DNA of 64,000 nucleotides. Origin: a virus. The DNA lies in IMG/VR virus record IMGVR_UViG_3300046314_000148, positions 48,246 through 112,245 of that record, one strand, 5' to 3'. Numbering within the stretch: position 1 is the stretch's first letter; each line of letters begins with the position of its first letter. Both the position numbers and the translations under genes were made by a program. Under the pieces are notes generated by a model. It made no database searches and was not told where the DNA came from. It saw only the letters and a list, made by a program, of their open reading frames with translations. Of this stretch, positions 1-64,000 are shown piece by piece.

Positions 1-2
1 TA

Positions 3-212
3 CTCACTGCCAACGATCGTTGCGATAGTTGTGGAGCACAAGCGTATGTCCAGGTAACAGGAGTTACTGGAGACCTTGTGTTCTGCAACCATCACTATAA
101 CAAGATCATGGACAGTACCACGGGGTATGAAAAGATGATGAACTTTGCCTACAACATTCTTAACGAGAGAGAAAGACTTGTAGAGAATAGGTTAATAGGA
201 AGCGACAGATGA
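3..212 (+). CDS. 5'-truncated actinobacterial-type Zn-finger protein (DUF7455-like)
   Basis: Own translation: LTANDRCDSCGAQAYVQV...LVFCNHHY; TGA overlaps next ATG. Confidence 0.7.
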   Translation, partial: LTANDRCDSCGAQAYVQVTGVTGDLVFCNHHYNKIMDSTTGYEKMMNFAYNILNERERLVENRLIGSDR

Positions 213-964
213 TTATACAGATAATAGGACTACCAGGTAGTGGAAAGACCACCTTGGCTAAAGCTCTAAAGGAACGCACTAACGCTATCCACCTAAATGC
301 AGACGAGGTACGTGCAGATATAAACTCTGACCTTGGATTTTCAGAGGCGGAAAGAGAAGAGCAGTCACGCAGACTGGGAGCAATGGCAAGGTTGTTGTCT
401 AACCAGGGCTACGATGTGATTGTTGATTTTGTATGTCCTACTGCAGACACCAGAACTGTTTTTGGTAGACCAGATATCCTTATTTGGATGAACACCATTA
501 AGCAGGGAAGATTCCTAGATACAAACAAGTTGTGGCAAGATCCAGAGAATGCAGACTACGTGTTCGAAGAGCAGATATCCGTAGATGACATGGCCTCTAC
601 AATCATAGAAGAGTTTGCACTTTTTGACTGGTCTGCACCAACGACACTAATGCTTGGAAGATACCAGCCATGGCACGAGGGCCACCAGATGCTCCGTGAC
701 CACGCTGCAGAACGAACAGATCAGATTCTAATTGGGGTTAGAAACACTTATAACACTTCCGAAAAAGATCCATTGCCATACGACATGGTTGAAAAGCTTA
801 TTTATGATAAAAATTCTGGATATGTAAATCTTATTAAGAGGCTTCCAAACATTACTAATATAGTTTACGGTCGTGATGTGGGGTACAAGATCGAGCAGAT
901 CGACTTGCCTGCTGAAATACAGGCCATCTCAGCTACTCAAAAACGTAAGGAGATGGGCATATGA
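209..964 (+). CDS. Adenylyl-sulfate kinase (CysC)-like P-loop domain fused to HxGH nucleotidyltransferase-like domain
   Basis: GLPGSGKTT, NADEVR, DFVCPT; C-terminal GRYQPWHEGH and YGRDVGY. Confidence 0.8.
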   Translation: MIIQIIGLPGSGKTTLAKALKERTNAIHLNADEVRADINSDLGFSEAEREEQSRRLGAMARLLSNQGYDVIVDFVCPTADTRTVFGRPDILIWMNTIKQGRFLDTNKLWQDPENADYVFEEQISVDDMASTIIEEFALFDWSAPTTLMLGRYQPWHEGHQMLRDHAAERTDQILIGVRNTYNTSEKDPLPYDMVEKLIYDKNSGYVNLIKRLPNITNIVYGRDVGYKIEQIDLPAEIQAISATQKRKEMGI

Positions 965-1170
965 AAGAAACAAATAAAAGATCAATAGTCAAGGCGTTAA
1001 CTTATAGATTTTGGCAAAGTCTAAACACATTCTTGATTTCTTTGGTTGTTACTGGTAAACTAGATATGGCTGCTGCTATTGTTAGTATTGAAGTTGTAGT
1101 AAAGATAGTTATTTACTTCTTCCATGAACGCATCTGGAGCAAAATTAAATGGGGTTTAAAAAATGTTTGA
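961..1170 (+). CDS. DUF2061-like small membrane protein
   Basis: ETNKRSIVKALTYR...YFFHERIWSKIKWG. Confidence 0.75.
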   Translation: MKETNKRSIVKALTYRFWQSLNTFLISLVVTGKLDMAAAIVSIEVVVKIVIYFFHERIWSKIKWGLKNV

Positions 1171-1567
1171 GTATTATGTAAAAGAAGTAACCAACGTAGT
1201 AGATGGAGATACCATTGACGTTGTAATCGATCTAGGGTTTGACATTAGCTTTAGTTCACGTGTTCGCCTGGCTGGTATTGATACCCCAGAGTCACGCACA
1301 ACTGACAAGGCTGAGAAGGCCCTAGGCCTAGAGTCCAAGGAATATCTTAAGAAGGCCATCAAAGCTGCCAAGACTGTCGTAATCAAGACTGAGAAGATGG
1401 ATTCCTCGGAGAAGTACGGTCGCATTCTTGGCTGGGTATATCTAGATGGATCTGGAAACTCTATCAATAACGAAATGATTGAGAAGGGCTACGCCTGGGG
1501 ATACCTGGGTGACACCAAGGTAAAAGATTTTGATGCCCTAGCAAAGCAACGTGCACTCCATAAGTAG
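1163..1567 (+). CDS. Thermonuclease (SNase) family nuclease
   Basis: VVDGDTID, RVRLAGIDTPE, KYGRILG. Confidence 0.9.
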   Translation: MFEYYVKEVTNVVDGDTIDVVIDLGFDISFSSRVRLAGIDTPESRTTDKAEKALGLESKEYLKKAIKAAKTVVIKTEKMDSSEKYGRILGWVYLDGSGNSINNEMIEKGYAWGYLGDTKVKDFDALAKQRALHK

Positions 1568-1579
1568 TATAATATATTT

Positions 1580-2017
1580 ATGGAATACGTTATAGGAGCA
1601 ACGCTCACACTAATTACTGTTGCAGTCTGTAACATATTGCTTAGAAAAAATGTTTCTAGGTCTATAAAGGTAAACGTAAACTCTAGCCAGTCTAGAACAT
1701 ACCAGCTAATGAGACCATTAGTCTTCTTCGAAGACCTGCTTTCTTCTAAGCTAGAGCCGAGGATGCCAACACAAAGCAGTAGGCACCACGATAAGGTTCA
1801 CGTCAAGGTTATCATTTCAGATACCGAAGCGTATTGGATTGCTAATAGTAAATTCTACGTTGCCGAGGTAAAAGACGAGATGATAGTTCAGGAAACAACC
1901 CGAGAGGTTGACACGATGGCCATGGATGATGTACAATTGAAAAAGATTATAGATATCGTAGACATGTTAGGAGAAGAAAATGATCGTGGTAGTTCAGGGA
2001 ACAAAGAGATTCGATGA
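1580..2017 (+). CDS. Hypothetical protein with N-terminal hydrophobic anchor
   Basis: ORF; TATAAT-N6-ATG leaderless context. Confidence 0.6.
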   Translation: MEYVIGATLTLITVAVCNILLRKNVSRSIKVNVNSSQSRTYQLMRPLVFFEDLLSSKLEPRMPTQSSRHHDKVHVKVIISDTEAYWIANSKFYVAEVKDEMIVQETTREVDTMAMDDVQLKKIIDIVDMLGEENDRGSSGNKEIR

Positions 2018-2330
2018 CTATTCAGTCTTCTTAACTGGCATGAGGTCTGCCCTAATTAATCTAACAGACAATGATAAGTCATTCACAGTATTTAGTGCAG
2101 GACCAGCAAACATCAATGCTATGGCAATGGAGTTTGTGAATGTTACAGAGAGAAGCCTAAAGGCAAGAGGGATCAAGTCAAAGCTTGTCAAGGTTCCACC
2201 TAGCTGGATTGAAAATAATGTTGATGACATAGATCTGTTTGCATACTATGCATTGCCTAAAGAGCCAATTCCAGAGATGGTTACATCTGTAAGTAACAAA
2301 GGTGTAAACGTTCAGTTTTACAGATTTTAA
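1980..2330 (+). CDS. Hypothetical protein (possible SLOG-like fold)
   Basis: MIVVVQGTKRFDDY start; AGGAG RBS. Confidence 0.5.
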   Translation: MIVVVQGTKRFDDYSVFLTGMRSALINLTDNDKSFTVFSAGPANINAMAMEFVNVTERSLKARGIKSKLVKVPPSWIENNVDDIDLFAYYALPKEPIPEMVTSVSNKGVNVQFYRF

Positions 2331-2405
2331 ATACTGACATAGAGGTATTTAAAAGTCCCGTAGATATTCGGGACACAAATAAACAAAATATAAGGAGAAG
2401 AGACG

Positions 2406-2618
2406 ATGAAAATCATTACGTCTCTAGAGCAAATGGACAAAATTGTCCGATCAGAAAAGTCTTTGCGTTGGAATGGCTGGGATGTAGAACATACAACCCC
2501 CAACCCAACTGCCTGGAGTAAGCCAAACGGTGTTTTTGTCAGGGGCAGATGGTATGTGAAAGAAACATTTCCTATCACTGAGTCTGGGTGGGAGATCCCT
2601 GGCAAGTTTGTGAGGTAG
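2406..2618 (+). CDS. Hypothetical protein
   Basis: AAGGAG RBS, Trp-rich 70 aa ORF. Confidence 0.6.
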   Translation: MKIITSLEQMDKIVRSEKSLRWNGWDVEHTTPNPTAWSKPNGVFVRGRWYVKETFPITESGWEIPGKFVR

Positions 2619-2621
2619 CTC

Positions 2622-2912
2622 ATGGACATATCCAGAGATAAGTGGAAAGACGATGCCAAGTGCATTAAGTTTGACACAAATCTATTCTTCGATACATATG
2701 AAGAAGACCCAGAAATCAGAGCCGATGTAGATGAGATGTGCTTTGGCTGCCCCGTAGCAAGAAAATGTTTTGCTATCGGTGTTTCTCAGAAATCCTGGGG
2801 AGTATGGGGTGGCATATACTTGGAGGATGGCGAAATATCTAAAGAGTTTAACAGACACAAGACAAAGGCTCAGTGGGGTAACACTTGGCAAAAGCTAACC
2901 AATGATAGATAG
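2622..2912 (+). CDS. whiB: WhiB family transcription factor
   Basis: W..DAKC...C..CPVARKC four-Cys pattern and GVWGG turn. Confidence 0.9.
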   Translation: MDISRDKWKDDAKCIKFDTNLFFDTYEEDPEIRADVDEMCFGCPVARKCFAIGVSQKSWGVWGGIYLEDGEISKEFNRHKTKAQWGNTWQKLTNDR

Positions 2913-2917
2913 GATGA

Positions 2918-3157
2918 TTGATGTATACAGACGCAATGAAAGTAGCATTCCATTCTATTCCAGCACCTAAAAACTTTGGAGTTCGCCTAGAAGACAATGA
3001 CACGTTCCTAACCATTAGGGCAAAAGAAGACGTATTTATGAGACTATACGATGACGAAAAGCGTCAGGCTGTGGAGTACATGATTCGACTGAAGAAGGCC
3101 CTAGAGGATAACGGAGCCATTGTGCTCATCGTTCGAGAAGGTGGCAAAGAAGAATGA
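2918..3157 (+). CDS. Hypothetical protein
   Basis: ORF in operon after whiB. Confidence 0.6.
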   Translation: MMYTDAMKVAFHSIPAPKNFGVRLEDNDTFLTIRAKEDVFMRLYDDEKRQAVEYMIRLKKALEDNGAIVLIVREGGKEE

Positions 3158-3546
3158 TAAATTGGATAGATATTCTAGCCTTGATTCCGATGCTTGGATT
3201 AATATTTGTGGCATATCAGTATCTAGTCATAAAGAGACAAAACACGAATCTGGCAAAGATGTTTATGCAGTCTGAAGTAGACAAGAATCTACTTGGACAG
3301 CAGATCTTACAGATCAGAGAAGACAAGAGGCTGCTAGAGTCTGATGAGTTCATGATGTTTTTAAACAATAGCCGTCAGGCAGCGTTTGACTACATCGAGG
3401 ATGCACAGGCTGGAATTAAAAAGTTCGACGAGGATGTTCGTCTAATTCTTTTAGAAGAAAACTCATCTGCAGCCACGCTGGTAAAGATTCTAGAAGCTAA
3501 TAAGCAGCTTCAAAAGCTATTGCCAGATAGTATAAATAAACAATAA
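3154..3546 (+). CDS. Membrane-anchored coiled-coil hypothetical protein
   Basis: N-terminal TM helix; ATGA coupling. Confidence 0.6.
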   Translation: MINWIDILALIPMLGLIFVAYQYLVIKRQNTNLAKMFMQSEVDKNLLGQQILQIREDKRLLESDEFMMFLNNSRQAAFDYIEDAQAGIKKFDEDVRLILLEENSSAATLVKILEANKQLQKLLPDSINKQ

Positions 3547-3556
3547 GGAGAAATAA

Positions 3557-3922
3557 ATGAATAAGCAACTAAAAGCAGCATCAGCATCGTACGCAAGATC
3601 AGTTCTTGCTGCAGCATCTGCCCTATACCTAGCTGGGGTAACTGACCCAGGACAGCTACTAAACGCACTAATCGCAGGTATCCTACCAGTAGCACTACGT
3701 GCATTAAACAAGAACGATCCAGCATTCGGTATAATCGAGAAGCTTGCACAGCCACACCTGGCAAAGCTATCGGATGGTGAGCCTGTAATCTCTAAGGAAT
3801 ATCTGGAGAAGAACAGGGAAGCCATCGAGAAGCTCGCTTCTGAATACCAGAAGGCTAGCAAGGCTCAGGCAGCTAAGGCAGCTGCTAAGCCAACCACTAA
3901 GCCAACACCGAAGAAGAAGTAA
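3557..3922 (+). CDS. Putative holin-like membrane protein
   Basis: ASYARSVLAAASALYLAGVTDP...LRALNKNDPAFG, two hydrophobic helices, basic C-terminus; AAGGAG RBS. Confidence 0.55.
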   Translation: MNKQLKAASASYARSVLAAASALYLAGVTDPGQLLNALIAGILPVALRALNKNDPAFGIIEKLAQPHLAKLSDGEPVISKEYLEKNREAIEKLASEYQKASKAQAAKAAAKPTTKPTPKKK

Positions 3923-3939
3923 TTCTCTTAGTATAGATA

Positions 3940-3970
3940 GGGGGGCCGCAGATGCGGTCCCTCTTTTCTT
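3940..3970. terminator. Intrinsic terminator between convergent genes
   Basis: GGGGGCCGCA-GA-TGCGGTCCCT hairpin followed by T-rich run. Confidence 0.7.
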
Positions 3971-3973
3971 ATG

Positions 3974-4684
3974 CTAGTATACTATCCTATTGTCCCAGGC
4001 ATAGCTCCAGGAGATTCTACCAAGGTCGCTAGACGAAGTATCTGGCCTCTTGCTGAAGTCCTTAAAGTTCGCTACGTGAGCCCCATCGTAATGATACTCT
4101 AGGGTGGTCTTGCCAGACTTGAGATCATCTATTGTGGTAAATGAACTGCCCATCTCCCCAATCCCGATCCTCTCCGTAGCCTGAGTGAACACCCTGCCCA
4201 TCTGAGCAGTGCCACCTATGTATGCTGGGTCCTTGCCATACTCTCTAGCGTTATATATGTTAGATAAGTTTATTATGCACTCTAGAATTTCTGGTTGTCT
4301 CGGCAGAGAATATATAACAGCATTCTGGATAATGCTTTTGTATTTAAATATCTTTTTTAGGGCATTGTCTCTAAATACGATGATGTCTTTTTCTAAAGCT
4401 ATCTTATCTATAAATCTAATTCCCAGGTCAGAGTAGATGCCTCCATGAACATACAGGATGCACAGCCTGGCAAGGTCTGCCTTGTAAGCGTATGGCTTAA
4501 CTGCATTGTAGGCCGTAAGGACAGATGGCCCAAAGTTGCTACTAATCAGATCCTTTATCATTCGGTCATCCCATATTCGGATATCCACACCCTGGGTGCT
4601 GGCAAAGGCCCCGATCTCATCTGAATATGTATCTAGATAAACATCTCGCATGGTTCCAAGGTATATAAGATGTCCTAGATTCAT
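3974..4684 (-). CDS. Glycosyltransferase family 32 (OCH1-like, DXD)
   Basis: YAYKADLARLCILYVHGGIYSDLG. Confidence 0.85.
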   Translation of the reverse strand: MNLGHLIYLGTMRDVYLDTYSDEIGAFASTQGVDIRIWDDRMIKDLISSNFGPSVLTAYNAVKPYAYKADLARLCILYVHGGIYSDLGIRFIDKIALEKDIIVFRDNALKKIFKYKSIIQNAVIYSLPRQPEILECIINLSNIYNAREYGKDPAYIGGTAQMGRVFTQATERIGIGEMGSSFTTIDDLKSGKTTLEYHYDGAHVANFKDFSKRPDTSSSDLGRISWSYAWDNRIVY

Positions 4685-4720
4685 GACTAAAGTATATCAT
4701 AATGGTGATATACTAATACT

Positions 4721-4807
4721 GTCCCCCACATGGGCCTACGCTTAGGATGGATTAGTTACCTATTTATAAGACCGTGGCCATCGTGCTTGAATTGCCCGTG
4801 TGGGGGC
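4721..4807 (+). ncRNA. Candidate ~87-nt structured small RNA of unknown family
   Basis: TGATATACT -10 just upstream; 13-bp closing stem CCCCCACATGGGC/GCCCGTGTGGGGG; inner GATGG/CCATC stem. Confidence 0.55.
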
Positions 4808-4826
4808 TTTATGGTATACTTTTCAT

Positions 4827-5285
4827 ATGGAACAATTACTTATTCAGCTCAAGCAGCTACTGGCAGACAACATTGCCCTTGCATTTAAGGCACAGGGATA
4901 CCACTGGAACGTAGAGAGCGACGATTTCCCACAGTTGCACGAATTCTTCGGAAAAATATATGAAAACTTTGGTGGTGCAACAGACGGCTATGCAGAGTGG
5001 ATGCGTATGCTTAAGGTCTACGCACCATATCGCCTAGTTGACTTCTTTGACCAGACAACCGTAGGTGAGCCATATATTATCGGGGAGCCAGAGCCAATGC
5101 TCGCTGACCTATACACATCAATTGAAAAGCACATTGCAGATCTTGTCGTCGCAGGAAAGCTAGCTAACACATCTAGCGAATTCGGACTAGCAAACTTCTT
5201 TGCCGAGCGTCAGACAGCTTCTCAGAAGCTTTGCTGGCAACTACGTGCATCTATCGAGATAGAGGAACCAGACACCAATGAATAA
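4827..5285 (+). CDS. dps: Dps / ferritin-like DNA-protection protein
   Basis: KAQGYHWNVESDDFPQLHEFF...D..AE..R; start moved to ATG 4827 (leaderless). Confidence 0.85.
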   Translation: MEQLLIQLKQLLADNIALAFKAQGYHWNVESDDFPQLHEFFGKIYENFGGATDGYAEWMRMLKVYAPYRLVDFFDQTTVGEPYIIGEPEPMLADLYTSIEKHIADLVVAGKLANTSSEFGLANFFAERQTASQKLCWQLRASIEIEEPDTNE

Positions 5286-5823
5286 TGATTTAATCACAAA
5301 GCAATCACCTTGCTGGGACGGATACGTTCAGCGTGGCATGAAGCCAGGAGAAGGTGGGGCCATGGTTCCTAACTGCGTTCCTGCAGAAAAGGCAGACGAC
5401 CTATTCGAAGACTCAGACGATGTCGAATACGATACAGACTCTATGGCAAAGGCCGAAGGCTATTCTCCTCCAGCTGGTGCAAGAGCAGCAGCACGTAGAG
5501 CTATCAAGTTTAAGGAAGATGGCAAGGCTAATGGGGCTGGAACATCTGTAGGCTGGACTCGTGCAGGGCAGCTGGCAAGAGGGGAGACCATCTCTCTTAG
5601 TACTGTTAAGCGTATGTACTCATACTTCTCACGCCACGAGGTAGACAAGAAGGGCAAGGACTGGGGAAACTCTGCTAACCCATCTAATGGATACATCATG
5701 TGGCTTGCCTGGGGTGGAGATGCAGGGTACTCTTGGTCACGTAAGATAGCCCAGAAGGCTTCGGACAAGGCCCTATTCTCTGACTTCGGCAAAGATTACA
5801 CAAAGTCTTCTAAGATAGTTTAG
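5278..5823 (+). CDS. Phage hypothetical protein with N-terminal PCWDGY...VPNCVP motif
   Basis: GTSVGWTRAGQLA...KRMYSYFSRH...WLAWGGDAG. Confidence 0.65.
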   Translation: MNNDLITKQSPCWDGYVQRGMKPGEGGAMVPNCVPAEKADDLFEDSDDVEYDTDSMAKAEGYSPPAGARAAARRAIKFKEDGKANGAGTSVGWTRAGQLARGETISLSTVKRMYSYFSRHEVDKKGKDWGNSANPSNGYIMWLAWGGDAGYSWSRKIAQKASDKALFSDFGKDYTKSSKIV

Positions 5824-5834
5824 GTAGCTATAGT

Positions 5835-6773
5835 ATGGGTCAGCCCACTATATTCATAACCATACCAGCATACGAGGATCCTCAGCTCCTGGAGACCATA
5901 GAGGGGGCACTGGACAATGCCTTATATCCAGAAAGACTATTCTTTTGTATTGGTATGCAATACAGAGTTCTGCCAGATATATCTAAATACCTAAGTAATC
6001 CAAATTTCAAATTTTTATTTTATGATGTAGATACTAGACCAGGTGTGTACCAGATCAGAAAAGAGATGGCAGACGAGCACAGCGGCCAGGACTATTTTAT
6101 GATGATCGACTCACACATGACATTTGTCAAGTATTGGGACTCTATGTTGGTAAATGACTATAAAAATTTGGTGGCAACTCACGGAGAAAAGACCGTGATG
6201 TCTAAGCCAGTGACACACAAGATAGGCTTGACCCTAAACAATGGGCATATAAACGATTATCCATGTTGGGAGATAAATCGCAATGTCAGCCCTAAAGAGA
6301 TCAATAGGTTTTTAATTCCAGCAGTTCGCAACATCCCATGGAATGGTGATAGATTTATAAAGATATACTACGCCTGTAGCCATTTCTTTTTTACTAGCAA
6401 AAAGTTTCTAGAGGACCTTGGATTTTTCTCAGGTATAAGATTCTATTGCGAGGAACTAATAACTAGCGTCCTAATTTACATATCTGGTTGGGACATATAC
6501 ATGAATCCATCTCATATATTAGTTGGCCACGATGATAAAAAAACCATGAGAAGCCTATACAATAGAGATAGCTACTCTCTGGCCGATGGCAAGACCTTTA
6601 CGGCAATAGAAGATGACGGGGGTACCAAGTTGGAGATTGCAAGGTTTGTGCTAACTGGAAAGTCTAAGCTCATAGATGTGAACGCTAGCAGATCAGTAGA
6701 AGATTATTACACGGTGTCTGGCCTAGCTGACGTATATCGTGAGCTAAAGGTCGAAAATCTAATATTAGATTAA
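5835..6773 (+). CDS. GT-A glycosyltransferase resembling Skp1 hydroxyproline GlcNAc-transferase (GT60 family)
   Basis: TIFITIPAYEDPQL...YPERLFFCI...YFMMIDSHMTFVKYWD...FYCEE...GWDIY. Confidence 0.75.
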   Translation: MGQPTIFITIPAYEDPQLLETIEGALDNALYPERLFFCIGMQYRVLPDISKYLSNPNFKFLFYDVDTRPGVYQIRKEMADEHSGQDYFMMIDSHMTFVKYWDSMLVNDYKNLVATHGEKTVMSKPVTHKIGLTLNNGHINDYPCWEINRNVSPKEINRFLIPAVRNIPWNGDRFIKIYYACSHFFFTSKKFLEDLGFFSGIRFYCEELITSVLIYISGWDIYMNPSHILVGHDDKKTMRSLYNRDSYSLADGKTFTAIEDDGGTKLEIARFVLTGKSKLIDVNASRSVEDYYTVSGLADVYRELKVENLILD

Positions 6774-7010
6774 GTCGTGCTCTCTTAGGTATGTTCTGGC
6801 TTTATGGCAGTTCGAGCAAACGACATCGCACTTTCTGACCTCTTTCCAGGCAGCGTCTCTACCAAACTTCTTTAGGACCCTGTATACTATGTCAACCTTC
6901 TTGACACCTGGACGATGATCAAACTCTAGGATGTAGTGGGGGTACTTAACCTTACAGTCAAGGCAGCCCATCTTTTCCTTATGCGTCTGAAACTCAAGAA
7001 AGCTTGTCAT
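6765..7010 (-). CDS. HNH-type Zn-binding endonuclease-like protein
   Basis: CLDC...LEFDH...KCDVVCSNCHKART. Confidence 0.75.
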   Translation of the reverse strand: MTSFLEFQTHKEKMGCLDCKVKYPHYILEFDHRPGVKKVDIVYRVLKKFGRDAAWKEVRKCDVVCSNCHKARTYLREHDLI

Positions 7011-7048
7011 CTATTAAATTATAACATTATTGGTTGTATAATTATTGT

Positions 7049-7276
7049 ATGGATTTGAACATTGAAAACATTGACGATATCGAGATGCGTTCTCGACAGC
7101 TATTGCAAAAGATAGATGATGTTACAGCAGACCTTTATAGCCTGGGTGGCCTAGAGGAGCGTCTTGTGTTTATGTCTAACCTTCGTAGCCTTATCGCAGA
7201 AAAAGATCTTATCGGTGATCAGTTGGCTGTAGATGTTTTAAATTGGGCTTGGCAAAGACTTGCGGAATCAGACTGA
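7049..7276 (+). CDS. Hypothetical protein
   Basis: TATAAT-N6-ATG leaderless ORF. Confidence 0.55.
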   Translation: MDLNIENIDDIEMRSRQLLQKIDDVTADLYSLGGLEERLVFMSNLRSLIAEKDLIGDQLAVDVLNWAWQRLAESD

Positions 7277-7304
7277 GTCTGCTAGAATAGTATAGCTAAT
7301 AATC

Positions 7305-7377
7305 GGCCCCATCGTTTAGAGGCCTAGGACACCGCCCTTTCACGGCGGCAGCACGGGTTCGAATCCCGTTGGGGTCA
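7305..7377 (+). tRNA. tRNA-Glu(TTC)
   Basis: Cloverleaf GGCCCCA...TGGGGTC, anticodon loop CTTTCAC, GTTCGAATC. Confidence 0.95.
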
Positions 7378-7397
7378 CTCATAGAGAGAAGATCGGT

Positions 7398-8291
7398 ATG
7401 ATACTAGTCACAGGTGGTGCAGGATTTATTGGATCCCATCTGGTCGATAAGCTAATCAGTGATGGCTTCACCGTGCGAGTAATTGATAACGAGTCTGCCA
7501 CAGAGAATGATGCCTTCTACTGGAACCCAGAGGCAGACAACCACAAGCTAGACGTGGCTAACTATGAAGCAACTAGGCATCTCTATGATGGAATAGAGGT
7601 TGTCTACCATCTGGCAGCAATCTCCAGAATACAGCCAGCAATTGCCAGCCCACATTCTGTAGTAGAAACAAACATTGTTGGTACAGAAAATGTCCTTCGC
7701 TGTTCCGCAGAGGCAGGGGTGCAAAGGTTTGTATTCTCATCATCCTCATCTATTTATGGTAATAACGATATTCCAAATGTGGAATCTCAGAATGCAGACT
7801 GCCTAAACGCATACTCATCAAGCAAGCTCTCTGGCGAGCTCATGTGCAATGCAATGCATGGTGTATCTGGAATGGAAACAATCTCTCTTAGATTTTTTAA
7901 TGTTTATGGTGAGCGTCAGCCGTTACGAGGTAAGTACGCAACAGTAATTGGCCTATTCCTTCTCCAGGCCAAAAGAAATTTGCCGCTTACCATAGTGGGT
8001 GACGGGCATCAGACAAGAAGCTTTACTCATGTCTCGGATGTTGTAGATGCATGCTACAGAGCAGGATTCTCTGTTCCCTGGGATGGGGCATTCGGGGATA
8101 CCTATAACGTAGGCTATGAAACCTCGTACTCCATAAATGATGTTGCCAAAATGATATCAGATAACACTGCCAGCATCCCAGAAAGAATAGGGGAAGCTAG
8201 GCACACACTATCTGACTCCTCTAAGTTTAAGGATGTCTTTGGGTGGAAGCCAAATGTATCTCTAGAGGATTGGGTAGCCCAGAATGTCTAA
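7398..8291 (+). CDS. NAD-dependent nucleotide-sugar epimerase/dehydratase
   Basis: VTGGAGFIGSHL, YSSSK, LRFFNVYG. Confidence 0.9.
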   Translation: MILVTGGAGFIGSHLVDKLISDGFTVRVIDNESATENDAFYWNPEADNHKLDVANYEATRHLYDGIEVVYHLAAISRIQPAIASPHSVVETNIVGTENVLRCSAEAGVQRFVFSSSSSIYGNNDIPNVESQNADCLNAYSSSKLSGELMCNAMHGVSGMETISLRFFNVYGERQPLRGKYATVIGLFLLQAKRNLPLTIVGDGHQTRSFTHVSDVVDACYRAGFSVPWDGAFGDTYNVGYETSYSINDVAKMISDNTASIPERIGEARHTLSDSSKFKDVFGWKPNVSLEDWVAQNV

Positions 8292-9039
8292 CATGCTAAT
8301 TATTGGCAAAGGAAAAGTAGGCCAGGCAACAGCAAGAAGCTTACCCTCAGCGACCATAGACTTTCACGATCCATACATGGGTATGGTAATCGATGACCCA
8401 AGTAGCTATAGCCATGTGATTATCTGTGTAGATACTCTTCAGCAAGGGCCGAGAGATTACAGAGATCTGGACTCTGTCCTAGAATATCTAAGCTCCTACA
8501 AGAACCTTGTGATAGTCAGAAGCACTATCGATCCAGATAAGGCCAGGGAGCTGGGCCACCTCTTTGGAGATAACCTAATTATTTTCCCAGAGTTCATGGA
8601 CCATCATGACTTTAAAAATCAGCGTGACCCAGCCTCTAGGATTGTGCTAGGGGGAGCCATCAGCATGACTAATGCCTTCTTCGAATTGCTGGGAGATCTC
8701 GGGTATCCATGGATTAGAGACACGTTCTTCGTATCTCATGAAGAAGCATCAATAATAAAACTATCATCTAACGCAGCATTAGCCACTAAGGTAATCATGT
8801 TTAATGCAATATACGAGATCTGCAATAATTATGGAGTACCCTACGATGAGGTCAGGAAGGCTATAGGTGCTGATTCTAGAATTGGTCTTGGACATACCCT
8901 GGTGCCAAGTCCAGATGATGGCCAGCTAGGGTTTGGTGGCCATTGCTTGCCAAAAGACATAAAGGCAATAGCAGACATTGACAGCCTTGGATTCTTTAGT
9001 TTCGTAAACAATTTAAATAAAAGGCTTGGCAGATCCTAA
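8284..9039 (+). CDS. UDP-glucose/GDP-mannose dehydrogenase family protein
   Basis: GKGKVG, IVRSTI, PEF, KLSSNAALATK, GFGGHCLPKD. Confidence 0.9.
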   Translation: MSNMLIIGKGKVGQATARSLPSATIDFHDPYMGMVIDDPSSYSHVIICVDTLQQGPRDYRDLDSVLEYLSSYKNLVIVRSTIDPDKARELGHLFGDNLIIFPEFMDHHDFKNQRDPASRIVLGGAISMTNAFFELLGDLGYPWIRDTFFVSHEEASIIKLSSNAALATKVIMFNAIYEICNNYGVPYDEVRKAIGADSRIGLGHTLVPSPDDGQLGFGGHCLPKDIKAIADIDSLGFFSFVNNLNKRLGRS

Positions 9040-9072
9040 ATTGTATGCTACAATATATCCATGGAGATAACT

Positions 9073-9162
9073 ATGAAGTCAAACCAGCATCCGCATCAGC
9101 GATATAGCTTGGCCTACTCGTGGCAACAGCATGCCAGCCTCCAGAGCATTCGCTCACTATAA
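9073..9162 (+). CDS. 29-aa leader-type peptide upstream of tRNA array
   Basis: GGAG RBS; MKSNQHPHQRYSLAYSWQQHASLQSIRSL. Confidence 0.4.
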   Translation: MKSNQHPHQRYSLAYSWQQHASLQSIRSL

Positions 9163-9194
9163 ATCAAACAATCTATAACTTAATAAACATATAA

Positions 9195-9265
9195 TCCTCA
9201 CTGGTGTAGTGGTAGCACAACAGCTTCCAAACCTGTTGGTCTGAGTTCGATTCTTAGGTGGGGGG
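9195..9265 (+). tRNA. tRNA-Trp(CCA)
   Basis: Cloverleaf; loop TTCCAAA; C31-C39 mismatch. Confidence 0.8.
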
Positions 9266-9270
9266 CGTAA

Positions 9271-9342
9271 ACCAATATAGCTCAACGGAAGAGCATTTGC
9301 CTACGAAGCAAAGGGTTAAAGGTTCGAATCCTTTTATTGGTA
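9271..9342 (+). tRNA. tRNA-Arg(ACG)
   Basis: ACCAATA/TATTGGT acceptor; TTTGC-CTACGAA-GCAAA. Confidence 0.9.
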
Positions 9343-9367
9343 CTGATAACTAAATATAGAAATGCAA

Positions 9368-9450
9368 GGAAGTGCGTCGCAGTTGGAGAGGCGAGGCGGT
9401 CTGTAAAACCGTTGGGTGCACCTAAGTCAGTTCGAATCTGACCACTTCCA
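9368..9450 (+). tRNA. tRNA-Tyr(GTA)
   Basis: GGAAGTG/CACTTCC; GCGGT-CTGTAAA-ACCGT; long variable arm. Confidence 0.9.
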
Positions 9451-9452
9451 CT

Positions 9453-9526
9453 GTGTACGTAGTTCAATGGTAGAACGCTTGGTTGTGGTCCAAGGAATGG
9501 GGGTTCAATTCCCCTCGTGCACCCCA
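9453..9526 (+). tRNA. tRNA-His(GTG)
   Basis: CTTGG-TTGTGGT-CCAAG; C73 plus encoded CCA. Confidence 0.9.
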
Positions 9527-9599
9527 GCTCTTCTAGCCCAATGGCAGAGGCAACGGCTTCAAAACCCGTTTAGTGTAAGTTCGAATCTTACGAGGAGCA
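9527..9599 (+). tRNA. tRNA-Leu(CAA), short variable region
   Basis: GCTCTTC/GAGGAGC; loop TTCAAAA; C31-C39 mismatch. Confidence 0.8.
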
Positions 9600-9601
9600 C
9601 A

Positions 9602-9694
9602 AGTTACATAGTATAGTAGGCAGTACGCCATAGTCTATAAACTGTATGCAGCAGATGGCTAGGGGAAGCATGGGTTCGAGTCCCATTGTAACTA
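9602..9694 (+). ncRNA. tRNA-like RNA with enlarged, non-canonical anticodon arm
   Basis: Perfect AGTTACA/TGTAACT acceptor, D-arm, ATGGG-TTCGAGT-CCCAT T-arm; ~20 extra nt in anticodon arm. Confidence 0.7.
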
Positions 9695-9723
9695 GGTAAG
9701 GTAATGATCTGCCTTACCGATCT

Positions 9724-9795
9724 ACTCCTATGGTGTAATTGGCAACACTACGGTTTTTGGTACCGTCATTTTTGGTTCGAGTCCAGATAGGAGTG
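9724..9795 (+). tRNA. tRNA-Gln(TTG)
   Basis: ACTCCTA/TAGGAGT; ACGGT-TTTTGGT-ACCGT. Confidence 0.9.
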
Positions 9796-9878
9796 CTTTG
9801 TTACACAATTGTAATACAAATAAAAATATTCTATTAAACAAATCTGTATAATAGATCTACAACTATAGAGGAGATAAT

Positions 9879-10100
9879 ATGACAACGGTTTATACTAAGC
9901 CAGCATGCGTCCAATGTGACCAGACAAAGAAGCTATTGGATAAGAACGGGGTAGAGTACACAACCATTGATATCTCTAAGGACCAGGAAGCATTCGACAA
10001 GATTGTTGCCATGGGATTCATGTCAGCACCAGTAGTTATTTCTGGAAATGATAGCTGGGCAGGGTTCCAGCCAGATAAAATTAATTCAATAACTGCTTGA
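9879..10100 (+). CDS. nrdH: NrdH-like glutaredoxin
   Basis: TVYTKPACVQC...APVV...WAGFQPDKI. Confidence 0.9.
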   Translation: MTTVYTKPACVQCDQTKKLLDKNGVEYTTIDISKDQEAFDKIVAMGFMSAPVVISGNDSWAGFQPDKINSITA

Positions 10101-10153
10101 CAACTAGCCTCCACCTAAGTATAATAGATATACAAAAGGTATGAGAGGACCCG

Positions 10154-10330
10154 ATGCACGAAGATATCCTAGGCGTAGTGTTTGGCATTGACCACATTAT
10201 TGCAGAGTTCTTTTGGAATGCCATATTCGCAATAGCAGTATTTGCATTTTCAAAAGCCAAGGCTAAGCGTAGCCTACACAAATACATTGATGATAAGCAC
10301 GGTGTAACACACCAGAAGGATGAGTACTAA
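10154..10330 (+). CDS. Small membrane protein (58 aa)
   Basis: Own translation MHEDILGVVFGIDHIIAEFFWNAIF...; GAGG RBS. Confidence 0.55.
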   Translation: MHEDILGVVFGIDHIIAEFFWNAIFAIAVFAFSKAKAKRSLHKYIDDKHGVTHQKDEY

Positions 10331-10331
10331 T

Positions 10332-10622
10332 ATGAGCATTAGACCACTAGAAGATAAGGTAGTCCTAGAGCTGCCAAAGGCAGAAGAAAAGACAACTCAG
10401 TTTGGCCTTATCATTGCAGGAACAGCAGATGAGAAGCCACAGGAGGCAATTGTAGTGGCTGTAGGTCCAGGAGCCAAGTTTGCAGACGGTAGTACCATGG
10501 AAATGGCAGTAGAGCCAGGAGATAAGGTTATCTTTTCTAAGTACCAGGGTACAGAGGTAGAACACGAAGGCAAGAAGTATCTAATCGTTGCCTACCGAGA
10601 CATCTTTGCAGTGATTGGATAG
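10332..10622 (+). CDS. groES: Co-chaperonin GroES
   Basis: IRPLEDKVV...EKPQEAIVVAVGPG...GDKVIFSKYQGTEV. Confidence 0.95.
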   Translation: MSIRPLEDKVVLELPKAEEKTTQFGLIIAGTADEKPQEAIVVAVGPGAKFADGSTMEMAVEPGDKVIFSKYQGTEVEHEGKKYLIVAYRDIFAVIG

Positions 10623-10626
10623 TATA

Positions 10627-10824
10627 ATGGGAAGAATTCCAGACATCAACTACGCAGATGAATATGAGCGTGGTTATGAGGCTGCACTACACGCACTGCA
10701 TGATGAATTTGAAAAGGAATACTTTAAGATTGCCGATGAAGATCCGTACTATGCGTACTACATCAAGCATGTTCTAAATGTTATTCGTAAAAAGATTAAT
10801 CCACTTATCGCCATCGATGAGTAG
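10627..10824 (+). CDS. Hypothetical protein
   Basis: ORF in operon. Confidence 0.5.
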   Translation: MGRIPDINYADEYERGYEAALHALHDEFEKEYFKIADEDPYYAYYIKHVLNVIRKKINPLIAIDE

Positions 10825-10979
10825 GCATAGAGCAACCAGCCACTGGTCCTACCTGTGGGGCATTCTTGATTACCCTATTCCAGTTTATAAGCATTGGCTT
10901 CTGAATAGCTGGAACTACTTTACAAAACCAAAGATATCTGCTAAGGTAGCAGAGTACACAAAAAGACTTAGGAGACTCC

Positions 10980-11273
10980 ATGACAGAGCCAATTGAGGGC
11001 CAGCTAAAAGGCATAGGACTTCGTTTAGACCCACAAGAGATACTAATCGCACCGCATGAAGAAGGTGGTCTCAAGTGGGGCTATACGATTATTGATAAGA
11101 CCCACATTCCTACCATGTATATGGGTGGTGAGTGGAAGAATGTTGTCCCAGAGGGTGTCTGGCTGCAAATGCTAGACAACTGGGATGCCATTGCCAAGAC
11201 TGCAAAAGAAGTTTTGGCAGAATATCCAGAGTATCTAGAGTATCCAGAATTGAAGGCACTTGTAAATGACTAA
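10980..11273 (+). CDS. Hypothetical protein
   Basis: AGGAG RBS; overlaps thyX start. Confidence 0.6.
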   Translation: MTEPIEGQLKGIGLRLDPQEILIAPHEEGGLKWGYTIIDKTHIPTMYMGGEWKNVVPEGVWLQMLDNWDAIAKTAKEVLAEYPEYLEYPELKALVND

Positions 11274-11955
11274 TATTAAAGTTCTAGACGAAGGGTACGT
11301 AAGACTAGTAGACACTTTGGGTGACGATCTTTCAGTAGTAAATGCTGCTAGAGTATCTTACGATAAAGAGTCATCAGAGTTTGAGCCACGTGATGAGAAG
11401 CTAATCAACTTCCTGGTACGTGAAGGTCATACCAGTCCATTCAGACACGCAGCACTGACTTTCGAAGTCTATGCTCCGCTGTTCGTTGCACGTCAGTGGT
11501 GGAAGTATGCTGTTTCATCTAGTCACGTAGACGATCAGAACGGATGGAATGAATCATCTCGCCGCTACATCACAGAAGATGAGCAGTTCTACATTCCTGG
11601 ACCAGACGAGTGGCGTAGCAAGCCAGAGAATAGCAAGCAGGGTAGCGGTGAGCCAATCAACGAAAATTTGGGGCAGTTCTACTTCAAGAAGCTAATCGAA
11701 ACTGTAGCTAGCGGTACCAGCCTATATCACCAGGCAATGGATGACAACGTTGCTCCAGAGATTGCACGACTATTCTTGCCAGCATACGGAATGTATGTAC
11801 GTTGGCGTTGGACCGCATCTCTACAGAGCGTAATGACTTTCCTAGACCAGCGACTCGGACATGATGCCCAGGTTGAAATCCAGGAGTATGCAAAGGCAGT
11901 AGAGAAGTTGACAGCAGAAGTATTCCCACAGACCATGAAGGCAGCAAGACAGTGA
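11266..11955 (+). CDS. thyX: FAD-dependent thymidylate synthase
   Basis: VNAARVSY, GHTSPFRH, PLFVARQW, NESSRRY, AQVEIQEYA. Confidence 0.95.
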   Translation: MTNIKVLDEGYVRLVDTLGDDLSVVNAARVSYDKESSEFEPRDEKLINFLVREGHTSPFRHAALTFEVYAPLFVARQWWKYAVSSSHVDDQNGWNESSRRYITEDEQFYIPGPDEWRSKPENSKQGSGEPINENLGQFYFKKLIETVASGTSLYHQAMDDNVAPEIARLFLPAYGMYVRWRWTASLQSVMTFLDQRLGHDAQVEIQEYAKAVEKLTAEVFPQTMKAARQ

Positions 11956-12491
11956 TTATTGGATTAAGCGGATATGCCCAGTCGGGCAAGGACACCGTTG
12001 CTGACTACCTAGTTAAGCAGCATGGCTTTACCAAGGTATCTTTTGCAGATCCTATTAGACAGGCACTAATTCTTCTAGATCCAAAAGTAACTATCGCTGA
12101 CATGCAGGGGGTTCCTTTATCTACTGCCGTTGCTGGCTTGGGTTGGGAGAATGTAAAGGTTGATAGTCCAGACGTTCGTGGCCTGATGCAGCGTATGGGC
12201 ACAGAAGTTGGTCGCCAACTATTTGGTGAAAATTTCTGGGTTAATCAAGCTATGGCAAAAGCCGCAGAATACCCAAGAGTAGTTTTTGCAGATGTCCGCT
12301 TCGAGAACGAGGCAAAATCGATTCTCGAGGCATCTGGGGCCGTCTGGAGGGTATCTAAGCCAGGTGTTTATGCAGCAAATGGACACATATCGGAGACTTC
12401 TTTAGATAATTATTCATTTACTAAAGAGGTAAATAATATTGGTTCTTTGGAGGACCTATATGAGACTGTAGATTATCTTATTAGTCATTAG
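11952..12491 (+). CDS. Deoxynucleoside monophosphate kinase
   Basis: IIGLSGYAQSGKDT, SFADP, LMQRMGTEVGR, DVRFENE, HISE. Confidence 0.9.
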   Translation: MIIGLSGYAQSGKDTVADYLVKQHGFTKVSFADPIRQALILLDPKVTIADMQGVPLSTAVAGLGWENVKVDSPDVRGLMQRMGTEVGRQLFGENFWVNQAMAKAAEYPRVVFADVRFENEAKSILEASGAVWRVSKPGVYAANGHISETSLDNYSFTKEVNNIGSLEDLYETVDYLISH

Positions 12492-12496
12492 TCTTA

Positions 12497-12570
12497 GGGG
12501 TGTTAGCTCAGCTGGTTAGAGCAGCGGACTCATAATCCGTCGGTCGTGGGTTCAAGTCCCACACACCCCA
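12497..12570 (+). tRNA. tRNA with CAT anticodon (Ile2 or elongator Met)
   Basis: GGGGTGT/ACACCCC; GCGGA-CTCATAA-TCCGT. Confidence 0.9.
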
Positions 12571-12574
12571 CTCT

Positions 12575-12648
12575 GCTCCAGTAGCTCAGTAGGTAAGAGC
12601 ATCAGACTTATAAACTGAAGGCCGATGGTTCAATCCCATCCTGGAGTA
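12575..12648 (+). tRNA. tRNA-Ile(TAT)
   Basis: GCTCCAG/CTGGAGT; TCAGA-CTTATAA-ACTGA. Confidence 0.85.
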
Positions 12649-12691
12649 CTTATGGTGTATTATAGTTATTAGACTATAGAAAGAAGAAGAT

Positions 12692-13219
12692 GTGGACATA
12701 TCTATAAACAGTTTTCCAAGAAGTGGATCACAGTTTCTTAAGTTTAATCTAGATAATATGATTGGACATCGAAGAGTTGCCAAAAATCCACCGAATCTTC
12801 ATAAGATACTTAAAGATAGAAGCTACTTTCAGGTTGTTGTTGTCAGAAATCCGAGGGACACTGTAATATCCTGCATCGCTCATTCGGAATACCTTAGACA
12901 CGGGAGCAGCAAGAACATAAAACAGGTGCTAGTAGACACCTTGCGAGAGTACTGTAATGCAATAGATAACTTTTTGGAAAATGTACAGCATATAAATCTT
13001 TACGATTTTGAATATCTGGATTGGGCAGTAATTGATATTGCAAACAAGGCAAAGATTGATATTCCAGACAGCTTTGTCCTTACTCCAAAGCACTACAGTG
13101 TGAGCGACACAGATTTTTATCAGGACCTATTGGATGCAGACATAGATGACTCTTTATTTGAAGAGGCAAATAAGAAGTACGAGTCAATCCTAAGCTTCTG
13201 CCAGAGACCTGCAGATTAA
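12692..13219 (+). CDS. Sulfotransferase-like P-loop protein
   Basis: SFPRSGSQFL (5'-PSB-like) and VVRNPRD..IS (3'-PB-like). Confidence 0.7.
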   Translation: MDISINSFPRSGSQFLKFNLDNMIGHRRVAKNPPNLHKILKDRSYFQVVVVRNPRDTVISCIAHSEYLRHGSSKNIKQVLVDTLREYCNAIDNFLENVQHINLYDFEYLDWAVIDIANKAKIDIPDSFVLTPKHYSVSDTDFYQDLLDADIDDSLFEEANKKYESILSFCQRPAD

Positions 13220-13914
13220 TTAGAGCTAGCAGTACTTTCATATATAGATGGTTCTGGAAACATCTCCATCAGCATATCAAGAATCTTTTCAAACGAGCTG
13301 TCTTCTGTGGACAGGAAGTAGGATTCCCCACTCAGGAAGTCGTATGACCTAGAGCTCATCCTTCCCTTAGAGTATACCTTTACATCATTGCTTATCGATC
13401 CACCGATACCAAAGATGTTTCCATAGTTTGATCTTTCTAAGTATGGCATAGTGAGCACCTTGTCAAGCAGTATCTTATTCATGACCATCGGTACGTGGAT
13501 GTCATAGTCTAGTGGATTTGGAATGCCAAGCTTAACCAGTCTCTTGTGAGTGCTTGCCAGCAGCCTAGTGTACACTGAGCTTGGGGTTAGCTTCTGATAC
13601 AGGGACACACGATCTTCCAGCAGTCCACCATGCAGCACTGGAATAGAGTCTATCTTTTTAGTGATAAAGAAATCATCGTGCATTGAAACAAAGTCATCAG
13701 ATATTTCATCGCTGCTCACTATGGCAGACATGCACTTCTTTATATTATCAAACTTATACTGGGTATCTCGAATTGGAATAAAGTTTCCAGTGTACCACTT
13801 AGGCTTATAGCCAATGACCCATATGTTTCCAGGTGGTAGGTTTTCAACAACAGATCGAATCGAGTATCGAAGCTCTTCGTTATCACCTTTACGACAGATG
13901 TAAACGTAATCCAT
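13216..13914 (-). CDS. Stealth-like (hexose-1-phosphate transferase-like) protein
   Basis: MDYVY, EELRYSIRSV, ISDDFVSMHDDFF, HVPM. Confidence 0.65.
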   Translation of the reverse strand: MDYVYICRKGDNEELRYSIRSVVENLPPGNIWVIGYKPKWYTGNFIPIRDTQYKFDNIKKCMSAIVSSDEISDDFVSMHDDFFITKKIDSIPVLHGGLLEDRVSLYQKLTPSSVYTRLLASTHKRLVKLGIPNPLDYDIHVPMVMNKILLDKVLTMPYLERSNYGNIFGIGGSISNDVKVYSKGRMSSRSYDFLSGESYFLSTEDSSFEKILDMLMEMFPEPSIYESTASSN

Positions 13915-14948
13915 TATTCTCCGTGGTGATTAGGAAAAACCTTCGCAGTGTTCTCACACATATCATCTACAAGATCAACGAAGGAACGCTTTCTAACCCA
14001 TCCAAGCTTGGTAGAAGCCTTTGTGCAGTCTCCTAGAAGGGTCTCTACCTCTGCTGGTCTAAAGAACTTAGGGTTAATTCTAATAACAGTCTTGCCAGAA
14101 ATGGTGTCAACACCAACCTCATCTAGGCCTTCACCCTGCCACTCGATCTTCATTCCGAAATAGTCTCCAGCCTTCTCAACAAACTCTCTGACCGAGTGCT
14201 GCTCTCCAGTAGAGATTACATAGTCATCGGGGGCATCCTGCTGTAGCATTAGCCACATTGCGTATACGAAATCTTTTGCATGCCCCCAGTCTCGCATGGC
14301 ATCTAGGTTGCCCAGCTCTAGGACATCCTGTCTTCCAACACTAATGTTGTTTAAACCAAGAACGATTTTGCTTGTAACAAAGTTTACTCCACGTCTCGGG
14401 CTCTCGTGATTGAAGAGAATGCCGCTAGACGCATGCATACCGTAAGACTCTCTATAGTTCTTGGTAATCCAGTGGCCATATAGCTTTGCTACACCGTAAG
14501 GAGAGCGAGGGTAGAAGTCTGTAGTTTCTTTCTGAGGTACTTCTTGGACAAGGCCAAACATCTCAGAGGTGCTTGCCTGATAGAAGCGAGTCTTATCCTT
14601 TAGTCCTAGAACTCGGATTGCCTCTAAGATTCTTAGTGGCCCAAGGGCATCTGTCTCAGCAGTAAACTCTGCGGTATCAAACGATACCTGGACATGGCTC
14701 TGAGCACCCAGGTTATAGACCTCATCTGGCTCAATGATCTTAATAAGATTAGTTATTGACGCAGAGTCTGTCAAGTCTCCTTGGTGGAGAAATAGGCTGT
14801 CATTATCAAGAATGTTCTTGATTCGTGTAAAGTTATCAGTCGATGATCTACGAACAAGTCCGTGTACTTCGTATCCGATGTTTAGCAGTAGTTCTGCCAA
14901 GTATGAACCATCTTGTCCAGTGATTCCCGTGATGAGAGCTTTCTTCAT
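13914..14948 (-). CDS. gmd: GDP-mannose 4,6-dehydratase
   Basis: [49 protein letters not shown]. Confidence 0.97.
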
Positions 14949-15015
14949 TTATAATCCTATCTTATAAAAAGTATAGCATAAGAGACTATGGTACACTTGT
15001 TGTTAGGAGTTCACA

Positions 15016-16944
15016 TTGTCAAGAGTATTAGTATTATCTTCAACCCCAGACCCGTTCTCAGAAAATCATGGGGGTAAGCAGCGACTAGTAAAGTTACTGA
15101 GATCGCTTTCAACCAGGCATTCCGTCACCCTATTATCCCTTAGCTGGGAAGGGCAGGAGTTTCGCAAAGAGATATCCGAAAGACTTATCCACATATCAGT
15201 TGCAGTAGAGCCAGAGGTTATTCGTGCAGCCAGGGGAAGAACGACCCTTAAGAAGCCAAACAACGACACAAGAATTGCATACTTTAAAAGATACTTCAAG
15301 AGCTATAAGGCCAAGCTAAAGGACCTAGCAGAGGTTCACGACATCATTGTTGTAGACCACTATGCAACAGCACCACTAGTTCATTCAGTCAAGACAGACA
15401 TTCCAGTTTTCTATTCCTCTCAGAACTTTGAAACAGACCTTGCTAACCAGGTTTTCCCAAAAAGATCTGAAGATATCCGCATAGTAAATGAAACTGAGAA
15501 AGATATCATAGATCGATCATCTGCCATAGGATACTGTTCCGTAGATGACTTCGAGGCAATGAGGTCTCATTTCATTATTGATAAGCCAGCATATTACATT
15601 CCAAATGGAAATGATATGGTTCCTGGCATATCTGCTGGGGCAGGTCAGAAGTCAAAGAGAATTATCTTTATTGGAAGCGGTCACCCACCAAACATTATTG
15701 CAGCAGAAAGAGTTATAGAGTTGGCAAAGATGGTTCCAGACTATGACTTCGTAATAGCTGGCTCCTGTGTCGGTGGTGTTGACCACCTACCAGCTCCAAA
15801 GAACCTTATTAAGATAAGGGAGATTAGCAATGACGAAGTAGAGGACCTATTCTCTAATGCCTTTGCCTTTATCAACCCAATGAAGTCTGGTTCTGGAACA
15901 CACCTCAAGATGATGAAGGCTCTTAGCTATGGGCTGCCCATCATTTCATCACCAGTAGGGGCTAGAGGATTCTCTCAGGCAGAGAAGGATAGCTGCATGG
16001 TTATCTCTGAAACTCCAGAGGAAATGGTAAAGGCTATAAAGCTTATTACCGATTCTGCAGTATACAACAAGATGTCTGAAAGATCGCTAGAGCTTTCAAA
16101 AGACTACGACTGGAAAAAGATCGGGGAGTCCTTTATCTCTGCGATTGAACAAACGATAGCAAACAAAAGAGAAGGCCTACCCATGATACAGGTTGAAACT
16201 AACAATGATCCAAAGAAGGAAAAGATTCTTCTATATTCGATCATTAGAAATGAAAGTAAATATATAGATTCATACCACAAGAAGCTAAACAATATTGTTA
16301 AGAACTTCCCCAACTATGAATTCTATCTATCTATCTATGAGAACGACTCTACTGATGACACTAAGCAAAAGCTTCAGGGCAAGGACTGGTCATCATTTTC
16401 TCGTGTATCTCTAATCTTAGAGGATGTTCAGACCAAGTTCTATGGCTCAGTCAAGGATGGCGATCGAGTAAAGAACCTGTCAATAGCCAGGAACAAGGCC
16501 ATAGAGGCTGGCGGATTTATCAACGATGTTGACTACGTCATGATGGTAGAGGCTGACGTAGAGTTTGACATGAACACTGTTTCCAGAATCCTCAACTTCA
16601 AGAATGTTGTGCCAGACTTCGACATCGTATCTGGAATAACCATTCGTAATAAGAGATTATATGATCAGTGGGCTACCAGAAAGAAACCAGTCTACGACGA
16701 GGGCATCTATCCAATTGATGACGACTACAAGATGAAGGCTTACGATAGGTACTACTCTACATCTAATGGTATCTGCCTGTACAGGGCCAAGCCATTCCAA
16801 GAGGGCATCCGTTATGGATGGATAAACAATGTCACCAATGAATTTGATTGTGAGATGGTTGTTGTCTGCCAAAGCTTCCATGACAACGGTTACGAGAATG
16901 TCTATATAATCCATGATGCAGAGATATATCACGAACACAAATAG
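15016..16944 (+). CDS. Two-domain glycosyltransferase (GT4-like GT-B plus GT-A-like C-terminal domain)
   Basis: GSGTHLKMMKALSYGLPIISSPVGARG; C-terminal YENDSTDDT, LSIARN, VEADV. Confidence 0.8.
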   Translation: MSRVLVLSSTPDPFSENHGGKQRLVKLLRSLSTRHSVTLLSLSWEGQEFRKEISERLIHISVAVEPEVIRAARGRTTLKKPNNDTRIAYFKRYFKSYKAKLKDLAEVHDIIVVDHYATAPLVHSVKTDIPVFYSSQNFETDLANQVFPKRSEDIRIVNETEKDIIDRSSAIGYCSVDDFEAMRSHFIIDKPAYYIPNGNDMVPGISAGAGQKSKRIIFIGSGHPPNIIAAERVIELAKMVPDYDFVIAGSCVGGVDHLPAPKNLIKIREISNDEVEDLFSNAFAFINPMKSGSGTHLKMMKALSYGLPIISSPVGARGFSQAEKDSCMVISETPEEMVKAIKLITDSAVYNKMSERSLELSKDYDWKKIGESFISAIEQTIANKREGLPMIQVETNNDPKKEKILLYSIIRNESKYIDSYHKKLNNIVKNFPNYEFYLSIYENDSTDDTKQKLQGKDWSSFSRVSLILEDVQTKFYGSVKDGDRVKNLSIARNKAIEAGGFINDVDYVMMVEADVEFDMNTVSRILNFKNVVPDFDIVSGITIRNKRLYDQWATRKKPVYDEGIYPIDDDYKMKAYDRYYSTSNGICLYRAKPFQEGIRYGWINNVTNEFDCEMVVVCQSFHDNGYENVYIIHDAEIYHEHK

Positions 16945-16993
16945 TGCTTGACACGTTAATCCACCGATGGTATACTTTATACAAGGAGAAAAT

Positions 16994-17242
16994 ATGTCTA
17001 AAGAATTTAAAGAAAAAGCACTGAAGTATGTAGAGAACTACAAGCTAAAGCGTCCATGTGTGGGCTGTAACCAGATGCTCCACTCTAGCCAACTAGATCC
17101 AGTTGATGGAACTAATGTAGATGCTATCATCAAGGGCATTACAGATAAAGAAACTTACGAGAAGTCTAAGCTAAAGATTGCCCAGCTCTTGTTTATCTGT
17201 GCAAACTGCAACAGGCTCAAGAAGTTCAAAGAGTCCAGATAG
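16994..17242 (+). CDS. Zn-binding degenerate HNH-like protein
   Basis: PCVGC...ICANCNRL; AAGGAG RBS. Confidence 0.5.
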   Translation: MSKEFKEKALKYVENYKLKRPCVGCNQMLHSSQLDPVDGTNVDAIIKGITDKETYEKSKLKIAQLLFICANCNRLKKFKESR

Positions 17243-17248
17243 CAGTAT

Positions 17249-17332
17249 CTCTTGGTGGCGGAATGGTAGACGCACTAGACTTAAAATCTGGGTCCGCAAG
17301 GAGTGTGGGTTCGAGTCCCACCTGAGAGACCA
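17249..17332 (+). tRNA. tRNA-Leu(TAA)
   Basis: CTAGA-CTTAAAA-TCTGG, long variable arm, encoded CCA. Confidence 0.9.
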
Positions 17333-17333
17333 C

Positions 17334-17406
17334 CCCTCCATAGCTCAGTGGATAGAGCAAGAGCCTTCTAATCTCTTGGTCGTAGGTTCGATTCCTACTG
17401 GGGGGA
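17334..17406 (+). tRNA. tRNA-Arg(TCT)
   Basis: CCCTCCA/TGGGGGG; loop CTTCTAA. Confidence 0.9.
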
Positions 17407-17427
17407 CTTATGTTAAAATAGGATACA

Positions 17428-17973
17428 ATGTCAATTCAAATTATAAAGAACTTTATCTCAGCCAAGGAAGCTGAACCAATCATCTCGTTCATAGATGACA
17501 ACCTGTCTAGATTTGTATACAACGCTGATCGTAGCAGATGGATGATGAGATTCGGTTACGATGAAGAGCTTCCTCACCAGGCGATACACAGCATTGAGCC
17601 AGCAGCAGAGATTAGAGATAATCTTATTAGTATCTTTGAGAAGACCAACAAGATGCTTGACGGCGAGACATATCTTACGTCGTGGTTTCTTTCTAAGCAA
17701 CACTCTGGTGGCAGACTTATGTCTCATAAGGATGGAGTTCCTGGCGGAATCAATGATCAGCTGGAGTATACCGCCATGCTGTATTTAAATACTTTAGATG
17801 GTAACGGAATGATCTCGTTTCCAGATGCTGGCTTCGGGGTAACTCCAGAAGTGGGGGACCTAATAATCTTTAAGTCCAAGGAAGACAGGCACGAAGTCTT
17901 CCCCATCACAGAGGATAGGTACTCGCTGCCTATGTGGTTTACAAAAAATAAAAAGTTTGAGTTTATGCAATAA
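17428..17973 (+). CDS. 2OG-Fe(II) oxygenase (prolyl-4-hydroxylase-like)
   Basis: HKD...YTAMLYLN...GDLIIF...HEVFPI...RYSLPMW. Confidence 0.85.
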   Translation: MSIQIIKNFISAKEAEPIISFIDDNLSRFVYNADRSRWMMRFGYDEELPHQAIHSIEPAAEIRDNLISIFEKTNKMLDGETYLTSWFLSKQHSGGRLMSHKDGVPGGINDQLEYTAMLYLNTLDGNGMISFPDAGFGVTPEVGDLIIFKSKEDRHEVFPITEDRYSLPMWFTKNKKFEFMQ

Positions 17974-18012
17974 TTGCTTGCCTATTCATTCTTTTTCTGA
18001 TATACTAGATAA

Positions 18013-18969
18013 ATGATTAATTGTTCAGTATGTAATAACGAGCTGGTAAAGGTAGTTTATGGCTACCCTACACCCACTATGATCCAGAGAGCAAGGAATG
18101 AGGAGATTGCTCTCGGGGGACTGGACAATCAAGGGTATTCACACTACTGCTATACCTGTAATGAAACCGTTCCGCCAACCATTTGGCCAACAGACTAACA
18201 CATACCCATTGACAAAACTCCTCGATCGGAGTATACTTATATTATGACTAAAAGATATACATATGGCTGCAGCTGTGGCTTTTCAACTAAGAGCTATGCT
18301 GCAATTAACGAACACTTTAAGAATAGCCTAGATAGCCATGGCCCAAAGAAAACATCTACTGGTGCGTTTCTACATGTCCCAGATTCTATTGTGAGTAGAC
18401 AGACATTCATGGAGCACTTCTTTAACTATGTTGTGGGCAAGAATTAATGATATCAAACAAGAAGAATTTAGAGCTGGTTCAGAAGGCATATGACATGGGT
18501 TATGCCCATGGCCTTGCTGACGGCAAAGATGAGAAGCATATGGAGATTATTCGTATGCTTACTGTCAAGCTGGATGGCACTGACTGGCTACAAGAAGATC
18601 CGTTGCATATCCGTGACATCGTTCCGCTTGTCGAAGGACAGGCCAAGAAGCCTGCTCCAAGCGAAAATGTCTGGGGATAGACTTGACATGTGGGCTACTA
18701 GCCTATATAATTAATACATGCAGTTACTTAAAAGAAATAAGCCAACCACCTTGGCATGCACAGGCAACCCAGACCATGAGATGGAATGGGATAGCGATGA
18801 GCCACTATTCCTAGTGCAGTATGACGATAAGATAGTTAAACAGCTAGAGCAGTTTGGCTATCGTATGCACCCACTAGTGCCAGAAATCATTGTGTGGAGC
18901 AAGTCCCTAGACTTCGAGACTACCTATGTTGCACGTAAAGAAGATTTTGACTATATGGAGATGTTCTAA
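18013..18969 (+). CDS. Four small hypothetical genes (18013-18198, 18244-18447, 18447-18680, 18718-18969)
   Basis: ORF track; three have own TTG(A/C)C-N-TANNNT leaderless promoters; first has CxxC pairs. Confidence 0.55.
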
Positions 18970-19694
18970 TGCCATCATTACAAGAAAACCTTGACACATG
19001 GAGTGACCCATCTGTTTGGCTAGACCACGATCTTGGGGAAGCCTGGTCTAAGGAATTTGGCGGTACCGATATTTTATGGTACTCATACATATACCCTAGA
19101 ATCTATAGCATGCTAAACGGTGCAGACCTGCTAGAGATTGCTCCTGGCCGAGGCAGGATAACAAAGTACTTATTGCAAAGCTGTAAGTCCTATGTAGGAT
19201 ATGACCTATCACCATACTGCATTGAGTATCTCAAGTCTGCCTATGATGAAGAGTTCTTCCTTAATGATGGCAAGAACTTTGCAAATACGGCAGATGATTC
19301 TATAGACTTTATCTTTTCCTGGGACTCACTGGTACATGCAGATGAGCCTGTCCTATTTGATTATGCAAAAGAATCACTGCGAGTACTTAGAGACAATGGC
19401 GTAGCCTTCATCCACCACTCGAACAATGACTCCATCAACTATGCAGGCAATCCTCACTGGAGGGGACATCTGAAGGCAAATAGCCTTAAGAAGCATGTCG
19501 AGGAGCTGGGTGGTCACGTAATTCTGCAGGAGTTTATTACTTGGGATGATGATCTTAGGGAGTATTCAGACTGTATTACTCTGTTTTCTAAGCACGGCAA
19601 TGATAAGTTTGTTGGGCTAAACAACAACCTATTCTCAGTCATACGTTCCGAGAATAAAAGAATTCTACAATCCTATCAGAAAGAGGAATACTAA
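18969..19694 (+). CDS. Class I SAM-dependent methyltransferase
   Basis: LLEIAPGRGR, GYDLS, SIDFIFSWDSLVH, RVLRDNG. Confidence 0.85.
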   Translation: MPSLQENLDTWSDPSVWLDHDLGEAWSKEFGGTDILWYSYIYPRIYSMLNGADLLEIAPGRGRITKYLLQSCKSYVGYDLSPYCIEYLKSAYDEEFFLNDGKNFANTADDSIDFIFSWDSLVHADEPVLFDYAKESLRVLRDNGVAFIHHSNNDSINYAGNPHWRGHLKANSLKKHVEELGGHVILQEFITWDDDLREYSDCITLFSKHGNDKFVGLNNNLFSVIRSENKRILQSYQKEEY

Positions 19695-21143
19695 TGGCTG
19701 GATTTGACTTAAACATGAAGCTAAGCGACTTTGAAAAGCTTGGGGAGTCTGGTTACAACAAGGGCTTTGTCGAAGCCCTGACTATTGTAATTAAGATATT
19801 GAATGATAGGATCTGCTTTGACTTTAAGGCAGATAGTGCATGTGAGCATGCTGTATGTCATCAGAACTTTGAGCTGGCAGAAGGCCTAGAGACGGTCAAG
19901 AGGAGTAAGCAATAGTGACAAAAAGATTTGGCTGGTGTATCACTGGCCATCACAGCGAATGTGCGGTAGTCACATCGGATAACTGGCAGTGCGACTGCCC
20001 ATGCCACGGGAAGATAAAATGATTAGTACATTCTTTGGTCCAGACTGGATCTGGATTGATATATATTTTGCAGGAATTATTGAGTTCATGCTAATCATAG
20101 GTATCCTGTATTCAGCATCTTATTTATTTAGTTGGATATCTGACTTTAACGGAGCAATGAGAGTCTATCGTCAGATGAAAGAATCTAGTAAGGGTGGGGT
20201 AAAATGATGCCAACCTGGATTGAAATTATGCTAACGGTCAACGGCATTGTCTGGATCTTTATCTGGATTTATCGGATTATTAATGGAGAAATGTAAATGA
20301 GCCTATACTATGTAAAACAAGATGACACCATCTGGGGATGTGGAGATCCAGATTGCTGTGGCGAATACTTTGAAAATATTACCGAGTCCTTCGTAAAGTG
20401 TGAAGACAATATTCCAGAACAGGATATGACTGCTGATCACTTACATGTATGTAATGCTGGGGGGCCTGTTCTTAAATGGCGTAAGGCTAAGAAGAAGGAA
20501 GTCCAGGCATACGAAGATGGTAAGACTCAGGGATTCCAGGAAGGGTCTGACTGGGGTATTGAATGGCAAAAGAACAAGGCTGATGATGAAGCCATGAGAC
20601 TATTTAGACCAGTAGAGGACCAAACCCTAAGACAGCTTATCAAGATGGGCTATGTTGTTACTCTTGATGGTGAGGCGATTGGAAGACCTATAAGCGTACA
20701 TCGATACGAGGAAGTGTAATGACCGAACTAACCTATGAGAATTTAATGAAGGCACTAAAAGATGCTACTGATGACATATTAAAGAAGCAGCCACTTCAGG
20801 GTCCTATCTATAATGAACAACAAAAAGAATTACTAAAAAAGCACGGTATCGATCCAACTTTTACAATTATTGATGAGGTAAAATAATGAAGAATCAAATA
20901 TCTATTAGGACTGTAAACCACATAAATGAATTTGAATTGACTTTTACTAAAATAAAAAGACTAGATTTAGAATATATTCTATGCGTTAATGGCGAAGAGA
21001 TTACCATATCTAAGGATATGGCTTTTGGTATAGCTACGGCACTTGATGAGTACAAGCAAGAAGTTTGTAATGAATTTGAAGACAAGAGATTCCCATACAC
21101 TTTTCACAAAACTTTTGGGGAACACAAAGGAACAGACAAATGA
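19694..21143 (+). CDS. Run of small hypothetical genes (19694-19915, 20019-20207, 20297-20719, 20886-21143 and shorter ORFs between)
   Basis: Coupled ORFs with RBS-like sites. Confidence 0.5.
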
Positions 21144-21347
21144 AACTAGATAACTATACAATTAGCAAGGTCAAAGATCGAATTAGTGAGTTTCTTTTTA
21201 TCAAGTGGCTTGAGGGTGCACTATGGGATAGCAATCATCCAGAGATTAAAGAGTTATATGAGAACTACCACAACATCATGATTAAGCAGGTAGAGATAAT
21301 TGATTAACACTATTGACAATTAGCGGTATTGAGAGTAGAATATACTT

Positions 21348-21758
21348 ATGAATACAGGAGAAAAACTAATATCACGAATGCCAAAAGGATGGTTTCCGTC
21401 TATTGACTGCAGCTCTGGATGGGATCGTATCCTAGATGAAGTAGAAGAACGACTAAACTATCTAGATCCAAACTATGAAGTACACCAAGTAAAAGAAAAG
21501 TTTGGGACTCTACGCTTTTATTACACACCCACTATTGGTGGCGTAGTCCAGGATATCATGGATGATGTTGTTCGTATGGCTGAAGCCTTGTCTGGAAAAA
21601 CATGTGAGCTTTGTGGAAATTCTAGCGGTAGAGCTAATGCTACGACTAAGTTTGATGATACTGTAGATACCAAGAATCGTAATGGATGGTATAAGACACT
21701 ATGCAATACCTGTGCAGGTGAGAATGGCTATCCATTGACTAAGGATGAAGATGATTAA
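21348..21758 (+). CDS. Conserved phage hypothetical protein (Zn-ribbon C-terminus)
   Basis: GW..I...QVKEKFGTLRFY...CELCG...GWYKTLC; TTGACA-N17-TAGAAT promoter. Confidence 0.7.
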   Translation: MNTGEKLISRMPKGWFPSIDCSSGWDRILDEVEERLNYLDPNYEVHQVKEKFGTLRFYYTPTIGGVVQDIMDDVVRMAEALSGKTCELCGNSSGRANATTKFDDTVDTKNRNGWYKTLCNTCAGENGYPLTKDEDD

Positions 21759-21890
21759 GTATAAACATACTATTAACAGGATAGATCCTGCTAAGCTTTT
21801 TGGCATTGTTATTGAGAGACACTATAAATATAAAAGTGTTATAGTTTTCTTTGGACACCATACCTTTGATTTTTGGACAGGATATCGTAA

Positions 21891-22870
21891 GTGAGCAAGA
21901 TCAACGACTTTGAAAAATTACCTGAGCCTAGGGGTTCACACTTTGCAGCATTTGATGAGTTAGTTACGATGGAGCCACAAATTTTCAAGGTATCTCCAGA
22001 AGAGTATGCCCACTTAGAAAAACTTCTAGCTGAACCACCAAAGGTAAATGAAAGACTAAAAAGATTATTAATGGGCAAAGAGTAATGATTGAGATTCCAG
22101 TTGTTGGGCTTGTAACCGTCCTGGGCATCTTCATTTTTGTGGCTATCTCTATGTGGGTTATCTATGTAAGTGGAGAACTAAAAGATCGTGGAGCCTTGGC
22201 AGACCGCAACACCGAGAAGATTAGCCAGGAACTTAGAGACATCAAGAAGCGTCTACACGCCCTGGAGAAGAAATGACACCACTAGAACAAGAGATATGTA
22301 AACTAAACCAGATTTGGTGCAACTATGTAAACCTTGATCATTCTAAGACTAAGGATAGATTGTGGTATGTCACTCAGCAATTCAGCTATGGGGAGATGTA
22401 TTACCAGGCAAGTCACTGGGGTTACATTGCCAACGACTTCGAGGGTACCAAGTGTACAACCCTAGAAGAGGCACAAGAAGAGCTAAGAGACACACTACTA
22501 CTAGAAATACACAAGCATAAGCAATATGCTATTCGTAACATAGAATCCTATAAGGAAGATGAATTGAATATGTATGAGATAGATGAGTATCGCAGGTGGC
22601 TACAGGTGCTGAATGGAGAAGACAATGGATGAATTAGACTACTCAGATCAAGTAACCATTATCATTACCAAGGTAAAGTATGATGGAAAGCCTAGTCACT
22701 GGGACTTGACTGTAGAAAAGTCTGGAGAGTCTGAAGAGCTTGGTGGTGGCACTGCTCCAACTTTTGCTGGTATCTACGACATGGCCTACAGTATCATTGC
22801 AGGTGGAGACAAGCACAGTAACTACGAATATAACGATTGGGTTTTCCTCGACGCAAATAAAATAGATTAA
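21891..22870 (+). CDS. Four small hypothetical genes (21891-22085, 22085-22276, 22273-22632, 22613-22870)
   Basis: Coupled ORFs. Confidence 0.5.
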
Positions 22871-22958
22871 GTTTGGGCGTAAAAGCTCGGCGGTAAATAA
22901 GAGGCCCATCCAAGACTAACGTCTTGACATTCTCTAGTATCCAGGATAAACTATACAT

Positions 22959-23432
22959 ATGAAGATAACACTAAGTCTAGAAGAAATAGCTATGGCAGCT
23001 GCTGTAGCGGTACATAGGGGTATTGATGCTATTAAGCATAACCGCAAGAACCAGCATGGCTTTACAGGTAATGGCTGGACAGAGAACATCGAAGGCTACG
23101 GAGCAGAATTAGCTGTCTCCAAGGCATTGAACCTATATTACAGTGCAGGGGCTGGCAAAGGTTTTAAAGGGGCAGATGTGTCTGAAAAGATCCAGGTACG
23201 ATGGGCAAGCCAAGACAACTATAGACTTATCGTAAGAGCACCAGACCAGACAGACCATACCTATGTCCTAGTAACAGGTGAAGCACCTACCTATGACATA
23301 AAGGGATTCATTCCTGGACAGTATGCTAAGCAAGATAAGTACTACAGTAACCCAGGTAATGGCAGACCAGATGCCTGGTGGGTCCCACAGGGGGACCTAA
23401 AGTCTATTGAGTTTATCTCTGAGTACCTATAG
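22959..23432 (+). CDS. Phage hypothetical protein (possible PD-(D/E)xK-like nuclease fold)
   Basis: G..AELAVSK...ADV...IQVR; TTGACA-N17-TAAACT leaderless promoter. Confidence 0.5.
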   Translation: MKITLSLEEIAMAAAVAVHRGIDAIKHNRKNQHGFTGNGWTENIEGYGAELAVSKALNLYYSAGAGKGFKGADVSEKIQVRWASQDNYRLIVRAPDQTDHTYVLVTGEAPTYDIKGFIPGQYAKQDKYYSNPGNGRPDAWWVPQGDLKSIEFISEYL

Positions 23433-23979
23433 CCTTAGACATTACAAGCCTATAGATTTCATTAGCTTCCTCTGATACACCCATTGTAGACATAAGCTGC
23501 TTTACTCTTTCGTAAATGGGAATCTCCTTTGCAGAGATAACAAAATTTGGACTACCATATTGCATAGTCTGCTCTTCGATCTCTATGTCTCTGCTCTCTT
23601 GATTTACTGGGACATCCACGATCTTAGCTATAGCAATTGCTGTGCCTTCTGGATCGGAAACAAGGTCGTTGAAGTCTATGATGGTATCTGCTTTCTTATA
23701 TATTTCTTTTAAAGTTTTTATGTATGTCCAAGTCATAAAGTTAACTACATTCCATAGTCCAGTTTCTGGATCGAAACCCTTGTGGTACATTCCAATAGCT
23801 GCGTCTGAAGTAATGCAGTCGAGAGGGTTTCTGACTACAGAGATTAGGTGCTGGCCCTTCTTGTAGTGTTCAAGGTCATGGGACCTTACTGTATCTGTAC
23901 CTAGTCTGGTAGTAAGTAGGGCCTTAAGGTAGTGGCTGCCTGAACGAGGATAAGCGTATATGTAGAATGATTTAGTCAC
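23413..23979 (-). CDS. Sulfotransferase-like P-loop protein (paralog of 12692)
   Basis: AYPRSGSHYL, VVRNPLDCITS, IDFNDL. Confidence 0.7.
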   Translation of the reverse strand: MTKSFYIYAYPRSGSHYLKALLTTRLGTDTVRSHDLEHYKKGQHLISVVRNPLDCITSDAAIGMYHKGFDPETGLWNVVNFMTWTYIKTLKEIYKKADTIIDFNDLVSDPEGTAIAIAKIVDVPVNQESRDIEIEEQTMQYGSPNFVISAKEIPIYERVKQLMSTMGVSEEANEIYRLVMSKAIGTQR

Positions 23980-24446
23980 CTAGCAAGTATATCAAATTTT
24001 CGGGGGATAAGAAGTGATACCCATAACCCCTAGTATAAGATATACTTAGTAGTATGAACACAACCGATTATGTAATGTCTTTCTTAGCTATAGGATATGC
24101 TGTATGTATTGCTATAGTGGTATGGCTTGAGAATAAGAAGTAACTTCCATACGATTGTTTAGCTCAATAAACAATCATAAGGGATATGCTTACGATTGTT
24201 TAAGATCTATGTTGCAATAGAGACAGAACCCTTTATCCGTTTTCCATATACCCACATAGAAGTGCTTTCCCCTTGAGCATCTTATCTTTGATCTCAAAGC
24301 ATAGATATACCAGAAGTAGCTAATTAGAAAGAGTTTGAATTTAATTTTCATAGCTCAAGTATAGCCTATATCGCCTCAAAGAGTGGATCTAAATACCCCT
24401 GAATATTTAAAAGATACTTTAAGAAATTCTTAAAATTACTTTTAAG

Positions 24447-24477
24447 TTATACACATTTATACACAGATTTATCCACA
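24447..24477 (+). promoter_or_regulatory. Three tandem DnaA boxes
   Basis: TTATACACA 24447, TTATACACA 24457, TTATCCACA 24469. Confidence 0.65.
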
Positions 24478-24684
24478 TATTGATGATAAAGATGTTACTG
24501 ATTATATATGGATATAGCGTATAAGTGAGATTTGGTAGAGAGATATGGATAATGGAGCGTATATAATGCGGCAATCGTAATACTTTTCCGCAGATTCTTC
24601 GGTCTATCTATTCAAATCCGCATATCCTTCTATGCACATAACTATCCAAATGTCAATACTTGTTACCAAAATGTTATATATAAA

Positions 24685-25132
24685 TCTGGAAAAATATAGC
24701 CATATCGTAATGTTATTTAAATAAACATACATGCTTTATATCAAAACATATAACAAATTGGGGATAACTTTATATCAGGATATCAGAGCTATGTGTTATT
24801 ACTACTAGGGGGAAAGTTGCTATAGATCGTAATCTATTTTGTACCCTGGACTTTGTCCAGATCCTTAACAGGATGAGTAGTAATTATATCTGGGGTATAA
24901 GAGAACAGTCTAGCTATACCAGTAACACTAGTAAAGGCAAACCATAGAGAGGTATGACCTTCTATCTTCTTTACTACGTCTTTATGTATAGGTAGGTTAT
25001 TTGCATTGGCAAAATGTCTTGGACTCATATATATATTATACCCTTGAATCTGGAAAAATAATGATCTATCGTAATACTATTTGACAAATAGGATATCTGC
25101 CATGAATCTGGAAAAATATTTGATCTTCGTAA
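24685..25132 (+). repeat. Four direct repeats (T/G)GG(G/A)-N13-(A/T)TCGTAA
   Basis: Copies at 24687, 24809, 25051, 25109; three share TCTGGAAAAATA. Confidence 0.8.
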
Positions 25133-25229
25133 TGTCTTTGTATATAGTACATGCTTGACAAAGCTTGAAATATGTGGTCGCCCCCAGAAAAGCCCTCTTG
25201 TCAAGGGCTAATCCAGTTTCTTTTATAGA

Positions 25230-25665
25230 TTACTCATCAAGGCTACCGAGCAACTCGTCTAAGTCCTCGAATGTCAAGTCCTCGTAGCCAAGACCAGCAA
25301 GCAATAGGTCAAACGATTCCTCGATAAAGCGAGTAGCAACGGGTGTAGTCTTGACAATGTCGTTTGCGATAGCGTAGGCAAGTGGCAAGCCAATGTCGTT
25401 GTATTCTACAAAGTCAGCAAACTCCTCGTCTTGACGATAGTTGAGCCATAGGTCAGCAAGGATACTTGCCTTGTTATCGAATGTAGTTGCCATTTTGTTC
25501 CTTTTCGTATTTAGCGGATTCTGCGATTTCTTGTAGTCTGCGGTATGTTATGTTATTTGTTCTGGCGAAATAGATTCCTAGTTGCTCAATGTCTATCGTT
25601 AGGTCATTTATCAACTTACTTATTCTCTCTGCCAGTTTTTCCTCTACCGATTCTTTTCTGGGCAT
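25230..25665 (-). CDS. Two small hypothetical genes (25230-25493, 25474-25665)
   Basis: ORFs with RBS; TTGACT-N17-TACAAT promoter upstream. Confidence 0.6.
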
Positions 25666-25857
25666 TATGTTTCCTATTCAGTTATGCTCTTATTGTATCA
25701 AAACTAGAGGGGGAAGTCAAGAGTATTACGTCCTAACTTCCCCCCTGCTTTGCACAGACAACCAACCCCTTAGTCTCTGTGCTATGGCGAGGAGTAGTCT
25801 CAACCCACCAAATCTATTAAGTTATATATTAATTATATCTCAAAACGGAGGTGCCCG

Positions 25858-27060
25858 TTAGAACAAGACTTCTTCAGCGTACGTAGGCAGGCCATAGAAG
25901 ATGGCACGGAGCCTGTCGCTTAGCATGTCATCCTTATCAGCAATGAAGCCATTCAGGCCATACCATAGGTCTGGTTCGTGGTCCTGAAAGTATGGGTCAT
26001 TAAGAATAAGATTATTAGTCTCAGCTTGTGTTAGCTCGATCGGTTCTCCCAACTCTTCGTGGGTAGTTGCTCCTTGGTATTCATTCACCTGATAGATATG
26101 AATGTACCATGGACCACTGTGCTCGTAGATAGGGAATGCATCTGCATCTAGGCCTACCTCCAACTCACGCTGGAAGATGTTTAGGTCATAGTCAATCTCA
26201 TTACTCATTTGATTCCTTCTTAGCACCGATGGTAACATTGGTATGTACGTGGTAGTACTTCTCTACAAGTAGTCTGGCATTCTCCCAGTACTCTAGTTCG
26301 ATGGCGGTATCCTTATGCATTTGGACTAGGTCATCCACTAGTGCACGGACAATGCGTTCCTTGCTGTGCAAATCAAAACCATTAGACATAGTGCAAACCT
26401 TCTTCTTCAGTCTCGTGCTCTGGACATCCACAGCAGTTCAAGCAAAACTCTTTCTGGTCAGGACATCTAAACACGTCCATGATTACTTCGCTATCTGAAG
26501 TTAGATAAACCTGACAGTCATCACAGATTTCTACTTCATCCTCGTCTAGCAGTTGGAAGACTTCTCCAGCCTCTACGTGGTTGTAGAACTTCTCAATCAG
26601 TTCTTTCTCCCACTGTGGGTCAATTAGCAGGGTGTATTTCTTAACTAACAATTGGGGCCTCTTCTCCATAGATGTCCTTCAATGCTACCACAGAGTCACA
26701 GTCAATGTCAATCATGCCTTCATCGCATTCTTCACAGGCAGGGTCTGCTTCCCAATCTGTCTCTTCAGTACGGCAGTCGCAGTCACGGTATACCCAAGTA
26801 GGAATCTCGGTGTACTCATCTTCCCAAGGATTCTCGGTGATGTAGTACTGGATACGGTTTACAAAACTATAGCCAGCGACAATGTAAGTGCCACCGTCGC
26901 CATCAATCTCAGTCCAGATAAACTTAGGGTCATAGTTGCGAATGAACTCCTGCTCTTCTCCATAGGTCTCGAAGGCAAAGAAATCTAAATCATTCTTAAA
27001 TTTATTATTGATTGGCTTGAAGGTATCTACCCAAGATTGGTAGGTATAAAACTTTGACAT
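25858..27060 (-). CDS. Four acidic hypothetical genes (25858-26208, 26201-26389, 26382-26669, 26641-27060)
   Basis: Overlapping ORFs with AAGGA RBS. Confidence 0.6.
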
Positions 27061-27069
27061 GGGGTCTCC

Positions 27070-27576
27070 TTAGAAGTGGAAGTCTACAGGTATAAGATAC
27101 CATGAATCATCAAGTTTGTCAAGCATATACTGGAAATTAGTTGAGCCAGTTTCTGCGTCGTAGAAGTATGAGTTGAAGTCCCAGTTACCAGCCAGCATGT
27201 CAATACACTTAGACAAAGAATAAAGACTGAAAGCATAATCAGTGTTACCCTGATACTTATCTAACTCAGTATTGATATCTAGAGTTGATAGGTTTTTGCG
27301 GTATACGTCAAACTCTTGCTTCCGTGCCTCAATGGCCCAATCAATCTTTTCCTGAATGCCTTCACGGCCATGCTTAGTAAAACTAATAATGTGATTAGGT
27401 GAACTCTTATAAGGGTCACCGTCTACAAAACGACCTCCGCCAATAACGAACCAGTCATACCATGAATTATGTGCATACTCATTGCCACCCATTTCTGAGT
27501 TTAGAGTATCTTCGGCTACTCGCATAGCCATGTCTTCATCTTCTGCTCTTACAGCAATGTATTGTAAAACGTGCAT
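27070..27576 (-). CDS. Phage hypothetical protein (WYDWFVIGGGRF...VDFH type)
   Basis: Motif pattern; TTGACA-N17-CATAAT promoter. Confidence 0.65.
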   Translation of the reverse strand: MHVLQYIAVRAEDEDMAMRVAEDTLNSEMGGNEYAHNSWYDWFVIGGGRFVDGDPYKSSPNHIISFTKHGREGIQEKIDWAIEARKQEFDVYRKNLSTLDINTELDKYQGNTDYAFSLYSLSKCIDMLAGNWDFNSYFYDAETGSTNFQYMLDKLDDSWYLIPVDFHF

Positions 27577-27619
27577 TGGGGTTCTTTCTTTTGGGGTATA
27601 TATATATTATGACATGTGG

Positions 27620-28117
27620 CTAGGCATTTGTCAAGTCTTTTTCAAAAGAATTTAGATAGTCGTCTAGCATAGGCAACCCGAAGATCGAATACTCTTCCGT
27701 AATGCCATTGTACTTGCTAATAAACTTATTAGTCTGGAAGTCAATCTCATAATACCCCTCGCAGAATAGGTCATCCGCTGCGAAGTCAATGGAGTTTACA
27801 AGTGGCACGTTAGTCTTGTCACGAACTACCTCTAGGATTTCACATCCAGTATCCCTGGTGAGCGACGGGTATGACTCTTTGAAAGCGTCTACGCCAGCTC
27901 GGTTAGTAACCTCATTATAAATGGAATCAACTTCCTCATCCGTAATGAAACGGGTAAACTCAATGCCAGCCTTTAGGTAGTTCACATTCTGTGAGTCAGA
28001 CAGGAAGTGCAGAATCCATGCACCTGTGTGTGAAGGGTAGCCATCCCATTGGCCATACTGTGCAATCTTAATCTCGCCTAGTTCATTCTTTACAACTGTT
28101 AGGTTACGTGTACCCAT
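27620..28117 (-). CDS. Phage hypothetical protein (MGTR...QWDGYP type)
   Basis: Start reassigned to ATG 28117 after GAAAGGA RBS. Confidence 0.65.
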   Translation of the reverse strand: MGTRNLTVVKNELGEIKIAQYGQWDGYPSHTGAWILHFLSDSQNVNYLKAGIEFTRFITDEEVDSIYNEVTNRAGVDAFKESYPSLTRDTGCEILEVVRDKTNVPLVNSIDFAADDLFCEGYYEIDFQTNKFISKYNGITEEYSIFGLPMLDDYLNSFEKDLTNA

Positions 28118-28277
28118 GCTGGGTCCTTTCGTTGGGGTTATCGAATACTCTATTCTCTCACAGAACTGGGGAAAAGTCAAGCCTATCGTAATTGAATTTA
28201 TAATGAGTTGCTATACTAGTTAGTTTGTGGCCGCCCCAGATCCCCAGCTTTGTCAAGCCAGGGACCAGGCGTGTCGC

Positions 28278-29285
28278 TTATGCCATAGCGACTTGCTGAA
28301 CAATCTTTAGCAGACGGTTCTTCTCGGCGTTCACCATTGGGTCAAAGCCTGAAGCCGAAGCCAAGATAGATTCGTTAGAGCCACCACGAGAGTTGCGATA
28401 CCAGTCAAGACGCTCGGTTAGTCCGTTCAAAGCACCCCAAGCAGTTCCAGCAATCATGCCGTTTTGGTTGCCACGATAGATAGACTGAATCAAGTCAATC
28501 TTGCCGTCATACTTCTTCTGTGAACCCTTAGCGTCCTTAGCAGGGGCAGGGTAGGCAAGGGCAACAATCTCCTCGAACTGACGCTCGGTGATAGTCTTTT
28601 CAATCATAGCCTGTGCCATCTTGTCGAACTCGTCCATGTATTTGTTAGCCAAGCCAAGAGCCTCACGAGCAACGGCAATCTTGCCTTCTGCTGTCTGAGT
28701 GTGGCGAATCTTGAAAGACTGCTTAGGACCTTTTCGGTTAGCACCAAGAGCAAGGTTTAGAGTGTTAGCACATACAACACGAACAGGGGTAATGCTTGCC
28801 TGAATAGCAACTGAACCATCGTGAGAGGTGTTGATTAGCAGATAGGTGTTGATTTTGTCACTAACGCCAGTAGGGTCTAGGATAGTCTCACGCTCAAGAG
28901 CAAGTGAACCGAATACCTGACGACCACCCTTGATAGAGCCAGCAGTCTCCCAGCGTCCTCCGCCATCGAGAATGTTGTCACCAAAAGCAAACAGGTCTTC
29001 GTTCTGAAGCACCTTGTAACGCTCGCCAACAACACCAAGAATGTCGTTCTGGGTCTTGTCGAATGGGTTAGTTCGGGTAACGAAAGAATAGGTCTTGTCT
29101 GAGTTGAAGCCATCAGGGGTAGCAACATCTTCTAGACGAACATTCCAGTTGTCAAGGTGTGCCAACTTTAGCATTTTCTGAGTAGTGACTTCTTCGGTAA
29201 AGACTGTTCCAAGTCCATGCCATGCTGGCTCTCGCAATGAAGCGAAAGCGGTCTGTCCATCTACTGATTCTAGTTCGTGAGCCAT
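28278..29285 (-). CDS. DUF932 / TIGR03299 phage-plasmid-like protein
   Basis: REPAWHGLG, LQNEDLF, WETAGSIKGGRQVF, NTSHDGS, TPVRVVCANTL, IRHT. Confidence 0.9.
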   Translation of the reverse strand: MAHELESVDGQTAFASLREPAWHGLGTVFTEEVTTQKMLKLAHLDNWNVRLEDVATPDGFNSDKTYSFVTRTNPFDKTQNDILGVVGERYKVLQNEDLFAFGDNILDGGGRWETAGSIKGGRQVFGSLALERETILDPTGVSDKINTYLLINTSHDGSVAIQASITPVRVVCANTLNLALGANRKGPKQSFKIRHTQTAEGKIAVAREALGLANKYMDEFDKMAQAMIEKTITERQFEEIVALAYPAPAKDAKGSQKKYDGKIDLIQSIYRGNQNGMIAGTAWGALNGLTERLDWYRNSRGGSNESILASASGFDPMVNAEKNRLLKIVQQVAMA

Positions 29286-29437
29286 GGGGAGCCAACTTTC
29301 TTTAGGGGTGATTAGTTATAGTATTATTTTACAGGATACCACCGACAATGTCAACTCTATTTAGCAAACATTTTGGGGACATCTTAAAGCTATCGTAAAT
29401 AGTTGACTTTTGATCTCGGATGGGGGCGGCCCAGAAA

Positions 29438-29468
29438 AGTGGCCAGTTTTTCGTCATGGCCAGGACGT
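29438..29468 (-). ncRNA. Candidate H-type RNA pseudoknot, copy 1
   Basis: CGTC-CTGGCCAT-GACG-AAAAAC-TGGCCA. Confidence 0.6.
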
Positions 29469-29477
29469 TTCATACCC

Positions 29478-30326
29478 CTATGAAAACATGCGACGTGATT
29501 CTCTCTCGAGCACATCTAGTTTGTCAATTAGCTCCGACAGTAGGTCCCTGTAGTAGCCTGCATCAAAGTTATATTTATGAGACTCAAGATATTCATCATG
29601 CAGTTCAACAGTGTACTGTCTGATTAGTTTATTTAGTTTACTCTTCGTCATCGTGTCCCCAAAAGTTATTAGAGCAGTCTAGGCAAAGGCCTAGTTCTTC
29701 TGCATGGATGTCTGCGTCAACCATTGTTCCACAATCAACGCAAGGTAGTTCACTCGTCTTCTTCGTCATCTTCATCCTCTTCTTCTGGCAGTTCTTCTAC
29801 GGTAATTTCATCTACCTCTGCAGAATGGCTCCAGTTCTCATAGTTCCAGCCTGCCTTCTCGGCTTCTTCCTCGTTTTCGAACTCATCTTCAGTCCAGTAT
29901 TCAACGACGGTCTTTACATAAAACTTTGGCATTCGCTTATCCTAACATCATCATCTCGAATTGTAGCCAGTCATCAAACTCATACTGGCAATCATTACAT
30001 AGGGAGTGAACCGAGTCTACTGGGTCATAGTCTAGGGTTTCTTCGCATTGATAGCATTTGTTCATAGTGTCTACTTTAGCATTACCCTCGGACATTTAGC
30101 AACTCCCATCGGTAGGAATCTGCTCTTCTGGCACACCCATCATTCTTAGGACAGACTGGCTTCTGTTGATGAGTCCCTCGAGGTAGTCACCAAACGAATC
30201 GTTGATGTCTAGACCCTCTTTCTCATCGATGAACATAGCGGTATCACTAAGTAGATAGTTGATAATCTCTTCGTTAGTCATTGCCTTAGCCAACTGTTTC
30301 CTCCTCGACCTGAATTGACCAGTCAC
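29478..30326 (-). CDS. Cluster of small hypothetical genes (29478-29651, 29750-29932, 30096-30326 and others)
   Basis: ORF track plus own translation MTKSKLNKLIRQY... Confidence 0.55.
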
Positions 30327-30617
30327 CGTTAGGCAGCCATTCGTGCTGGGCGATGGCTTGTGAGATTACTTCATCTTCACTTAGTTTCTCATCTGACTCA
30401 ACTTCATACCAAGCAGAGTATTCAATCTCGTAGCGGTATCCCATTAGTTGTTCTCCTCTTCATACTGGCATAGGCAAGGTGTAACACGGATAAGTCCCCT
30501 GCTTTGGTGAACAAGGGCATAACCCTCGCATGCTTCACAGAAATAGGTTGTGTCTTTGGTCAAGGTCATAGGGGTTTCCTTTCGTTGTGCTTCCATTATA
30601 GGGGTAGGGTCAGACAT

Positions 30618-30818
30618 TTAGTCAAGCCACTTAGAAACATCTTGTCCATTTAGAACTGCTTCCATGAACGGGAACTTCTGGTAGTCTGGTAGGTCTTCCA
30701 AAACCTCAAGGTACTCTTCTGGGAACTCGTTGATGTCGGTAACAATAATGTCATCTCCACCCCAGTTGCCATCACGAGATACGTATAGAGCGTGTGGTGC
30801 AAACTTGGTGTAAGCCAT
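30618..30818 (-). CDS. Hypothetical protein
   Basis: AAGGAG RBS, own promoter at 30845. Confidence 0.6.
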   Translation of the reverse strand: MAYTKFAPHALYVSRDGNWGGDDIIVTDINEFPEEYLEVLEDLPDYQKFPFMEAVLNGQDVSKWLD

Positions 30819-31074
30819 GATTTCTCCTTTGATTGATTACTATAACTATACAGCTACCCTCGGACATTATGGGGATTTAATCGGCGTGTCGTAAATAAAA
30901 GTTTTTCTGGCCAGGAGGGGGCGACCCCAGATCACCACAAATGTCAAGCTTGGTTTTTGACAGATGCGGTGTGGGGTGCCAAGAGTCCTTGCGGTTGTTC
31001 CTGACTTGCTTCGTTATCGTGTTAGCCCTCACGCTTGTAAGCCGTTGCCTAGGACACTTACAAGAGGTTTGCTG

Positions 31075-31104
31075 TGAGCAGTTTACCTAGACTTGCTCAG
31101 GTCT
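31075..31104 (-). ncRNA. Candidate H-type RNA pseudoknot, copy 2
   Basis: AGAC-CTGAGCAA-GTCT-AGGTAAAC-TGCTCA. Confidence 0.6.
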
Positions 31105-31116
31105 TAGTTCATCTTG

Positions 31117-31566
31117 TTAGATGAGGTCAATAATGGAGGAGTAGGTGCTTGCGTTTACTTCCTCCTGAGTAGTCATACGCAAGATGCGTAGGTTCTGCTC
31201 TAGGACTGCCTTGCGGTTTAGGTGCTTGTTGCCAATCCACTCAGACTGGTTAGGCTTGACTGGTGCTTCAGGTCGTTTAGGGAAGCCAGCAATCTTGTCA
31301 GCATCAAAGTTTAGTTCCATACGACCAGAGTGTCCAAAGTTTAGTCGAATGTCTGAGTTGTAGTCATAGCCAATCTTATTAGCGTTCTTAGCAACAAACT
31401 CTGAAACAAACTTAGCAACCTTCTTCTTGTATGCTTCAGTTTCCTTTTCATACTTCTCAAAGTCAGCAGGGTAGGAAGCGACATCAGCGTCAATCTTAGC
31501 GATAGCAGCCTCAATCTGAGAAATGATAGCGGAGGTAGGAACTTTTACAGAGATAGCACGAGCCAT
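31117..31566 (-). CDS. Hypothetical protein
   Basis: 149-aa ORF with GAAAG RBS. Confidence 0.7.
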   Translation of the reverse strand: MARAISVKVPTSAIISQIEAAIAKIDADVASYPADFEKYEKETEAYKKKVAKFVSEFVAKNANKIGYDYNSDIRLNFGHSGRMELNFDADKIAGFPKRPEAPVKPNQSEWIGNKHLNRKAVLEQNLRILRMTTQEEVNASTYSSIIDLI

Positions 31567-31602
31567 TAGGGGTATTCTTTCTTTAGGGGTTGTTTAGTTA
31601 GT

Positions 31603-31637
31603 TGGGCAGTTTTTCCAAAAGACATACCCAGGTCTTT
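31603..31637 (-). ncRNA. Candidate H-type RNA pseudoknot, copy 3
   Basis: AAAGAC-CTGGGTAT-GTCTTT-TGGAAAAAC-TGCCCA. Confidence 0.6.
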
Positions 31638-31656
31638 ATCTCTAACTAAATAGAGT

Positions 31657-31812
31657 TTACTTGTCTGCCTTTACGGTAGACCAACGAGGTGAACCATTCA
31701 CATCAAGACGAACTCGGAACGAGCCGTTCTTGTTTGCTACTACTTCCTGAATAACGCCAGATACCTTTGACTTGGCGGTGGTGAACTGTGAGCCAACAGT
31801 TAGAGTGTTCAT
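31657..31812 (-). CDS. Small hypothetical protein (51 aa)
   Basis: Own translation MNTLTVGSQFTTAKSKVSGVIQEVVANKNGSFRVRLDVNGSPRWSTVKADK. Confidence 0.6.
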   Translation of the reverse strand: MNTLTVGSQFTTAKSKVSGVIQEVVANKNGSFRVRLDVNGSPRWSTVKADK

Positions 31813-32375
31813 TTTGCTTCCATTCCGATACGGGTGTATCTGTGTGTTTTGTGATTTACAACTTTTGTTGTATTACTATTATGACAGAAAGAATAGAGAA
31901 TGTCAAGCACATTTGATAACTAAATGATAACAACATTTCTTTTTTATTCTTCGTGTTTCGTTCTCTGTTCTTCTGTATGTATCTATTATGGGGCATAATG
32001 GTGTGATTGTCAAGTCTAAATGCCCCTTTTTGTTTGTGGGTTTTCACAAAATCTGGGGAAAAAGATTGTTCATCTTAAACTTGACAAGACTGATCGTTTG
32101 GGGTCGCCCCCTTTCGGGGGACGTGTCAAACACGCCAGTCAAAAACAACAGCTAGAATCATCCATGCAACCATTAAAGCAAACGGACCTGCGAATAGGAA
32201 ACATCCCAATAGCATTGGGTCACCGTTTACTTCTTGTTCTTGTTCTGCCATTTCTCTATTGTCCCTCCAAAGATACCGTCAAAAATCATTAGTACAGCGA
32301 GAATAATCGGGAATAGCAAGTATAACGCAAAAAGGCCTAAGATAGCAAAGATAAATAGCCATAGGATTATTTCCA

Positions 32376-32897
32376 TTATTGGGCAGACCCCCTAACAACA
32401 ATCCAGATTAGAGCCTGCATTGAGCGTGGCGTCATCCCATACTTAGCTGCAACTGTAGTTACAGCGTCTGCCATAACCTTATACTGGGCTTGAGTAGGTG
32501 ACTTCTTTTCAATACCTAGGGCACGTAACATCCATACGTCAATAACAACGGCATTCTCATTGCCTGCAATAGCACGTGCAAAGGCGTTAGTCTTCTGACC
32601 CTTGAGAGCGTCAAATCCCATAGTGAGAGCATTGTTAGCCATTACGATATTGTTCTTTAGGCAAGTTACTGGTTCCCCTAGTGAGAATTGAATAGCACGT
32701 GCAACATTTACTGACCAACGTTCACGTGGTGAGAATGCCGAGACAACACTTGCCCCGACGTCAAGGGTAGTGTCAAGGTTACGTGCAACCTGTTCTGCAA
32801 TACGTTCAGCGTCAACATACCATTTACTGGCTTGTTCAACCTGACCGAATGTAGCCTTCTTAGCAATATCCGAATAAATCTTTACGTAGTTAGTCAT
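32376..32897 (-). CDS. HhH DNA-glycosylase-fold-like phage protein (DUF7178-like)
   Basis: WY..A...SAFSPRERW..N...GQKTNAF...AVVIDVWM...MQALIW. Confidence 0.6.
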   Translation of the reverse strand: MTNYVKIYSDIAKKATFGQVEQASKWYVDAERIAEQVARNLDTTLDVGASVVSAFSPRERWSVNVARAIQFSLGEPVTCLKNNIVMANNALTMGFDALKGQKTNAFARAIAGNENAVVIDVWMLRALGIEKKSPTQAQYKVMADAVTTVAAKYGMTPRSMQALIWIVVRGSAQ

Positions 32898-33159
32898 TGG
32901 GGTATTTCTTTCTCTTGGGGTTGTTAGATTAGTTTAGCAAACTTATTAGATAAAGTCAAACACATCGCCATCGAATCCGCCAATATCTAGATCCGCCATT
33001 AGTTCGCTTGGGCTGATCTCACCCTCGGCCATCATTGCGAATAGTTCCCTTACGTACTCTTCATCCATTATTTTACCTTATCTAGAATTATCATTAGTTC
33101 TACCAACTGTTCATCAGTTAGTTTATCTATTGCATCATTATTGATTACATTATCAAACA

Positions 33160-33432
33160 TTAGTCTTCCTCTTCCATGCACCATGCGTCTAGGCGGTATG
33201 AATTGATTACATCAATAGCAGATACCTTATCGCTGCCACGGAATGATACGCCATCGGGAAGGGTAATCGTGCGGTTGTAGTCATCTTCCCAGTAAGCGTC
33301 AATTGCTTCAACGGCAGTAGGAATCATGCCTAGTGGAATCGGTGGATAGCAATTGCTTCTAAAGTGCATTGCCAACTGAGTTTCTAGTGTTTCGTTTAGT
33401 CCTGCAATATCCATTGCGGTTGCCATGCCCAT
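33160..33432 (-). CDS. Hypothetical protein
   Basis: HFRSNCYPPIP; TTGACA-N17-TAAACT promoter. Confidence 0.65.
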   Translation of the reverse strand: MGMATAMDIAGLNETLETQLAMHFRSNCYPPIPLGMIPTAVEAIDAYWEDDYNRTITLPDGVSFRGSDKVSAIDVINSYRLDAWCMEEED

Positions 33433-33767
33433 AGTGAGCCTTTCTTTTGGGGTTATAGAATAAGTTTACAGGATTAGTTACTCATTGTCAAGGGCTTTAC
33501 GCAACTTTTCTTGGCGTGTCCCCTTGTATTTTTTAGGCGTGACGACTTGCTTCTTGCCTGCCTTTAGCATATTGTGGAATAAGGCTTGCGACTCAGCCTT
33601 GCGTCTCGCTTCATTTCTTTTACCTAACATACTAAAACTTTATCACGAACCTCAGACATTTTGGGGAATTCGGGGAAACTTTCTTAACTATCTTAAACTT
33701 GACAAATAGGGTAAAAAGGGGCGGCCAGATCCAGGAGCCTTTGTCAAGCTCCCAGTCTGGCGTGTCG

Positions 33768-33938
33768 CTAAAGTCCCTTTACGGCATTACGAAAACGAAT
33801 CTCATCAAAGCGAGGATTGTCACTCTTGAACATAGAAACGAAATCGCCAACCATCTTTGTGAATAGGGCAGGGTGGGTCTTGTCGCTTGCGTAGTGTAGA
33901 ATCTTTGCGGTTTCAACATAGTCTTTACGGGTCATCAT
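33768..33938 (-). CDS. Small phage protein (MTRKDY...DNPRFD type)
   Basis: Own translation, 56 aa. Confidence 0.6.
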   Translation of the reverse strand: MMTRKDYVETAKILHYASDKTHPALFTKMVGDFVSMFKSDNPRFDEIRFRNAVKGL

Positions 33939-33940
33939 TA

Positions 33941-35650
33941 TTAGTTACCACGGTTTTCTGCTAGGCGTAGGATAAACTGGGCAGTCTTTAGGTCAACTGC
34001 GGCTGAGGCATAGCCAACCATCGTGGCTAGGGCTAGGTCATTACGGTCACCAAACTCTGCGTTTAGAATAGCAAGAGCCTTGTCCATTAGTTCTAGTGAG
34101 TTCTTTTCCATTTTCATTTCCTGCTCTTTAGATGTTTTTAGTTTAGCAGTAGGGTCAGACATTTATTTGAATGACTCAACCATTATGATTGGGTATTCCA
34201 GTCCAAACTTGAAAAGGTCACGGGTATCGACAGCGGACACGGTCATTACTCCGTCAAGTAGGAATGTAACCTTTAGCATTTCTGACTTTGGCATTAGTTG
34301 CCCTTTCTTTTTGATTATAGATTTATCTTAGCATGGGGGTCAGACATTTAAATAAAGTCTTCGACATCCAAACCAAGATAGACAATGGCTTTTGCTAGAG
34401 GTAGCAGTCCATCAAGTTCATCGCAGTTTGGGCAAACAACTGTGTCGCTAGTGAAAACACCCTCGCAGTATACGCACATCTTGTCCATTTAGTTTTCCTT
34501 TCTTCTGATACTAAAAGACTAGCACAAGCCACAGACATTTATAGCCAAAACACGACTTTTTTCTTTGTAAGTTTCTACAAGCTTTTGGGGGATCTTTTGT
34601 AGACTACGTAAGTTATCCACAGAGTTATCCACAGGGGGCGACCCCGAAGGGGCCGATTTGTCAAATCAATCGAATGACCATTGGGAAGCATACATCTCCC
34701 CGATAGCCTCGTCACGAAGGTGGCGGTCTTCCGCCTGTCGCAGATACTCCTTCTGCTCAGGGGTCATGGCTGCGTCAAGGGCAGCCTGCTCCTCCTGCCA
34801 AGCGAGGAAAGCCTCGAACTCAGCCTGGACTTCTTCTTGGGTCATCTCTGATAGAAACATAGTTTACCTTTCGTTATAAGATAAATCTAGCATAGGGGTC
34901 AGACATTGTCAAATCCAACACGCCAACATTCGGGGGGAAGATCTCGATCATCTTAACTTGACAGCTTGGATCTTTTGGGGCCGCCCCTTTCGGGGTAGTT
35001 TGTCAAATCGGACACGCTGTTAGGCTAGAACCTTATCTAGAACCTTGGCAATCTGAGGGTAGAACACTAGGGCAACCGCTAGAGTGATACCAATCTTTAC
35101 ACCAGCAAAGAAAACATTTTCAACGGTATCGCTAGGCTCTGCCCCTGCTAGCAGAATGAACAGATACAGGGCTAGATAAGTGCCAGCAACAACAGGGATA
35201 GCAACAACACCAGCGATTAGGCGACGGATAGCAAACTTCATTGGGTTACTCGCTCTCAGGGGTAGTGAATAGGTCAGACGGGTTAGATAGCATTATGTCA
35301 ATCTGATAAATCAGGGTTTCCATTTCTTCGATAGTCATTAGATAACCTCGAACTCTAGGATTTCGTTAGCAAAGAACTTGTCGCTGTAAAACTTCATTAG
35401 CATTTCAGCGTGGATTGGGTCATAGGATGGGGTGATGATTGAGCCGTCTAGTAGGGTTACTTTGATTGTCATTTCTTTTTCCTTTTCTCTTTATGCTATA
35501 AGTCTAGGGTATGGGTCAGACAATGTCTAGTTAGACACGCCGTATTGTGCTACGCAAGACTCGCAAGCCTTTTCGTTGTTGTAGAGGTTACCCTCGCAGA
35601 TTACACAGTGTCCTGTTGCTACATTTACCTTTAGTGAGTTCATCTCGAAC
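33941..35650 (-). CDS. Series of small genes, most with own promoter (incl. 33941-~34117, 34666-34860, membrane protein 35020-35241)
   Basis: ORF track; GAAAGG RBS and TGTCTG promoters. Confidence 0.55.
34613..34633 (+). promoter_or_regulatory. Two perfect DnaA boxes adjoining the repeat core
   Basis: TTATCCACA at 34613 and 34625; similar pair at 35746 (CTATCCACA) and 35766. Confidence 0.65.
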
Positions 35651-35950
35651 TCCTTTCTTTTTTATTTCTTTTTCTTTATCTATATATATTCAAACATACA
35701 TTAGGGGATTTGTCAAGTCTATTTAGGTAAACATTAGGTTAACAACTATCCACAGATCGATCAAGTTATCCACAGGGGGCGACCCTAAAAATAGCTATTT
35801 GTCAAATCAGACACACCCATAGGGTCAAGATCCCGTTACAAAAACGTTATAAAAAACTTTTGCGACACGCCGAGGGAAAATTTGACAAATGGTTATTAGT
35901 ATGATTAACTATATATAGATAAAGATAGTTACTAAAAGAAAGGAGCCAAC

Positions 35951-36397
35951 ATGATTGGTTCACTAGAAAAGATGGTTATGTTCCCTAACGCTCAGCGTGG
36001 ATTCTCAGCAGTTATCGTTGAGACAGGAACAATCGCTCAGGCAAGAGAGATTGCTTACAAATGGGTTGCTCAGGGTTGCCCTCTAGGCGAGGGACTAATG
36101 GAATCCTTCCCAGAAATCAAAAGGTTCATTAGAGAACGCAAGTTCTAAATGTCCGAGGTATGAAATACAATAAGTTTAGATAGATAAGGATAGATTATGA
36201 AACAGACACTAGGTCAGATTACAGATGAGATTATGAAGGCTGTCAAGGCTTATCACGTTGCGTCAATGGGTAACGACACTCGAGAGATAGCATACGCTCA
36301 AGGCGAGTATCAGCGAATGATTCGTGAACACGGTGCTAAGGCTGTTGATACTGCTGTTCGCTACTACAACGAAAACGTTATCGGAAAGGCTAAGTAA
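35951..36397 (+). CDS. Two small hypothetical genes, divergent from the early block (35951-36148, 36197-36397)
   Basis: GAAAGGAG and AAGGA RBS; TTGACA promoter at 35882. Confidence 0.65.
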
Positions 36398-36700
36398 ATA
36401 ATTACACTCACTTTTGAGACTTGGGAAGAATTCGATCAAGCCCTGGCAGGGATAGTTTCTTTAGAGGTGGCACTAGTCCAAAACGATTAGCAGGCACCAG
36501 TGCCAGACAAAAGTTAACCCTATCAGTGTGCTCACTAATGGATGGTTGACTTTTTTGTTTAAATGTGTATCATACACAAGCTAGAAATATTCAGATTTTG
36601 CCAAATATGAAATTTTTCAGATTTTTCAGATCTATAATTATAACAATTTGGTAACGAAATGGTAAAAACGTAGAAAATACTTCTGATGTATAATAATACT

Positions 36701-36835
36701 ATGACATGTAACTGGGCACTTCGTATCTTTTTAGATAAATTTTGCTCTGCATGCAAACAGAAGGACAAAATGGACGTGCCAGAAGAGATCAAAAAAGAAT
36801 GCAAATGCGAAAACTGCAAATGCAAGAACAATTAA
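36701..36835 (+). CDS. Cys-rich 44-aa peptide
   Basis: TATAAT-N6-ATG; MTCNW...FCSACK...ECKCENCKCKNN. Confidence 0.45.
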   Translation: MTCNWALRIFLDKFCSACKQKDKMDVPEEIKKECKCENCKCKNN

Positions 36836-36987
36836 GCTACCAAATAGCTAATTATTGAGTAAAAAGCTAGTATCCACAGGTATGCGAGGGTAACTGCCGC
36901 AATAACGTATCCTGTTTTCTTCATTTGTAATACCAAATCCATAAACAAACAGCAGCAACTAAACAAACTATACCTAAGATAGTCATA

Positions 36988-37342
36988 TTAGATCAATCCA
37001 TGCTCTTTGAGCTTGATCATAACAAGTTTAGTAGATATATTTAGCTCGTTAGCGATCTCGCCAACTTCTTTTCCTTGAACCAGGTATGCATTTGTCATCC
37101 AATCAAGGCTATTATGTAACTTTGCGTCTTTATCAGTCATGATTGTCCTATCGATTGGTATTAATGATGCCATACTCTAGAAGAGTGTCGTACAGTAGAC
37201 CATTTACGTAGTTCAACTGTTCCTTTTGTGTAATAATCTGCTGCTCTAGCACATCTGATGGTACATTGTGCTGGGCACCCATCTCACGATTCATATTATT
37301 GATAACCTCTGTCATCACATTAACAACTTCATCACGTAGCAT
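36988..37342 (-). CDS. Two small genes: HTH-like (36988-37173) and hypothetical (37148-37342)
   Basis: GEIANELNISTKLV HTH-like segment; AGGAG RBS. Confidence 0.55.
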
Positions 37343-37442
37343 TCTGTCTCCTTTTGTAGTGATATATCTATAATATCATAAAATCAAGTTTTAGTAAAGT
37401 TTCGACGGTACATAGAGACCGTAGGTCTGCTCAAAGAGCGTA

Positions 37443-37652
37443 TTACCAATTACCTATAGGACAAGAAGCTTGTTTGAGCGTACTCTTAAGTTTCATAAAA
37501 CATCCACACTTACGACATTTGACCAAACGCTTATCCAACCATGGACATTGTCTGCATATATCGAGACGTGCTTCTATTAGTTCTTTATCTGACCTAGGCT
37601 GATTTGGATCAAATAGATCAAAAAACTTGACATCCCCTGGATTTCCTGACAT
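37443..37652 (-). CDS. Small Cys-rich protein (DUF6171-like)
   Basis: RLDICRQCP...CRKCGCFM..K......CPIGNW. Confidence 0.65.
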   Translation of the reverse strand: MSGNPGDVKFFDLFDPNQPRSDKELIEARLDICRQCPWLDKRLVKCRKCGCFMKLKSTLKQASCPIGNW

Positions 37653-37690
37653 ACTAGTTAGTTTACCATAAAAAGTGTTATAATAAACCT

Positions 37691-38374
37691 ATGACTATTT
37701 CAATTCCGAACTCAACCAAGGTGTCAAAGCCTAATAGCGACAACGTCATTATCGAAATGATAACTGGCCCAGATGTTTATCAGCCACTGCAAGAGACAGC
37801 TCCTGCACTAGAGGTATTCTTCAAGCAATACCGAGACATGGGCACCCCAGAAAACTTCAAGGTTGCAGATTTTGGTTCTGGAACTGGCCAGCTAGGAATT
37901 CTTGTTAAGAGAACCTACCCACAGACCGAAGTTTCTCTATACGAGAACGATGCAAATGCAGAGAAGTACATTCTTGCGAACGCAGAGCTACACAACGTAG
38001 ATGTATCAGTCAACATGGTAGATGTAGCAACTATCGATGCTCCAGCATACTTCGATGCAGTCATCTCATCTCCTCCATTCCTTCCAGAGATCCTAAAGAG
38101 AATCAACTGGCACGGTAACAACAGCGATGCTCCAGAGACAGCTATCTTTGGTGGTCTAAAGGGCCTAGAGGTTATCGATGTTTTCATCCTTAAGGCTGCA
38201 CAAGTTCTAAAGACTGGCGGATACATTGTTCAGCTACACTCTCACCCTCAGACTGCGGATGTTGTTTCTCTACTGGAGAACGCTGGCTTCTCAAACATCG
38301 AGACATTCAGACTAAACTCACCAGAGGAACTGGATCTAGAAGAAGCAGTATTTACTCTAGCTTTCAAGAACTAA
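37691..38374 (+). CDS. PrmC/HemK-like SAM-dependent methyltransferase
   Basis: VADFGSGTG, N..LH, FDAVISSPPF, PETAIFGGLKGL. Confidence 0.8.
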   Translation: MTISIPNSTKVSKPNSDNVIIEMITGPDVYQPLQETAPALEVFFKQYRDMGTPENFKVADFGSGTGQLGILVKRTYPQTEVSLYENDANAEKYILANAELHNVDVSVNMVDVATIDAPAYFDAVISSPPFLPEILKRINWHGNNSDAPETAIFGGLKGLEVIDVFILKAAQVLKTGGYIVQLHSHPQTADVVSLLENAGFSNIETFRLNSPEELDLEEAVFTLAFKN

Positions 38375-38391
38375 TCAATCCATAACGCAAT

Positions 38392-38420
38392 TGCTCACTA
38401 GGAAACTAGTGGGCTTTTTG
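38392..38420 (+). terminator. Intrinsic terminator
   Basis: GCTCACTAG-GAAA-CTAGTGGGC-TTTTT. Confidence 0.8.
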
Positions 38421-38535
38421 CATATGTGGATGTGGGGACCTCTTATCACGGCGAACTTTACCGCCCGACTCAAAGAGTTATATTTTTCGCTTTGCTCTAA
38501 TTTTTTCGTAAAAACGCATTTATAATTGTATCATC

Positions 38536-38823
38536 ATGACAATTCAAGACTGGCTTGGTTTAATATTAACCTCATTATCAATACTCACAGTAGTAGGCAT
38601 CGGCTTCAGATGGGTGATTAGACATTATCTAAAAGATGTGCTACATGAATTGAAACCTAATGGTGGATCCAGCTTAAAGGATCAGGTCAACAGACTGGAG
38701 AATAATTTGCATGGGCTAGAGAAGGCTCAAGAAGAAGCGGACCAGTTAAGAAAACAAATGAATGTAAAGATTGATCACATGTACGAAGTATTACTAGATT
38801 ATATAGCTAAAACTAATAAGTAA
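38536..38823 (+). CDS. Single-TM membrane protein (lysis or minor tail associated)
   Basis: TM helix then ELKPNGGSSLKDQVNRLE. Confidence 0.6.
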   Translation: MTIQDWLGLILTSLSILTVVGIGFRWVIRHYLKDVLHELKPNGGSSLKDQVNRLENNLHGLEKAQEEADQLRKQMNVKIDHMYEVLLDYIAKTNK

Positions 38824-39010
38824 TATATAATATATATCTAATATGAGATATCTTAAAAACTAAACTTAAAGATATAATTTATATTTAATAATAATAGATT
38901 GTAGCACCTTTCGGCATTCCTTGAGGTGATTTTGTGTAAATTATTTATAACGATGTTGTAACTATTAAATAAATAAGGTTAAATTATCATTCTATGATAT
39001 AATTTTCCTT

Positions 39011-39073
39011 GACTAGTACTTAGGACTGTCTCTCATACCCACCACTCCTAGGTACTAGTCTTTTTTATTTTTT
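39011..39073 (+). ncRNA. Promoter-linked 50-nt hairpin with T-tail (small RNA or attenuator)
   Basis: TGATATAAT upstream; GACTAGTACTTAGGA/TCCTAGGTACTAGTC stem. Confidence 0.5.
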
Positions 39074-39094
39074 ATGAGGTATAATGTAATTACT

Positions 39095-39484
39095 ATGACT
39101 ACTTCTGCATGCTGCCCTGATGAATACTTTGGATCTAATCCCATTACCATTAAATGGAATGTCGTTAGAGGCGATACCGCTAAGCTTCGTGTCCAGTTCT
39201 TTGATAACGACGAGGTAACGGTATTTGATACAGATGGCTGGGAGTACGCTGCCTCGGCATATGATGCTAGAGGAGAATTCCTAGACGAACTAGAGGTATC
39301 TGTTGGCAATGGCTACTTGGATATAATTGCTGCCTCGGATGTCACTAAGAACTGGGGAGAGGGTTCTGGATCAGTGGTAGCAGAGCTAACATTTGATCTC
39401 GAAGTAACCATCGACGATACTGTCTGGACTCCAATTATAGGAACTATTTCTGTTATTGGTGATGTCACTGGAGGAAGCCTCTAA
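39095..39484 (+). CDS. Virion accessory protein (VVRGDT beta-sandwich type)
   Basis: WNVVRGDTA; related to 40310 and 44084; followed by 28-aa ORF 39484-39570. Confidence 0.6.
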   Translation: MTTSACCPDEYFGSNPITIKWNVVRGDTAKLRVQFFDNDEVTVFDTDGWEYAASAYDARGEFLDELEVSVGNGYLDIIAASDVTKNWGEGSGSVVAELTFDLEVTIDDTVWTPIIGTISVIGDVTGGSL

Positions 39485-39592
39485 TGCCAGTTATAAAAGT
39501 GACAACTAACAATATATCTATCCCACCAATTATTAAAATTGGCAACAAAGTTTTTAAAACAAATAAGTAATATAGTCTGAGATAATTGTTAT

Positions 39593-40294
39593 ATGGCAAC
39601 CTCATCTAACATTAATTTCCCTACATCGGGATACGCCTCCAAGGTAAAGGCTTCGCAGCAAATCGAAGAGCCACAATTTTTTGCCGTCCCAGGACCACAG
39701 GGGCCTCCTGGACCGCAGGGACCAAAGGGGCTTCCAGGAGTTCCAGGAGAGTCTATAAAAGGCGACAGAGGCGACACAGGCCCTGCAGGACCACAAGGAG
39801 AGGCTGGCAGGTCATATCTCCCATCGTATAATCAAAAAATTGGCTGGGCAAGGTATGTTAGCAAAACTGTTAAGTCAAAACCAATAGGTGCAACACGTGG
39901 AGAAGATGGCTGGGTTAGTTTTTGGATAGACTCTTCTCAGAAAATAGAAGACTATTTGCCAGAAGGATCTGTAAGCCTGTATAGTGATGAAACTAGAAGA
40001 ATAAACTTTAAAGGCCTAGAAATAGGATCTCAGATACAAATAACCTACGATTTTCAAATTGAGACATTTGGTAGCAACACTGAGCTTTGGGTAAGATCAC
40101 TATTTCCAGGAACCGAGAAGGCAGTAACAACCTTTTTTGCTTCTTTTAAGTATCAGCACACATACGATATATCAATAACTCAAAACTTCACTATCGATAG
40201 TCAACTAGAGAAAACAGCTGGAGTAGTTCCACAACTAATGTCAGACCTAGATGCTACAGCGATTCTAAAATCAGTATATATCTCAGTATATTAG
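39593..40294 (+). CDS. Collagen-like repeat virion protein
   Basis: Gly-X-Y repeats [14 protein letters not shown]. Confidence 0.8.
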
Positions 40295-40309
40295 TGTATA
40301 ATATAAGTT

Positions 40310-40675
40310 ATGGCATTCCCAGGTACATACAACATTTCATACTACAAAGGAGACACCTTTGAGTTTAGAATTTACCCTAAAGATATCACTGGTGCAGCCT
40401 TCGACTTAACAGATTTCTCTGCAAACGGTTCTGCAAAATTTACAATTGCTACCGCCAGAGGGTCTGGTGCAACTCAGGTAGAGGCTACAGCAGAGATCTC
40501 ATCAGACCTAACCCACATTGCATGCGTTATAACACCATCTCAGGGGTCTACCCTAAGTGCTTCAATACAATATGTCTATGACGTAGAAATCTCAAGAACT
40601 GTATCTGGAAGCTATCCTTATGTTTACACTTTGCTAACTGGTACGCTGTCTGTTACTGATCAGGTTTCTGTATAA
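40310..40675 (+). CDS. Virion accessory protein
   Basis: YKGDTF...YVYDVEI...LLTGTLSV. Confidence 0.6.
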   Translation: MAFPGTYNISYYKGDTFEFRIYPKDITGAAFDLTDFSANGSAKFTIATARGSGATQVEATAEISSDLTHIACVITPSQGSTLSASIQYVYDVEISRTVSGSYPYVYTLLTGTLSVTDQVSV

Positions 40676-41259
40676 TGGTAGATATTTCAACAACCATTGC
40701 TTCTGCAAATCTAAACATAATCGGCGGCCCTTCAAATATAGAGGTATCGGTTGACTATGGACAACGAGGCGATAGAGGCAGCTTAATTCTTTATGGTCAG
40801 GGAAAGCCACACCTAGTGAGCTTGCCAGAAACCGCAGCTCTATACGACATGTATATAAATCTTTTGCCATCAGACGACGAATACAGATATGTCTATCAGT
40901 ATATAAATACTCCTACTGGCCTAGAGTGGTCAGCACTTTTTAAGCTAGAGGTAAATACATATAGCAATAACCAGGACCTGTCTTTTGTGGATGGTTCTGT
41001 AGAGGTTTGGATTCCTGTGTCTTCAGTTACTGGATCAGAAGCCCCACTGTCTAGTTTAACTGCTGAAAGTTTTAATATTCAGTATTCCATAGTTTCTCAA
41101 AACCCAATAGCGTCATCATTTTCTATAGGGGATGTTACAACATCTCCAACAGACATTTTGTCTTTACCAATCACGATTAACGCATCAGAGCTAGACTCTG
41201 GAACTTGGTCGCCTCTATCTGGTCAGAAAACGGTTCACCTATTTGTGACTATGGTATAA
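40675..41259 (+). CDS. Putative virion protein
   Basis: Coupled ORF in structural cluster. Confidence 0.55.
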   Translation: MVDISTTIASANLNIIGGPSNIEVSVDYGQRGDRGSLILYGQGKPHLVSLPETAALYDMYINLLPSDDEYRYVYQYINTPTGLEWSALFKLEVNTYSNNQDLSFVDGSVEVWIPVSSVTGSEAPLSSLTAESFNIQYSIVSQNPIASSFSIGDVTTSPTDILSLPITINASELDSGTWSPLSGQKTVHLFVTMV

Positions 41260-41276
41260 TTTAGAAAGGTGATAAG

Positions 41277-41735
41277 ATGACTGCACAAAATATTGATGGT
41301 ACCTCTCTAGGTACTGGCGTTTATAATACAAAAGTTCCTGGATATGACGATCCAGCAGACATTCAAGCAGCTCTAAAACTATTCCTTTATGGATCAACGA
41401 CCTTCGACCCTGCAGCAGCAGGAGCAATCGATAACTTGCCAAATCCGTCTATTGCTAGATATATCAAGGTTATGCAAGATGAGATCGATGCTCTGGAATC
41501 AGCAGGACTTGGATCTTCGTATGGCAATGAGCCTACCTCTCCACCTTCTGGATATATCTGGATGCCAAATACCTCAACTACTACTGTTCCGCTAGTTCAA
41601 GCTGTTATTTACCAGAACTCTGCCCCAGTGTCAAACCTCGTTGACGGCCTACTGTGGGTAGATAAGAATTCGACACCACTAACAATGTATGTGTATGATC
41701 TAGGAACAACTACCTGGAAAGAGATAAGTGCATAA
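41277..41735 (+). CDS. Putative tail-fibre-associated protein
   Basis: P...G.IW / DGLLWVD fibre-type motifs. Confidence 0.55.
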   Translation: MTAQNIDGTSLGTGVYNTKVPGYDDPADIQAALKLFLYGSTTFDPAAAGAIDNLPNPSIARYIKVMQDEIDALESAGLGSSYGNEPTSPPSGYIWMPNTSTTTVPLVQAVIYQNSAPVSNLVDGLLWVDKNSTPLTMYVYDLGTTTWKEISA

Positions 41736-42379
41736 TGACAACATATCCGATAAGCTCAGAGGCCAAAGTTGCCTACCTATTTGACGGAACAAACTGGAGA
41801 CCAATCTCTGGTGTAGCTAGCCCAAGTGCTGACTATACCTGGACTGGCGATCATGTTTTTAATTCAGAATCAACAGTAACATTGGAGACAGTAGTAAAAA
41901 ATAAGGCTGGTATCAATAATTTTGCTACAGCTACCGCTAGAGATGCTGCACTGCCAAACCCAGTTACTGGCTTGGTTGCCTTTGTTGCATCCGATGCCGA
42001 TGGTACCGTAAATGACATTCAATTTTTCGATGGAACTAGGTGGAGATCATCTAATGATGCTGCTATTCTAAAGTCTCCAGTTGTATCTGCAAATGCTTAT
42101 ACACTTGTTGCAACAGATGCTGGCAACAGTCTAAAGATTACTGCTTCTACTGCAACAACTATCTATATTCCAGAAAATGCATCTAACTCATTTAAGATTG
42201 GTCAGAAGGTAGAGATCTTGAGACTTGGATCTGGTGCAGTATCTATTGCTCCAGTTTCTGGCACAGTAGTCCTTAACAGTAAATCTTCAAACAGAAAGAT
42301 TGCTGCACAATATTCTGGTGCAGTTCTTACAAAGACCAACACAAACGAGTGGCTCCTAATAGGCGATCTGACGGCGTAG
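41735..42379 (+). CDS. Putative tail fibre/minor tail protein
   Basis: FATATARDAAL; C-terminal AQYSGAVL...WLLIGDL domain shared with 48713. Confidence 0.65.
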   Translation: MTTYPISSEAKVAYLFDGTNWRPISGVASPSADYTWTGDHVFNSESTVTLETVVKNKAGINNFATATARDAALPNPVTGLVAFVASDADGTVNDIQFFDGTRWRSSNDAAILKSPVVSANAYTLVATDAGNSLKITASTATTIYIPENASNSFKIGQKVEILRLGSGAVSIAPVSGTVVLNSKSSNRKIAAQYSGAVLTKTNTNEWLLIGDLTA

Positions 42380-42387
42380 GATAAGTC

Positions 42388-42735
42388 ATGATTGGTTCAT
42401 TTGGTTTGTGGTCATCCTCTAAGGGAATGAAAACTGTATCTGACTTGGTCGGAAAAACTAGGACCGACGCTACTGCTCAGATACTGGCCGATGGGTTTAT
42501 CCAGGGAACAGAAACGAAGTTTGACTCTACAGATGCAGCAGACCTGCTAAAGCATAACACCATTAAGTCACAGGAACCTGTTGCTGGAACTTTGTTTACC
42601 TACGAGTTGCCAGTGAATGTAACCTATATATCGTTTGGCTTTACACCATTTGGAGTGTTTAGCTTTGGCCCATTTTCAGTTTTCAATTTCTTTGGAGTCT
42701 TCAGCTTTGGGTTTTCTGTATTTAGCTTTAGATAG
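42388..42735 (+). CDS. PASTA-like domain protein with Phe/Gly-rich C-terminal tail
   Basis: VSDLVGKT..DA...IKSQEPVAGT; tail FGFTPFGVFSFGPF...FSFR. Confidence 0.65.
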   Translation: MIGSFGLWSSSKGMKTVSDLVGKTRTDATAQILADGFIQGTETKFDSTDAADLLKHNTIKSQEPVAGTLFTYELPVNVTYISFGFTPFGVFSFGPFSVFNFFGVFSFGFSVFSFR

Positions 42736-43306
42736 TCTTCACGATTGTTGTATAAGAAACTGCCGAATACTTCCCAGCAAATTTTTCTATATCTTCGACT
42801 CTTGTTAGATGCCCATGCTTGGGTGCATGAATCATTTTTCCATTACCGACATATATACCAACGTGATATGCTGACTTGTTCCCGTTGTATTTGAATACTA
42901 CAAGGTCCCCAGGTTTTGGTGTTTTAGTCTTTGTTCCAAAGTTCTCCTGCTGGGATGCACGGTGCTCTAGTTCAACCCCCAGCTGCTCATAAAACCATAG
43001 GGTTAGCCCAGAGCAGTCCCAACCTTGGGGGGTAGCTCCAGAAAAAACATACCAAGTTTTGTTAACGTGAGCAGACAGTTTATCTATTGCTTTGTCTACT
43101 GCAATTGTGTTTTCTCTAAGCTTTTGAATTCTGGCTTCATTTATAGCGTCTTGTGCCCTGACCTCTAGTCTTTGTAGAGTGGCTACAGAGACATGGTTTC
43201 CACGTTCTGGTCTTTCGGGGGTTGTCGATCCAGAAGAAACTCCAGCTGAAATACTTCCAGTTGCAATTGTAAAAATTGTGGTTCCTATTAGCAATAATTC
43301 TTTCAT
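42728..43306 (-). CDS. Secreted NlpC/P60 cell-wall peptidase
   Basis: Signal peptide; YVFSG..P.GWDCSG, PGDLVVF, HVGIYVGNGKMIHA. Confidence 0.92.
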   Translation of the reverse strand: MKELLLIGTTIFTIATGSISAGVSSGSTTPERPERGNHVSVATLQRLEVRAQDAINEARIQKLRENTIAVDKAIDKLSAHVNKTWYVFSGATPQGWDCSGLTLWFYEQLGVELEHRASQQENFGTKTKTPKPGDLVVFKYNGNKSAYHVGIYVGNGKMIHAPKHGHLTRVEDIEKFAGKYSAVSYTTIVKTI

Positions 43307-43375
43307 AAATTACTACCTCCTTTTTATTCTTTTCGTAGTTACGACCCTTACACGGTCTTGGCGACAATATTTTTA

Positions 43376-43453
43376 TTAGTGCGATAGCAATAAAAATGTC
43401 TGTTGTTGAGAGTTAGTTAGGATTTCAACATTGTTGTTACTCTGTTTAGTCAT
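43376..43453 (-). CDS. 25-aa upstream leader ORF of the NlpC/P60 gene
   Basis: AAGGAGG RBS; MTKQSNNNVEILTNSQQQTFLLLSH. Confidence 0.5.
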   Translation of the reverse strand: MTKQSNNNVEILTNSQQQTFLLLSH

Positions 43454-43552
43454 TTGTCCTCCTTAGAACAAAAACTTCCTTTTACGGAAGTCAGACATCA
43501 ATTATACCACTTTTTAGTCATTTTAAGGAAACAGTCTGATATAATTTAATAT

Positions 43553-44065
43553 ATGGCCACAGGTAGATCCAATATATATGAAATTCCATTCCCACAATCT
43601 GGGGATGCCGTAAACGTTCATGGAGACATCAAGAGCCTTGTAGAAAGGCTAGACCTAGTTCTTCCACAAGCCTCATATGTCGATATTCCAGCAAAGAATA
43701 CATCTGGCTCAACCATACCTGCAGGATCTGCAGTCTACGTGACTGGTCATGATGGAACCAATGTTACGGTTTCTGCAGCAACTGGAAGCACGACTACCCC
43801 AACTTTGGGATTGCTTAGAGCATCAACAACAAACAACTCTGTAGGTGTCGTCGTTGTAGCAGGAGTTATCACAGGAATAAACACCTCTTCTTTCTCGGCT
43901 GGAGATACCCTATTTATCGGTGAATCTGGCGGACTAGTAAAAACATCTACATCAACTACTGGTGTTGCAGTTGCTACTGTAATTTATTCAGCAGTAAGCG
44001 GAACCATTATGGTTGGAACCCGAGGCGACGGAACATGGGGAGCACTAAAAGCTGGCATAGCTTAA
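43553..44065 (+). CDS. Putative virion (capsid decoration-like) protein
   Basis: KNTSGSTIPAGSAVY...GINTSSFSAGDTLFI. Confidence 0.55.
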   Translation: MATGRSNIYEIPFPQSGDAVNVHGDIKSLVERLDLVLPQASYVDIPAKNTSGSTIPAGSAVYVTGHDGTNVTVSAATGSTTTPTLGLLRASTTNNSVGVVVVAGVITGINTSSFSAGDTLFIGESGGLVKTSTSTTGVAVATVIYSAVSGTIMVGTRGDGTWGALKAGIA

Positions 44066-44083
44066 TGGTGGTATAATAATAAA

Positions 44084-44700
44084 ATGGCAAGAGGAAATAA
44101 CTACTCAGTTGGAAACATCCCCCCACAGGTCGCTTGGACAGTTGTGCGTGGAGATACTGCCGCATTCAGAGTCTACCTAACAGACGATACTAAGACAGCG
44201 TTGACCATGGCAGACTGGGACATATCGATGAAGATAAAGCGTCCAAACCTAGCAAAGAATCTTGGCATTATTACTGATGACGCAACCTTGGTACTAACTC
44301 TTACCCCAGCACCAGACGCAGATGATGTAGCTGGAGAGTTTACAGTCTCACTAACCGCAGAAGAATCAGAATCCCTAGAGACTGGAGACATCTTTGACAT
44401 CCAGGTTTCTCAGGTTGGAACTGTTTGGACTGTGGCCCAGGGTAAGATGATTATCCTGGAAGATGTAACTGACTAATGTCAAAATCTATAATTGTCGATA
44501 AAGCAAAACGCTCTGTAAGATATATTAAGAACTCTAACTTTTTTACATCCAAGATATCTTATAGATCTGGCACGGTAAAAATAAATCAAACCCTACCTTT
44601 TAGAATTAAATTCACTAATATCGGTATTGCTGGATATGGCCAAGGTGGAGCGGCACCAATTGGAATTGCAGTCATTGGACTGAACAACTACGTTATGTAA
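44084..44700 (+). CDS. Virion accessory protein (44084-44476) and small basic protein (44476-44700)
   Basis: WTVVRGDTA paralog; coupled ORFs. Confidence 0.55.
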
Positions 44701-44730
44701 TACATTCATAAACGATTGTATAATTAATGT

Positions 44731-45177
44731 ATGTCTAGAACAACCCTCCCCTATGTAAAGACCAGATTTCAAACTGGTGACCGTCCAGAACAACAGGACT
44801 ATGTAGATCTAATTGATACTACATCTGCTCAATCAACTGATCTAGGAAGCTTCGGTAATAACGAAAATACTATTTCTGGAATTGAGAACCCAACAGTAAT
44901 CGATTCATTCGATGCAACTATATGGCGTATGGTTAAGTACATGGTATCTATTTCTAAGGTATCAGATGGAAATAACCTGTTCTACGCAACCGAACTTACC
45001 ATCCTTGTAGACAACACAGACGTGAATGTCTCTGAGTATGGAACAATTGACAATGATGGGAATATTGGCACCGTTAGCGTCTCACGCTCTGGAGATACAG
45101 TCGCACTGACTGTTACCCCAGATGCAATAGTAAAGCCTGTTACTGTGCGATTCGCTCGCATCGGTCTCAAGGCGTAA
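44731..45177 (+). CDS. Putative fibre-associated virion protein
   Basis: RFQTGDRP; VKYMV...TEL...SEYG domain shared with C-terminus of 45200. Confidence 0.6.
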   Translation: MSRTTLPYVKTRFQTGDRPEQQDYVDLIDTTSAQSTDLGSFGNNENTISGIENPTVIDSFDATIWRMVKYMVSISKVSDGNNLFYATELTILVDNTDVNVSEYGTIDNDGNIGTVSVSRSGDTVALTVTPDAIVKPVTVRFARIGLKA

Positions 45178-45199
45178 TTACCCCAACTAGGAGATTAAA

Positions 45200-48109
45200 A
45201 TGGCAACAGTAAACAAGAATTTCAAGATCAAAAGCGGTCTTGTTGTAGAAGGTACCACAGGTACCATTAATGGTGAGAACATTCTTACCGAAGGTGCAAG
45301 CGACCAATATATCATTGATCTTATTGGCGGCGAAACACTAGTTACCTCAGTTGAATCGACTCAGCTTGAGGTAGTCAATGGAGAGCTTAACGTTAAGGCC
45401 AACGTATTCGATGACGCAGGTGCAGCAACCCAGGCATACAACGATGGCGTGGACTACACTAATGGTGAAATCACCACAGCACTAACAGCTGCACAGGGCT
45501 ATGCAACTACCGCAGAAGGTAATGCAAATGACTACACAGACGATGCAATTGCTGGAGAAGTAACAGATCGCAACAACGCAATCGATGGTGCAATCAACAC
45601 CGAAGTTACCAACCGCAACTCAGCAATTGCAACCGCTCAGACCGCTGCCGAAGACTACGCAGATACTGCTATTTCAAACCTTAACCTAGGCACAACCTAT
45701 GACGCATACGGTGCAGCAGCCACAGCAGAGCAGAACGCCATTGCCCACGCAGACTCTTTAACTACAGACGACATTGCAGAAGGTACAAACGAGTACTTTA
45801 CAGCAGATCGTGCTCAGGATGCAGTTGCTACTGCTCTATCTAATGGAACTCACACAAACATCACCGTAGCTTACGATGATGCAGCTAATGCAATTAGCCT
45901 TACTGGTGCAGTAACTTATACAGACGAAGATGCTAGAGACGCAATCGGAACTGCACTAACAGCTGGTGCAAATGCCGTTGTTACAGTAGACGACGCTGCA
46001 AATACCATTACAGTTGCCGTAGACGAAGACATCGTTATTCCATCTACTGGATCTCTAGAAGTTCAGACAAACGACTTTAACGTTGGTGCAGGTTCTGCAG
46101 CCCTTAGAACATCTGATGAGTATGTAAACCCACTTGCAGTGTTCTCTGGAGACTTTGATGACGACTACGCACAGGTAGTTATTAAGAACACTGGTTCTGG
46201 AGTCAACTCGTCATCTGACCTACAGCTTTACTCAAACAACGGAGATGACATCAATGGTGGTTGGGTAGACCTAGGTATCACATCGTCAACCTTCTCTGAC
46301 CCAAACTTTACAATCACATCGCCTAACGATGGTTACATCTTCATGGAGGCTCCAGAAGGAACCGACGGAAACGGTGACTTTGTTATCGCAACTGGATCTA
46401 ACGGTGCTAGAAACGCTATTGTTTTTGCAGCTGGAGGACTACAGTCTGACAACACACAGATGACCATTCTTCCAGATGAGTCAGTAACCATTGCTATCAA
46501 TACCCCATCTACATCTCCATCTACTGGTGCTCTTGTTGTTCAGGGTGGTGTTGGTATCCAAGGTGACGTTAACATCGAGGGTAACATTACATTCGGTGGA
46601 GAAGGAACAAGCCTTACAACTGAAAACCTAGCCGTTACAGACCCAATAATCTACGTTGGTGACCAGAACGCTGGAGACGCAGTAGACATGGGTATCGTTA
46701 CTGAGTACAAGGACGGTGCTACAACTAAGTTTGCTGGTGTTGTTCGTGACGCTTCTGATGGTGTCTTCAAGGTATTCTCTGGTGCAACAACTAAGCCAAC
46801 TTCTACAGTTGACTTTGCTGGTGCTGGCCTAGAGTACGGAGATTTGAAGGTAGACGAGATTGTCGCAGCTAGTGCAACACTTACTAACGTTACCATCGGC
46901 GTAGTTGACCAGGATGAGATTGCCTACCTAAACGGTGTGACATCTAACATTCAGGATCAGCTAGACGCTAAGCAGGCAGAGGTTACAGCTGGAGACGGTC
47001 TATCATTCTCGGGCACAACCCTAAATGTTGACCTAGACCCTACTAGCAACCTAACTCTTGCTGGCGGCCTACTAGCGGTTGATACAACATCGATTGCAAC
47101 TCGTACCTATGCAGATGGTGCTGCAAGCGATGCAGACACTTCAGCAAGAGGATACGCAGACAGCCTTGCCTCTAACTACGACGCAGCAGGAGCAGCCGCA
47201 ACTGCTAAGTCAGAAGCAATTTCTGATGCCGCAGACTATACAAATACTGCCCTAGAGTCATACACAACAGCTGCAAGCCTAGAGACAACAATCGATGGAT
47301 ATGGATTTGCTTACACAAGCGAAATCCCAACATCAACCGATGCACTTTTCGAAGGTGTAAATAATCTATACTACACCGATGCTCGTGTAGATGGAGAAGT
47401 CGTAGGTCTTTTGACAAATGCCACTCTAAACAACATTAGCATTACTGCAGATGGGTATGACCTAACCATTACTGCAGAAAATGGTGTTGGAGACTCTACA
47501 ACCGACGATCTAGTCGAAGGTGAAGATAACCTTTACTACACAACTGGACGTGCAAAGTCAGATGCAGCGAATCTTCTAGTCGGAGCAACCCTCAGCAACA
47601 TAACTATTACTGGTGACGGCGACGGTCTAACCATTACTGCAGAAAATGGTGTAGCTGGTTCAACCACATCCGATCTTACCGAAGGCACAAACCTTTACTT
47701 CACAGACCAGAGAGCTTTGGATGCAATTGCAAATGAAACTATCTATCCAACAGTTGTAGAGATTAATGACTACCGCAAGGAAGAGGCAACGAGAATATCT
47801 GCTGCCTCAGAGTCAACTGTAAACCTACATACCTTTGGCTACCCATACGAATCAGCTAAATACTTGGTTCGTGTAGTTGGCTGGGTTGGTGGAGTAAAGC
47901 ACTCACAGCTTACAGAAATTCTTGTAACAAAGGATGGAAACAATAACATTGCTATCACAGAGTATGGAATGATCTGCACAAACACAGACAACATTGCATC
48001 ATTTACTGCCACAGAGTCATCAGGGGAAATAACCCTGACTGCTACTACTGGAGTAGTAAGCAGCTGTGAAATAGTTACAGCAGCAACCCTACTTTCTTGG
48101 GCAGACTAA
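45200..48109 (+). CDS. Long tail fibre-like protein
   Basis: Repeated TTDD(I/L)xEGxNxY(F/Y)T..R and A..A...A..YAD motifs; STSPSTGALVVQGGVGI. Confidence 0.75.
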   Translation: MATVNKNFKIKSGLVVEGTTGTINGENILTEGASDQYIIDLIGGETLVTSVESTQLEVVNGELNVKANVFDDAGAATQAYNDGVDYTNGEITTALTAAQGYATTAEGNANDYTDDAIAGEVTDRNNAIDGAINTEVTNRNSAIATAQTAAEDYADTAISNLNLGTTYDAYGAAATAEQNAIAHADSLTTDDIAEGTNEYFTADRAQDAVATALSNGTHTNITVAYDDAANAISLTGAVTYTDEDARDAIGTALTAGANAVVTVDDAANTITVAVDEDIVIPSTGSLEVQTNDFNVGAGSAALRTSDEYVNPLAVFSGDFDDDYAQVVIKNTGSGVNSSSDLQLYSNNGDDINGGWVDLGITSSTFSDPNFTITSPNDGYIFMEAPEGTDGNGDFVIATGSNGARNAIVFAAGGLQSDNTQMTILPDESVTIAINTPSTSPSTGALVVQGGVGIQGDVNIEGNITFGGEGTSLTTENLAVTDPIIYVGDQNAGDAVDMGIVTEYKDGATTKFAGVVRDASDGVFKVFSGATTKPTSTVDFAGAGLEYGDLKVDEIVAASATLTNVTIGVVDQDEIAYLNGVTSNIQDQLDAKQAEVTAGDGLSFSGTTLNVDLDPTSNLTLAGGLLAVDTTSIATRTYADGAASDADTSARGYADSLASNYDAAGAAATAKSEAISDAADYTNTALESYTTAASLETTIDGYGFAYTSEIPTSTDALFEGVNNLYYTDARVDGEVVGLLTNATLNNISITADGYDLTITAENGVGDSTTDDLVEGEDNLYYTTGRAKSDAANLLVGATLSNITITGDGDGLTITAENGVAGSTTSDLTEGTNLYFTDQRALDAIANETIYPTVVEINDYRKEEATRISAASESTVNLHTFGYPYESAKYLVRVVGWVGGVKHSQLTEILVTKDGNNNIAITEYGMICTNTDNIASFTATESSGEITLTATTGVVSSCEIVTAATLLSWAD

Positions 48110-48175
48110 TTAAGTAAAAGGTTGGGGGGATCCTTTCAAAATCCCCCACACTAAGTTTTAAAATAGGAGAAGCAC

Positions 48176-48637
48176 ATGGCAACAGTCGAAAAAGACTTTA
48201 AGGTTAAAAATGGACTGCTAGTTACATCTGGCGGTAGTTTTGGTGGCACAGTAGTTGTTGCCACTCCAACCGACCCTACCCACGCAGCCACTAAGGCCTA
48301 TGTGGATTCGCTAACCGATAGCCCCCTCGTAAATGTTCAGTCAACTGCACCAGAAGAGCCTGTATCTGGCCAGATGTATGTTAACTCAGAAACTGGAAGA
48401 CTAACAATTTTTGACGGAACAAATTGGATAACCTTTGCAACCTTAACAGATGCAGAGACAATACCAGAGCACATCCACGATACATCAATCGGCGGATCTG
48501 GTCTGATCGTAAGTACTTTTATAGATTCTGGATTCTACAACTCTCCATCAGGAGCAGCTTTAGATGGTGGATTCTATAATGAAACCGTTTGGGATAACAC
48601 CTATGACGGCGGAATAGCAACAGACAACTTTAATTAA
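48176..48637 (+). CDS. Fibre-associated virion protein
   Basis: MATVEKDFKVKNGL shared N-terminus; HAATKAYVD. Confidence 0.6.
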   Translation: MATVEKDFKVKNGLLVTSGGSFGGTVVVATPTDPTHAATKAYVDSLTDSPLVNVQSTAPEEPVSGQMYVNSETGRLTIFDGTNWITFATLTDAETIPEHIHDTSIGGSGLIVSTFIDSGFYNSPSGAALDGGFYNETVWDNTYDGGIATDNFN

Positions 48638-48712
48638 ATATTCATATAAATGAATGTTATAATTATAAATAGATACCCAAAGGGTCAGCCCCAATATTAG
48701 GAGATAATTACT

Positions 48713-49900
48713 ATGGCAACAAGAATGCAGCAACGCAGAGGAACTGCGGCTCAATGGACTTCAGCAGATCCAATCCTAGCAGCAGGAGAGATCGGCTTCG
48801 AGTCAGACACAGGCTTCTTCAAGATGGGTGACGGGACCAACCACTGGTCAGACCTATCATACTTCAAGGACCTGGGGGACCTAGCTGGATCATTTGACGA
48901 CTATGTTCCACTTACCCAAAAGGGTGCTGCTAACGGTGTTGCTACCCTAGATGGACAGTCTCAGATTCCTATCGCTCAGCTATCAAATATCATCATGGCC
49001 GCTCCAGAAGCCTTAGACACCCTAAACGAGATAGCAAATGAGATCGATGGAGTTAACGGTATCGTACAGACAAAGATCGATGCAGCCGTAACCACAGTAA
49101 ACTCTACCATTGACAGCTCTATTGTCGAAGGCGTTGATGATGCTCTAGGAAACTTGATCGCAGCTGGCACAGGACTAACAAAGTCATTTGACTCTGAGAC
49201 AAGAATTCTTACAATTTCTGCAGATTCAACTTTAGCTACAGATACCGAGCTATCAACAGCAATCTCTGACCACAACTCAGACAGCACAAATGTTCACGGT
49301 ATTGCAGATACCTCTGTTCTAGTTGTTCAATCAACCATCGATGCCCTAACAACTGACGACATCGCAGAAGGAACTAACGAGTATTACACAGATGCAAAGG
49401 CCCTAGCTGCAAATGCTTCAGCAATCGCTACAGCAAAGTCAGAAGCTATCGCAGATGCTACTAGCCAGGTTAGTGCCATCATTGACTCAGCTCCGTCAGC
49501 ACTGAACACACTGAATGAACTTGCGGCTGCTCTTGGAGACGACGCAAACTTCGCATCTACAGTAACCACAGCTCTTGATGGAAAGGTTGCATCATTTACA
49601 TCAATAAACCAGAAGACCTCAGCCTATACAACAGTGCTCACAGACCGTGACAAGCTTGTAGAGGTCAACTCATCGTCTGGTGTAACCATTACCATCCCTA
49701 CGAATGCATCAGTTGCCTACCCAGTAGGAACCTCGATCGATATCCTTCAGACTGGTTCTGGACAGGTTACAATTGCAGGTTCAGGAGGAGTTACTGTTAA
49801 TGCTACTCCAGGCCTAAAGCTACGCACTCAGTGGTCTTCAGCCACACTATTCAAGCGAGCAACCGACACTTGGGTTGTTTTCGGAGATCTATCAGCTTAA
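48713..49900 (+). CDS. Tail fibre with Mtd-like N-terminal domain
   Basis: QRRGTAAQWTSADPILAAGEIGFESDTG..K.GDG; APSALNTLNELAAALGDDANF. Confidence 0.8.
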   Translation: MATRMQQRRGTAAQWTSADPILAAGEIGFESDTGFFKMGDGTNHWSDLSYFKDLGDLAGSFDDYVPLTQKGAANGVATLDGQSQIPIAQLSNIIMAAPEALDTLNEIANEIDGVNGIVQTKIDAAVTTVNSTIDSSIVEGVDDALGNLIAAGTGLTKSFDSETRILTISADSTLATDTELSTAISDHNSDSTNVHGIADTSVLVVQSTIDALTTDDIAEGTNEYYTDAKALAANASAIATAKSEAIADATSQVSAIIDSAPSALNTLNELAAALGDDANFASTVTTALDGKVASFTSINQKTSAYTTVLTDRDKLVEVNSSSGVTITIPTNASVAYPVGTSIDILQTGSGQVTIAGSGGVTVNATPGLKLRTQWSSATLFKRATDTWVVFGDLSA

Positions 49901-49922
49901 TCCTAGAAGGGGAATGAATTAA

Positions 49923-50645
49923 ATGGCAGCAAATAAAAGAGCAGGAAAGAAATCTCTTGCACAAAACGATTTCCTAGCACCTTCAGCACCGCTGATTGGA
50001 TCTGGAACTGACGTAGGAACTAGCCGTGCATACAATGATGGTGCAGTCTCTGTAACGTTCACACACCAGGGTGCTCAGGCAGCATCTTCATATACTGTAA
50101 CAGCGTCAACTGGACAAACTGCAACTGGGGCATCGTCTCCAATTGTGGTTTCTGGTATCGCAACTGGTGCAACACCAACATTTACAGTTACAGCAACGAA
50201 CGCTGCTGGTACCTCGGCAGCATCGTCTGCTACTGGTGCTGTTACCGTAACCACCGTTCCAGCTGCCCCAACATCTGTTGGTGCATCATCACCGAGCGGT
50301 GCAAACTACGACACAGTTACCTGGACAGCTCCAGCTAATGGCGGCAAGGCAATCACAAACTACTACGTAACTTCGTCAGATGGAAAGACTGCTAATACTG
50401 CATCAACAAGCGTTAACGTTACTCAGGAACAAGGAACCGCCCAGACATACACCGTATATGCTGACAACGCTAATGGAAGATCAGTTGCATCAGCTCCATC
50501 TGCTAGCGTTACAACATTCTCCTTTGTTCCATTTAGCGTTTTTAGCTTCTTCGGAGTATTTGGTTTTGGTCCATTCGGAGTATTTGGTTTTGGTCCATTC
50601 GGAGTATTTGGTTTTAGTCCATTCGGAGTATTTGGTTTTAGATAG
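49923..50645 (+). CDS. Fibronectin type III domain protein with Phe/Gly-rich repeat tail
   Basis: VTWTAPANGGKAITNYYV; FTVTATNAAGTS; tail (FGVFGFGP)n-FR. Confidence 0.8.
   Translation: MAANKRAGKKSLAQNDFLAPSAPLIGSGTDVGTSRAYNDGAVSVTFTHQGAQAASSYTVTASTGQTATGASSPIVVSGIATGATPTFTVTATNAAGTSAASSATGAVTVTTVPAAPTSVGASSPSGANYDTVTWTAPANGGKAITNYYVTSSDGKTANTASTSVNVTQEQGTAQTYTVYADNANGRSVASAPSASVTTFSFVPFSVFSFFGVFGFGPFGVFGFGPFGVFGFSPFGVFGFR
50550..50639 (+). repeat. 24-bp tandem repeat, 3.75 copies
   Basis: TTCGGAGTATTTGGTTTTGGTCCA units. Confidence 0.9.
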
Positions 50646-50686
50646 TCGGTATCCATTTTAGTGTATAATATTTCTTATACACTAGA

Positions 50687-51361
50687 ATGGAGTCCAGCAG
50701 TATGTACAAAGATCAAACACCTCTTCGGAGCATAAGTAAAACCACAAAAGAGCACAAGTTCTTTGAGAGATTTCTCGATAATGATCTAGAGAAGCTTGCT
50801 GCCGAACTTCAGGACAGATATAGCCTTATAGAAGATGCTAAAATTGCTGGGGTAACTCCAGTGACCCCCTTCGAGCTATGGAAAGATTCGAACAGCATCT
50901 CAACAATGAAATGGAGACAGTACAACGTCTTTCAATTCCACATCGATGGAATTTACGAGCTATATAAGTCAGTTGCAGAGATGGTCAGAGAAGCTTGTGA
51001 GTACTACGAACTAGACTTTGATGAGCAAAAGTTTATGATTCAGGGATGGTTTAATATTAACCGTTCTGGTAATGGAAAACTAAACTGGCACGAACATGGT
51101 GGCCCAGGTGCACCAGACTTTCACGGATACTACTCAGTAGCCGCAGAACCATCGTCAACACACTACATAGTCTTTGATAACGAAGTAGAAAATATTAATA
51201 AAAACAACCGTGCAATTCTTTCAGAAATGGGTCATCCACACGCAATGGGCGATTGGGACTGGGACGGTCCAAGAATTACCGTTGCTTACGATGTTACTCC
51301 ACTTGCTACCCTACAAAAAGCAGGCCACAACGCCGAGCAGCACTGGATTCCTCTTAGATAA
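50687..51361 (+). CDS. Putative 2OG-Fe(II) oxygenase-like protein
   Basis: QGWFNIN...WHEH...FHGYY...HPH...RITVAYDV. Confidence 0.65.
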   Translation: MESSSMYKDQTPLRSISKTTKEHKFFERFLDNDLEKLAAELQDRYSLIEDAKIAGVTPVTPFELWKDSNSISTMKWRQYNVFQFHIDGIYELYKSVAEMVREACEYYELDFDEQKFMIQGWFNINRSGNGKLNWHEHGGPGAPDFHGYYSVAAEPSSTHYIVFDNEVENINKNNRAILSEMGHPHAMGDWDWDGPRITVAYDVTPLATLQKAGHNAEQHWIPLR

Positions 51362-51362
51362 C

Positions 51363-51530
51363 ATGTCAAATGTAAAGCAGTGGATACTTGCAAAGAAGTG
51401 CGTTTTTCTCGGGCACTCTGTAGAGTATGGATCGAAATGCCCAGTTACTGGAATAGTCAAGATTACCTGTCTAAAATGTGGAGCATCGAATGTTCCAAAA
51501 CATGAAGACGCTGGTAGTAGGTTTAACTAA
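51363..51530 (+). CDS. Small Cys-containing hypothetical protein
   Basis: C...GH...CPVTG...CLKCG. Confidence 0.5.
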   Translation: MSNVKQWILAKKCVFLGHSVEYGSKCPVTGIVKITCLKCGASNVPKHEDAGSRFN

Positions 51531-51541
51531 AGAGAGATGCA

Positions 51542-52063
51542 ATGAAAGAATTAATTAGGTACGAAAAATCATTTATGCCAAAAGCAGACGCAGAGCTAAT
51601 CTCTGCCTACGCATCTAAGTACGATGACCTGTTTAATCATTTTGGAAATAATGAAAAAGAGTTTACAGTTCATACCCACGAAGAAATATCATCAAGGGAT
51701 CAGTCGGTCCTGGACTTGATAAATTACCACGCAAGAAGAGTGTACGACTTTGTTTGCGAAAACTACCCAGGACCATTTCTAGACTTTGATGAGTCAAAGA
51801 CTCACATAGCTAGGTTTGAAGAGGGCCGTGGCATGCACAAGCACTTTGATGCCAGCAAGCCTAATGATATAGCCACACTAATCTATCTGAATGATAACTA
51901 CTCTGGTGGAGAAGTCTTTTTCCCAGACCATGACATCTCTATTAAGCCAGAGGTTGGAGATTTAGTATGCTTTCCAGATACTCCAGATTTTGTTCATGGA
52001 GTCAACCCAATCATATCTGGAATCAGATATACGACACCTCGCTGGTTTACCCGTATAGTATGA
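51542..52063 (+). CDS. 2OG-Fe(II) oxygenase (prolyl-4-hydroxylase-like)
   Basis: HFD...LIYLNDNYSGGE..F...KPEVGDLVCFP...HGV..I.SG.RY. Confidence 0.9.
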   Translation: MKELIRYEKSFMPKADAELISAYASKYDDLFNHFGNNEKEFTVHTHEEISSRDQSVLDLINYHARRVYDFVCENYPGPFLDFDESKTHIARFEEGRGMHKHFDASKPNDIATLIYLNDNYSGGEVFFPDHDISIKPEVGDLVCFPDTPDFVHGVNPIISGIRYTTPRWFTRIV

Positions 52064-52078
52064 TAAAATAGACTTATA

Positions 52079-55000
52079 ATGTCTACTCTTTTAAGCCTAT
52101 ACACCTCAAAAATACTGAGCGAACACCCTCTTGCAGTGTGGGCACTAGAAGATAGTGCAGACTACGTATCTCTGATACCGCAGGACAAAAGAGATATGTC
52201 CACCTGGTCATCTGAATCAGAGTCAGTTGTGGTAGAAGAGAGTAGCGATCTCGAAAGTCCTATTAGTAGCGAAGCAGTTTATTCAGTTACAGACACCCCA
52301 TCATCTTCTGGAGAATCAGTAACTTTTAGGCTTTCTGGAGATAGCATCGGTAACTTCGATGGTTTAGACTCTAGCTTGGGAACATTCTGCGTATCATCAT
52401 GGATCTATGTTCCAGTAGGAGAAGTATTGTCGATAACCTTGGGAATCTCCTATACAGATGAAACCTATGGGACATCGGATATCTCAAAAAAAATATCTAG
52501 ACTAGTTAACGATAAATGGATGCTAGCATCAGAAACATTCGATGTTCCGCAGGGACTTTCGGAAAACTATGCAATGTTTTTAGAGGTAGAGTACCTTCCA
52601 ACAGAATCTTTAGATCCCGTAACGGCATTTTTCTCAGGGGCAATGGTTGGTCAGTGGTCAGAAGAGTTTTTCCCAACATCCATGGGGGTTCTCCCAGAAT
52701 TCCTGTCTGACGATATCCACGGCATTGAGAATACCACAAAGGGAATTAGGATCTTAGGATCTCTAGAGTCAACAGAAGATGGATATATTCTTGCTAACGA
52801 CACAAGGCTTTTTGCTAGAAATTTTGGAATGCCCCTTGTGTACGGATCGGAGTCGTCAACCACCATATATCCAAATCCCGACCTACCATCTATGCTAGTT
52901 CCAGGTCTAGGGTTTCTTAACAAAACTGGTCAAAACAAAAACTACAGCCTAGAATTCTGGATGAGAATTAATGCATCAACTAGCGTAGAAAAAAGAATTG
53001 TTGGCCCCGTGGCATCGACAGATGGCCTATACGTAGACGGTCCGTTCTTAAAGATAAAGATCGGTGAGCAGTCTAAGTCTCACTTTGTAGGCGAGTGGGC
53101 TAGGCCAATGCTGGTGCACATAGTCATAGCAGATCAAGAAGTATCTCTGTTGGTAAATGGGGAATCAGTCGCCAAGGTAGTCGTGGACAGATCTACACTT
53201 ACGTTTCCAGAAGAATTCATCGATAATGCTCAGGCAGACTGGATAGGCATTTATTCTTACGCTGACACAACACCATTTGAGATAAGCTCAATATCTATGT
53301 ATTCATACCTAGTCTCAGACATCGTTGCAAAGCGTCGCTGGGTCTATGGCCAGGCAGTAGATAATCCAGAGGCACTAAATACAGCATTCGGTGGTAACAA
53401 CGTATACTTCGACTACGAATTCTCCAAGTATTCTAATGGATATAGCTATCCTAAAACTGGTAGCTGGAATGACGGGGTAAGCAACAACATGGAGATATCC
53501 CGTACAAGGCTTTCTACTCCACAGTTCATGCCACCAGTAATTCTTTCAGAAACAAGCAATGAAAAGCAGATACTGATCGACAACCTAGAGTTGCAAAACG
53601 AGTCCGACAACTTCCTAACTATTCCACAAGACTCTAGCATTTACTTTAAGAAGCTAAACCCCCTAAACGATAAGCTAGAGGCAGTCTCTGCAGTTTTCAA
53701 GGTCACATCTAATGACTTTGAAAATCAAACTCTTTTCCTAATTAAAGATATTGTATCTGGCAACTATCTAGAGGTATTTGTTACTCCAGGAATAATTTGG
53801 TACTCCTTTATGTCATACGGACAGATAACGTCATTTGCAGCATCAGCCTATCCAGGCATAGGAGAGATCTTTGCCGTAGCTCTAGCATTCGATAACCTAG
53901 CATCTTATTTTGGAAATGACATATCTGCATTCCTTTCAAACAGAGACTCTCTAGAATTCTTTGTCGGTGGTGGACCAGATAAAGAAACTTTTTCGGGCAA
54001 GATCTATGACGTATCATTTATGAATTCATTTGCATACGCAAAGTCTTTTCAGCACTTTAGCTCAACAGGGCTTTTGATAAGCTCATCACCAATAAATCAG
54101 GCAGAAGCTTCTGGATATATTCTGCCAGCAAAGCTAACAAAGATTGATTCTGTGAATGGGGTTTGGACCTATGAGCAGCTAGTTGCAGATGGCGTCGTAG
54201 ACGGAGGAGACTACAACACAGATTCCTGGATAACCTCATATGATGGTGGATACGCAATGCAATACCTTGCATCTGGAATTATTTCTAACACCAACACAAG
54301 CTATTCCATGAGGATACTAGAAAAGGATGACACCATGCTCCTTGACGTATATTCTTATGGCTCTTGGACAACATCTTTGCCTATGTCTTATTTCGGAAAG
54401 TATGTGACAGATTCTAGAGGAAACAAGGCGTATGACCTAGACTTTATTCAGTTTAACGTCGGATATCCATCTCCTGGAAGCTTTGTTCGCATAACAGAAA
54501 CAGATGAGTCCTGGACGTATCAAGATTTAAGCCTAAAATTCTCAAGGCCTGTACAGAAGAGATATAGCGACCTTGACAATGGCCTATACACTGGATACAT
54601 CGACTATACAGATTTGCAATATAACGCCAGACAATCATACAGGTATGACACGTCTAGTTCTCTAGTTAGAACTTATGTGTACTTTAAAGAGGTATCTTCT
54701 GGAATGTCTAACTCAGAAAGCTACTACTCAGAAGTAGTCTTGCCACCTAAAGATGGTATCGTTTCTCCAGGGCCAGAGTGGATAAACACCAAGTACGAAG
54801 TGGTTGACGACATGATAGTTTACCCACCGACTGGGGTAGACTTCTCGAAGATGGAAATGTTCGTAGAGGTTGTGGCAAGAGTAGATGGCGTATCAGATAA
54901 GCCAATAGCCATAGACAGATTGCAGCTAGCCTCTATGTCACTCAACAATTCCTATGGAACTCCAATTGGTACAAAATTTGGTACAGACGTTTTCCCTTTT

Positions 55001-55816
55001 ACAAAAAATGGAGTGTATTACGACTTCAAAACAAAGAACCCATTCAGCATCTATAAGGGAAGCACCCCATACCTATATCTGAGCAAGAATAGCGGTATCC
55101 GAGTTAGAGGAGACTTCTCTGCAATAGGAACTCGTGGCATCGAGATCCCAGTAAATCCAGAGAAGTCGTCAAACTATAGAATGATTGCCCTTCAGTTCTT
55201 TGCAAAGTTTGATGATGATTTTTTCCCATACTCTCCTACAGAGATCTTGGAGATACAGTCACCATCAACACACCTGAAGTTCTTCATGGAGGCAGCTCAT
55301 CCAGAAGGTAAGAGAGCAAAGATATACGCAGTAAATGCCAAGACTGGCCAGGTAGAAAATGGAATTGGATTCTATATAAATGGAAAAATAGTAAAAGATG
55401 CTATCCTTACGATCAAGCAGTGGGCATCTGTTGGTATTGGTCTGGCAAGTCCTGTAGACTTTTCCGTATTGGGCGGCTCAGTTAGGATAACTGGCCCACT
55501 GACGATGACAAATATTTCATACTATAATGCTGTTAATCTGCAGCAAATTCAGAGTACATCTGCTAGACCTTGGTCAAAGGTTAAGCAAGACGGAATGCTC
55601 GAGATAGATTGGGCGTACTGGGAAGGACAGTTCAAGTGGTTCGAGGTGCTTGTCCTATCGTCATCAAGCTTCTACGGCATTGATCCATCTGGAATATACA
55701 AAACATATGCAGGAACTGCTCGGGTAGGAATAGACGATAAAACAATTTTACGTGCTGGTCGATACAGATATCGCATGCTAACTAGGGCAACGACGGATCT
55801 GTTTGTAATCAATTAA
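52079..55816 (+). CDS. Large virion protein with LamG/ConA-like domain
   Basis: ILSEHPLAVWAL; YSLEFWMRI...HIV...LLVNGE. Confidence 0.6.
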   Translation: MSTLLSLYTSKILSEHPLAVWALEDSADYVSLIPQDKRDMSTWSSESESVVVEESSDLESPISSEAVYSVTDTPSSSGESVTFRLSGDSIGNFDGLDSSLGTFCVSSWIYVPVGEVLSITLGISYTDETYGTSDISKKISRLVNDKWMLASETFDVPQGLSENYAMFLEVEYLPTESLDPVTAFFSGAMVGQWSEEFFPTSMGVLPEFLSDDIHGIENTTKGIRILGSLESTEDGYILANDTRLFARNFGMPLVYGSESSTTIYPNPDLPSMLVPGLGFLNKTGQNKNYSLEFWMRINASTSVEKRIVGPVASTDGLYVDGPFLKIKIGEQSKSHFVGEWARPMLVHIVIADQEVSLLVNGESVAKVVVDRSTLTFPEEFIDNAQADWIGIYSYADTTPFEISSISMYSYLVSDIVAKRRWVYGQAVDNPEALNTAFGGNNVYFDYEFSKYSNGYSYPKTGSWNDGVSNNMEISRTRLSTPQFMPPVILSETSNEKQILIDNLELQNESDNFLTIPQDSSIYFKKLNPLNDKLEAVSAVFKVTSNDFENQTLFLIKDIVSGNYLEVFVTPGIIWYSFMSYGQITSFAASAYPGIGEIFAVALAFDNLASYFGNDISAFLSNRDSLEFFVGGGPDKETFSGKIYDVSFMNSFAYAKSFQHFSSTGLLISSSPINQAEASGYILPAKLTKIDSVNGVWTYEQLVADGVVDGGDYNTDSWITSYDGGYAMQYLASGIISNTNTSYSMRILEKDDTMLLDVYSYGSWTTSLPMSYFGKYVTDSRGNKAYDLDFIQFNVGYPSPGSFVRITETDESWTYQDLSLKFSRPVQKRYSDLDNGLYTGYIDYTDLQYNARQSYRYDTSSSLVRTYVYFKEVSSGMSNSESYYSEVVLPPKDGIVSPGPEWINTKYEVVDDMIVYPPTGVDFSKMEMFVEVVARVDGVSDKPIAIDRLQLASMSLNNSYGTPIGTKFGTDVFPFTKNGVYYDFKTKNPFSIYKGSTPYLYLSKNSGIRVRGDFSAIGTRGIEIPVNPEKSSNYRMIALQFFAKFDDDFFPYSPTEILEIQSPSTHLKFFMEAAHPEGKRAKIYAVNAKTGQVENGIGFYINGKIVKDAILTIKQWASVGIGLASPVDFSVLGGSVRITGPLTMTNISYYNAVNLQQIQSTSARPWSKVKQDGMLEIDWAYWEGQFKWFEVLVLSSSSFYGIDPSGIYKTYAGTARVGIDDKTILRAGRYRYRMLTRATTDLFVIN

Positions 55817-55840
55817 GTATAATATGGTATACTAGTGGTT

Positions 55841-56215
55841 ATGAATGCTGAAAAATTTAAAGCTCCTGGTCAAGTCGGGGAATCAAAAATATCTATTGTT
55901 GACAAAGGATATGACTGGGGAATTTACTTCTGGAAGAAGGCCAACGGCAAGCCTTTTACAGATGGAAACGGTAGTGTCTTGAACATACCGTCTCATAGGG
56001 GTGACGCAATTCAGATTCATAAGCTACAGCAAGAGGCCACAGCCCTAGGTCAGGGTGATGGGTCCTATGAGTTCATGCCAGGAGTGGCAAGAATATCTGA
56101 AGATGAGTACGCAGAGCAAAAGGAGCGTATGAGTCAGGGATTGATCCCAAACCTAAATGACCTTGGAGCGGTAATGGCTGCAAAGCAAACCCTAGCAATG
56201 TACGGGGAAGAGTAA
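55841..56215 (+). CDS. Hypothetical protein upstream of portal
   Basis: ORF, leaderless context. Confidence 0.6.
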   Translation: MNAEKFKAPGQVGESKISIVDKGYDWGIYFWKKANGKPFTDGNGSVLNIPSHRGDAIQIHKLQQEATALGQGDGSYEFMPGVARISEDEYAEQKERMSQGLIPNLNDLGAVMAAKQTLAMYGEE

Positions 56216-56218
56216 GAA

Positions 56219-57862
56219 ATGTCTAATAACGAATACTACATAAGAGATATCGGACTACCAGAATTTGAAAAAGATGCTGACCTATTTAAGGACCAAGATC
56301 CATTCCTTAAGCAATGGGGAGATCTAAAAGAGCTAAACGGTATAGAGAAAAACTTTAAGCGTAGATCAGACAGAATTGAAAAGGCAGACTATGCCATTGA
56401 CACAACCGTTGGATACAACAACGTAGACATTAATGACATTGGTTACCAAGACAGTGCTTTAGCAATTAACCGTGGTATTAATGGTGCAACATCAAAGGAA
56501 ATTAACCCAGGTAGAGTATACCGAAATGGTTACGGTATTTTCGATGTTATAACACCACCATGGAACCTATACGAGCTAGCAAATTACTACGATACATCAT
56601 TCGCTAACCACGCAGCAATTGACGCTAAGGTGGAAAACATCGTTGGATTGGGGCATGACTTCCTTCCGACAAAGCGTACAGAGATGGCCCTAGAGGGCTC
56701 AACAAACTCATCAGCTACAGAGAAGGCTCGCAAGCGTATCGAAAGAGCCAAGTATGAGCTGCACGACTGGTCAGAGTCACTCAACGACGACGACTCATTC
56801 ACCAACACCCTAATGAAGTTTTACACCGATGTTCAGGCAACTGGTAACGGCTACCTAGAAATCGGCAGAACAGTAACTGGAGAAATTGGTTATGTTGGCC
56901 ACATTCCTGCAACGACAATGCGTGTACGCAGACTAAAGGATGGCTACATTCAGATCATTGGAAACAAGGTCGTTTACTTCCGTAACTTCGGGGCAAAGAA
57001 CCAGAACCCAATAACCAATGATCCACGTCCAAATGAGATTATCCACTACAAGGAATACTCTCCACTAAACACTTTTTATGGTGTTCCAGATATTATGTCT
57101 GCAATATCATCACTTCACGGAGATGCTCTGGCATCACAGTACAACATTGACTACTTCACCAACAAGGGTGTCCCACGCTACATCGTGACCTTGAAGGGTG
57201 CAAAGCTCTCTGAGGAAGCAGAGGACAAGATGTTCCGATTCCTACAGACAAGCCTCAAGGGGTCTAACCACAGAACCCTATACATTCCACTTCCTGGAGA
57301 CTCAGACACCAATAAGGTAGAGTTTAAGATGGAGGCTGTTGAGAACGGCACACAAGAAGCCTCATTCAACGAATACCGAATTAGGAACCGTGACGACATT
57401 CTAGTTGCACACCAGGTTCCTCTATCTAAGATCGGTGGCGGAGACTCTTCTGCTATCGCTGCAGCTTTGGCTCAGGATAGAACATTCAAGGAGCAGGTTG
57501 CAAGACCTGCACAGCGTAACCTGGAAAAGGCAATTAATAAAATTATTAAAGAGAAGACAGATCTTCTAGAGTTTAAGCTCAACGAACTAACCCTTACTGA
57601 CGAAATTGCTCAATCTCAGATTATCGAGAGATATGTTAAGAACCAGGTGATCACTAAGAATGAAGCTAGAATTCAGCTTGGCTTGCCACAGCATGAAGAA
57701 GGTGACGAGTTCTTGGATCTATCTCCAAGACAGGCAACAGATGCAAGGGCTAACATGGCAGGTAACCGTGCAAGAGATTCAGAAAGAGCAAACAACTCTT
57801 CTGACAACACTGCTACAATTTCTGGCAGAAATGCTCAGGGAGAGGGCCGCTCCTCACAATAA
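56219..57862 (+). CDS. Portal protein
   Basis: GNGYLEI.R, EIIHYK, FYGVP, YF.N.GVP, NEAR..LGLP. Confidence 0.9.
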   Translation: MSNNEYYIRDIGLPEFEKDADLFKDQDPFLKQWGDLKELNGIEKNFKRRSDRIEKADYAIDTTVGYNNVDINDIGYQDSALAINRGINGATSKEINPGRVYRNGYGIFDVITPPWNLYELANYYDTSFANHAAIDAKVENIVGLGHDFLPTKRTEMALEGSTNSSATEKARKRIERAKYELHDWSESLNDDDSFTNTLMKFYTDVQATGNGYLEIGRTVTGEIGYVGHIPATTMRVRRLKDGYIQIIGNKVVYFRNFGAKNQNPITNDPRPNEIIHYKEYSPLNTFYGVPDIMSAISSLHGDALASQYNIDYFTNKGVPRYIVTLKGAKLSEEAEDKMFRFLQTSLKGSNHRTLYIPLPGDSDTNKVEFKMEAVENGTQEASFNEYRIRNRDDILVAHQVPLSKIGGGDSSAIAAALAQDRTFKEQVARPAQRNLEKAINKIIKEKTDLLEFKLNELTLTDEIAQSQIIERYVKNQVITKNEARIQLGLPQHEEGDEFLDLSPRQATDARANMAGNRARDSERANNSSDNTATISGRNAQGEGRSSQ

Positions 57863-57931
57863 AAAAGTTATTAACAGGGTTATCCACATTTAATAACATT
57901 TTTTAGAAAAAGGGGGTATAATTAAACTACC

Positions 57932-59266
57932 ATGACTATCGCTAAAGCACATTGGGATTCAGAGGGTGAGAATGTTCGCCTATCTATGCCCTTCAGTAAA
58001 GTAGACAAAGAACGTCGCATCGTTTCTGGATTTGCTACACTTGACAACGTTGATCGCCAGAAGGACATCGTCACTTCTGAAGCGTCAGTAAAGGCCTTCT
58101 CAAAGTTCCGTGGGAACATCCGAGAAATGCACCAACCACTAGCTGTTGGTAAGATGGTAGCTTTCAAGGAAGACAAGTACTTCGACCCAGAGTCGAAGAA
58201 ATTTTACTCTGGAGTATATGTTTCTGCATATGTTTCCAAGGGTGCACAGGACACCTGGGAGAAGGTACTTGATGGTACCCTTTCAGGTTTTTCAATTGGC
58301 GGTAGAATGAACAAGTGGGATGATGCCTACGACGAGAAGATGGATTCAACCATCCGCATCATTAAAGAGTATGACCTCGTAGAGCTGTCTCTAGTAGACA
58401 CCCCAGCCAACCAGTTCGCAAACATTTTGTCTGTCGAGAAGGTTGACGGCAAGGACACCGTTAAGGGTGTTGACACAGAAATTGAAAACGTATTCTGGGA
58501 CAAAGAGTCTGGCGTAGTAATCCTCTCACAGAATGAAGCTGAGAAGTCTCCAGCTTCTGGGGAGCCAATGCAAAATATAGGTTTCGTTGAAAAAAATGAT
58601 AACGAAAAAACAGATATGATAAAGTTCTTAGTTGATAGTGCTAAAGGCATTAATACAATTGAGATTATTAAGGAGGCAAGTCCTATGACTGAAACAACAA
58701 ATGACATCACAGAAAAGTCTGATGATGTAGTTGAAGAATCACAGGTCGCTCCAGAGGCAGATGCAGCAGTTGAAGCAGCAGATGTGGCAGTAGAGAAGTC
58801 AGCAGACGCTGACGAGGATGACAAGCCTGGTTCTACCGTACCTGAAGAGGCAGACGACATGTCTGGCGAAGAGGACGACAAGAAGGAAACAGAGAAGTCA
58901 GACACTACTGATGCAGAAGTTGAGACAGCTGAGGAAGTATCTAAGTCAGATGACACAGTAGAAGCATCTATCGAAGATGTTAAGACTGTCATCACAAAGG
59001 CCTTTAGCGATCTAACTGCAGTAGTTCAGGCACAAGCTGAGCAAATTGCAGAACTACACAAGTCTATTACTGAAGTAAAGAATGAGGTAACTTCAAGTAA
59101 AGACGTGTTTAACGAGTTTGGAAAGAGAGTGGACGCTGTTGAAGCTGACACTGCTTTCCGTAAATCTGGTGATCTAGGCGAGATCATTCAGGAATCTCAA
59201 CCAGAAAAGGTTGAGAAATCCCTATGGGGCGGTCGTTTCCTCAAAACTGCCGATTTATTCAAATAA
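57932..59266 (+). CDS. Prohead protease with acidic scaffold-like C-terminus
   Basis: IVSGFAT...DRQKD, REMH, GFSIGG, ELSLVDTPAN. Confidence 0.9.
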   Translation: MTIAKAHWDSEGENVRLSMPFSKVDKERRIVSGFATLDNVDRQKDIVTSEASVKAFSKFRGNIREMHQPLAVGKMVAFKEDKYFDPESKKFYSGVYVSAYVSKGAQDTWEKVLDGTLSGFSIGGRMNKWDDAYDEKMDSTIRIIKEYDLVELSLVDTPANQFANILSVEKVDGKDTVKGVDTEIENVFWDKESGVVILSQNEAEKSPASGEPMQNIGFVEKNDNEKTDMIKFLVDSAKGINTIEIIKEASPMTETTNDITEKSDDVVEESQVAPEADAAVEAADVAVEKSADADEDDKPGSTVPEEADDMSGEEDDKKETEKSDTTDAEVETAEEVSKSDDTVEASIEDVKTVITKAFSDLTAVVQAQAEQIAELHKSITEVKNEVTSSKDVFNEFGKRVDAVEADTAFRKSGDLGEIIQESQPEKVEKSLWGGRFLKTADLFK

Positions 59267-59293
59267 ATAAAAATCACTTAGGAGGTGACAATT

Positions 59294-60430
59294 ATGTCGG
59301 AAGAAATTAAGAAAAACAATCCAGATTCATCAGGTAATGATTCTGGTCTATTTAATGGAGAAGGTGCGTTTGCATCTGGTTCAGAAGCTGGAGCTAACAT
59401 CCCAGGTAACTATGCTACAGCAGGTGTCCTTGGAAACATTGCTACAGCGAACCTAGGTACAACCTCTGGTCCAAATGCTATTAACCCTTCAGGTGAGGCA
59501 GGTTCAGGTATCCTACGCCCAGAGCAGGCACGTCGTTTTATTGACTACGTGTGGGATGCCACTATTCTCGCCAAGGATGGTCGCAGAGTAACAATGCGAG
59601 CAAACACCATGGAACTCGAGAAGGTTAATGTTGGAGAGCGTGTTATCCGTGCAGCAGCACAGGCTAACGGTGACTACACTAACACTGGAGCAACATTCTC
59701 AAAGGTAGAGCTTACCACCAAGAAGATTCGCTTGGACTGGGAAGTATCTGCTGAATCACTAGAAGACGGAATTGAAGGAGGTGCCCTTGAAGATCACCTA
59801 GTTCGTTTGATGACAAACGCTTTTGCTAATGACATCGAAGATCTAGCTATCAATGGTACTGGAGATTCTGGCGACGGTGCATTCCTTGGAATTATGCAAG
59901 GATTCACTGACAAGGTAACCACCAACGGCGACGCACACGAAGCTGTTGTAACTGTTGCAGACAACGCATGGACAACCGATGCAATGCAGAAGATTATTCT
60001 TGCAATGCCTCGCAAGTACCGTGCACTAAAGTCTAACTTGAAGTTCTACGCTGGAACCGATGCGTTCCAGGGTATCATCAAGAACAACGGTACTTTGGCT
60101 GACGCTATTGCTGAGGCATTTGCAGGTACTCCTGCAGGTACTCCAGCTAACCGCCAGGCATACCTTGACGGTGGAGCTCAAACATTCGGTGGAGCACGTA
60201 CAACCCGTGTTCTAGGCATTGATGTTCAGGAAGTTCCTTACTACCCTGCAGGTTATGTAGACCTTACATTCCCTCAGAACCGTGTATGGGGATTCCAGAG
60301 AGACATCACTGTAAACCGTGAGTACAAGCCAAAGAAGGACACCATTGAGTACACCGTATTCGTACGTTTCGGTATTCAGTGGGAAGAAGAGGACGCCATT
60401 GCGTTCGCTGATGCTGGTGCAGAGAGCTAA
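59294..60430 (+). CDS. Major capsid protein (HK97 fold)
   Basis: Position after protease; GILRPEQARRFID, DIEDLAING; GGAGG RBS; followed by terminator. Confidence 0.9.
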   Translation: MSEEIKKNNPDSSGNDSGLFNGEGAFASGSEAGANIPGNYATAGVLGNIATANLGTTSGPNAINPSGEAGSGILRPEQARRFIDYVWDATILAKDGRRVTMRANTMELEKVNVGERVIRAAAQANGDYTNTGATFSKVELTTKKIRLDWEVSAESLEDGIEGGALEDHLVRLMTNAFANDIEDLAINGTGDSGDGAFLGIMQGFTDKVTTNGDAHEAVVTVADNAWTTDAMQKIILAMPRKYRALKSNLKFYAGTDAFQGIIKNNGTLADAIAEAFAGTPAGTPANRQAYLDGGAQTFGGARTTRVLGIDVQEVPYYPAGYVDLTFPQNRVWGFQRDITVNREYKPKKDTIEYTVFVRFGIQWEEEDAIAFADAGAES

Positions 60431-60450
60431 TCTCTAATCAGTACCTTTTA

Positions 60451-60485
60451 GGGGGGCAGGAGTTTCGGCTCCTGCCTCCTTTTTA
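60451..60485 (+). terminator. Intrinsic terminator
   Basis: GGGGGGCAGGAG-TTTCGG-CTCCTGCCTCC-TTTTT. Confidence 0.85.
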
Positions 60486-60520
60486 ATTAGTCTGTTATAA
60501 TTAATATTTAGGAGGTTATT

Positions 60521-61021
60521 ATGTCAGAAGATCTAAATAACAAAGCAAAAGAGGCAAAGATTGCCAAAGAAGAAATCATCGAAGATTCTAAAATTGAAGA
60601 CATTGTTCTAGAAGTAGAAGAAGATGTTGTAGAAGAGCTAGCAGAAGAGCTAGTAGAAGAGCTACAGGAAGAGCTAGAGATTCCTAAGATAGAGGAAGCA
60701 CCAGCTGTCTCTCCAAATGTTATTGCTACACCAAAGCCAGTAGCTTCAGAGAAGCCAGGTCTAGGATACCTAGAGAATGGCGTCATGGGTTCAACTACTG
60801 TCCCAAAGAACTTTGACAAGAAGCCAGCCAAGTCTCCATCTCTAAAGAAGGAGTCAGAGAAGGTAGCCGTTCACTCAACCAAGAATGTAACTTGGAGCGA
60901 AGTTGGTAAGGTGTACCGTGGTTACAATATTGTAACAAAAGAGCAAGCAGATAAGTGGCTTACTCGTGACCACATCAGACTAGCGACCCCAGAAGAGGTT
61001 GCCAAGGAGTTTAAGAACTAA
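60521..61021 (+). CDS. Acidic hypothetical head-associated protein
   Basis: AGGAGG RBS; Glu-rich N-terminus. Confidence 0.6.
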   Translation: MSEDLNNKAKEAKIAKEEIIEDSKIEDIVLEVEEDVVEELAEELVEELQEELEIPKIEEAPAVSPNVIATPKPVASEKPGLGYLENGVMGSTTVPKNFDKKPAKSPSLKKESEKVAVHSTKNVTWSEVGKVYRGYNIVTKEQADKWLTRDHIRLATPEEVAKEFKN

Positions 61022-61929
61022 TGGAAATTTTGAGGGTTCCACCATATCCTATTACGACTACCTGGGATTTGCCAGATGCCAACTACGATTACATCGTCTA
61101 CGTCGAGGATTTGGTGGACCACTCAATTGAAGAAACGACCATTACTTCAAGCTCCACTGGAGTCGTGACATACACTCTTCCAGCATCAAAGGTTCAGTTC
61201 GATAGACAGTTCCTTATCAGATTCTATGATACAGAGCACGAGCACATCATCTACGAGTCAAACTTGGATGTCATTCGTCCATACACCAACCCAAATGAAC
61301 TGGGCACAACAGCCACAGAGATCAGGGAATATAAGAAGTGGGAGCTGATTGCTCGTTCACTTATTGACACATACACCAGCATTGGGTTCTATAACCACAA
61401 GTCAATTTTGCAGGTAGTCGGTAATGGCCTAGACTATATGCCAGTATGGAGAGATGCAAACCGTGTTCTTAAGGTATACGAGAATAACGTTCTAATTTAC
61501 GACATCGATACTCCAGATACCAATGCCTTTAACTATAGAGTAACCCTAGACAACTCTGCAATAGTCAAAGAGTTTACTGGACAGACTAACCTAATTACTA
61601 CCCCATCCCCAACACTTCCAATATCTCGTGGAGACTATGTCTACGACGATAGAAACTATGGAACTTTTGCAAAGGGTGCAGACTACCTATTCGTTCTAGA
61701 CGAGGGCTTTCGTGCTATACCACCAGACATCCAGTATGCTACCGAAATGCTCATGGACGATCTGAAGTGCGGAAAGCTAGACTACTACCAGCGTTACGTG
61801 ACATCCTATAACACTGACCAGTTTAGGCTACAGTTCGACAAGGCAATGCTCAATGGAACAGGGAACGTAATAGTAGACAAGATACTTGATAAGTACATGA
61901 AGTCTATTACTAAAGTCGGAGTTCTATAG
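61021..61929 (+). CDS. Putative head-tail adaptor
   Basis: ARSLIDTYT...IPPDIQYAT...TGNVIVDKILDKY; synteny. Confidence 0.65.
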   Translation: MEILRVPPYPITTTWDLPDANYDYIVYVEDLVDHSIEETTITSSSTGVVTYTLPASKVQFDRQFLIRFYDTEHEHIIYESNLDVIRPYTNPNELGTTATEIREYKKWELIARSLIDTYTSIGFYNHKSILQVVGNGLDYMPVWRDANRVLKVYENNVLIYDIDTPDTNAFNYRVTLDNSAIVKEFTGQTNLITTPSPTLPISRGDYVYDDRNYGTFAKGADYLFVLDEGFRAIPPDIQYATEMLMDDLKCGKLDYYQRYVTSYNTDQFRLQFDKAMLNGTGNVIVDKILDKYMKSITKVGVL

Positions 61930-62384
61930 TGCACACTGCGACCACAGAGACCACAGATTTTACTTTTCCAATGTGCATGGATATCTTTTATCCTACAATT
62001 GAGCAGGGGTCTCTAGGAAACATCAAGAAGCACTGGATCCACGATCGAACTGCTGCATGTTCAGTGTCTACAGCTGGTTCTGCATTCAAGGAGGAAGTGA
62101 CTCCAAATGTTAATATTAAGCAAGAGCTAATAGTCCTTGGAAGATTAAGAACAGATATTAGAATTTCGGCTAGAGAGTCTAACAACGCCATCACCAACGT
62201 TATTGTTAGCAACATCAAGGACAGATCTGGGCAAAGTGTCTACAATGAGACAGCAGGACCAAGAGCTGGCAAGGCGACTATATTTGAAGTGGCAACCGTA
62301 GAACCATTTGTTGGCCCATTTGGATCAATAGAGTATTACAAGATAGTCCTGCGTAGATCAGAGAACCAGGCGGCAGACATTTAA
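61929..62384 (+). CDS. Putative head closure/stopper protein
   Basis: Synteny and size. Confidence 0.5.
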   Translation: MHTATTETTDFTFPMCMDIFYPTIEQGSLGNIKKHWIHDRTAACSVSTAGSAFKEEVTPNVNIKQELIVLGRLRTDIRISARESNNAITNVIVSNIKDRSGQSVYNETAGPRAGKATIFEVATVEPFVGPFGSIEYYKIVLRRSENQAADI

Positions 62385-63052
62385 TGATATCTGTTAAGGT
62401 CAACAATAAAAAGTTTATGAGAGATATGAACAACCTCATGGGATACAGTATTGGGTTTATGACAGGGGTAAAGCGTGGCCAGGGGGTGTTCCTAAAAGGC
62501 TTTGGAGAGACCGTAGTCGAAGCATTAAAGCTTTATGTAGATTCTAACGCTAGAGTGTCTCCACAGCTCCTACACCACGTCTACGAGTGGAATGAGACTG
62601 GCTCTCCAGAAGCTAGACTATTCGATATCAAGTATTTGGTTACTGGTGTTGGGCTATCTGTTAATTCTAAGTTCTCCCAGTCTAAATCTGTAAAAGCTGG
62701 ATCAAAGGTTCCATTTTACGATAAGGCAAGGATTATGGAAGAGGGTATCCCAGTAACCATAGTTCCAAAGAGCAAGGTACTTGCATTTACCGTAGATGGC
62801 CAAGACGTATTTTCGAGCACACCAGTAACCGTATCAAGCCCAGGAGGAGATGTCAAAGGGGAATACGAAAGAGTATTTGACAGCTTCTTTAAGCTTTATT
62901 TTAAACAATCATTTTTAGCATCTACTGGAATTCTGACGTACCTAGAAAATCCTGTTGATTTTGCAAAGAACTTCTCTAGAGGAAAATCTGGTGGGTACAA
63001 TACTGGGCTCAGCGTCGGAGCCCGATGGATCGCAAAGGCAGGAATCTTATAA
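62384..63052 (+). CDS. Putative neck/tail completion protein
   Basis: Synteny. Confidence 0.45.
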   Translation: MISVKVNNKKFMRDMNNLMGYSIGFMTGVKRGQGVFLKGFGETVVEALKLYVDSNARVSPQLLHHVYEWNETGSPEARLFDIKYLVTGVGLSVNSKFSQSKSVKAGSKVPFYDKARIMEEGIPVTIVPKSKVLAFTVDGQDVFSSTPVTVSSPGGDVKGEYERVFDSFFKLYFKQSFLASTGILTYLENPVDFAKNFSRGKSGGYNTGLSVGARWIAKAGIL

Positions 63053-63681
63053 TGGCAATATCTTATCCACCAATTTTTATTAACGCTTATTTAGCAGACA
63101 AGGTGCCTTCGGCTTTGGGCACAGGAAGATTCTCCAGAGACACCATGAGATTCTTTCCAACGCTGCCTACAGATATCAACTCACTGACAGAAACATTCCC
63201 AGACGTTGCAAATGACGTTTTTGCGGTATATGACAGAATGTTTAAGATGCGTAGACGAGCATTCCCACACATAAAGGACGAGCAGTTGCTTTATTATTTC
63301 TACAAGATGCATGGAGATCCTGTTGATCTAATCGAAACATCTCAGGTAGTCCAGGACCTCCTAGATCGTGGAGATGAGTCAGCCCAGGAGTTGAACGAGT
63401 GGCTTAGAGATAAACAGGCTTCCTCAAGCCCATTGGTAGATGATCGTGGAGATAAGTATCCGCTAGTCTACTTCCATGATATCAAGATCTACCAGCTGGA
63501 AGAGACTAGAGACATCATAGACTTTGGTACAGCTAGAACGTTTGCTGGTAACAAGATAATTATTGACTATTGCTATCACTCTGTTGGCTATCCAAAAGGC
63601 AATCCAGTAGAAGATTTTGACCCTGCACGTCCACGCTATGAAGATGCTAGTAACGACACCTACAATGGCACAGCCCTGTAG
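63052..63681 (+). CDS. Putative tail terminator protein
   Basis: Synteny, immediately upstream of tail tube gene. Confidence 0.45.
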   Translation: MAISYPPIFINAYLADKVPSALGTGRFSRDTMRFFPTLPTDINSLTETFPDVANDVFAVYDRMFKMRRRAFPHIKDEQLLYYFYKMHGDPVDLIETSQVVQDLLDRGDESAQELNEWLRDKQASSSPLVDDRGDKYPLVYFHDIKIYQLEETRDIIDFGTARTFAGNKIIIDYCYHSVGYPKGNPVEDFDPARPRYEDASNDTYNGTAL

Positions 63682-63755
63682 TCATAAATGCTGGTATACT
63701 TAGACTTGAGGAAACAACGCTCTCTAATTCCATAAAGAAAAAGAGGTGAATTATT

Positions 63756-64000
63756 ATGGCATATACACGTGGAACAAGTGCTAACATCATTGTTGGTGCA
63801 GCAGCACTTTTTACATACGAAGCAGGTACACTAACTGACTCGGACCTACCAGCGTACGCAACTGGGACTTCTTTCAAGGAGACCTTGTCAAACGACTCTG
63901 ATTTCCGTAACGTTGGTTACACTTCGAACGGTCTAGAACTACAGTTCCAGCCAGACTTCGGTGAAGTCCAGGTTGACCAGGTTCTTGACGTTGCAAAGCT
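63756..64000 (+). CDS. Major tail (tube) protein, 3'-truncated
   Basis: Own translation MAYTRGTSANIIVGAA...FRNVGYTSNGLELQFQPDFGEVQVDQ; GAGGTG RBS. Confidence 0.75.
   Translation, partial: MAYTRGTSANIIVGAAALFTYEAGTLTDSDLPAYATGTSFKETLSNDSDFRNVGYTSNGLELQFQPDFGEVQVDQVLDVAK

Follow-up and report, generated by a model that had tools for sequence, protein, structure and literature searches.

The early-gene units of an uncultured actinobacteria phage (IMGVR_UViG_3300046314_000148) are separated by nine symmetric DNA sites, and the locus raises the question of what acts on them. A sequence-only reading of the window, a stretch of 64,000 nucleotides of this record, had described about nine intergenic GC-rich cores flanked by inverted TTGACA-type arms and had proposed a binding or recombination site for a dimeric protein that would allow cassette shuffling or, alternatively, nick or pause sites for DNA entry. 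All nine cores were found where that reading had placed them, at 25.15–35.8 kb, and a regular-expression scan of the whole 112,245-bp genome (completeness of 100% by CheckV) found no core outside the early block. The window was also scanned for half-sites, defined as TTGACW followed after 12–14 bases by a core-like 9-mer, with shuffled sequences as the null. The 17 raw matches represent 13 distinct arm-plus-core half-sites, against a mean of 0.09 in the shuffles, and every match lies within 25155–35805.

The half-site consists of cTTGACAA, 12–13 free bases, a G-run and a CG-centred core. Its consensus in related loci is identical on both strands, and the arm is located 18.5–19.5 bp from the dyad centre, a distance of about two helical turns; the site is a true dyad, as had been proposed. 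This symmetry and the two-turn spacing make a symmetric DNA-binding protein or complex plausible. The arm-to-G-run spacing is conserved, with a sharp peak at 13–14 nt between TTGACA and the G-run on both strands in 80 related loci, which places the core's central hexamer 17 bp past TTGACA, the distance between −35 and −10 boxes. Two core orientations are present, with TCG/CGA and CGG/CCG centres on the coding strand. Paired outer arms were found in four copies, which are 48–50 bp long, while the remaining five copies have a single arm. Among the one-armed copies of related loci, 64 carry the coding arm alone and 27 the opposite arm alone, and base pairing between the two arms in RNA is therefore excluded. 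The spacers, previously considered free in sequence, contain GATC and, in many cases, a C-run that pairs with the core G-run.

Since every gene of the block is encoded on the minus strand, the arm called "right" in the sequence-only reading is upstream with respect to transcription. In agreement with the location described there for most copies, eight of the nine follow the order of stop codon, element and next promoter, beginning 0–25 nt past the stop codon; the exception is copy 35776 (copies are designated by core position). A normal promoter of the TTGACA-N17-TAnnnT or TGTC type is located 70–150 nt downstream of every copy. An example of the module after each element is that at 34884–34956 (minus strand), where a TTAAGA box, a C-run box, a GGCGTGT box and a TTGACA overlapping a TGTC box are followed after 8 nt by TAnnnT.

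The four two-armed dyads are located at 25155–25204 (core, 25174–25185), 32081–32129, 33699–33747 and 34958–35006. On the minus (coding) strand, the first has its upstream arm in the loop of a 6-bp hairpin, with TTTTCT after the hairpin. The second has a CCCCC-GAAA-GGGGG hairpin overlapping the core G-run, and the TGA within its upstream arm is the stop codon of the ORF at 32126–32251. The upstream arm of the third lies in a hairpin loop, with TTTTT after the core on the coding strand. In the fourth (copy 34977), a CCCC-GAAA-GGGG hairpin adjoins the core, and the left half of the copy matches the left half of the only chimeric element in the relative L001.

Core and coding-strand arm alone are present at 28227–28256 and 30917–30947 (both on the minus strand). 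The former begins 21 nt past the stop of the 335-aa DUF932 gene, and its arm is the loop of a hairpin of approximately 17 bp with G-U pairs, the end of the stem being the core G-run. In the latter, the arm is within a long hairpin, at the base of which ACCCCA pairs with TGGGGT of the core. At 29403–29457 (plus strand; core, 29422–29432), the sole arm is the opposite one, a plus-strand TTGACT, and an H-type pseudoknot followed by CTTTTCT takes the place of the upstream arm on the coding strand. TTTTCT after a stem is limited to copies 25174 and 29423. At 34613–34664 (copy 34635; minus strand; core, 34634–34645; coding-strand arm, 34659–34664), the stop of the upstream gene is 1 nt ahead of the arm, and two consensus DnaA-box-like 9-mers (34613–34621 and 34625–34633) abut the core in place of the downstream arm. 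The copy at the head of the block, at 35746–35805 (copy 35776; minus strand; core, 35775–35785; coding-strand arm, 35800–35805), also has DnaA-box-like 9-mers after its arm and core (35746–35754 and 35766–35774), and it sits in a region of divergent promoters, where no co-directional gene adjoins it upstream. Trio-like TAA/TAG repeats were recognized by eye at this copy only.

The arms share the extended consensus cTTGACAA with 314 real promoters from the same loci. The sequence-only reading had named an explanation of the arms as active −35 boxes as grounds for its refutation; the shared consensus goes half of the way towards such an explanation, but no −10 follows. Specifically, a sigma-A promoter has a −35 hexamer and a 16–18 bp spacer, and the core centre is indeed 17 bp downstream of the arm; the hexamer at this position is YCGNCC in 9/9 copies instead of TAnnnT. 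The half-site thus has −35/−10 promoter geometry with a "−10" that is predicted to be unmeltable. GTGTC is present at most 17 nt upstream of 33% of the coding arms and 20% of the opposite arms, compared with 4% of the promoters. The pentamer is the complement of the WhiA motif GACAC.

In our view the element most likely serves as a boundary or shut-off site at which a protein docks, rather than as the target of a recombinase. It is predicted to be read by a sigma-A region 4-type protein and to insulate or shut off early transcription units, and we put the probability of this reading at about 0.4. The element would be a host sigma-A-like promoter whose −10 is replaced by an unmeltable, GC-rich, CG-centred palindrome, mirrored in its full form so that two cTTGACAA −35-type boxes face the core, each about two helical turns from the centre. 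The arms would be bound by a sigma-A region 4-type reader. Both the identity of the binder and its action are inferred here; the candidates are the RNA polymerase holoenzyme of the host, perhaps joined by WhiA and the WhiB encoded by the phage, or alternatively a small phage helix-turn-helix protein. The bound complex would be unable to open the DNA and, standing between two units, would form a boundary in the manner of a roadblock-type terminator, an insulator or a shut-off operator of the early block. The oriented hairpin, pseudoknot or C-run/G-run stem on the upstream side may help to release or stabilise the upstream transcript. We know of no established mechanism in which RNA polymerase is stably and functionally trapped in a closed complex. 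Searches of the genome for Sigma70_r4, WYL, ParB and HNH gave no match, and a 61-aa protein (36991–37173, minus strand) gave GerE/sigma-4-like helix-turn-helix matches that were all below threshold. None of the gene families within 10 kb of the 335-aa gene was convincingly tied to the element; the only family commoner in element-bearing loci is a 30-aa ORF (14/26 versus 0/17).

The anatomy of the element is conserved across relatives. More distant relatives retain the GC core and lack the TTGACA arms, suggesting that the arms may be a lineage-specific addition to an older function of the core. The strict dyad had 0 matches in 596 Gb of bacterial genomes and is not a host site. GATC is enriched seven-fold in the elements, which contain 8 of the 15 GATCs of the block, and is distributed symmetrically about the core; it has no role within the docking model. 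CCGG, GCGC and CGCG are absent from this genome, and GC palindromes are retained in the cores despite this complete purge. Among lineages, the core centre varies with the set of restriction sites avoided by each. The constancy of the arm-to-core spacing and the way in which the core follows restriction avoidance argue for selection for a molecular function, and not for homology only. The GATC enrichment, the avoidance-tracking core centre and the oriented C-run hairpin are newly described here.

The reading that survives best beside docking, though we regard it as unlikely, is an RNA-level element, that is, a terminator lacking a U-tract, a 3′-end stabiliser or a processing site, of which the arms and core would be stem by-products. 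The start of eight copies just past a stop codon is consistent with this, as are the H-type pseudoknots that stand in for the arm in some copies and the two hairpins followed by TTTTCT. TTGACA is found in hairpin loops (folding z-scores of −3.2 to −4.3) whose stems vary between orthologues yet still pair, and the 29 G-U versus 3 A-C pairs in these loop-enclosing stems indicate pairing specific to the coding strand. The C-run that pairs with the core G-run is upstream in 22 elements and downstream in 1, and it covaries with the core in the relative L093; this orientation bias, which counts against the docking reading, shows that one component of the signal works in the direction of transcription, possibly at the RNA level. 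However, loop-enclosing stems of at least 7 bp are present in only 14 of 99 distinct elements, and a consensus scan detected no intrinsic terminator (hairpin and U-tract) at any element. An RNA element also fails to account for the consensus and spacing on the non-coding strand, for the 27 copies with the opposite arm only, for the symmetry of GATC about the core, and for copy 35776 with its lack of an adjacent upstream gene.

Somewhat less likely still is that the repeats are mainly points of cassette exchange, either passive and homologous in the manner of the T4-type PeSLs or served by a dedicated recombinase. Breakpoints do concentrate at the elements to some extent: gene adjacency is kept in 0.28 of the comparisons at element junctions versus 0.47–0.48 of those at other junctions, and per junction at 0.24 versus 0.38 (p = 0.008), although the comparisons are not phylogenetically independent. 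Approximately 14 events are the presence or absence of a whole cassette between two elements, and the 335-aa gene, with an element on either side, is located before or after the small-gene block depending on the relative. In L001, the single element matches copy 34977 in its left half (36/45) and copy 34635 in its right half (34/50), with the junction at the core. Of the 5 indels that separate L001 from the window, 3 abut an element. Nevertheless, most indels are elsewhere, with about 470 element-free patterns against the 14 or so cassette events, and many junctions without an element are equally variable. The relatives are collinear in gene order, without inversions and with element positions kept, which speaks against cassette shuffling as the main role, and the selected function suggested by spacing and core composition is a further argument against it. 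Phage_integrase (PF00589) and Resolvase (PF00239) had no match in the entire 112-kb genome, where controls were positive, and HNH was likewise absent; an att, dif, res or attC site would need a cognate tyrosine or serine recombinase, and the search of the rest of the genome suggested in the sequence-only reading detected none. At most, the junction variability and the chimeric element fit passive PeSL-like exchange.

A role in DNA metabolism is improbable, whether the element marks nicks or pauses during stepwise genome entry or forms an origin-like unit whose GC cluster limits unwinding next to DnaA boxes. The block has its homologue in the terminal-repeat block of Streptomyces BE-cluster phages, where the DUF932 gene occurs twice per record and whose repeat has been compared with those of T5 and SPO1 (PMC5764925), but the record of the present phage has no end repeats. 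DnaA-box-like matches number 8 against 1.6 expected, with a third cluster at 24447–24477 in addition to the two pairs abutting cores, and the GATC enrichment would also suit such a role. On the other hand, 7/9 copies lack a DnaA-like box, no match to a nickase, HNH, Dam or N6/N4 methyltransferase was found, and a nick or injection stop leaves no sign that can be read from sequence alone. Least probable of all are real promoters, at which a modified or unfamiliar holoenzyme takes the GC core as −10 and drives small RNAs or middle transcripts: a perfect −35 box at the optimal 17 bp and a phage WhiB, partner of sigma-A region 4, are outweighed by a core that offers no A or T where bases must flip out, a mirrored arm that would drive antisense transcription into the upstream gene, the normal promoter downstream of every copy, and no sigma region 4 domain encoded by the phage in a search directed at that domain.

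Among known systems, actinobacterial promoter recognition bears on the docking reading. The C-terminal domain of WhiA recognizes GACA in the way that sigma-A region 4 recognizes TTGACA, and WhiA and WhiB dock directly upstream of the −35 box (PMC10243135). GACAC, whose complement is on the non-template strand, adjoins the −35 box at the promoters dependent on them (PMC10243135); the GTGTC within 17 nt upstream of a third of the coding arms is a candidate for such a motif. Sigma-A/sigma-70 promoters, and bidirectional promoters with a shared −10 region, have in common with the element the −35 hexamer with the extended consensus of the phage's own promoters, the 17-bp distance to the central hexamer and mirror symmetry about it. 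They differ in having TAnnnT where the element has a G-run, CG centre and C-run, and their hexamer positions overlap by 5 bp instead of 3.

The L5 stoperator consensus shares letters with the −35 box of early promoters, as do the elements. Stoperators of cluster A mycobacteriophages, bound by repressors such as L5 gp71, likewise recur many times in the short gaps between the genes of an actinophage, have lineage-specific variants and are proposed to block elongation as well as initiation (PMC9283540), similar to the action proposed for the element. They are, however, 13-bp asymmetric sites, bound by a monomer and spread over the whole genome of temperate phages with a known repressor gene (PMC9283540). 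The element is a symmetric GC-core dyad of about 49 bp, confined to one block of a phage with no signs of lysogeny and no repressor found, and the only oriented component of its module is the adjoining hairpin.

The comparison with PeSLs made in the sequence-only reading is apt for the whole intergenic module of RNA 3′ structure, dyad and promoter. T4-type PeSLs are also composite modules of a terminator-like stem-loop and an early host-type promoter between small early ORFs of a plastic region, where indels tend to abut the modules and no dedicated recombinase is needed (PMC2839356, PMC4122927). In the present phage, a hairpin or pseudoknot is located upstream of eight of the nine cores and a promoter follows every copy, as in such a module. 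Unlike here, they lack a promoter-mimicking GC-core dyad, and most gene gain and loss in the present phages is away from the elements; the two are unrelated in sequence and belong to different host phyla.

The terminal-repeat modules of SPO1 and T5 span about 10–13 kb and contain many small early genes in short units with their own strong host-type promoters, like the block here. DnaA boxes and repeats are present in the T5 terminal-repeat region; to our knowledge, no repeated GC-core dyad has been described for either phage in that region. The present block can be likened to these host-takeover or pre-early modules (named in PMC5764925). A close counterpart is found in the Streptomyces BE-cluster phages, whose direct terminal repeat of approximately 11 kb contains, like the block here, small leftward genes that include the DUF932 homologue. 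We found no published description of GC dyads in this cluster. The cultured relative Jay2Jay (NC_029098) has about 15, all but one in the terminal-repeat early block, and the ~111 kb that separate its two repeat copies contain none; this parallel supports the docking reading. Its arms, GTGTC and GACAC, abut the core in the opposite direction, whereas the 13-bp spacer and TTGACA box of our phage are both absent there, and GATC, enriched in the elements here, is missing from its first 14 kb. Common to both phages are the GACA/TGTC motif in the flanks and the position of each copy after a 3′ hairpin and before a promoter.

All nine GC cores described by the sequence-only reading are present between positions 25155 and 35805. 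Scanning with a half-site pattern of TTGACW, 12–14 bases and a core-like 9-mer found 13 distinct half-sites (0.09 in shuffles), and every match lies inside 25155–35805. A separate regex scan that covered the complete genome gave no site outside the early gene block. Between about 35.8 and 23.4 kb, every gene is small and on the minus strand, and the elements are therefore read on this coding strand. The two-arm structure applies to part of the set: four of the nine copies carry both arms, but four have the upstream (coding-strand) arm alone and one has the opposite arm alone. Two-armed copies are 48–50 bp long with each arm 18.5–19.5 bp from the dyad centre. In a comparison set of 80 related loci, fetched around the block gene for a 335-aa DUF932 protein, the spacing between TTGACA and the G-run has a sharp peak at 13–14 nt on both strands. 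The half-site consensus (cTTGACAA, free bases, T, G-run and CG-centred hexamer) is identical from either strand, so that the dyad symmetry proposed earlier is real at the DNA level. The palindrome-centre finder was confounded by an adjoining C-run/G-run hairpin and gave a secondary peak at 10–12 bp.

The arms could also be taken as ordinary −35 boxes. The extended cTTGACAA is indeed common to 314 ordinary promoters in the same related loci, and the central hexamer lies 17 bp past the TTGACA box, which is the optimal −35/−10 distance, but this hexamer reads YCGNCC and is never TAnnnT. In sequence terms, the element reads as a promoter with a GC palindrome in place of the melting box, mirrored in the full form. 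Its invariant parts (arms, spacing, core and symmetry) appear to act at the DNA level, where they would mimic the contact points of the sigma-A holoenzyme and exclude melting.

A promoter lies 70–150 nt downstream of all nine copies. Placement between a stop codon and the next promoter holds for eight of them, which begin 0–25 nt past the stop, but copy 35776 is at the head of the block, within a divergent promoter region. Eleven of the genome's 14 TGTCnGnn-N8-TAnnnT sites are in the block (29347–36208, minus strand); their geometry is PafBC / RecA-NDp-like, many have a TTGACA box immediately before them, and several drive leaderless genes, e.g. at 33630. In addition, all eight GGCGTGTY boxes of the genome and seven of its eight TTAMGA/C-run boxes are in the block, which has a regulatory grammar of its own. 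A form common to many 5′ leaders was also observed on the minus strand at 27576–33432, e.g. upstream of 27576, 28117, 29285, 31566, 32897 and 33432. It consists of AACCCC, an A-rich GAAAG Shine-Dalgarno-like stretch and CCCC immediately before the ATG.

The genome is 112,245 bp long with 43% G+C and a CheckV completeness of 100%, and the window makes up its final 64 kb. Megablast against 50,697 phage records gave no near-identical record. The structural genes are at 45–64 kb on the plus strand. A WhiB-family gene (2643–2819, plus strand; 44.9 bits, above the Pfam cut-off) probably marks an actinobacterial host. The closest cultured relatives of the capsid protease and the 335-aa protein are Streptomyces BE-cluster phages, and the WhiB gene, these relatives and the leaderless starts together point to such a host. 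The window contains 12 tRNA genes, and tRNAs were the only known RNA families that Rfam found in it. Within the tRNA cluster is a 93-nt tRNA-like gene (9602–9694, plus strand; Rfam tRNA, 46 bits) for which ARAGORN left the anticodon undetermined.

Several features indicate RNA structure around the elements. Of the 59 elements that could be analysed, 22 carry a complementary C-run 3–9 nt upstream of the G-run, and the pairing of the two would typically enclose a GAAA loop, against a single case of the mirror arrangement; in one related locus (L093) the C-run covaries with the core. TTGACA forms the loop of a stem of at least 7 bp in 14 of 99 distinct elements. These arm-enclosing stems contain 29 G–U versus 3 A–C pairs, indicating pairing in the coding-strand RNA specifically, and their sequences vary among orthologues with the pairing retained. 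RNAalifold returned no consensus structure for the nine orthologous copies that follow the 335-aa gene because the stems sit in different registers of the MAFFT alignment; the hairpin counts are accordingly based on per-sequence stems. The GACAA or GAAA loops presumably resemble the boxB hairpins of lambda and P22 nut sites. In some copies the upstream arm is replaced by an H-type pseudoknot. Small pseudoknots of this type are located directly past stop codons at 29433–29470, 31610–31645 and 31075–31110 (minus strand); stem 1 is followed by a loop carrying GGGCA/GGCCA-type bases, then by an A-rich linker and the complement. Both stems covary across relatives, some of which have a tRNA gene directly behind the pseudoknot. 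At copies 34635 and 35776, the downstream arm is replaced by two DnaA-box-like 9-mers. Such 9-mers (TTATCCACA and close variants) are clustered at both block ends (24447–24477, 34613–34633 and 35746–35774), with 8 matches in the window versus 1.6 expected.

A role in recombination was examined from two sides. The proposal of a site-specific recombinase was not supported, as no tyrosine recombinase, serine recombinase or HNH protein was found in the whole genome. The proposal of cassette shuffling with breakpoints at the cores survives in a weaker form. Gene adjacency was kept in 0.28 of the comparisons at element junctions versus 0.47–0.48 at other junctions (tight junctions, gaps without a promoter, and promoter gaps without an element), and the mean adjacency per unique junction was 0.24 versus 0.38 (Mann–Whitney p = 0.008), the comparisons in both cases being phylogenetically non-independent. 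The single element of the related locus L001 matches copy 34977 in its left half (36/45) and copy 34635 in its right half (34/50), which fits a single gene cassette having been lost or gained through exchange in the cores. Nevertheless, gene order is collinear and the elements are positionally conserved in gene-family strings of the window and four related loci (L001, L002, L008 and L023), and about 14 patterns of whole-cassette presence or absence stand against 470 indel patterns without element involvement. In T4-type phages, promoter-early stem-loops (PeSLs) are regarded as places where homologous exchange happens from time to time (PMC4122927). We conclude from these comparisons that the repeats probably behave likewise, as a side effect and not as a selected function.

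The elements are enriched in GATC, which occurs 0.79 times per element versus 0.108 per 49 nt of background, with peaks 8–15 bp either side of the centre, and 8 of the 15 GATCs in the window's block fall within elements. The block (25230–35650) is otherwise depleted in GATC, AGCT, AATT, ATAT, TTAA and GTAC, with observed/expected ratios of 0.22–0.36 versus 0.67–1.5 in the remaining genome. CCGG, GCGC and CGCG are absent from the entire 112-kb genome, where about 245 of each are expected. Relatives purge other sets, e.g. GGCC rather than GCGC, which would imply different host restriction systems, and the cores change accordingly. Specifically, the core is GGAGCGCC in relatives that allow GCGC but avoid GGCC, a perfect GGGGCGCCCC in one relative that allows GGCGCC, and a G-run joined directly to a C-run in those that allow GGGCCC. 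The asymmetric core centre is found in both orientations inside one genome. The core is a clear example of how restriction avoidance reshapes a functional site, its centre tracking the 4-bp sites purged in each lineage. A co-evolving reader protein as the sole cause of the genome-specific cores is weakened, since core type follows the avoidance set and orthologous copies switch among the permitted centres.

A search of 2.9 million viral contigs for the strict two-armed pattern gave 7 stretches, and the pattern was absent from 596 Gb of bacterial genomes, which rejects a borrowed host regulatory site and identifies the dyad as an element of the phage lineage. A transposable-element (MITE-like) origin was also rejected because the spacers are unrelated among copies.

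More distant relatives retain a GC-rich core after a 3′ RNA structure, and the arms are missing. In Streptomyces phage Jay2Jay (BE cluster), 23 small leftward genes form a block at the left genome end, and the DUF932 homologue is part of it. This phage has a 10.8-kb direct terminal repeat that was likened to those of T5 and SPO1 (PMC5764925). It shows the order 3′ hairpin, GC dyad with GTGTC and GACAC on its flanks, and promoter. The dyad pattern has about 15 sites in the stretch from 0.75 to 11.5 kb; all except the 11.5-kb site recur in the right-hand repeat copy, and the pattern was found neither in the ~111 kb between the copies nor in the control. The first 14 kb of Jay2Jay (53.5% G+C) lack GATC, whereas the elements of the window are enriched in it. 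Based on the shared DUF932 block and the GC dyads in the repeat, the window's block is probably the counterpart of a terminal-repeat early module, the repeat status being known for Jay2Jay.

Our best reading is that the dyad is a putative docking site for a sigma-4-type reader, serving as a boundary or shut-off between early units with the aid of oriented upstream RNA structure. Family searches of the genome and a co-occurrence screen found no reader protein: Sigma70_r4, WYL (PafBC-like), ParB_N, HNH, Dam and N6_N4 methyltransferase had no match in the genome, and the screen within 10 kb of the 335-aa gene returned mostly clade effects. The sole phage-encoded lead is a possible helix-turn-helix protein of 61 aa (36991–37173, minus strand) in the leftward operon just upstream of the block, with sub-threshold GerE/LuxR and sigma-70 region-4-like matches; it is present in 11 related loci. 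A further lead is WhiA/WhiB. GTGTC, the complement of the WhiA motif GACAC, is found in the 17 nt upstream of coding arms in 33% of cases and of opposite arms in 20%, but in only 4% for ordinary promoters. Lilic et al. (PMC10243135) show that the C-terminal domain of WhiA recognises GACA in the way that sigma-A region 4 recognises TTGACA, and that WhiA and WhiB dock immediately upstream of the −35 box. A more specific possibility, to which we give about one chance in four, is that the dyads are a new class of cis-element, promoter decoys at which host RNA polymerase is parked. The holoenzyme would be recruited through region 4 of sigma-A, with WhiA and the phage WhiB perhaps taking part, into a complex unable to open DNA; the parked polymerase itself would be a symmetric roadblock or insulator separating early transcription units, and the core centre would be free to evolve away from host restriction sites.

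Should RNA polymerase or a sigma-4-like protein dock at the dyad, the element would offer a simple route from promoter parts to insulators or shut-off switches, and a way into the control of early genes in abundant, uncultured lake actinophages. The analogous dyad in the terminal repeats of cultured Streptomyces BE-cluster phages makes this idea open to bench testing now. Among known systems, repeated intergenic control sites have been described in a few model phages, namely as stoperators, phiC31 inverted repeats and PeSLs. The nearest working analogue is the stoperator, to which class the dyad does not belong, stoperators being short asymmetric sites to which a monomer binds (PMC9283540). 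The dyad differs in build from all three, as it copies the geometry of a host promoter, mirrors it, and places an unmeltable GC palindrome at the position of opening.

What the first reader, a model, noticed from the sequence alone, without database searches (positions are those of the whole stretch)
29438..31637. Three copies of a small H-type RNA pseudoknot with covarying stems
Seen (minus strand): CGTC-CTGGCCAT-GACG-AAAAAC-TGGCCA; AGAC-CTGAGCAA-GTCT-AGGTAAAC-TGCTCA; AAAGAC-CTGGGTAT-GTCTTT-TGGAAAAAC-TGCCCA. Both stems change sequence but keep pairing (P1 4-6 bp, 8-nt loop, P2 6 bp), with invariant loop C and AAAC linker. Each lies 10-20 nt after a stop codon. Inference: a functional RNA fold such as a ribonuclease-blocking element, processing signal, ligand sensor or an antitoxin-mimic pseudoknot (type III ToxI RNAs are pseudoknots of similar size). 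I cannot assign an Rfam family.
Basis: partly seen in the sequence, partly recalled or inferred. Interest (0 to 1): 0.72.

Follow-up and report, generated by a model that had tools for sequence, protein, structure and literature searches.

The report
Tiny stop-codon-anchored RNA pseudoknot family
The three small pseudoknots are real copies of an uncatalogued 28-base RNA fold that sits just after stop codons in hundreds of phages and mobile elements of very different microbes, and most likely protects the end of the upstream message from being chewed back.

Summary
Observation confirmed and much enlarged. The three minus-strand elements (31637-31603, 31104-31075, 29467-29440) fit one format: S1 (4-6 bp, free sequence) - C - S2 (UGRGYA) - N - S1' - NNAAAC - S2' (UGCYCA). 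Relatives of this ~112 kb phage carry over 150 sense-strand copies against 1 antisense. Both stems covary. When only one half is used as anchor, the other half pairs in most sense-strand cases and never on the antisense strand. A fixed-S2 pattern finds it in at least 119 bacterial or archaeal contigs and at least 120 viral contigs, with S1 still pairing. One contig encodes an RdRp-like ORF.

Rfam 15 has no match, and I found no paper on it. This scan noted a similar tiny pseudoknot on another genome (e1-5778907).

Position is the main clue. There is a hard floor of 5 nt after a stop codon, with the mode at 5-6 nt. Where intergenic space is free, the element stays by the stop. All 19 distinct DUF932-to-tRNA junctions hold one, 3-8 nt before the tRNA. 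Some relatives have an intrinsic terminator at the same spot.

Best reading (about 0.45): a compact triplex-type pseudoknot that ribosomes never unwind and that blocks 3'-to-5' exonucleases. It would stabilise the 3' end without terminating transcription. Riboswitch, ToxI mimic, recoding signal and terminator readings are disfavoured. Function is untested.

The parts
31603..31637 (-). PK3. S1 AAAGAC 31637-31632; L1 C 31631; S2 TGGGTA 31630-31625; L2 T 31624; S1' GTCTTT 31623-31618; L3 TGGAAAAAC 31617-31609; S2' TGCCCA 31608-31603 (one G-U pair in S2). It lies between a 51-aa ORF (stop 31659-31657) and the 149-aa ORF (start 31566).
   Evidence: 39.1 bits
31075..31104 (-). PK2. S1 AGAC 31104-31101; C 31100; S2 TGAGCA 31099-31094; A 31093; S1' GTCT 31092-31089; L3 AGGTAAAC 31088-31081; S2' TGCTCA 31080-31075. 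It starts 12 nt after the stop of the 149-aa ORF (31119-31117). The next ORF starts 257 nt further on, behind promoter-like sites.
   Evidence: (36.7 bits)
29440..29467 (-). PK1. S1 CGTC 29467-29464; C 29463; S2 TGGCCA 29462-29457; T 29456; S1' GACG 29455-29452; L3 AAAAAC 29451-29446; S2' TGGCCA 29445-29440. It starts 10 nt after the stop of a 57-aa ORF (29480-29478) and lies upstream of the promoter-like site 29354-29326 that precedes the DUF932 gene.
   Evidence: (39.3 bits)
28278..29285 (-). DUF932 (PF06067, phrog_1221) gene. This is the gene family most often found immediately upstream of this pseudoknot in relatives. In this phage its own 3' side carries a dyad/promoter element instead of a pseudoknot.
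31117..31566 (-). 149-aa ORF of unknown function, flanked by PK3 (upstream) and PK2 (downstream).

Best explanation
The element is a self-contained, very compact H-type RNA pseudoknot. S1 and S2 stack on each other. The single L1 cytidine crosses the deep groove of S2. The AAAC end of L3 lies in the minor groove of S1. This is the design of luteovirus-type triplex pseudoknots.

It is placed in the 3' untranslated stretch of a gene, as close to the stop codon as a terminating ribosome allows (5-6 nt), so translation never melts it. I propose that it acts as a mechanical barrier to 3'-to-5' exoribonucleases (PNPase, RNase II/R, or their archaeal counterparts). A 3' end is made downstream by RNase P cutting at an adjoining tRNA, by endonucleolytic cleavage in the spacer before the next cistron, or by run-off into the next transcription unit. 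Trimming then stops at the pseudoknot, and the complete upstream ORF with its stop codon survives.

It would give the protection of a terminator hairpin without stopping RNA polymerase. That suits densely packed polycistronic early regions, anti-restriction islands and mRNA-tRNA co-transcripts of phages and mobile elements.

Shown here: the fold by covariation, its strand, its anchoring to stops, and its contexts. Inferred: the triplex details, nuclease blocking and its direction.
For: Structure:
- Covariation in both stems and extreme strand bias.
- S1+L3 is constant at 10 nt, L1 and L2 are 1 nt each, and L1 C and AAAC are invariant.

Anchoring to the upstream stop:
- Among 279 instances the stop-to-S1 gap is 4 nt or less in 5 cases, 5 nt in 43 and 6 nt in 39, and falls off after that.
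- Where 120-250 nt of free intergenic space exist, the element is nearer the stop in 86 of 100 cases. The gap is 12 nt or less on the stop side in 53, but 30 nt or less on the start side in only 8.

tRNA junctions:
- About 35 instances have a same-strand tRNA starting 2-14 nt after the element, and none has a tRNA just before it.
- All 19 distinct DUF932-to-tRNA junctions hold a pseudoknot. Only 3-8 nt lie between it and the tRNA 5' end. By established knowledge of RNase P, it would therefore become the 3'-terminal structure of the mRNA, with a tail too short for PNPase or RNase R to load.

Positional substitution:
- Directly after the DUF932 stop, 40 of 68 distinct relatives have the pseudoknot, 9 have a canonical hairpin-plus-U-tract terminator, and 19 have something else.

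Window context:
- PK1 and PK2 lie at the ends of cassettes before promoter-like sites, in a region without intrinsic terminators above chance.

Breadth:
- It occurs in Saccharibacteria, Bacteroidota, Firmicutes, Proteobacteria, Actinomycetes and Methanobrevibacter contigs, and in an RdRp-like contig. This argues for a self-sufficient or universal mechanism.
Against: - No experiment or transcript-end data exists.
- In Lactobacillaceae prophages the element lies between a minor head gene and the scaffold gene. In the RdRp-like contig it lies between the polymerase ORF and the next ORF. In both places, protecting the downstream message would make as much or more sense.
- The orientation test with neighbouring genes was uninformative: 29 divergent against 36 convergent, on noisy ORF calls.
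- The 5-nt floor and the TAA bias could also reflect a direct role at translation termination.
- A 28-nt pseudoknot of roughly -10 kcal/mol (my estimate from the helix energies) is not obviously stronger than an ordinary hairpin.
Confidence: 0.45

Rival explanations
1. Termination-coupled ribosome element. The pseudoknot abuts the mRNA entry channel of the ribosome sitting on the stop codon. It acts there as a roadblock that stops readthrough or sliding post-termination ribosomes, insulates translation of neighbouring cistrons or tRNAs, or keeps the channel occupied so that rescue systems are not triggered.
For: - The sharp 5-nt floor and 5-6 nt mode of the stop-to-S1 gap match the spacing of frameshift and readthrough pseudoknots.
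- There is a floor of about 19 nt before SD-defined starts.
- The ribosome is the one machine common to all the hosts seen.
- TAA is enriched (70% against 43% background) and 30 of 279 instances have a second in-frame stop at once.
Against: - A floor at the ribosome footprint is expected for any stable structure that must not block termination.
- No downstream feature at fixed distance is served.
- The tRNA junctions and the terminator substitution are not explained.
Confidence: 0.15
2. A prokaryotic xrRNA-like barrier to 5'-to-3' decay or scanning (RNase J, or 5'-end-dependent RNase E). Decay of the upstream part stops at the pseudoknot and leaves a stable downstream message that begins with a folded 5' end.
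For: - The topology (a hairpin whose apical loop pairs with a 3' tail) is that of plant-virus xrRNA-D (PMC6299227; bioRxiv 10.1101/262683).
- It lies before scaffold/capsid genes in Lactobacillaceae prophages.
- It lies in the polymerase-to-next-ORF gap of an RdRp-like contig, which is where polerovirus xrRNAs sit.
- Downstream starts are often 19-35 nt away.
Against: - The element is anchored to the upstream stop, not to the downstream start, whenever there is room.
- ORF-pseudoknot-tRNA is common, while tRNA-pseudoknot-ORF was not seen.
- PK1 and PK2 are followed by new promoters.
- The architecture lacks P2, L1 and L2B of xrRNA-D, and S1 is short enough for L3 to run along the groove rather than ring the 5' end.
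Confidence: 0.13
3. A recognition site for a protein: an endonuclease processing signal (RNase P, E, Y or III-like punctuation) or a regulatory RNA-binding protein carried by the elements, possibly DUF932 itself.
For: - S2 and the AAAC linker are far more conserved in sequence than pairing alone requires, which suggests sequence-specific contacts.
- DUF932 is the commonest upstream gene, in 19 of 94 viral cases.
- Neighbours are typical anti-restriction island genes: ArdA, ArdC, DUF3768, DUF2958.
Against: - Neighbouring genes fall into 97 (upstream) and 177 (downstream) clusters, with no gene always present.
- The sequence conservation can be explained by tertiary triples.
- The 3' flank is C-rich only in this phage lineage, so an RCCA-like RNase P determinant is not general.
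- A cut at the tRNA junctions would be redundant with RNase P.
Confidence: 0.12
4. Recoding signal (stop-codon readthrough or -1 frameshift stimulator), riboswitch, type III antitoxin mimic, or factor-independent terminator.
For: - The spacing after the stop resembles MuLV- or BWYV-type stimulators.
- Size and the A-rich L3 resemble preQ1-I.
- ToxI RNAs are pseudoknots.
Against: - Recoding: the next in-frame stop usually follows within a few codons, 30 instances have tandem stops, and the consensus itself contains UGA and often UAA.
- Riboswitch: it is anchored to stops rather than starts, loops flanking S2 are 1 nt, and there is no Rfam hit.
- ToxI mimic: copies are single and dispersed, and no ToxN-type neighbour appears.
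- Terminator: there is no U-tract, and transcription must continue into adjoining tRNAs.
Confidence: 0.05

Closest known systems
Luteovirus-type compact H-type pseudoknots (BWYV/PEMV frameshifters) and the T2/T4 gene 32 mRNA pseudoknot (from established knowledge)
   Same: Total size is about 28 nt. One or two L1 nucleotides, including a C, cross the deep groove of stem 2. An A-rich last loop lies in the minor groove of stem 1. The stems are coaxial. The spacer to the ribosomal A-site codon is 5-9 nt.
   Different: Those elements lie inside or before coding sequence and act on elongating or initiating ribosomes, or bind gp32. This one lies after a strong stop with no continuing frame. S2 is 6 bp with its own conserved sequence.
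Plant-virus exoribonuclease-resistant RNA, xrRNA-D / class 3 (PMC6299227; bioRxiv 10.1101/262683)
   Same: A small protein-independent fold in which an apical loop pairs with a downstream tail. It has an intergenic position in viral genomes and a proposed nuclease-blocking role.
   Different: xrRNA-D is 43-44 nt with P1, internal loop L1, P2 and a bipartite L2A/L2B loop, and it blocks 5'-to-3' Xrn1. The present element has a single 4-6 bp stem and 1-nt junctions, gives no Rfam match, and its anchoring points to the opposite direction.
Bacterial 3' stabilisers: terminator hairpins, REP elements, 3' 'positive retroregulators' (established knowledge)
   Same: A stable structure just downstream of an ORF that halts PNPase or RNase II. 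Here a terminator occupies the same position in some relatives.
   Different: Those are simple hairpins. This is a sequence-conserved pseudoknot shared across phyla and domains. It does not terminate transcription and is locked to the stop codon at ribosome-footprint distance.
STAXI motif, RF01728 (PMC2864571)
   Same: A pseudoknot motif found near anti-restriction, Ssb and integrase genes of mobile elements. Its function is unknown.
   Different: STAXI is a tandem array of two or three units with UUCG tetraloops, reported for Enterobacteriales. No Rfam hit was found here, and the copies are mostly single.
preQ1-I riboswitch, RF00522
   Same: A very small H-type pseudoknot with an A-rich tail ending in AAAC-like sequence.
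   Different: preQ1-I sits in 5' leaders with P2 covering the SD, and has longer L1/L2 loops that form the ligand pocket. Here the element is tied to stops, L1 and L2 are 1 nt, and there is no Rfam match.

Membership tests
Type III toxin-antitoxin antitoxin RNA (ToxI, CptI, TenpI) | Tandem array of 34-45 nt repeats | tested here: not met
   Three dispersed single copies in 112 kb. Relatives have 3-7 dispersed copies. Tandem pairs were seen in only two unrelated loci.
Type III toxin-antitoxin antitoxin RNA (ToxI, CptI, TenpI) | ToxN/AbiQ-type endoribonuclease gene immediately downstream | tested here: not met
   Pfam on the window ORFs and on 204 downstream ORFs lists no ToxN-type family.
xrRNA-D (class 3 exoribonuclease-resistant RNA) | P1-L1-P2 stem with conserved L1 and L2B, about 43 nt | tested here: not met
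   The sequence shows one 4-6 bp stem and an 8-nt loop. No Rfam match at E up to 10. Family description.
xrRNA-D (class 3 exoribonuclease-resistant RNA) | Apical loop pairs with a 3' tail (pseudoknot supported by covariation) | tested here: met
xrRNA-D (class 3 exoribonuclease-resistant RNA) | Halts Xrn1 or other 5'-to-3' exonucleases without protein | not testable with these tools
   Needs an in vitro degradation assay.
preQ1-I riboswitch | Matches RF00522; lies in a 5' leader with P2 overlapping the SD | tested here: not met
   No Rfam hit. Anchored to the upstream stop, and the distance to the start is variable.
Recoding (frameshift/readthrough) stimulator pseudoknot | Spacer of 5-9 nt from the recoding site | tested here: met
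   Mode of 5-6 nt after the stop.
Recoding (frameshift/readthrough) stimulator pseudoknot | A continuing open frame that encodes an extension | tested here: not met
   The next in-frame stop usually follows within 0-8 codons. 30 of 279 are tandem stops. TAA is preferred. For PK3 there are three in-frame stops before the next ATG.
STAXI motif (RF01728) | Rfam model match; tandem units with UUCG loops | tested here: not met
Intrinsic (Rho-independent) terminator | G+C-rich hairpin directly followed by a U-tract | tested here: not met
   No T-run after S2'. The terminator scan in the region is at chance level. tRNAs follow within 3-8 nt.

The most novel reading that the evidence does not exclude
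This is a first dedicated class of 3'-to-5' exoribonuclease-resistant RNA. It is a 28-nt triplex pseudoknot docked against the terminating ribosome. DNA phages, conjugative or integrative elements of bacteria and archaea, and probably some RNA viruses share it as a portable 'end-of-message' module that stabilises a cistron without terminating transcription.
Probability: 0.3. Interest if true: 0.85.

Novelty: new variant of a known kind. Interest (0 to 1): 0.72.

Why it matters
A 28-nt fold with this much covariation, sequence conservation and positional discipline, spread over phages and mobile elements of many phyla, is a new RNA family by the usual comparative standards. It is absent from Rfam 15.

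If it is an exonuclease barrier, it would explain how terminator-poor early regions and mRNA-tRNA co-transcripts obtain stable messages. It would also add a prokaryotic counterpart to viral xrRNAs, and would offer a very small portable stabiliser or insulator part for synthetic operons.

Its tight link with anti-restriction island genes (DUF932, ArdA, ArdC, DUF3768) also gives a marker for the early or leading regions of mobile elements.

Tried and rejected
- Rfam: searched at gathering and at E up to 10 on the window, on eight motif-bearing loci and on L247. Nothing was found at the motif.
- STAXI: read and rejected.
- xrRNA-D: architecture read and rejected for membership.
- Megablast of the region against GenBank phages: no match.
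- Over-relaxed descriptor scan: only noise.
- Neighbour-gene strand test for direction: uninformative, 29 against 36.
- Model search of five cultured DUF932-bearing phages and of E. coli K-12: no convincing copy. The best scores were 16-18 bits, and the crAss hit was not convincing by eye.
- Literature searches for STAXI, RAGATH, DUF932, xrRNA with phage, intercistronic pseudoknots and the motif words: no description found.
- An RCCA-like 3' flank as an RNase P determinant: the C-rich, G-free flank holds only in this phage lineage. It is better explained as avoiding pairing with the CC at the S1/L1 junction.
- ssDNA structure reading: rejected. The fold is on the sense strand with many G-U pairs (43 of 114 at one S2 position), and it occurs in a likely RNA virus.
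Full report
**What is there**

On the minus strand the window holds three elements of one format. The format is S1 (4-6 bp), one C, S2 5' strand (TGGGTA, TGAGCA or TGGCCA), one nucleotide, S1', a linker ending in AAAC, and the S2 3' strand (TGCCCA, TGCTCA or TGGCCA). Coordinates are 31637-31603, 31104-31075 and 29467-29440.

The elements start 19-21, 12 and 10 nt after the stop codons of a 51-aa, a 149-aa and a 57-aa ORF.

The window is part of a complete 112,245-bp IMG/VR virus record with a tRNA cluster. It has no close GenBank relative.

**Is it more than chance?**

The bare structural descriptor is common, with 15 hits in the genome. With L1=C and AAAC added, the window has 3 hits against a mean of 0.11 in 200 shuffles.

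I built a covariance model from relatives, using the S1 pairs plus sequence (model R1). It scores the three copies at 37-39 bits and nothing else in the genome above 10 bits.

**Relatives**

I fetched 89 loci through the 149-aa and the 335-aa proteins.

- Copy number and strand: the descriptor plus an AAC-ending linker gives 157 sense-strand copies and 1 antisense copy in 711 kb.
- Covariation: in an alignment of 114 distinct copies, all three scored S1 pairs and four of six S2 pairs change on both sides. The covariation score is 0.58 against 0.20 for shuffles and 0.08 or less for slid partners.
- Selection bias: that alignment was selected for pairing, so I added two half-anchored tests.
  - Of 196 sense-strand AAACTG[CG][CT][CT][AG] sites, 183 have a perfect 6-bp partner 9-21 nt upstream and 149 have the whole geometry. 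Of 16 antisense sites, none does.
  - Of 283 sense-strand anchors of the form "4-bp hairpin with a C-first 8-nt loop followed by AAAC", 129 form 6/6 and 49 form 5/6 S2 pairs. The antisense figures are 0 and 1 of 83. There are 20 different S2 combinations.
- Copies per genome: five complete relatives carry 3-7 strong copies each, mostly within about 5 kb around the DUF932 gene.

**Breadth**

The pattern CCTGAGYANGN{5,11}AAACTGCTCA fixes S2 but not S1. It hit at least 119 contigs of species-representative genomes and at least 120 viral contigs.

About 15 chance hits would be expected in 596 Gb (my estimate). The gap is 5 nt in 207 of 262 matches. S1, which is not in the pattern, pairs 4/4 in 117 of 142 viral matches and in 63 of 120 genome matches.

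Carriers include many Saccharibacteria, Bacteroidota, Firmicutes (two cultured Lactobacillaceae), Alpha- and Betaproteobacteria, Actinomycetes and Methanobrevibacter MAGs.

One 1.7-kb viral contig (L247) has a 5'-open ORF that looks like an RNA-dependent RNA polymerase to a protein language model (0.98). It carries an LLQGDDMF motif and is followed 12 nt later by a full copy. This is a lead, not proof, that the element also lives in RNA viruses.

**Anatomy over 347 non-redundant copies**

- L1 C is 100% conserved.
- S2 is U97 G91 A80/G15 G90 C63/U34 A95.
- L2 is A or U in 87%.
- The S1 pair next to the junction is C-G in 90%.
- The last four linker bases are AAAC in 95-100%.
- S2' is U96 G92 C90 U82 C88 A89.
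- S1 plus L3 is almost always 10 nt (4+6, 5+5 or 6+4).

One nucleotide across a 6-bp deep groove and 4-6 nt along a 4-6 bp shallow groove are the classical limits for H-type pseudoknots. The invariant C and the As suggest a C+.G-C triple and A-minor triples, as in luteovirus pseudoknots. That last point is inference.

Nested folding alone gives only -1.6 to -3.4 kcal/mol for S1 and -5.1 to -7.5 kcal/mol for S2. The two helices therefore have to support each other.

**Position**

- Floor after the stop: of 279 copies with an open frame of at least 40 codons ending within 60 nt upstream, the stop-to-S1 gap is 4 nt or less in 5, 5 nt in 43, 6 nt in 39, 7-9 nt in 56, and tails off after that.
- Meaning of the floor: five to six nucleotides is what a ribosome with the stop codon in its A site keeps single-stranded (established knowledge from frameshift spacers). 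The element thus sits as close as it can without being unwound.
- Stop codon use: 70% TAA, 24% TAG and 6% TGA, against 43%, 24% and 33% for long open frames in the same loci. 30 copies have a second in-frame stop at once.
- Floor before the next start: where a start with an SD can be called, the distance from S2' to the start has a floor near 19 nt.
- Anchoring: when there is spare room the element stays with the stop. With 120-250 nt of free intergenic sequence it is nearer the stop in 86 of 100 cases. It lies within 12 nt of the stop in 53 cases, but within 30 nt of the start in 8.

**Contexts**

- Neighbouring genes are very diverse, falling into 97 upstream and 177 downstream clusters.
- The commonest upstream family is DUF932 (19 of 94 viral cases), followed by HSP20 and ribonucleotide reductase.
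- In genomes the neighbours include DUF3768, DUF7249, ArdA, DUF2958, ArdC, IrrE-like peptidases, minor head proteins and scaffold proteins. These are phage early or head modules and anti-restriction islands of mobile elements.
- About 35 copies are followed within 2-14 nt by a same-strand tRNA, and none is closely preceded by one.
- All 19 distinct DUF932-to-tRNA junctions contain a copy, with 3-8 nt between S2' and the tRNA 5' end.
- Directly after the DUF932 stop, 68 distinct relatives have the pseudoknot (40), a textbook hairpin-plus-U-tract terminator (9) or another element (19).
- In the window, PK1 and PK2 precede promoter-like sites and PK3 is intercistronic. Terminator-like sites in the region are at chance level.

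**Mechanism**

The element is an RNA structure. It is on the sense strand only, it has many G-U pairs, and it probably also occurs in an RNA virus.

It belongs to the 3' side of a cistron and is kept out of the ribosome's way. It can stand where a terminator stands, yet it lets transcription run on into tRNAs or further genes.

The simplest reading is a terminator-independent 3' stabiliser, that is, a compact pseudoknot that halts 3'-to-5' exonucleases. At tRNA junctions RNase P would leave it as the 3'-terminal structure with a 3-8 nt tail. By established enzymology that is too short for PNPase or RNase R to engage.

I put this at about 0.45. The rivals are:

- a direct role at termination (0.15);
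- a 5'-to-3' xrRNA-like barrier or scanning obstacle (0.13), which the scaffold-gene and RdRp contexts favour but the anchoring and the tRNA asymmetry disfavour;
- a protein or endonuclease site (0.12);
- the recoding, riboswitch, ToxI and terminator readings together (0.05).

**Known families**

Rfam 15 gives no hit at the element at E up to 10.

- STAXI shares only the neighbourhood.
- xrRNA-D shares only the loop-to-tail topology.
- preQ1-I shares only size and the A-rich tail.
- ToxI shares only the word pseudoknot.

Literature searches found no description. Five cultured DUF932 phages and E. coli K-12 lack convincing copies, so no existing transcriptome could be consulted.

**Verdict**

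The element is a new, widespread RNA family whose function remains to be tested.

Noticed in passing
window 31650-31595 (-): PK3 is bracketed by a 9-nt inverted repeat (TTTAGTTAG ... CTAACTAAA) that could form an enclosing helix around the pseudoknot. I did not check whether it is conserved in relatives.
   Followed up: no
window 31062-31032 (-): About 13 nt after PK2 there is an 8-bp hairpin, CTTGTAAG-(15 nt)-CTTACAAG, with no U-tract.
   Followed up: no
window 30935-30880, 29440-29390 and 28260-28225 (-): A recurrent G+C-rich element (CTGGGG/CTGGGC-N-CGCCCCC, often followed by TATTTACGA) lies after cassette ends and before promoter-like sites. It takes the place of the pseudoknot after the DUF932 gene in this phage and in about a dozen relatives. 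Other first-stage notes call these dyad sites.
   Followed up: partly
window 28278-29285 (-): The 335-aa DUF932 protein is 75-99% identical across more than 440 IMG/VR contigs and 56% identical to Streptomyces BE-cluster phage proteins. This suggests an actinobacterial host. Its function is unknown.
   Followed up: partly
L093:1272-1348 (-), Alistipes finegoldii contig: A RAGATH-1 hammerhead ribozyme (72 bits) lies about 300 nt upstream of a pseudoknot copy on the same strand.
   Followed up: no
L247:1-1732: A 1.7-kb IMG/VR contig with a 5'-open RdRp-like ORF (GDD motif, language-model score 0.98). A stop follows, then 12 nt, then a full pseudoknot copy, then another ORF. It is probably an RNA virus.
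   Followed up: partly
L167:4178-4250 (-) and L248:11872-11954 (+): Two copies in tandem, 20-30 nt apart, in a Sneathiella MAG contig and in a viral contig.
   Followed up: no
L153:2742-2876 (+), Segatella copri contig: A pseudoknot copy sits 7 nt before a tRNA-like gene that carries a 42-nt insertion.
   Followed up: no
window 7305-17406 (+): Eleven tRNA genes in clusters on the plus strand. None is preceded by a pseudoknot in this phage.
   Followed up: partly
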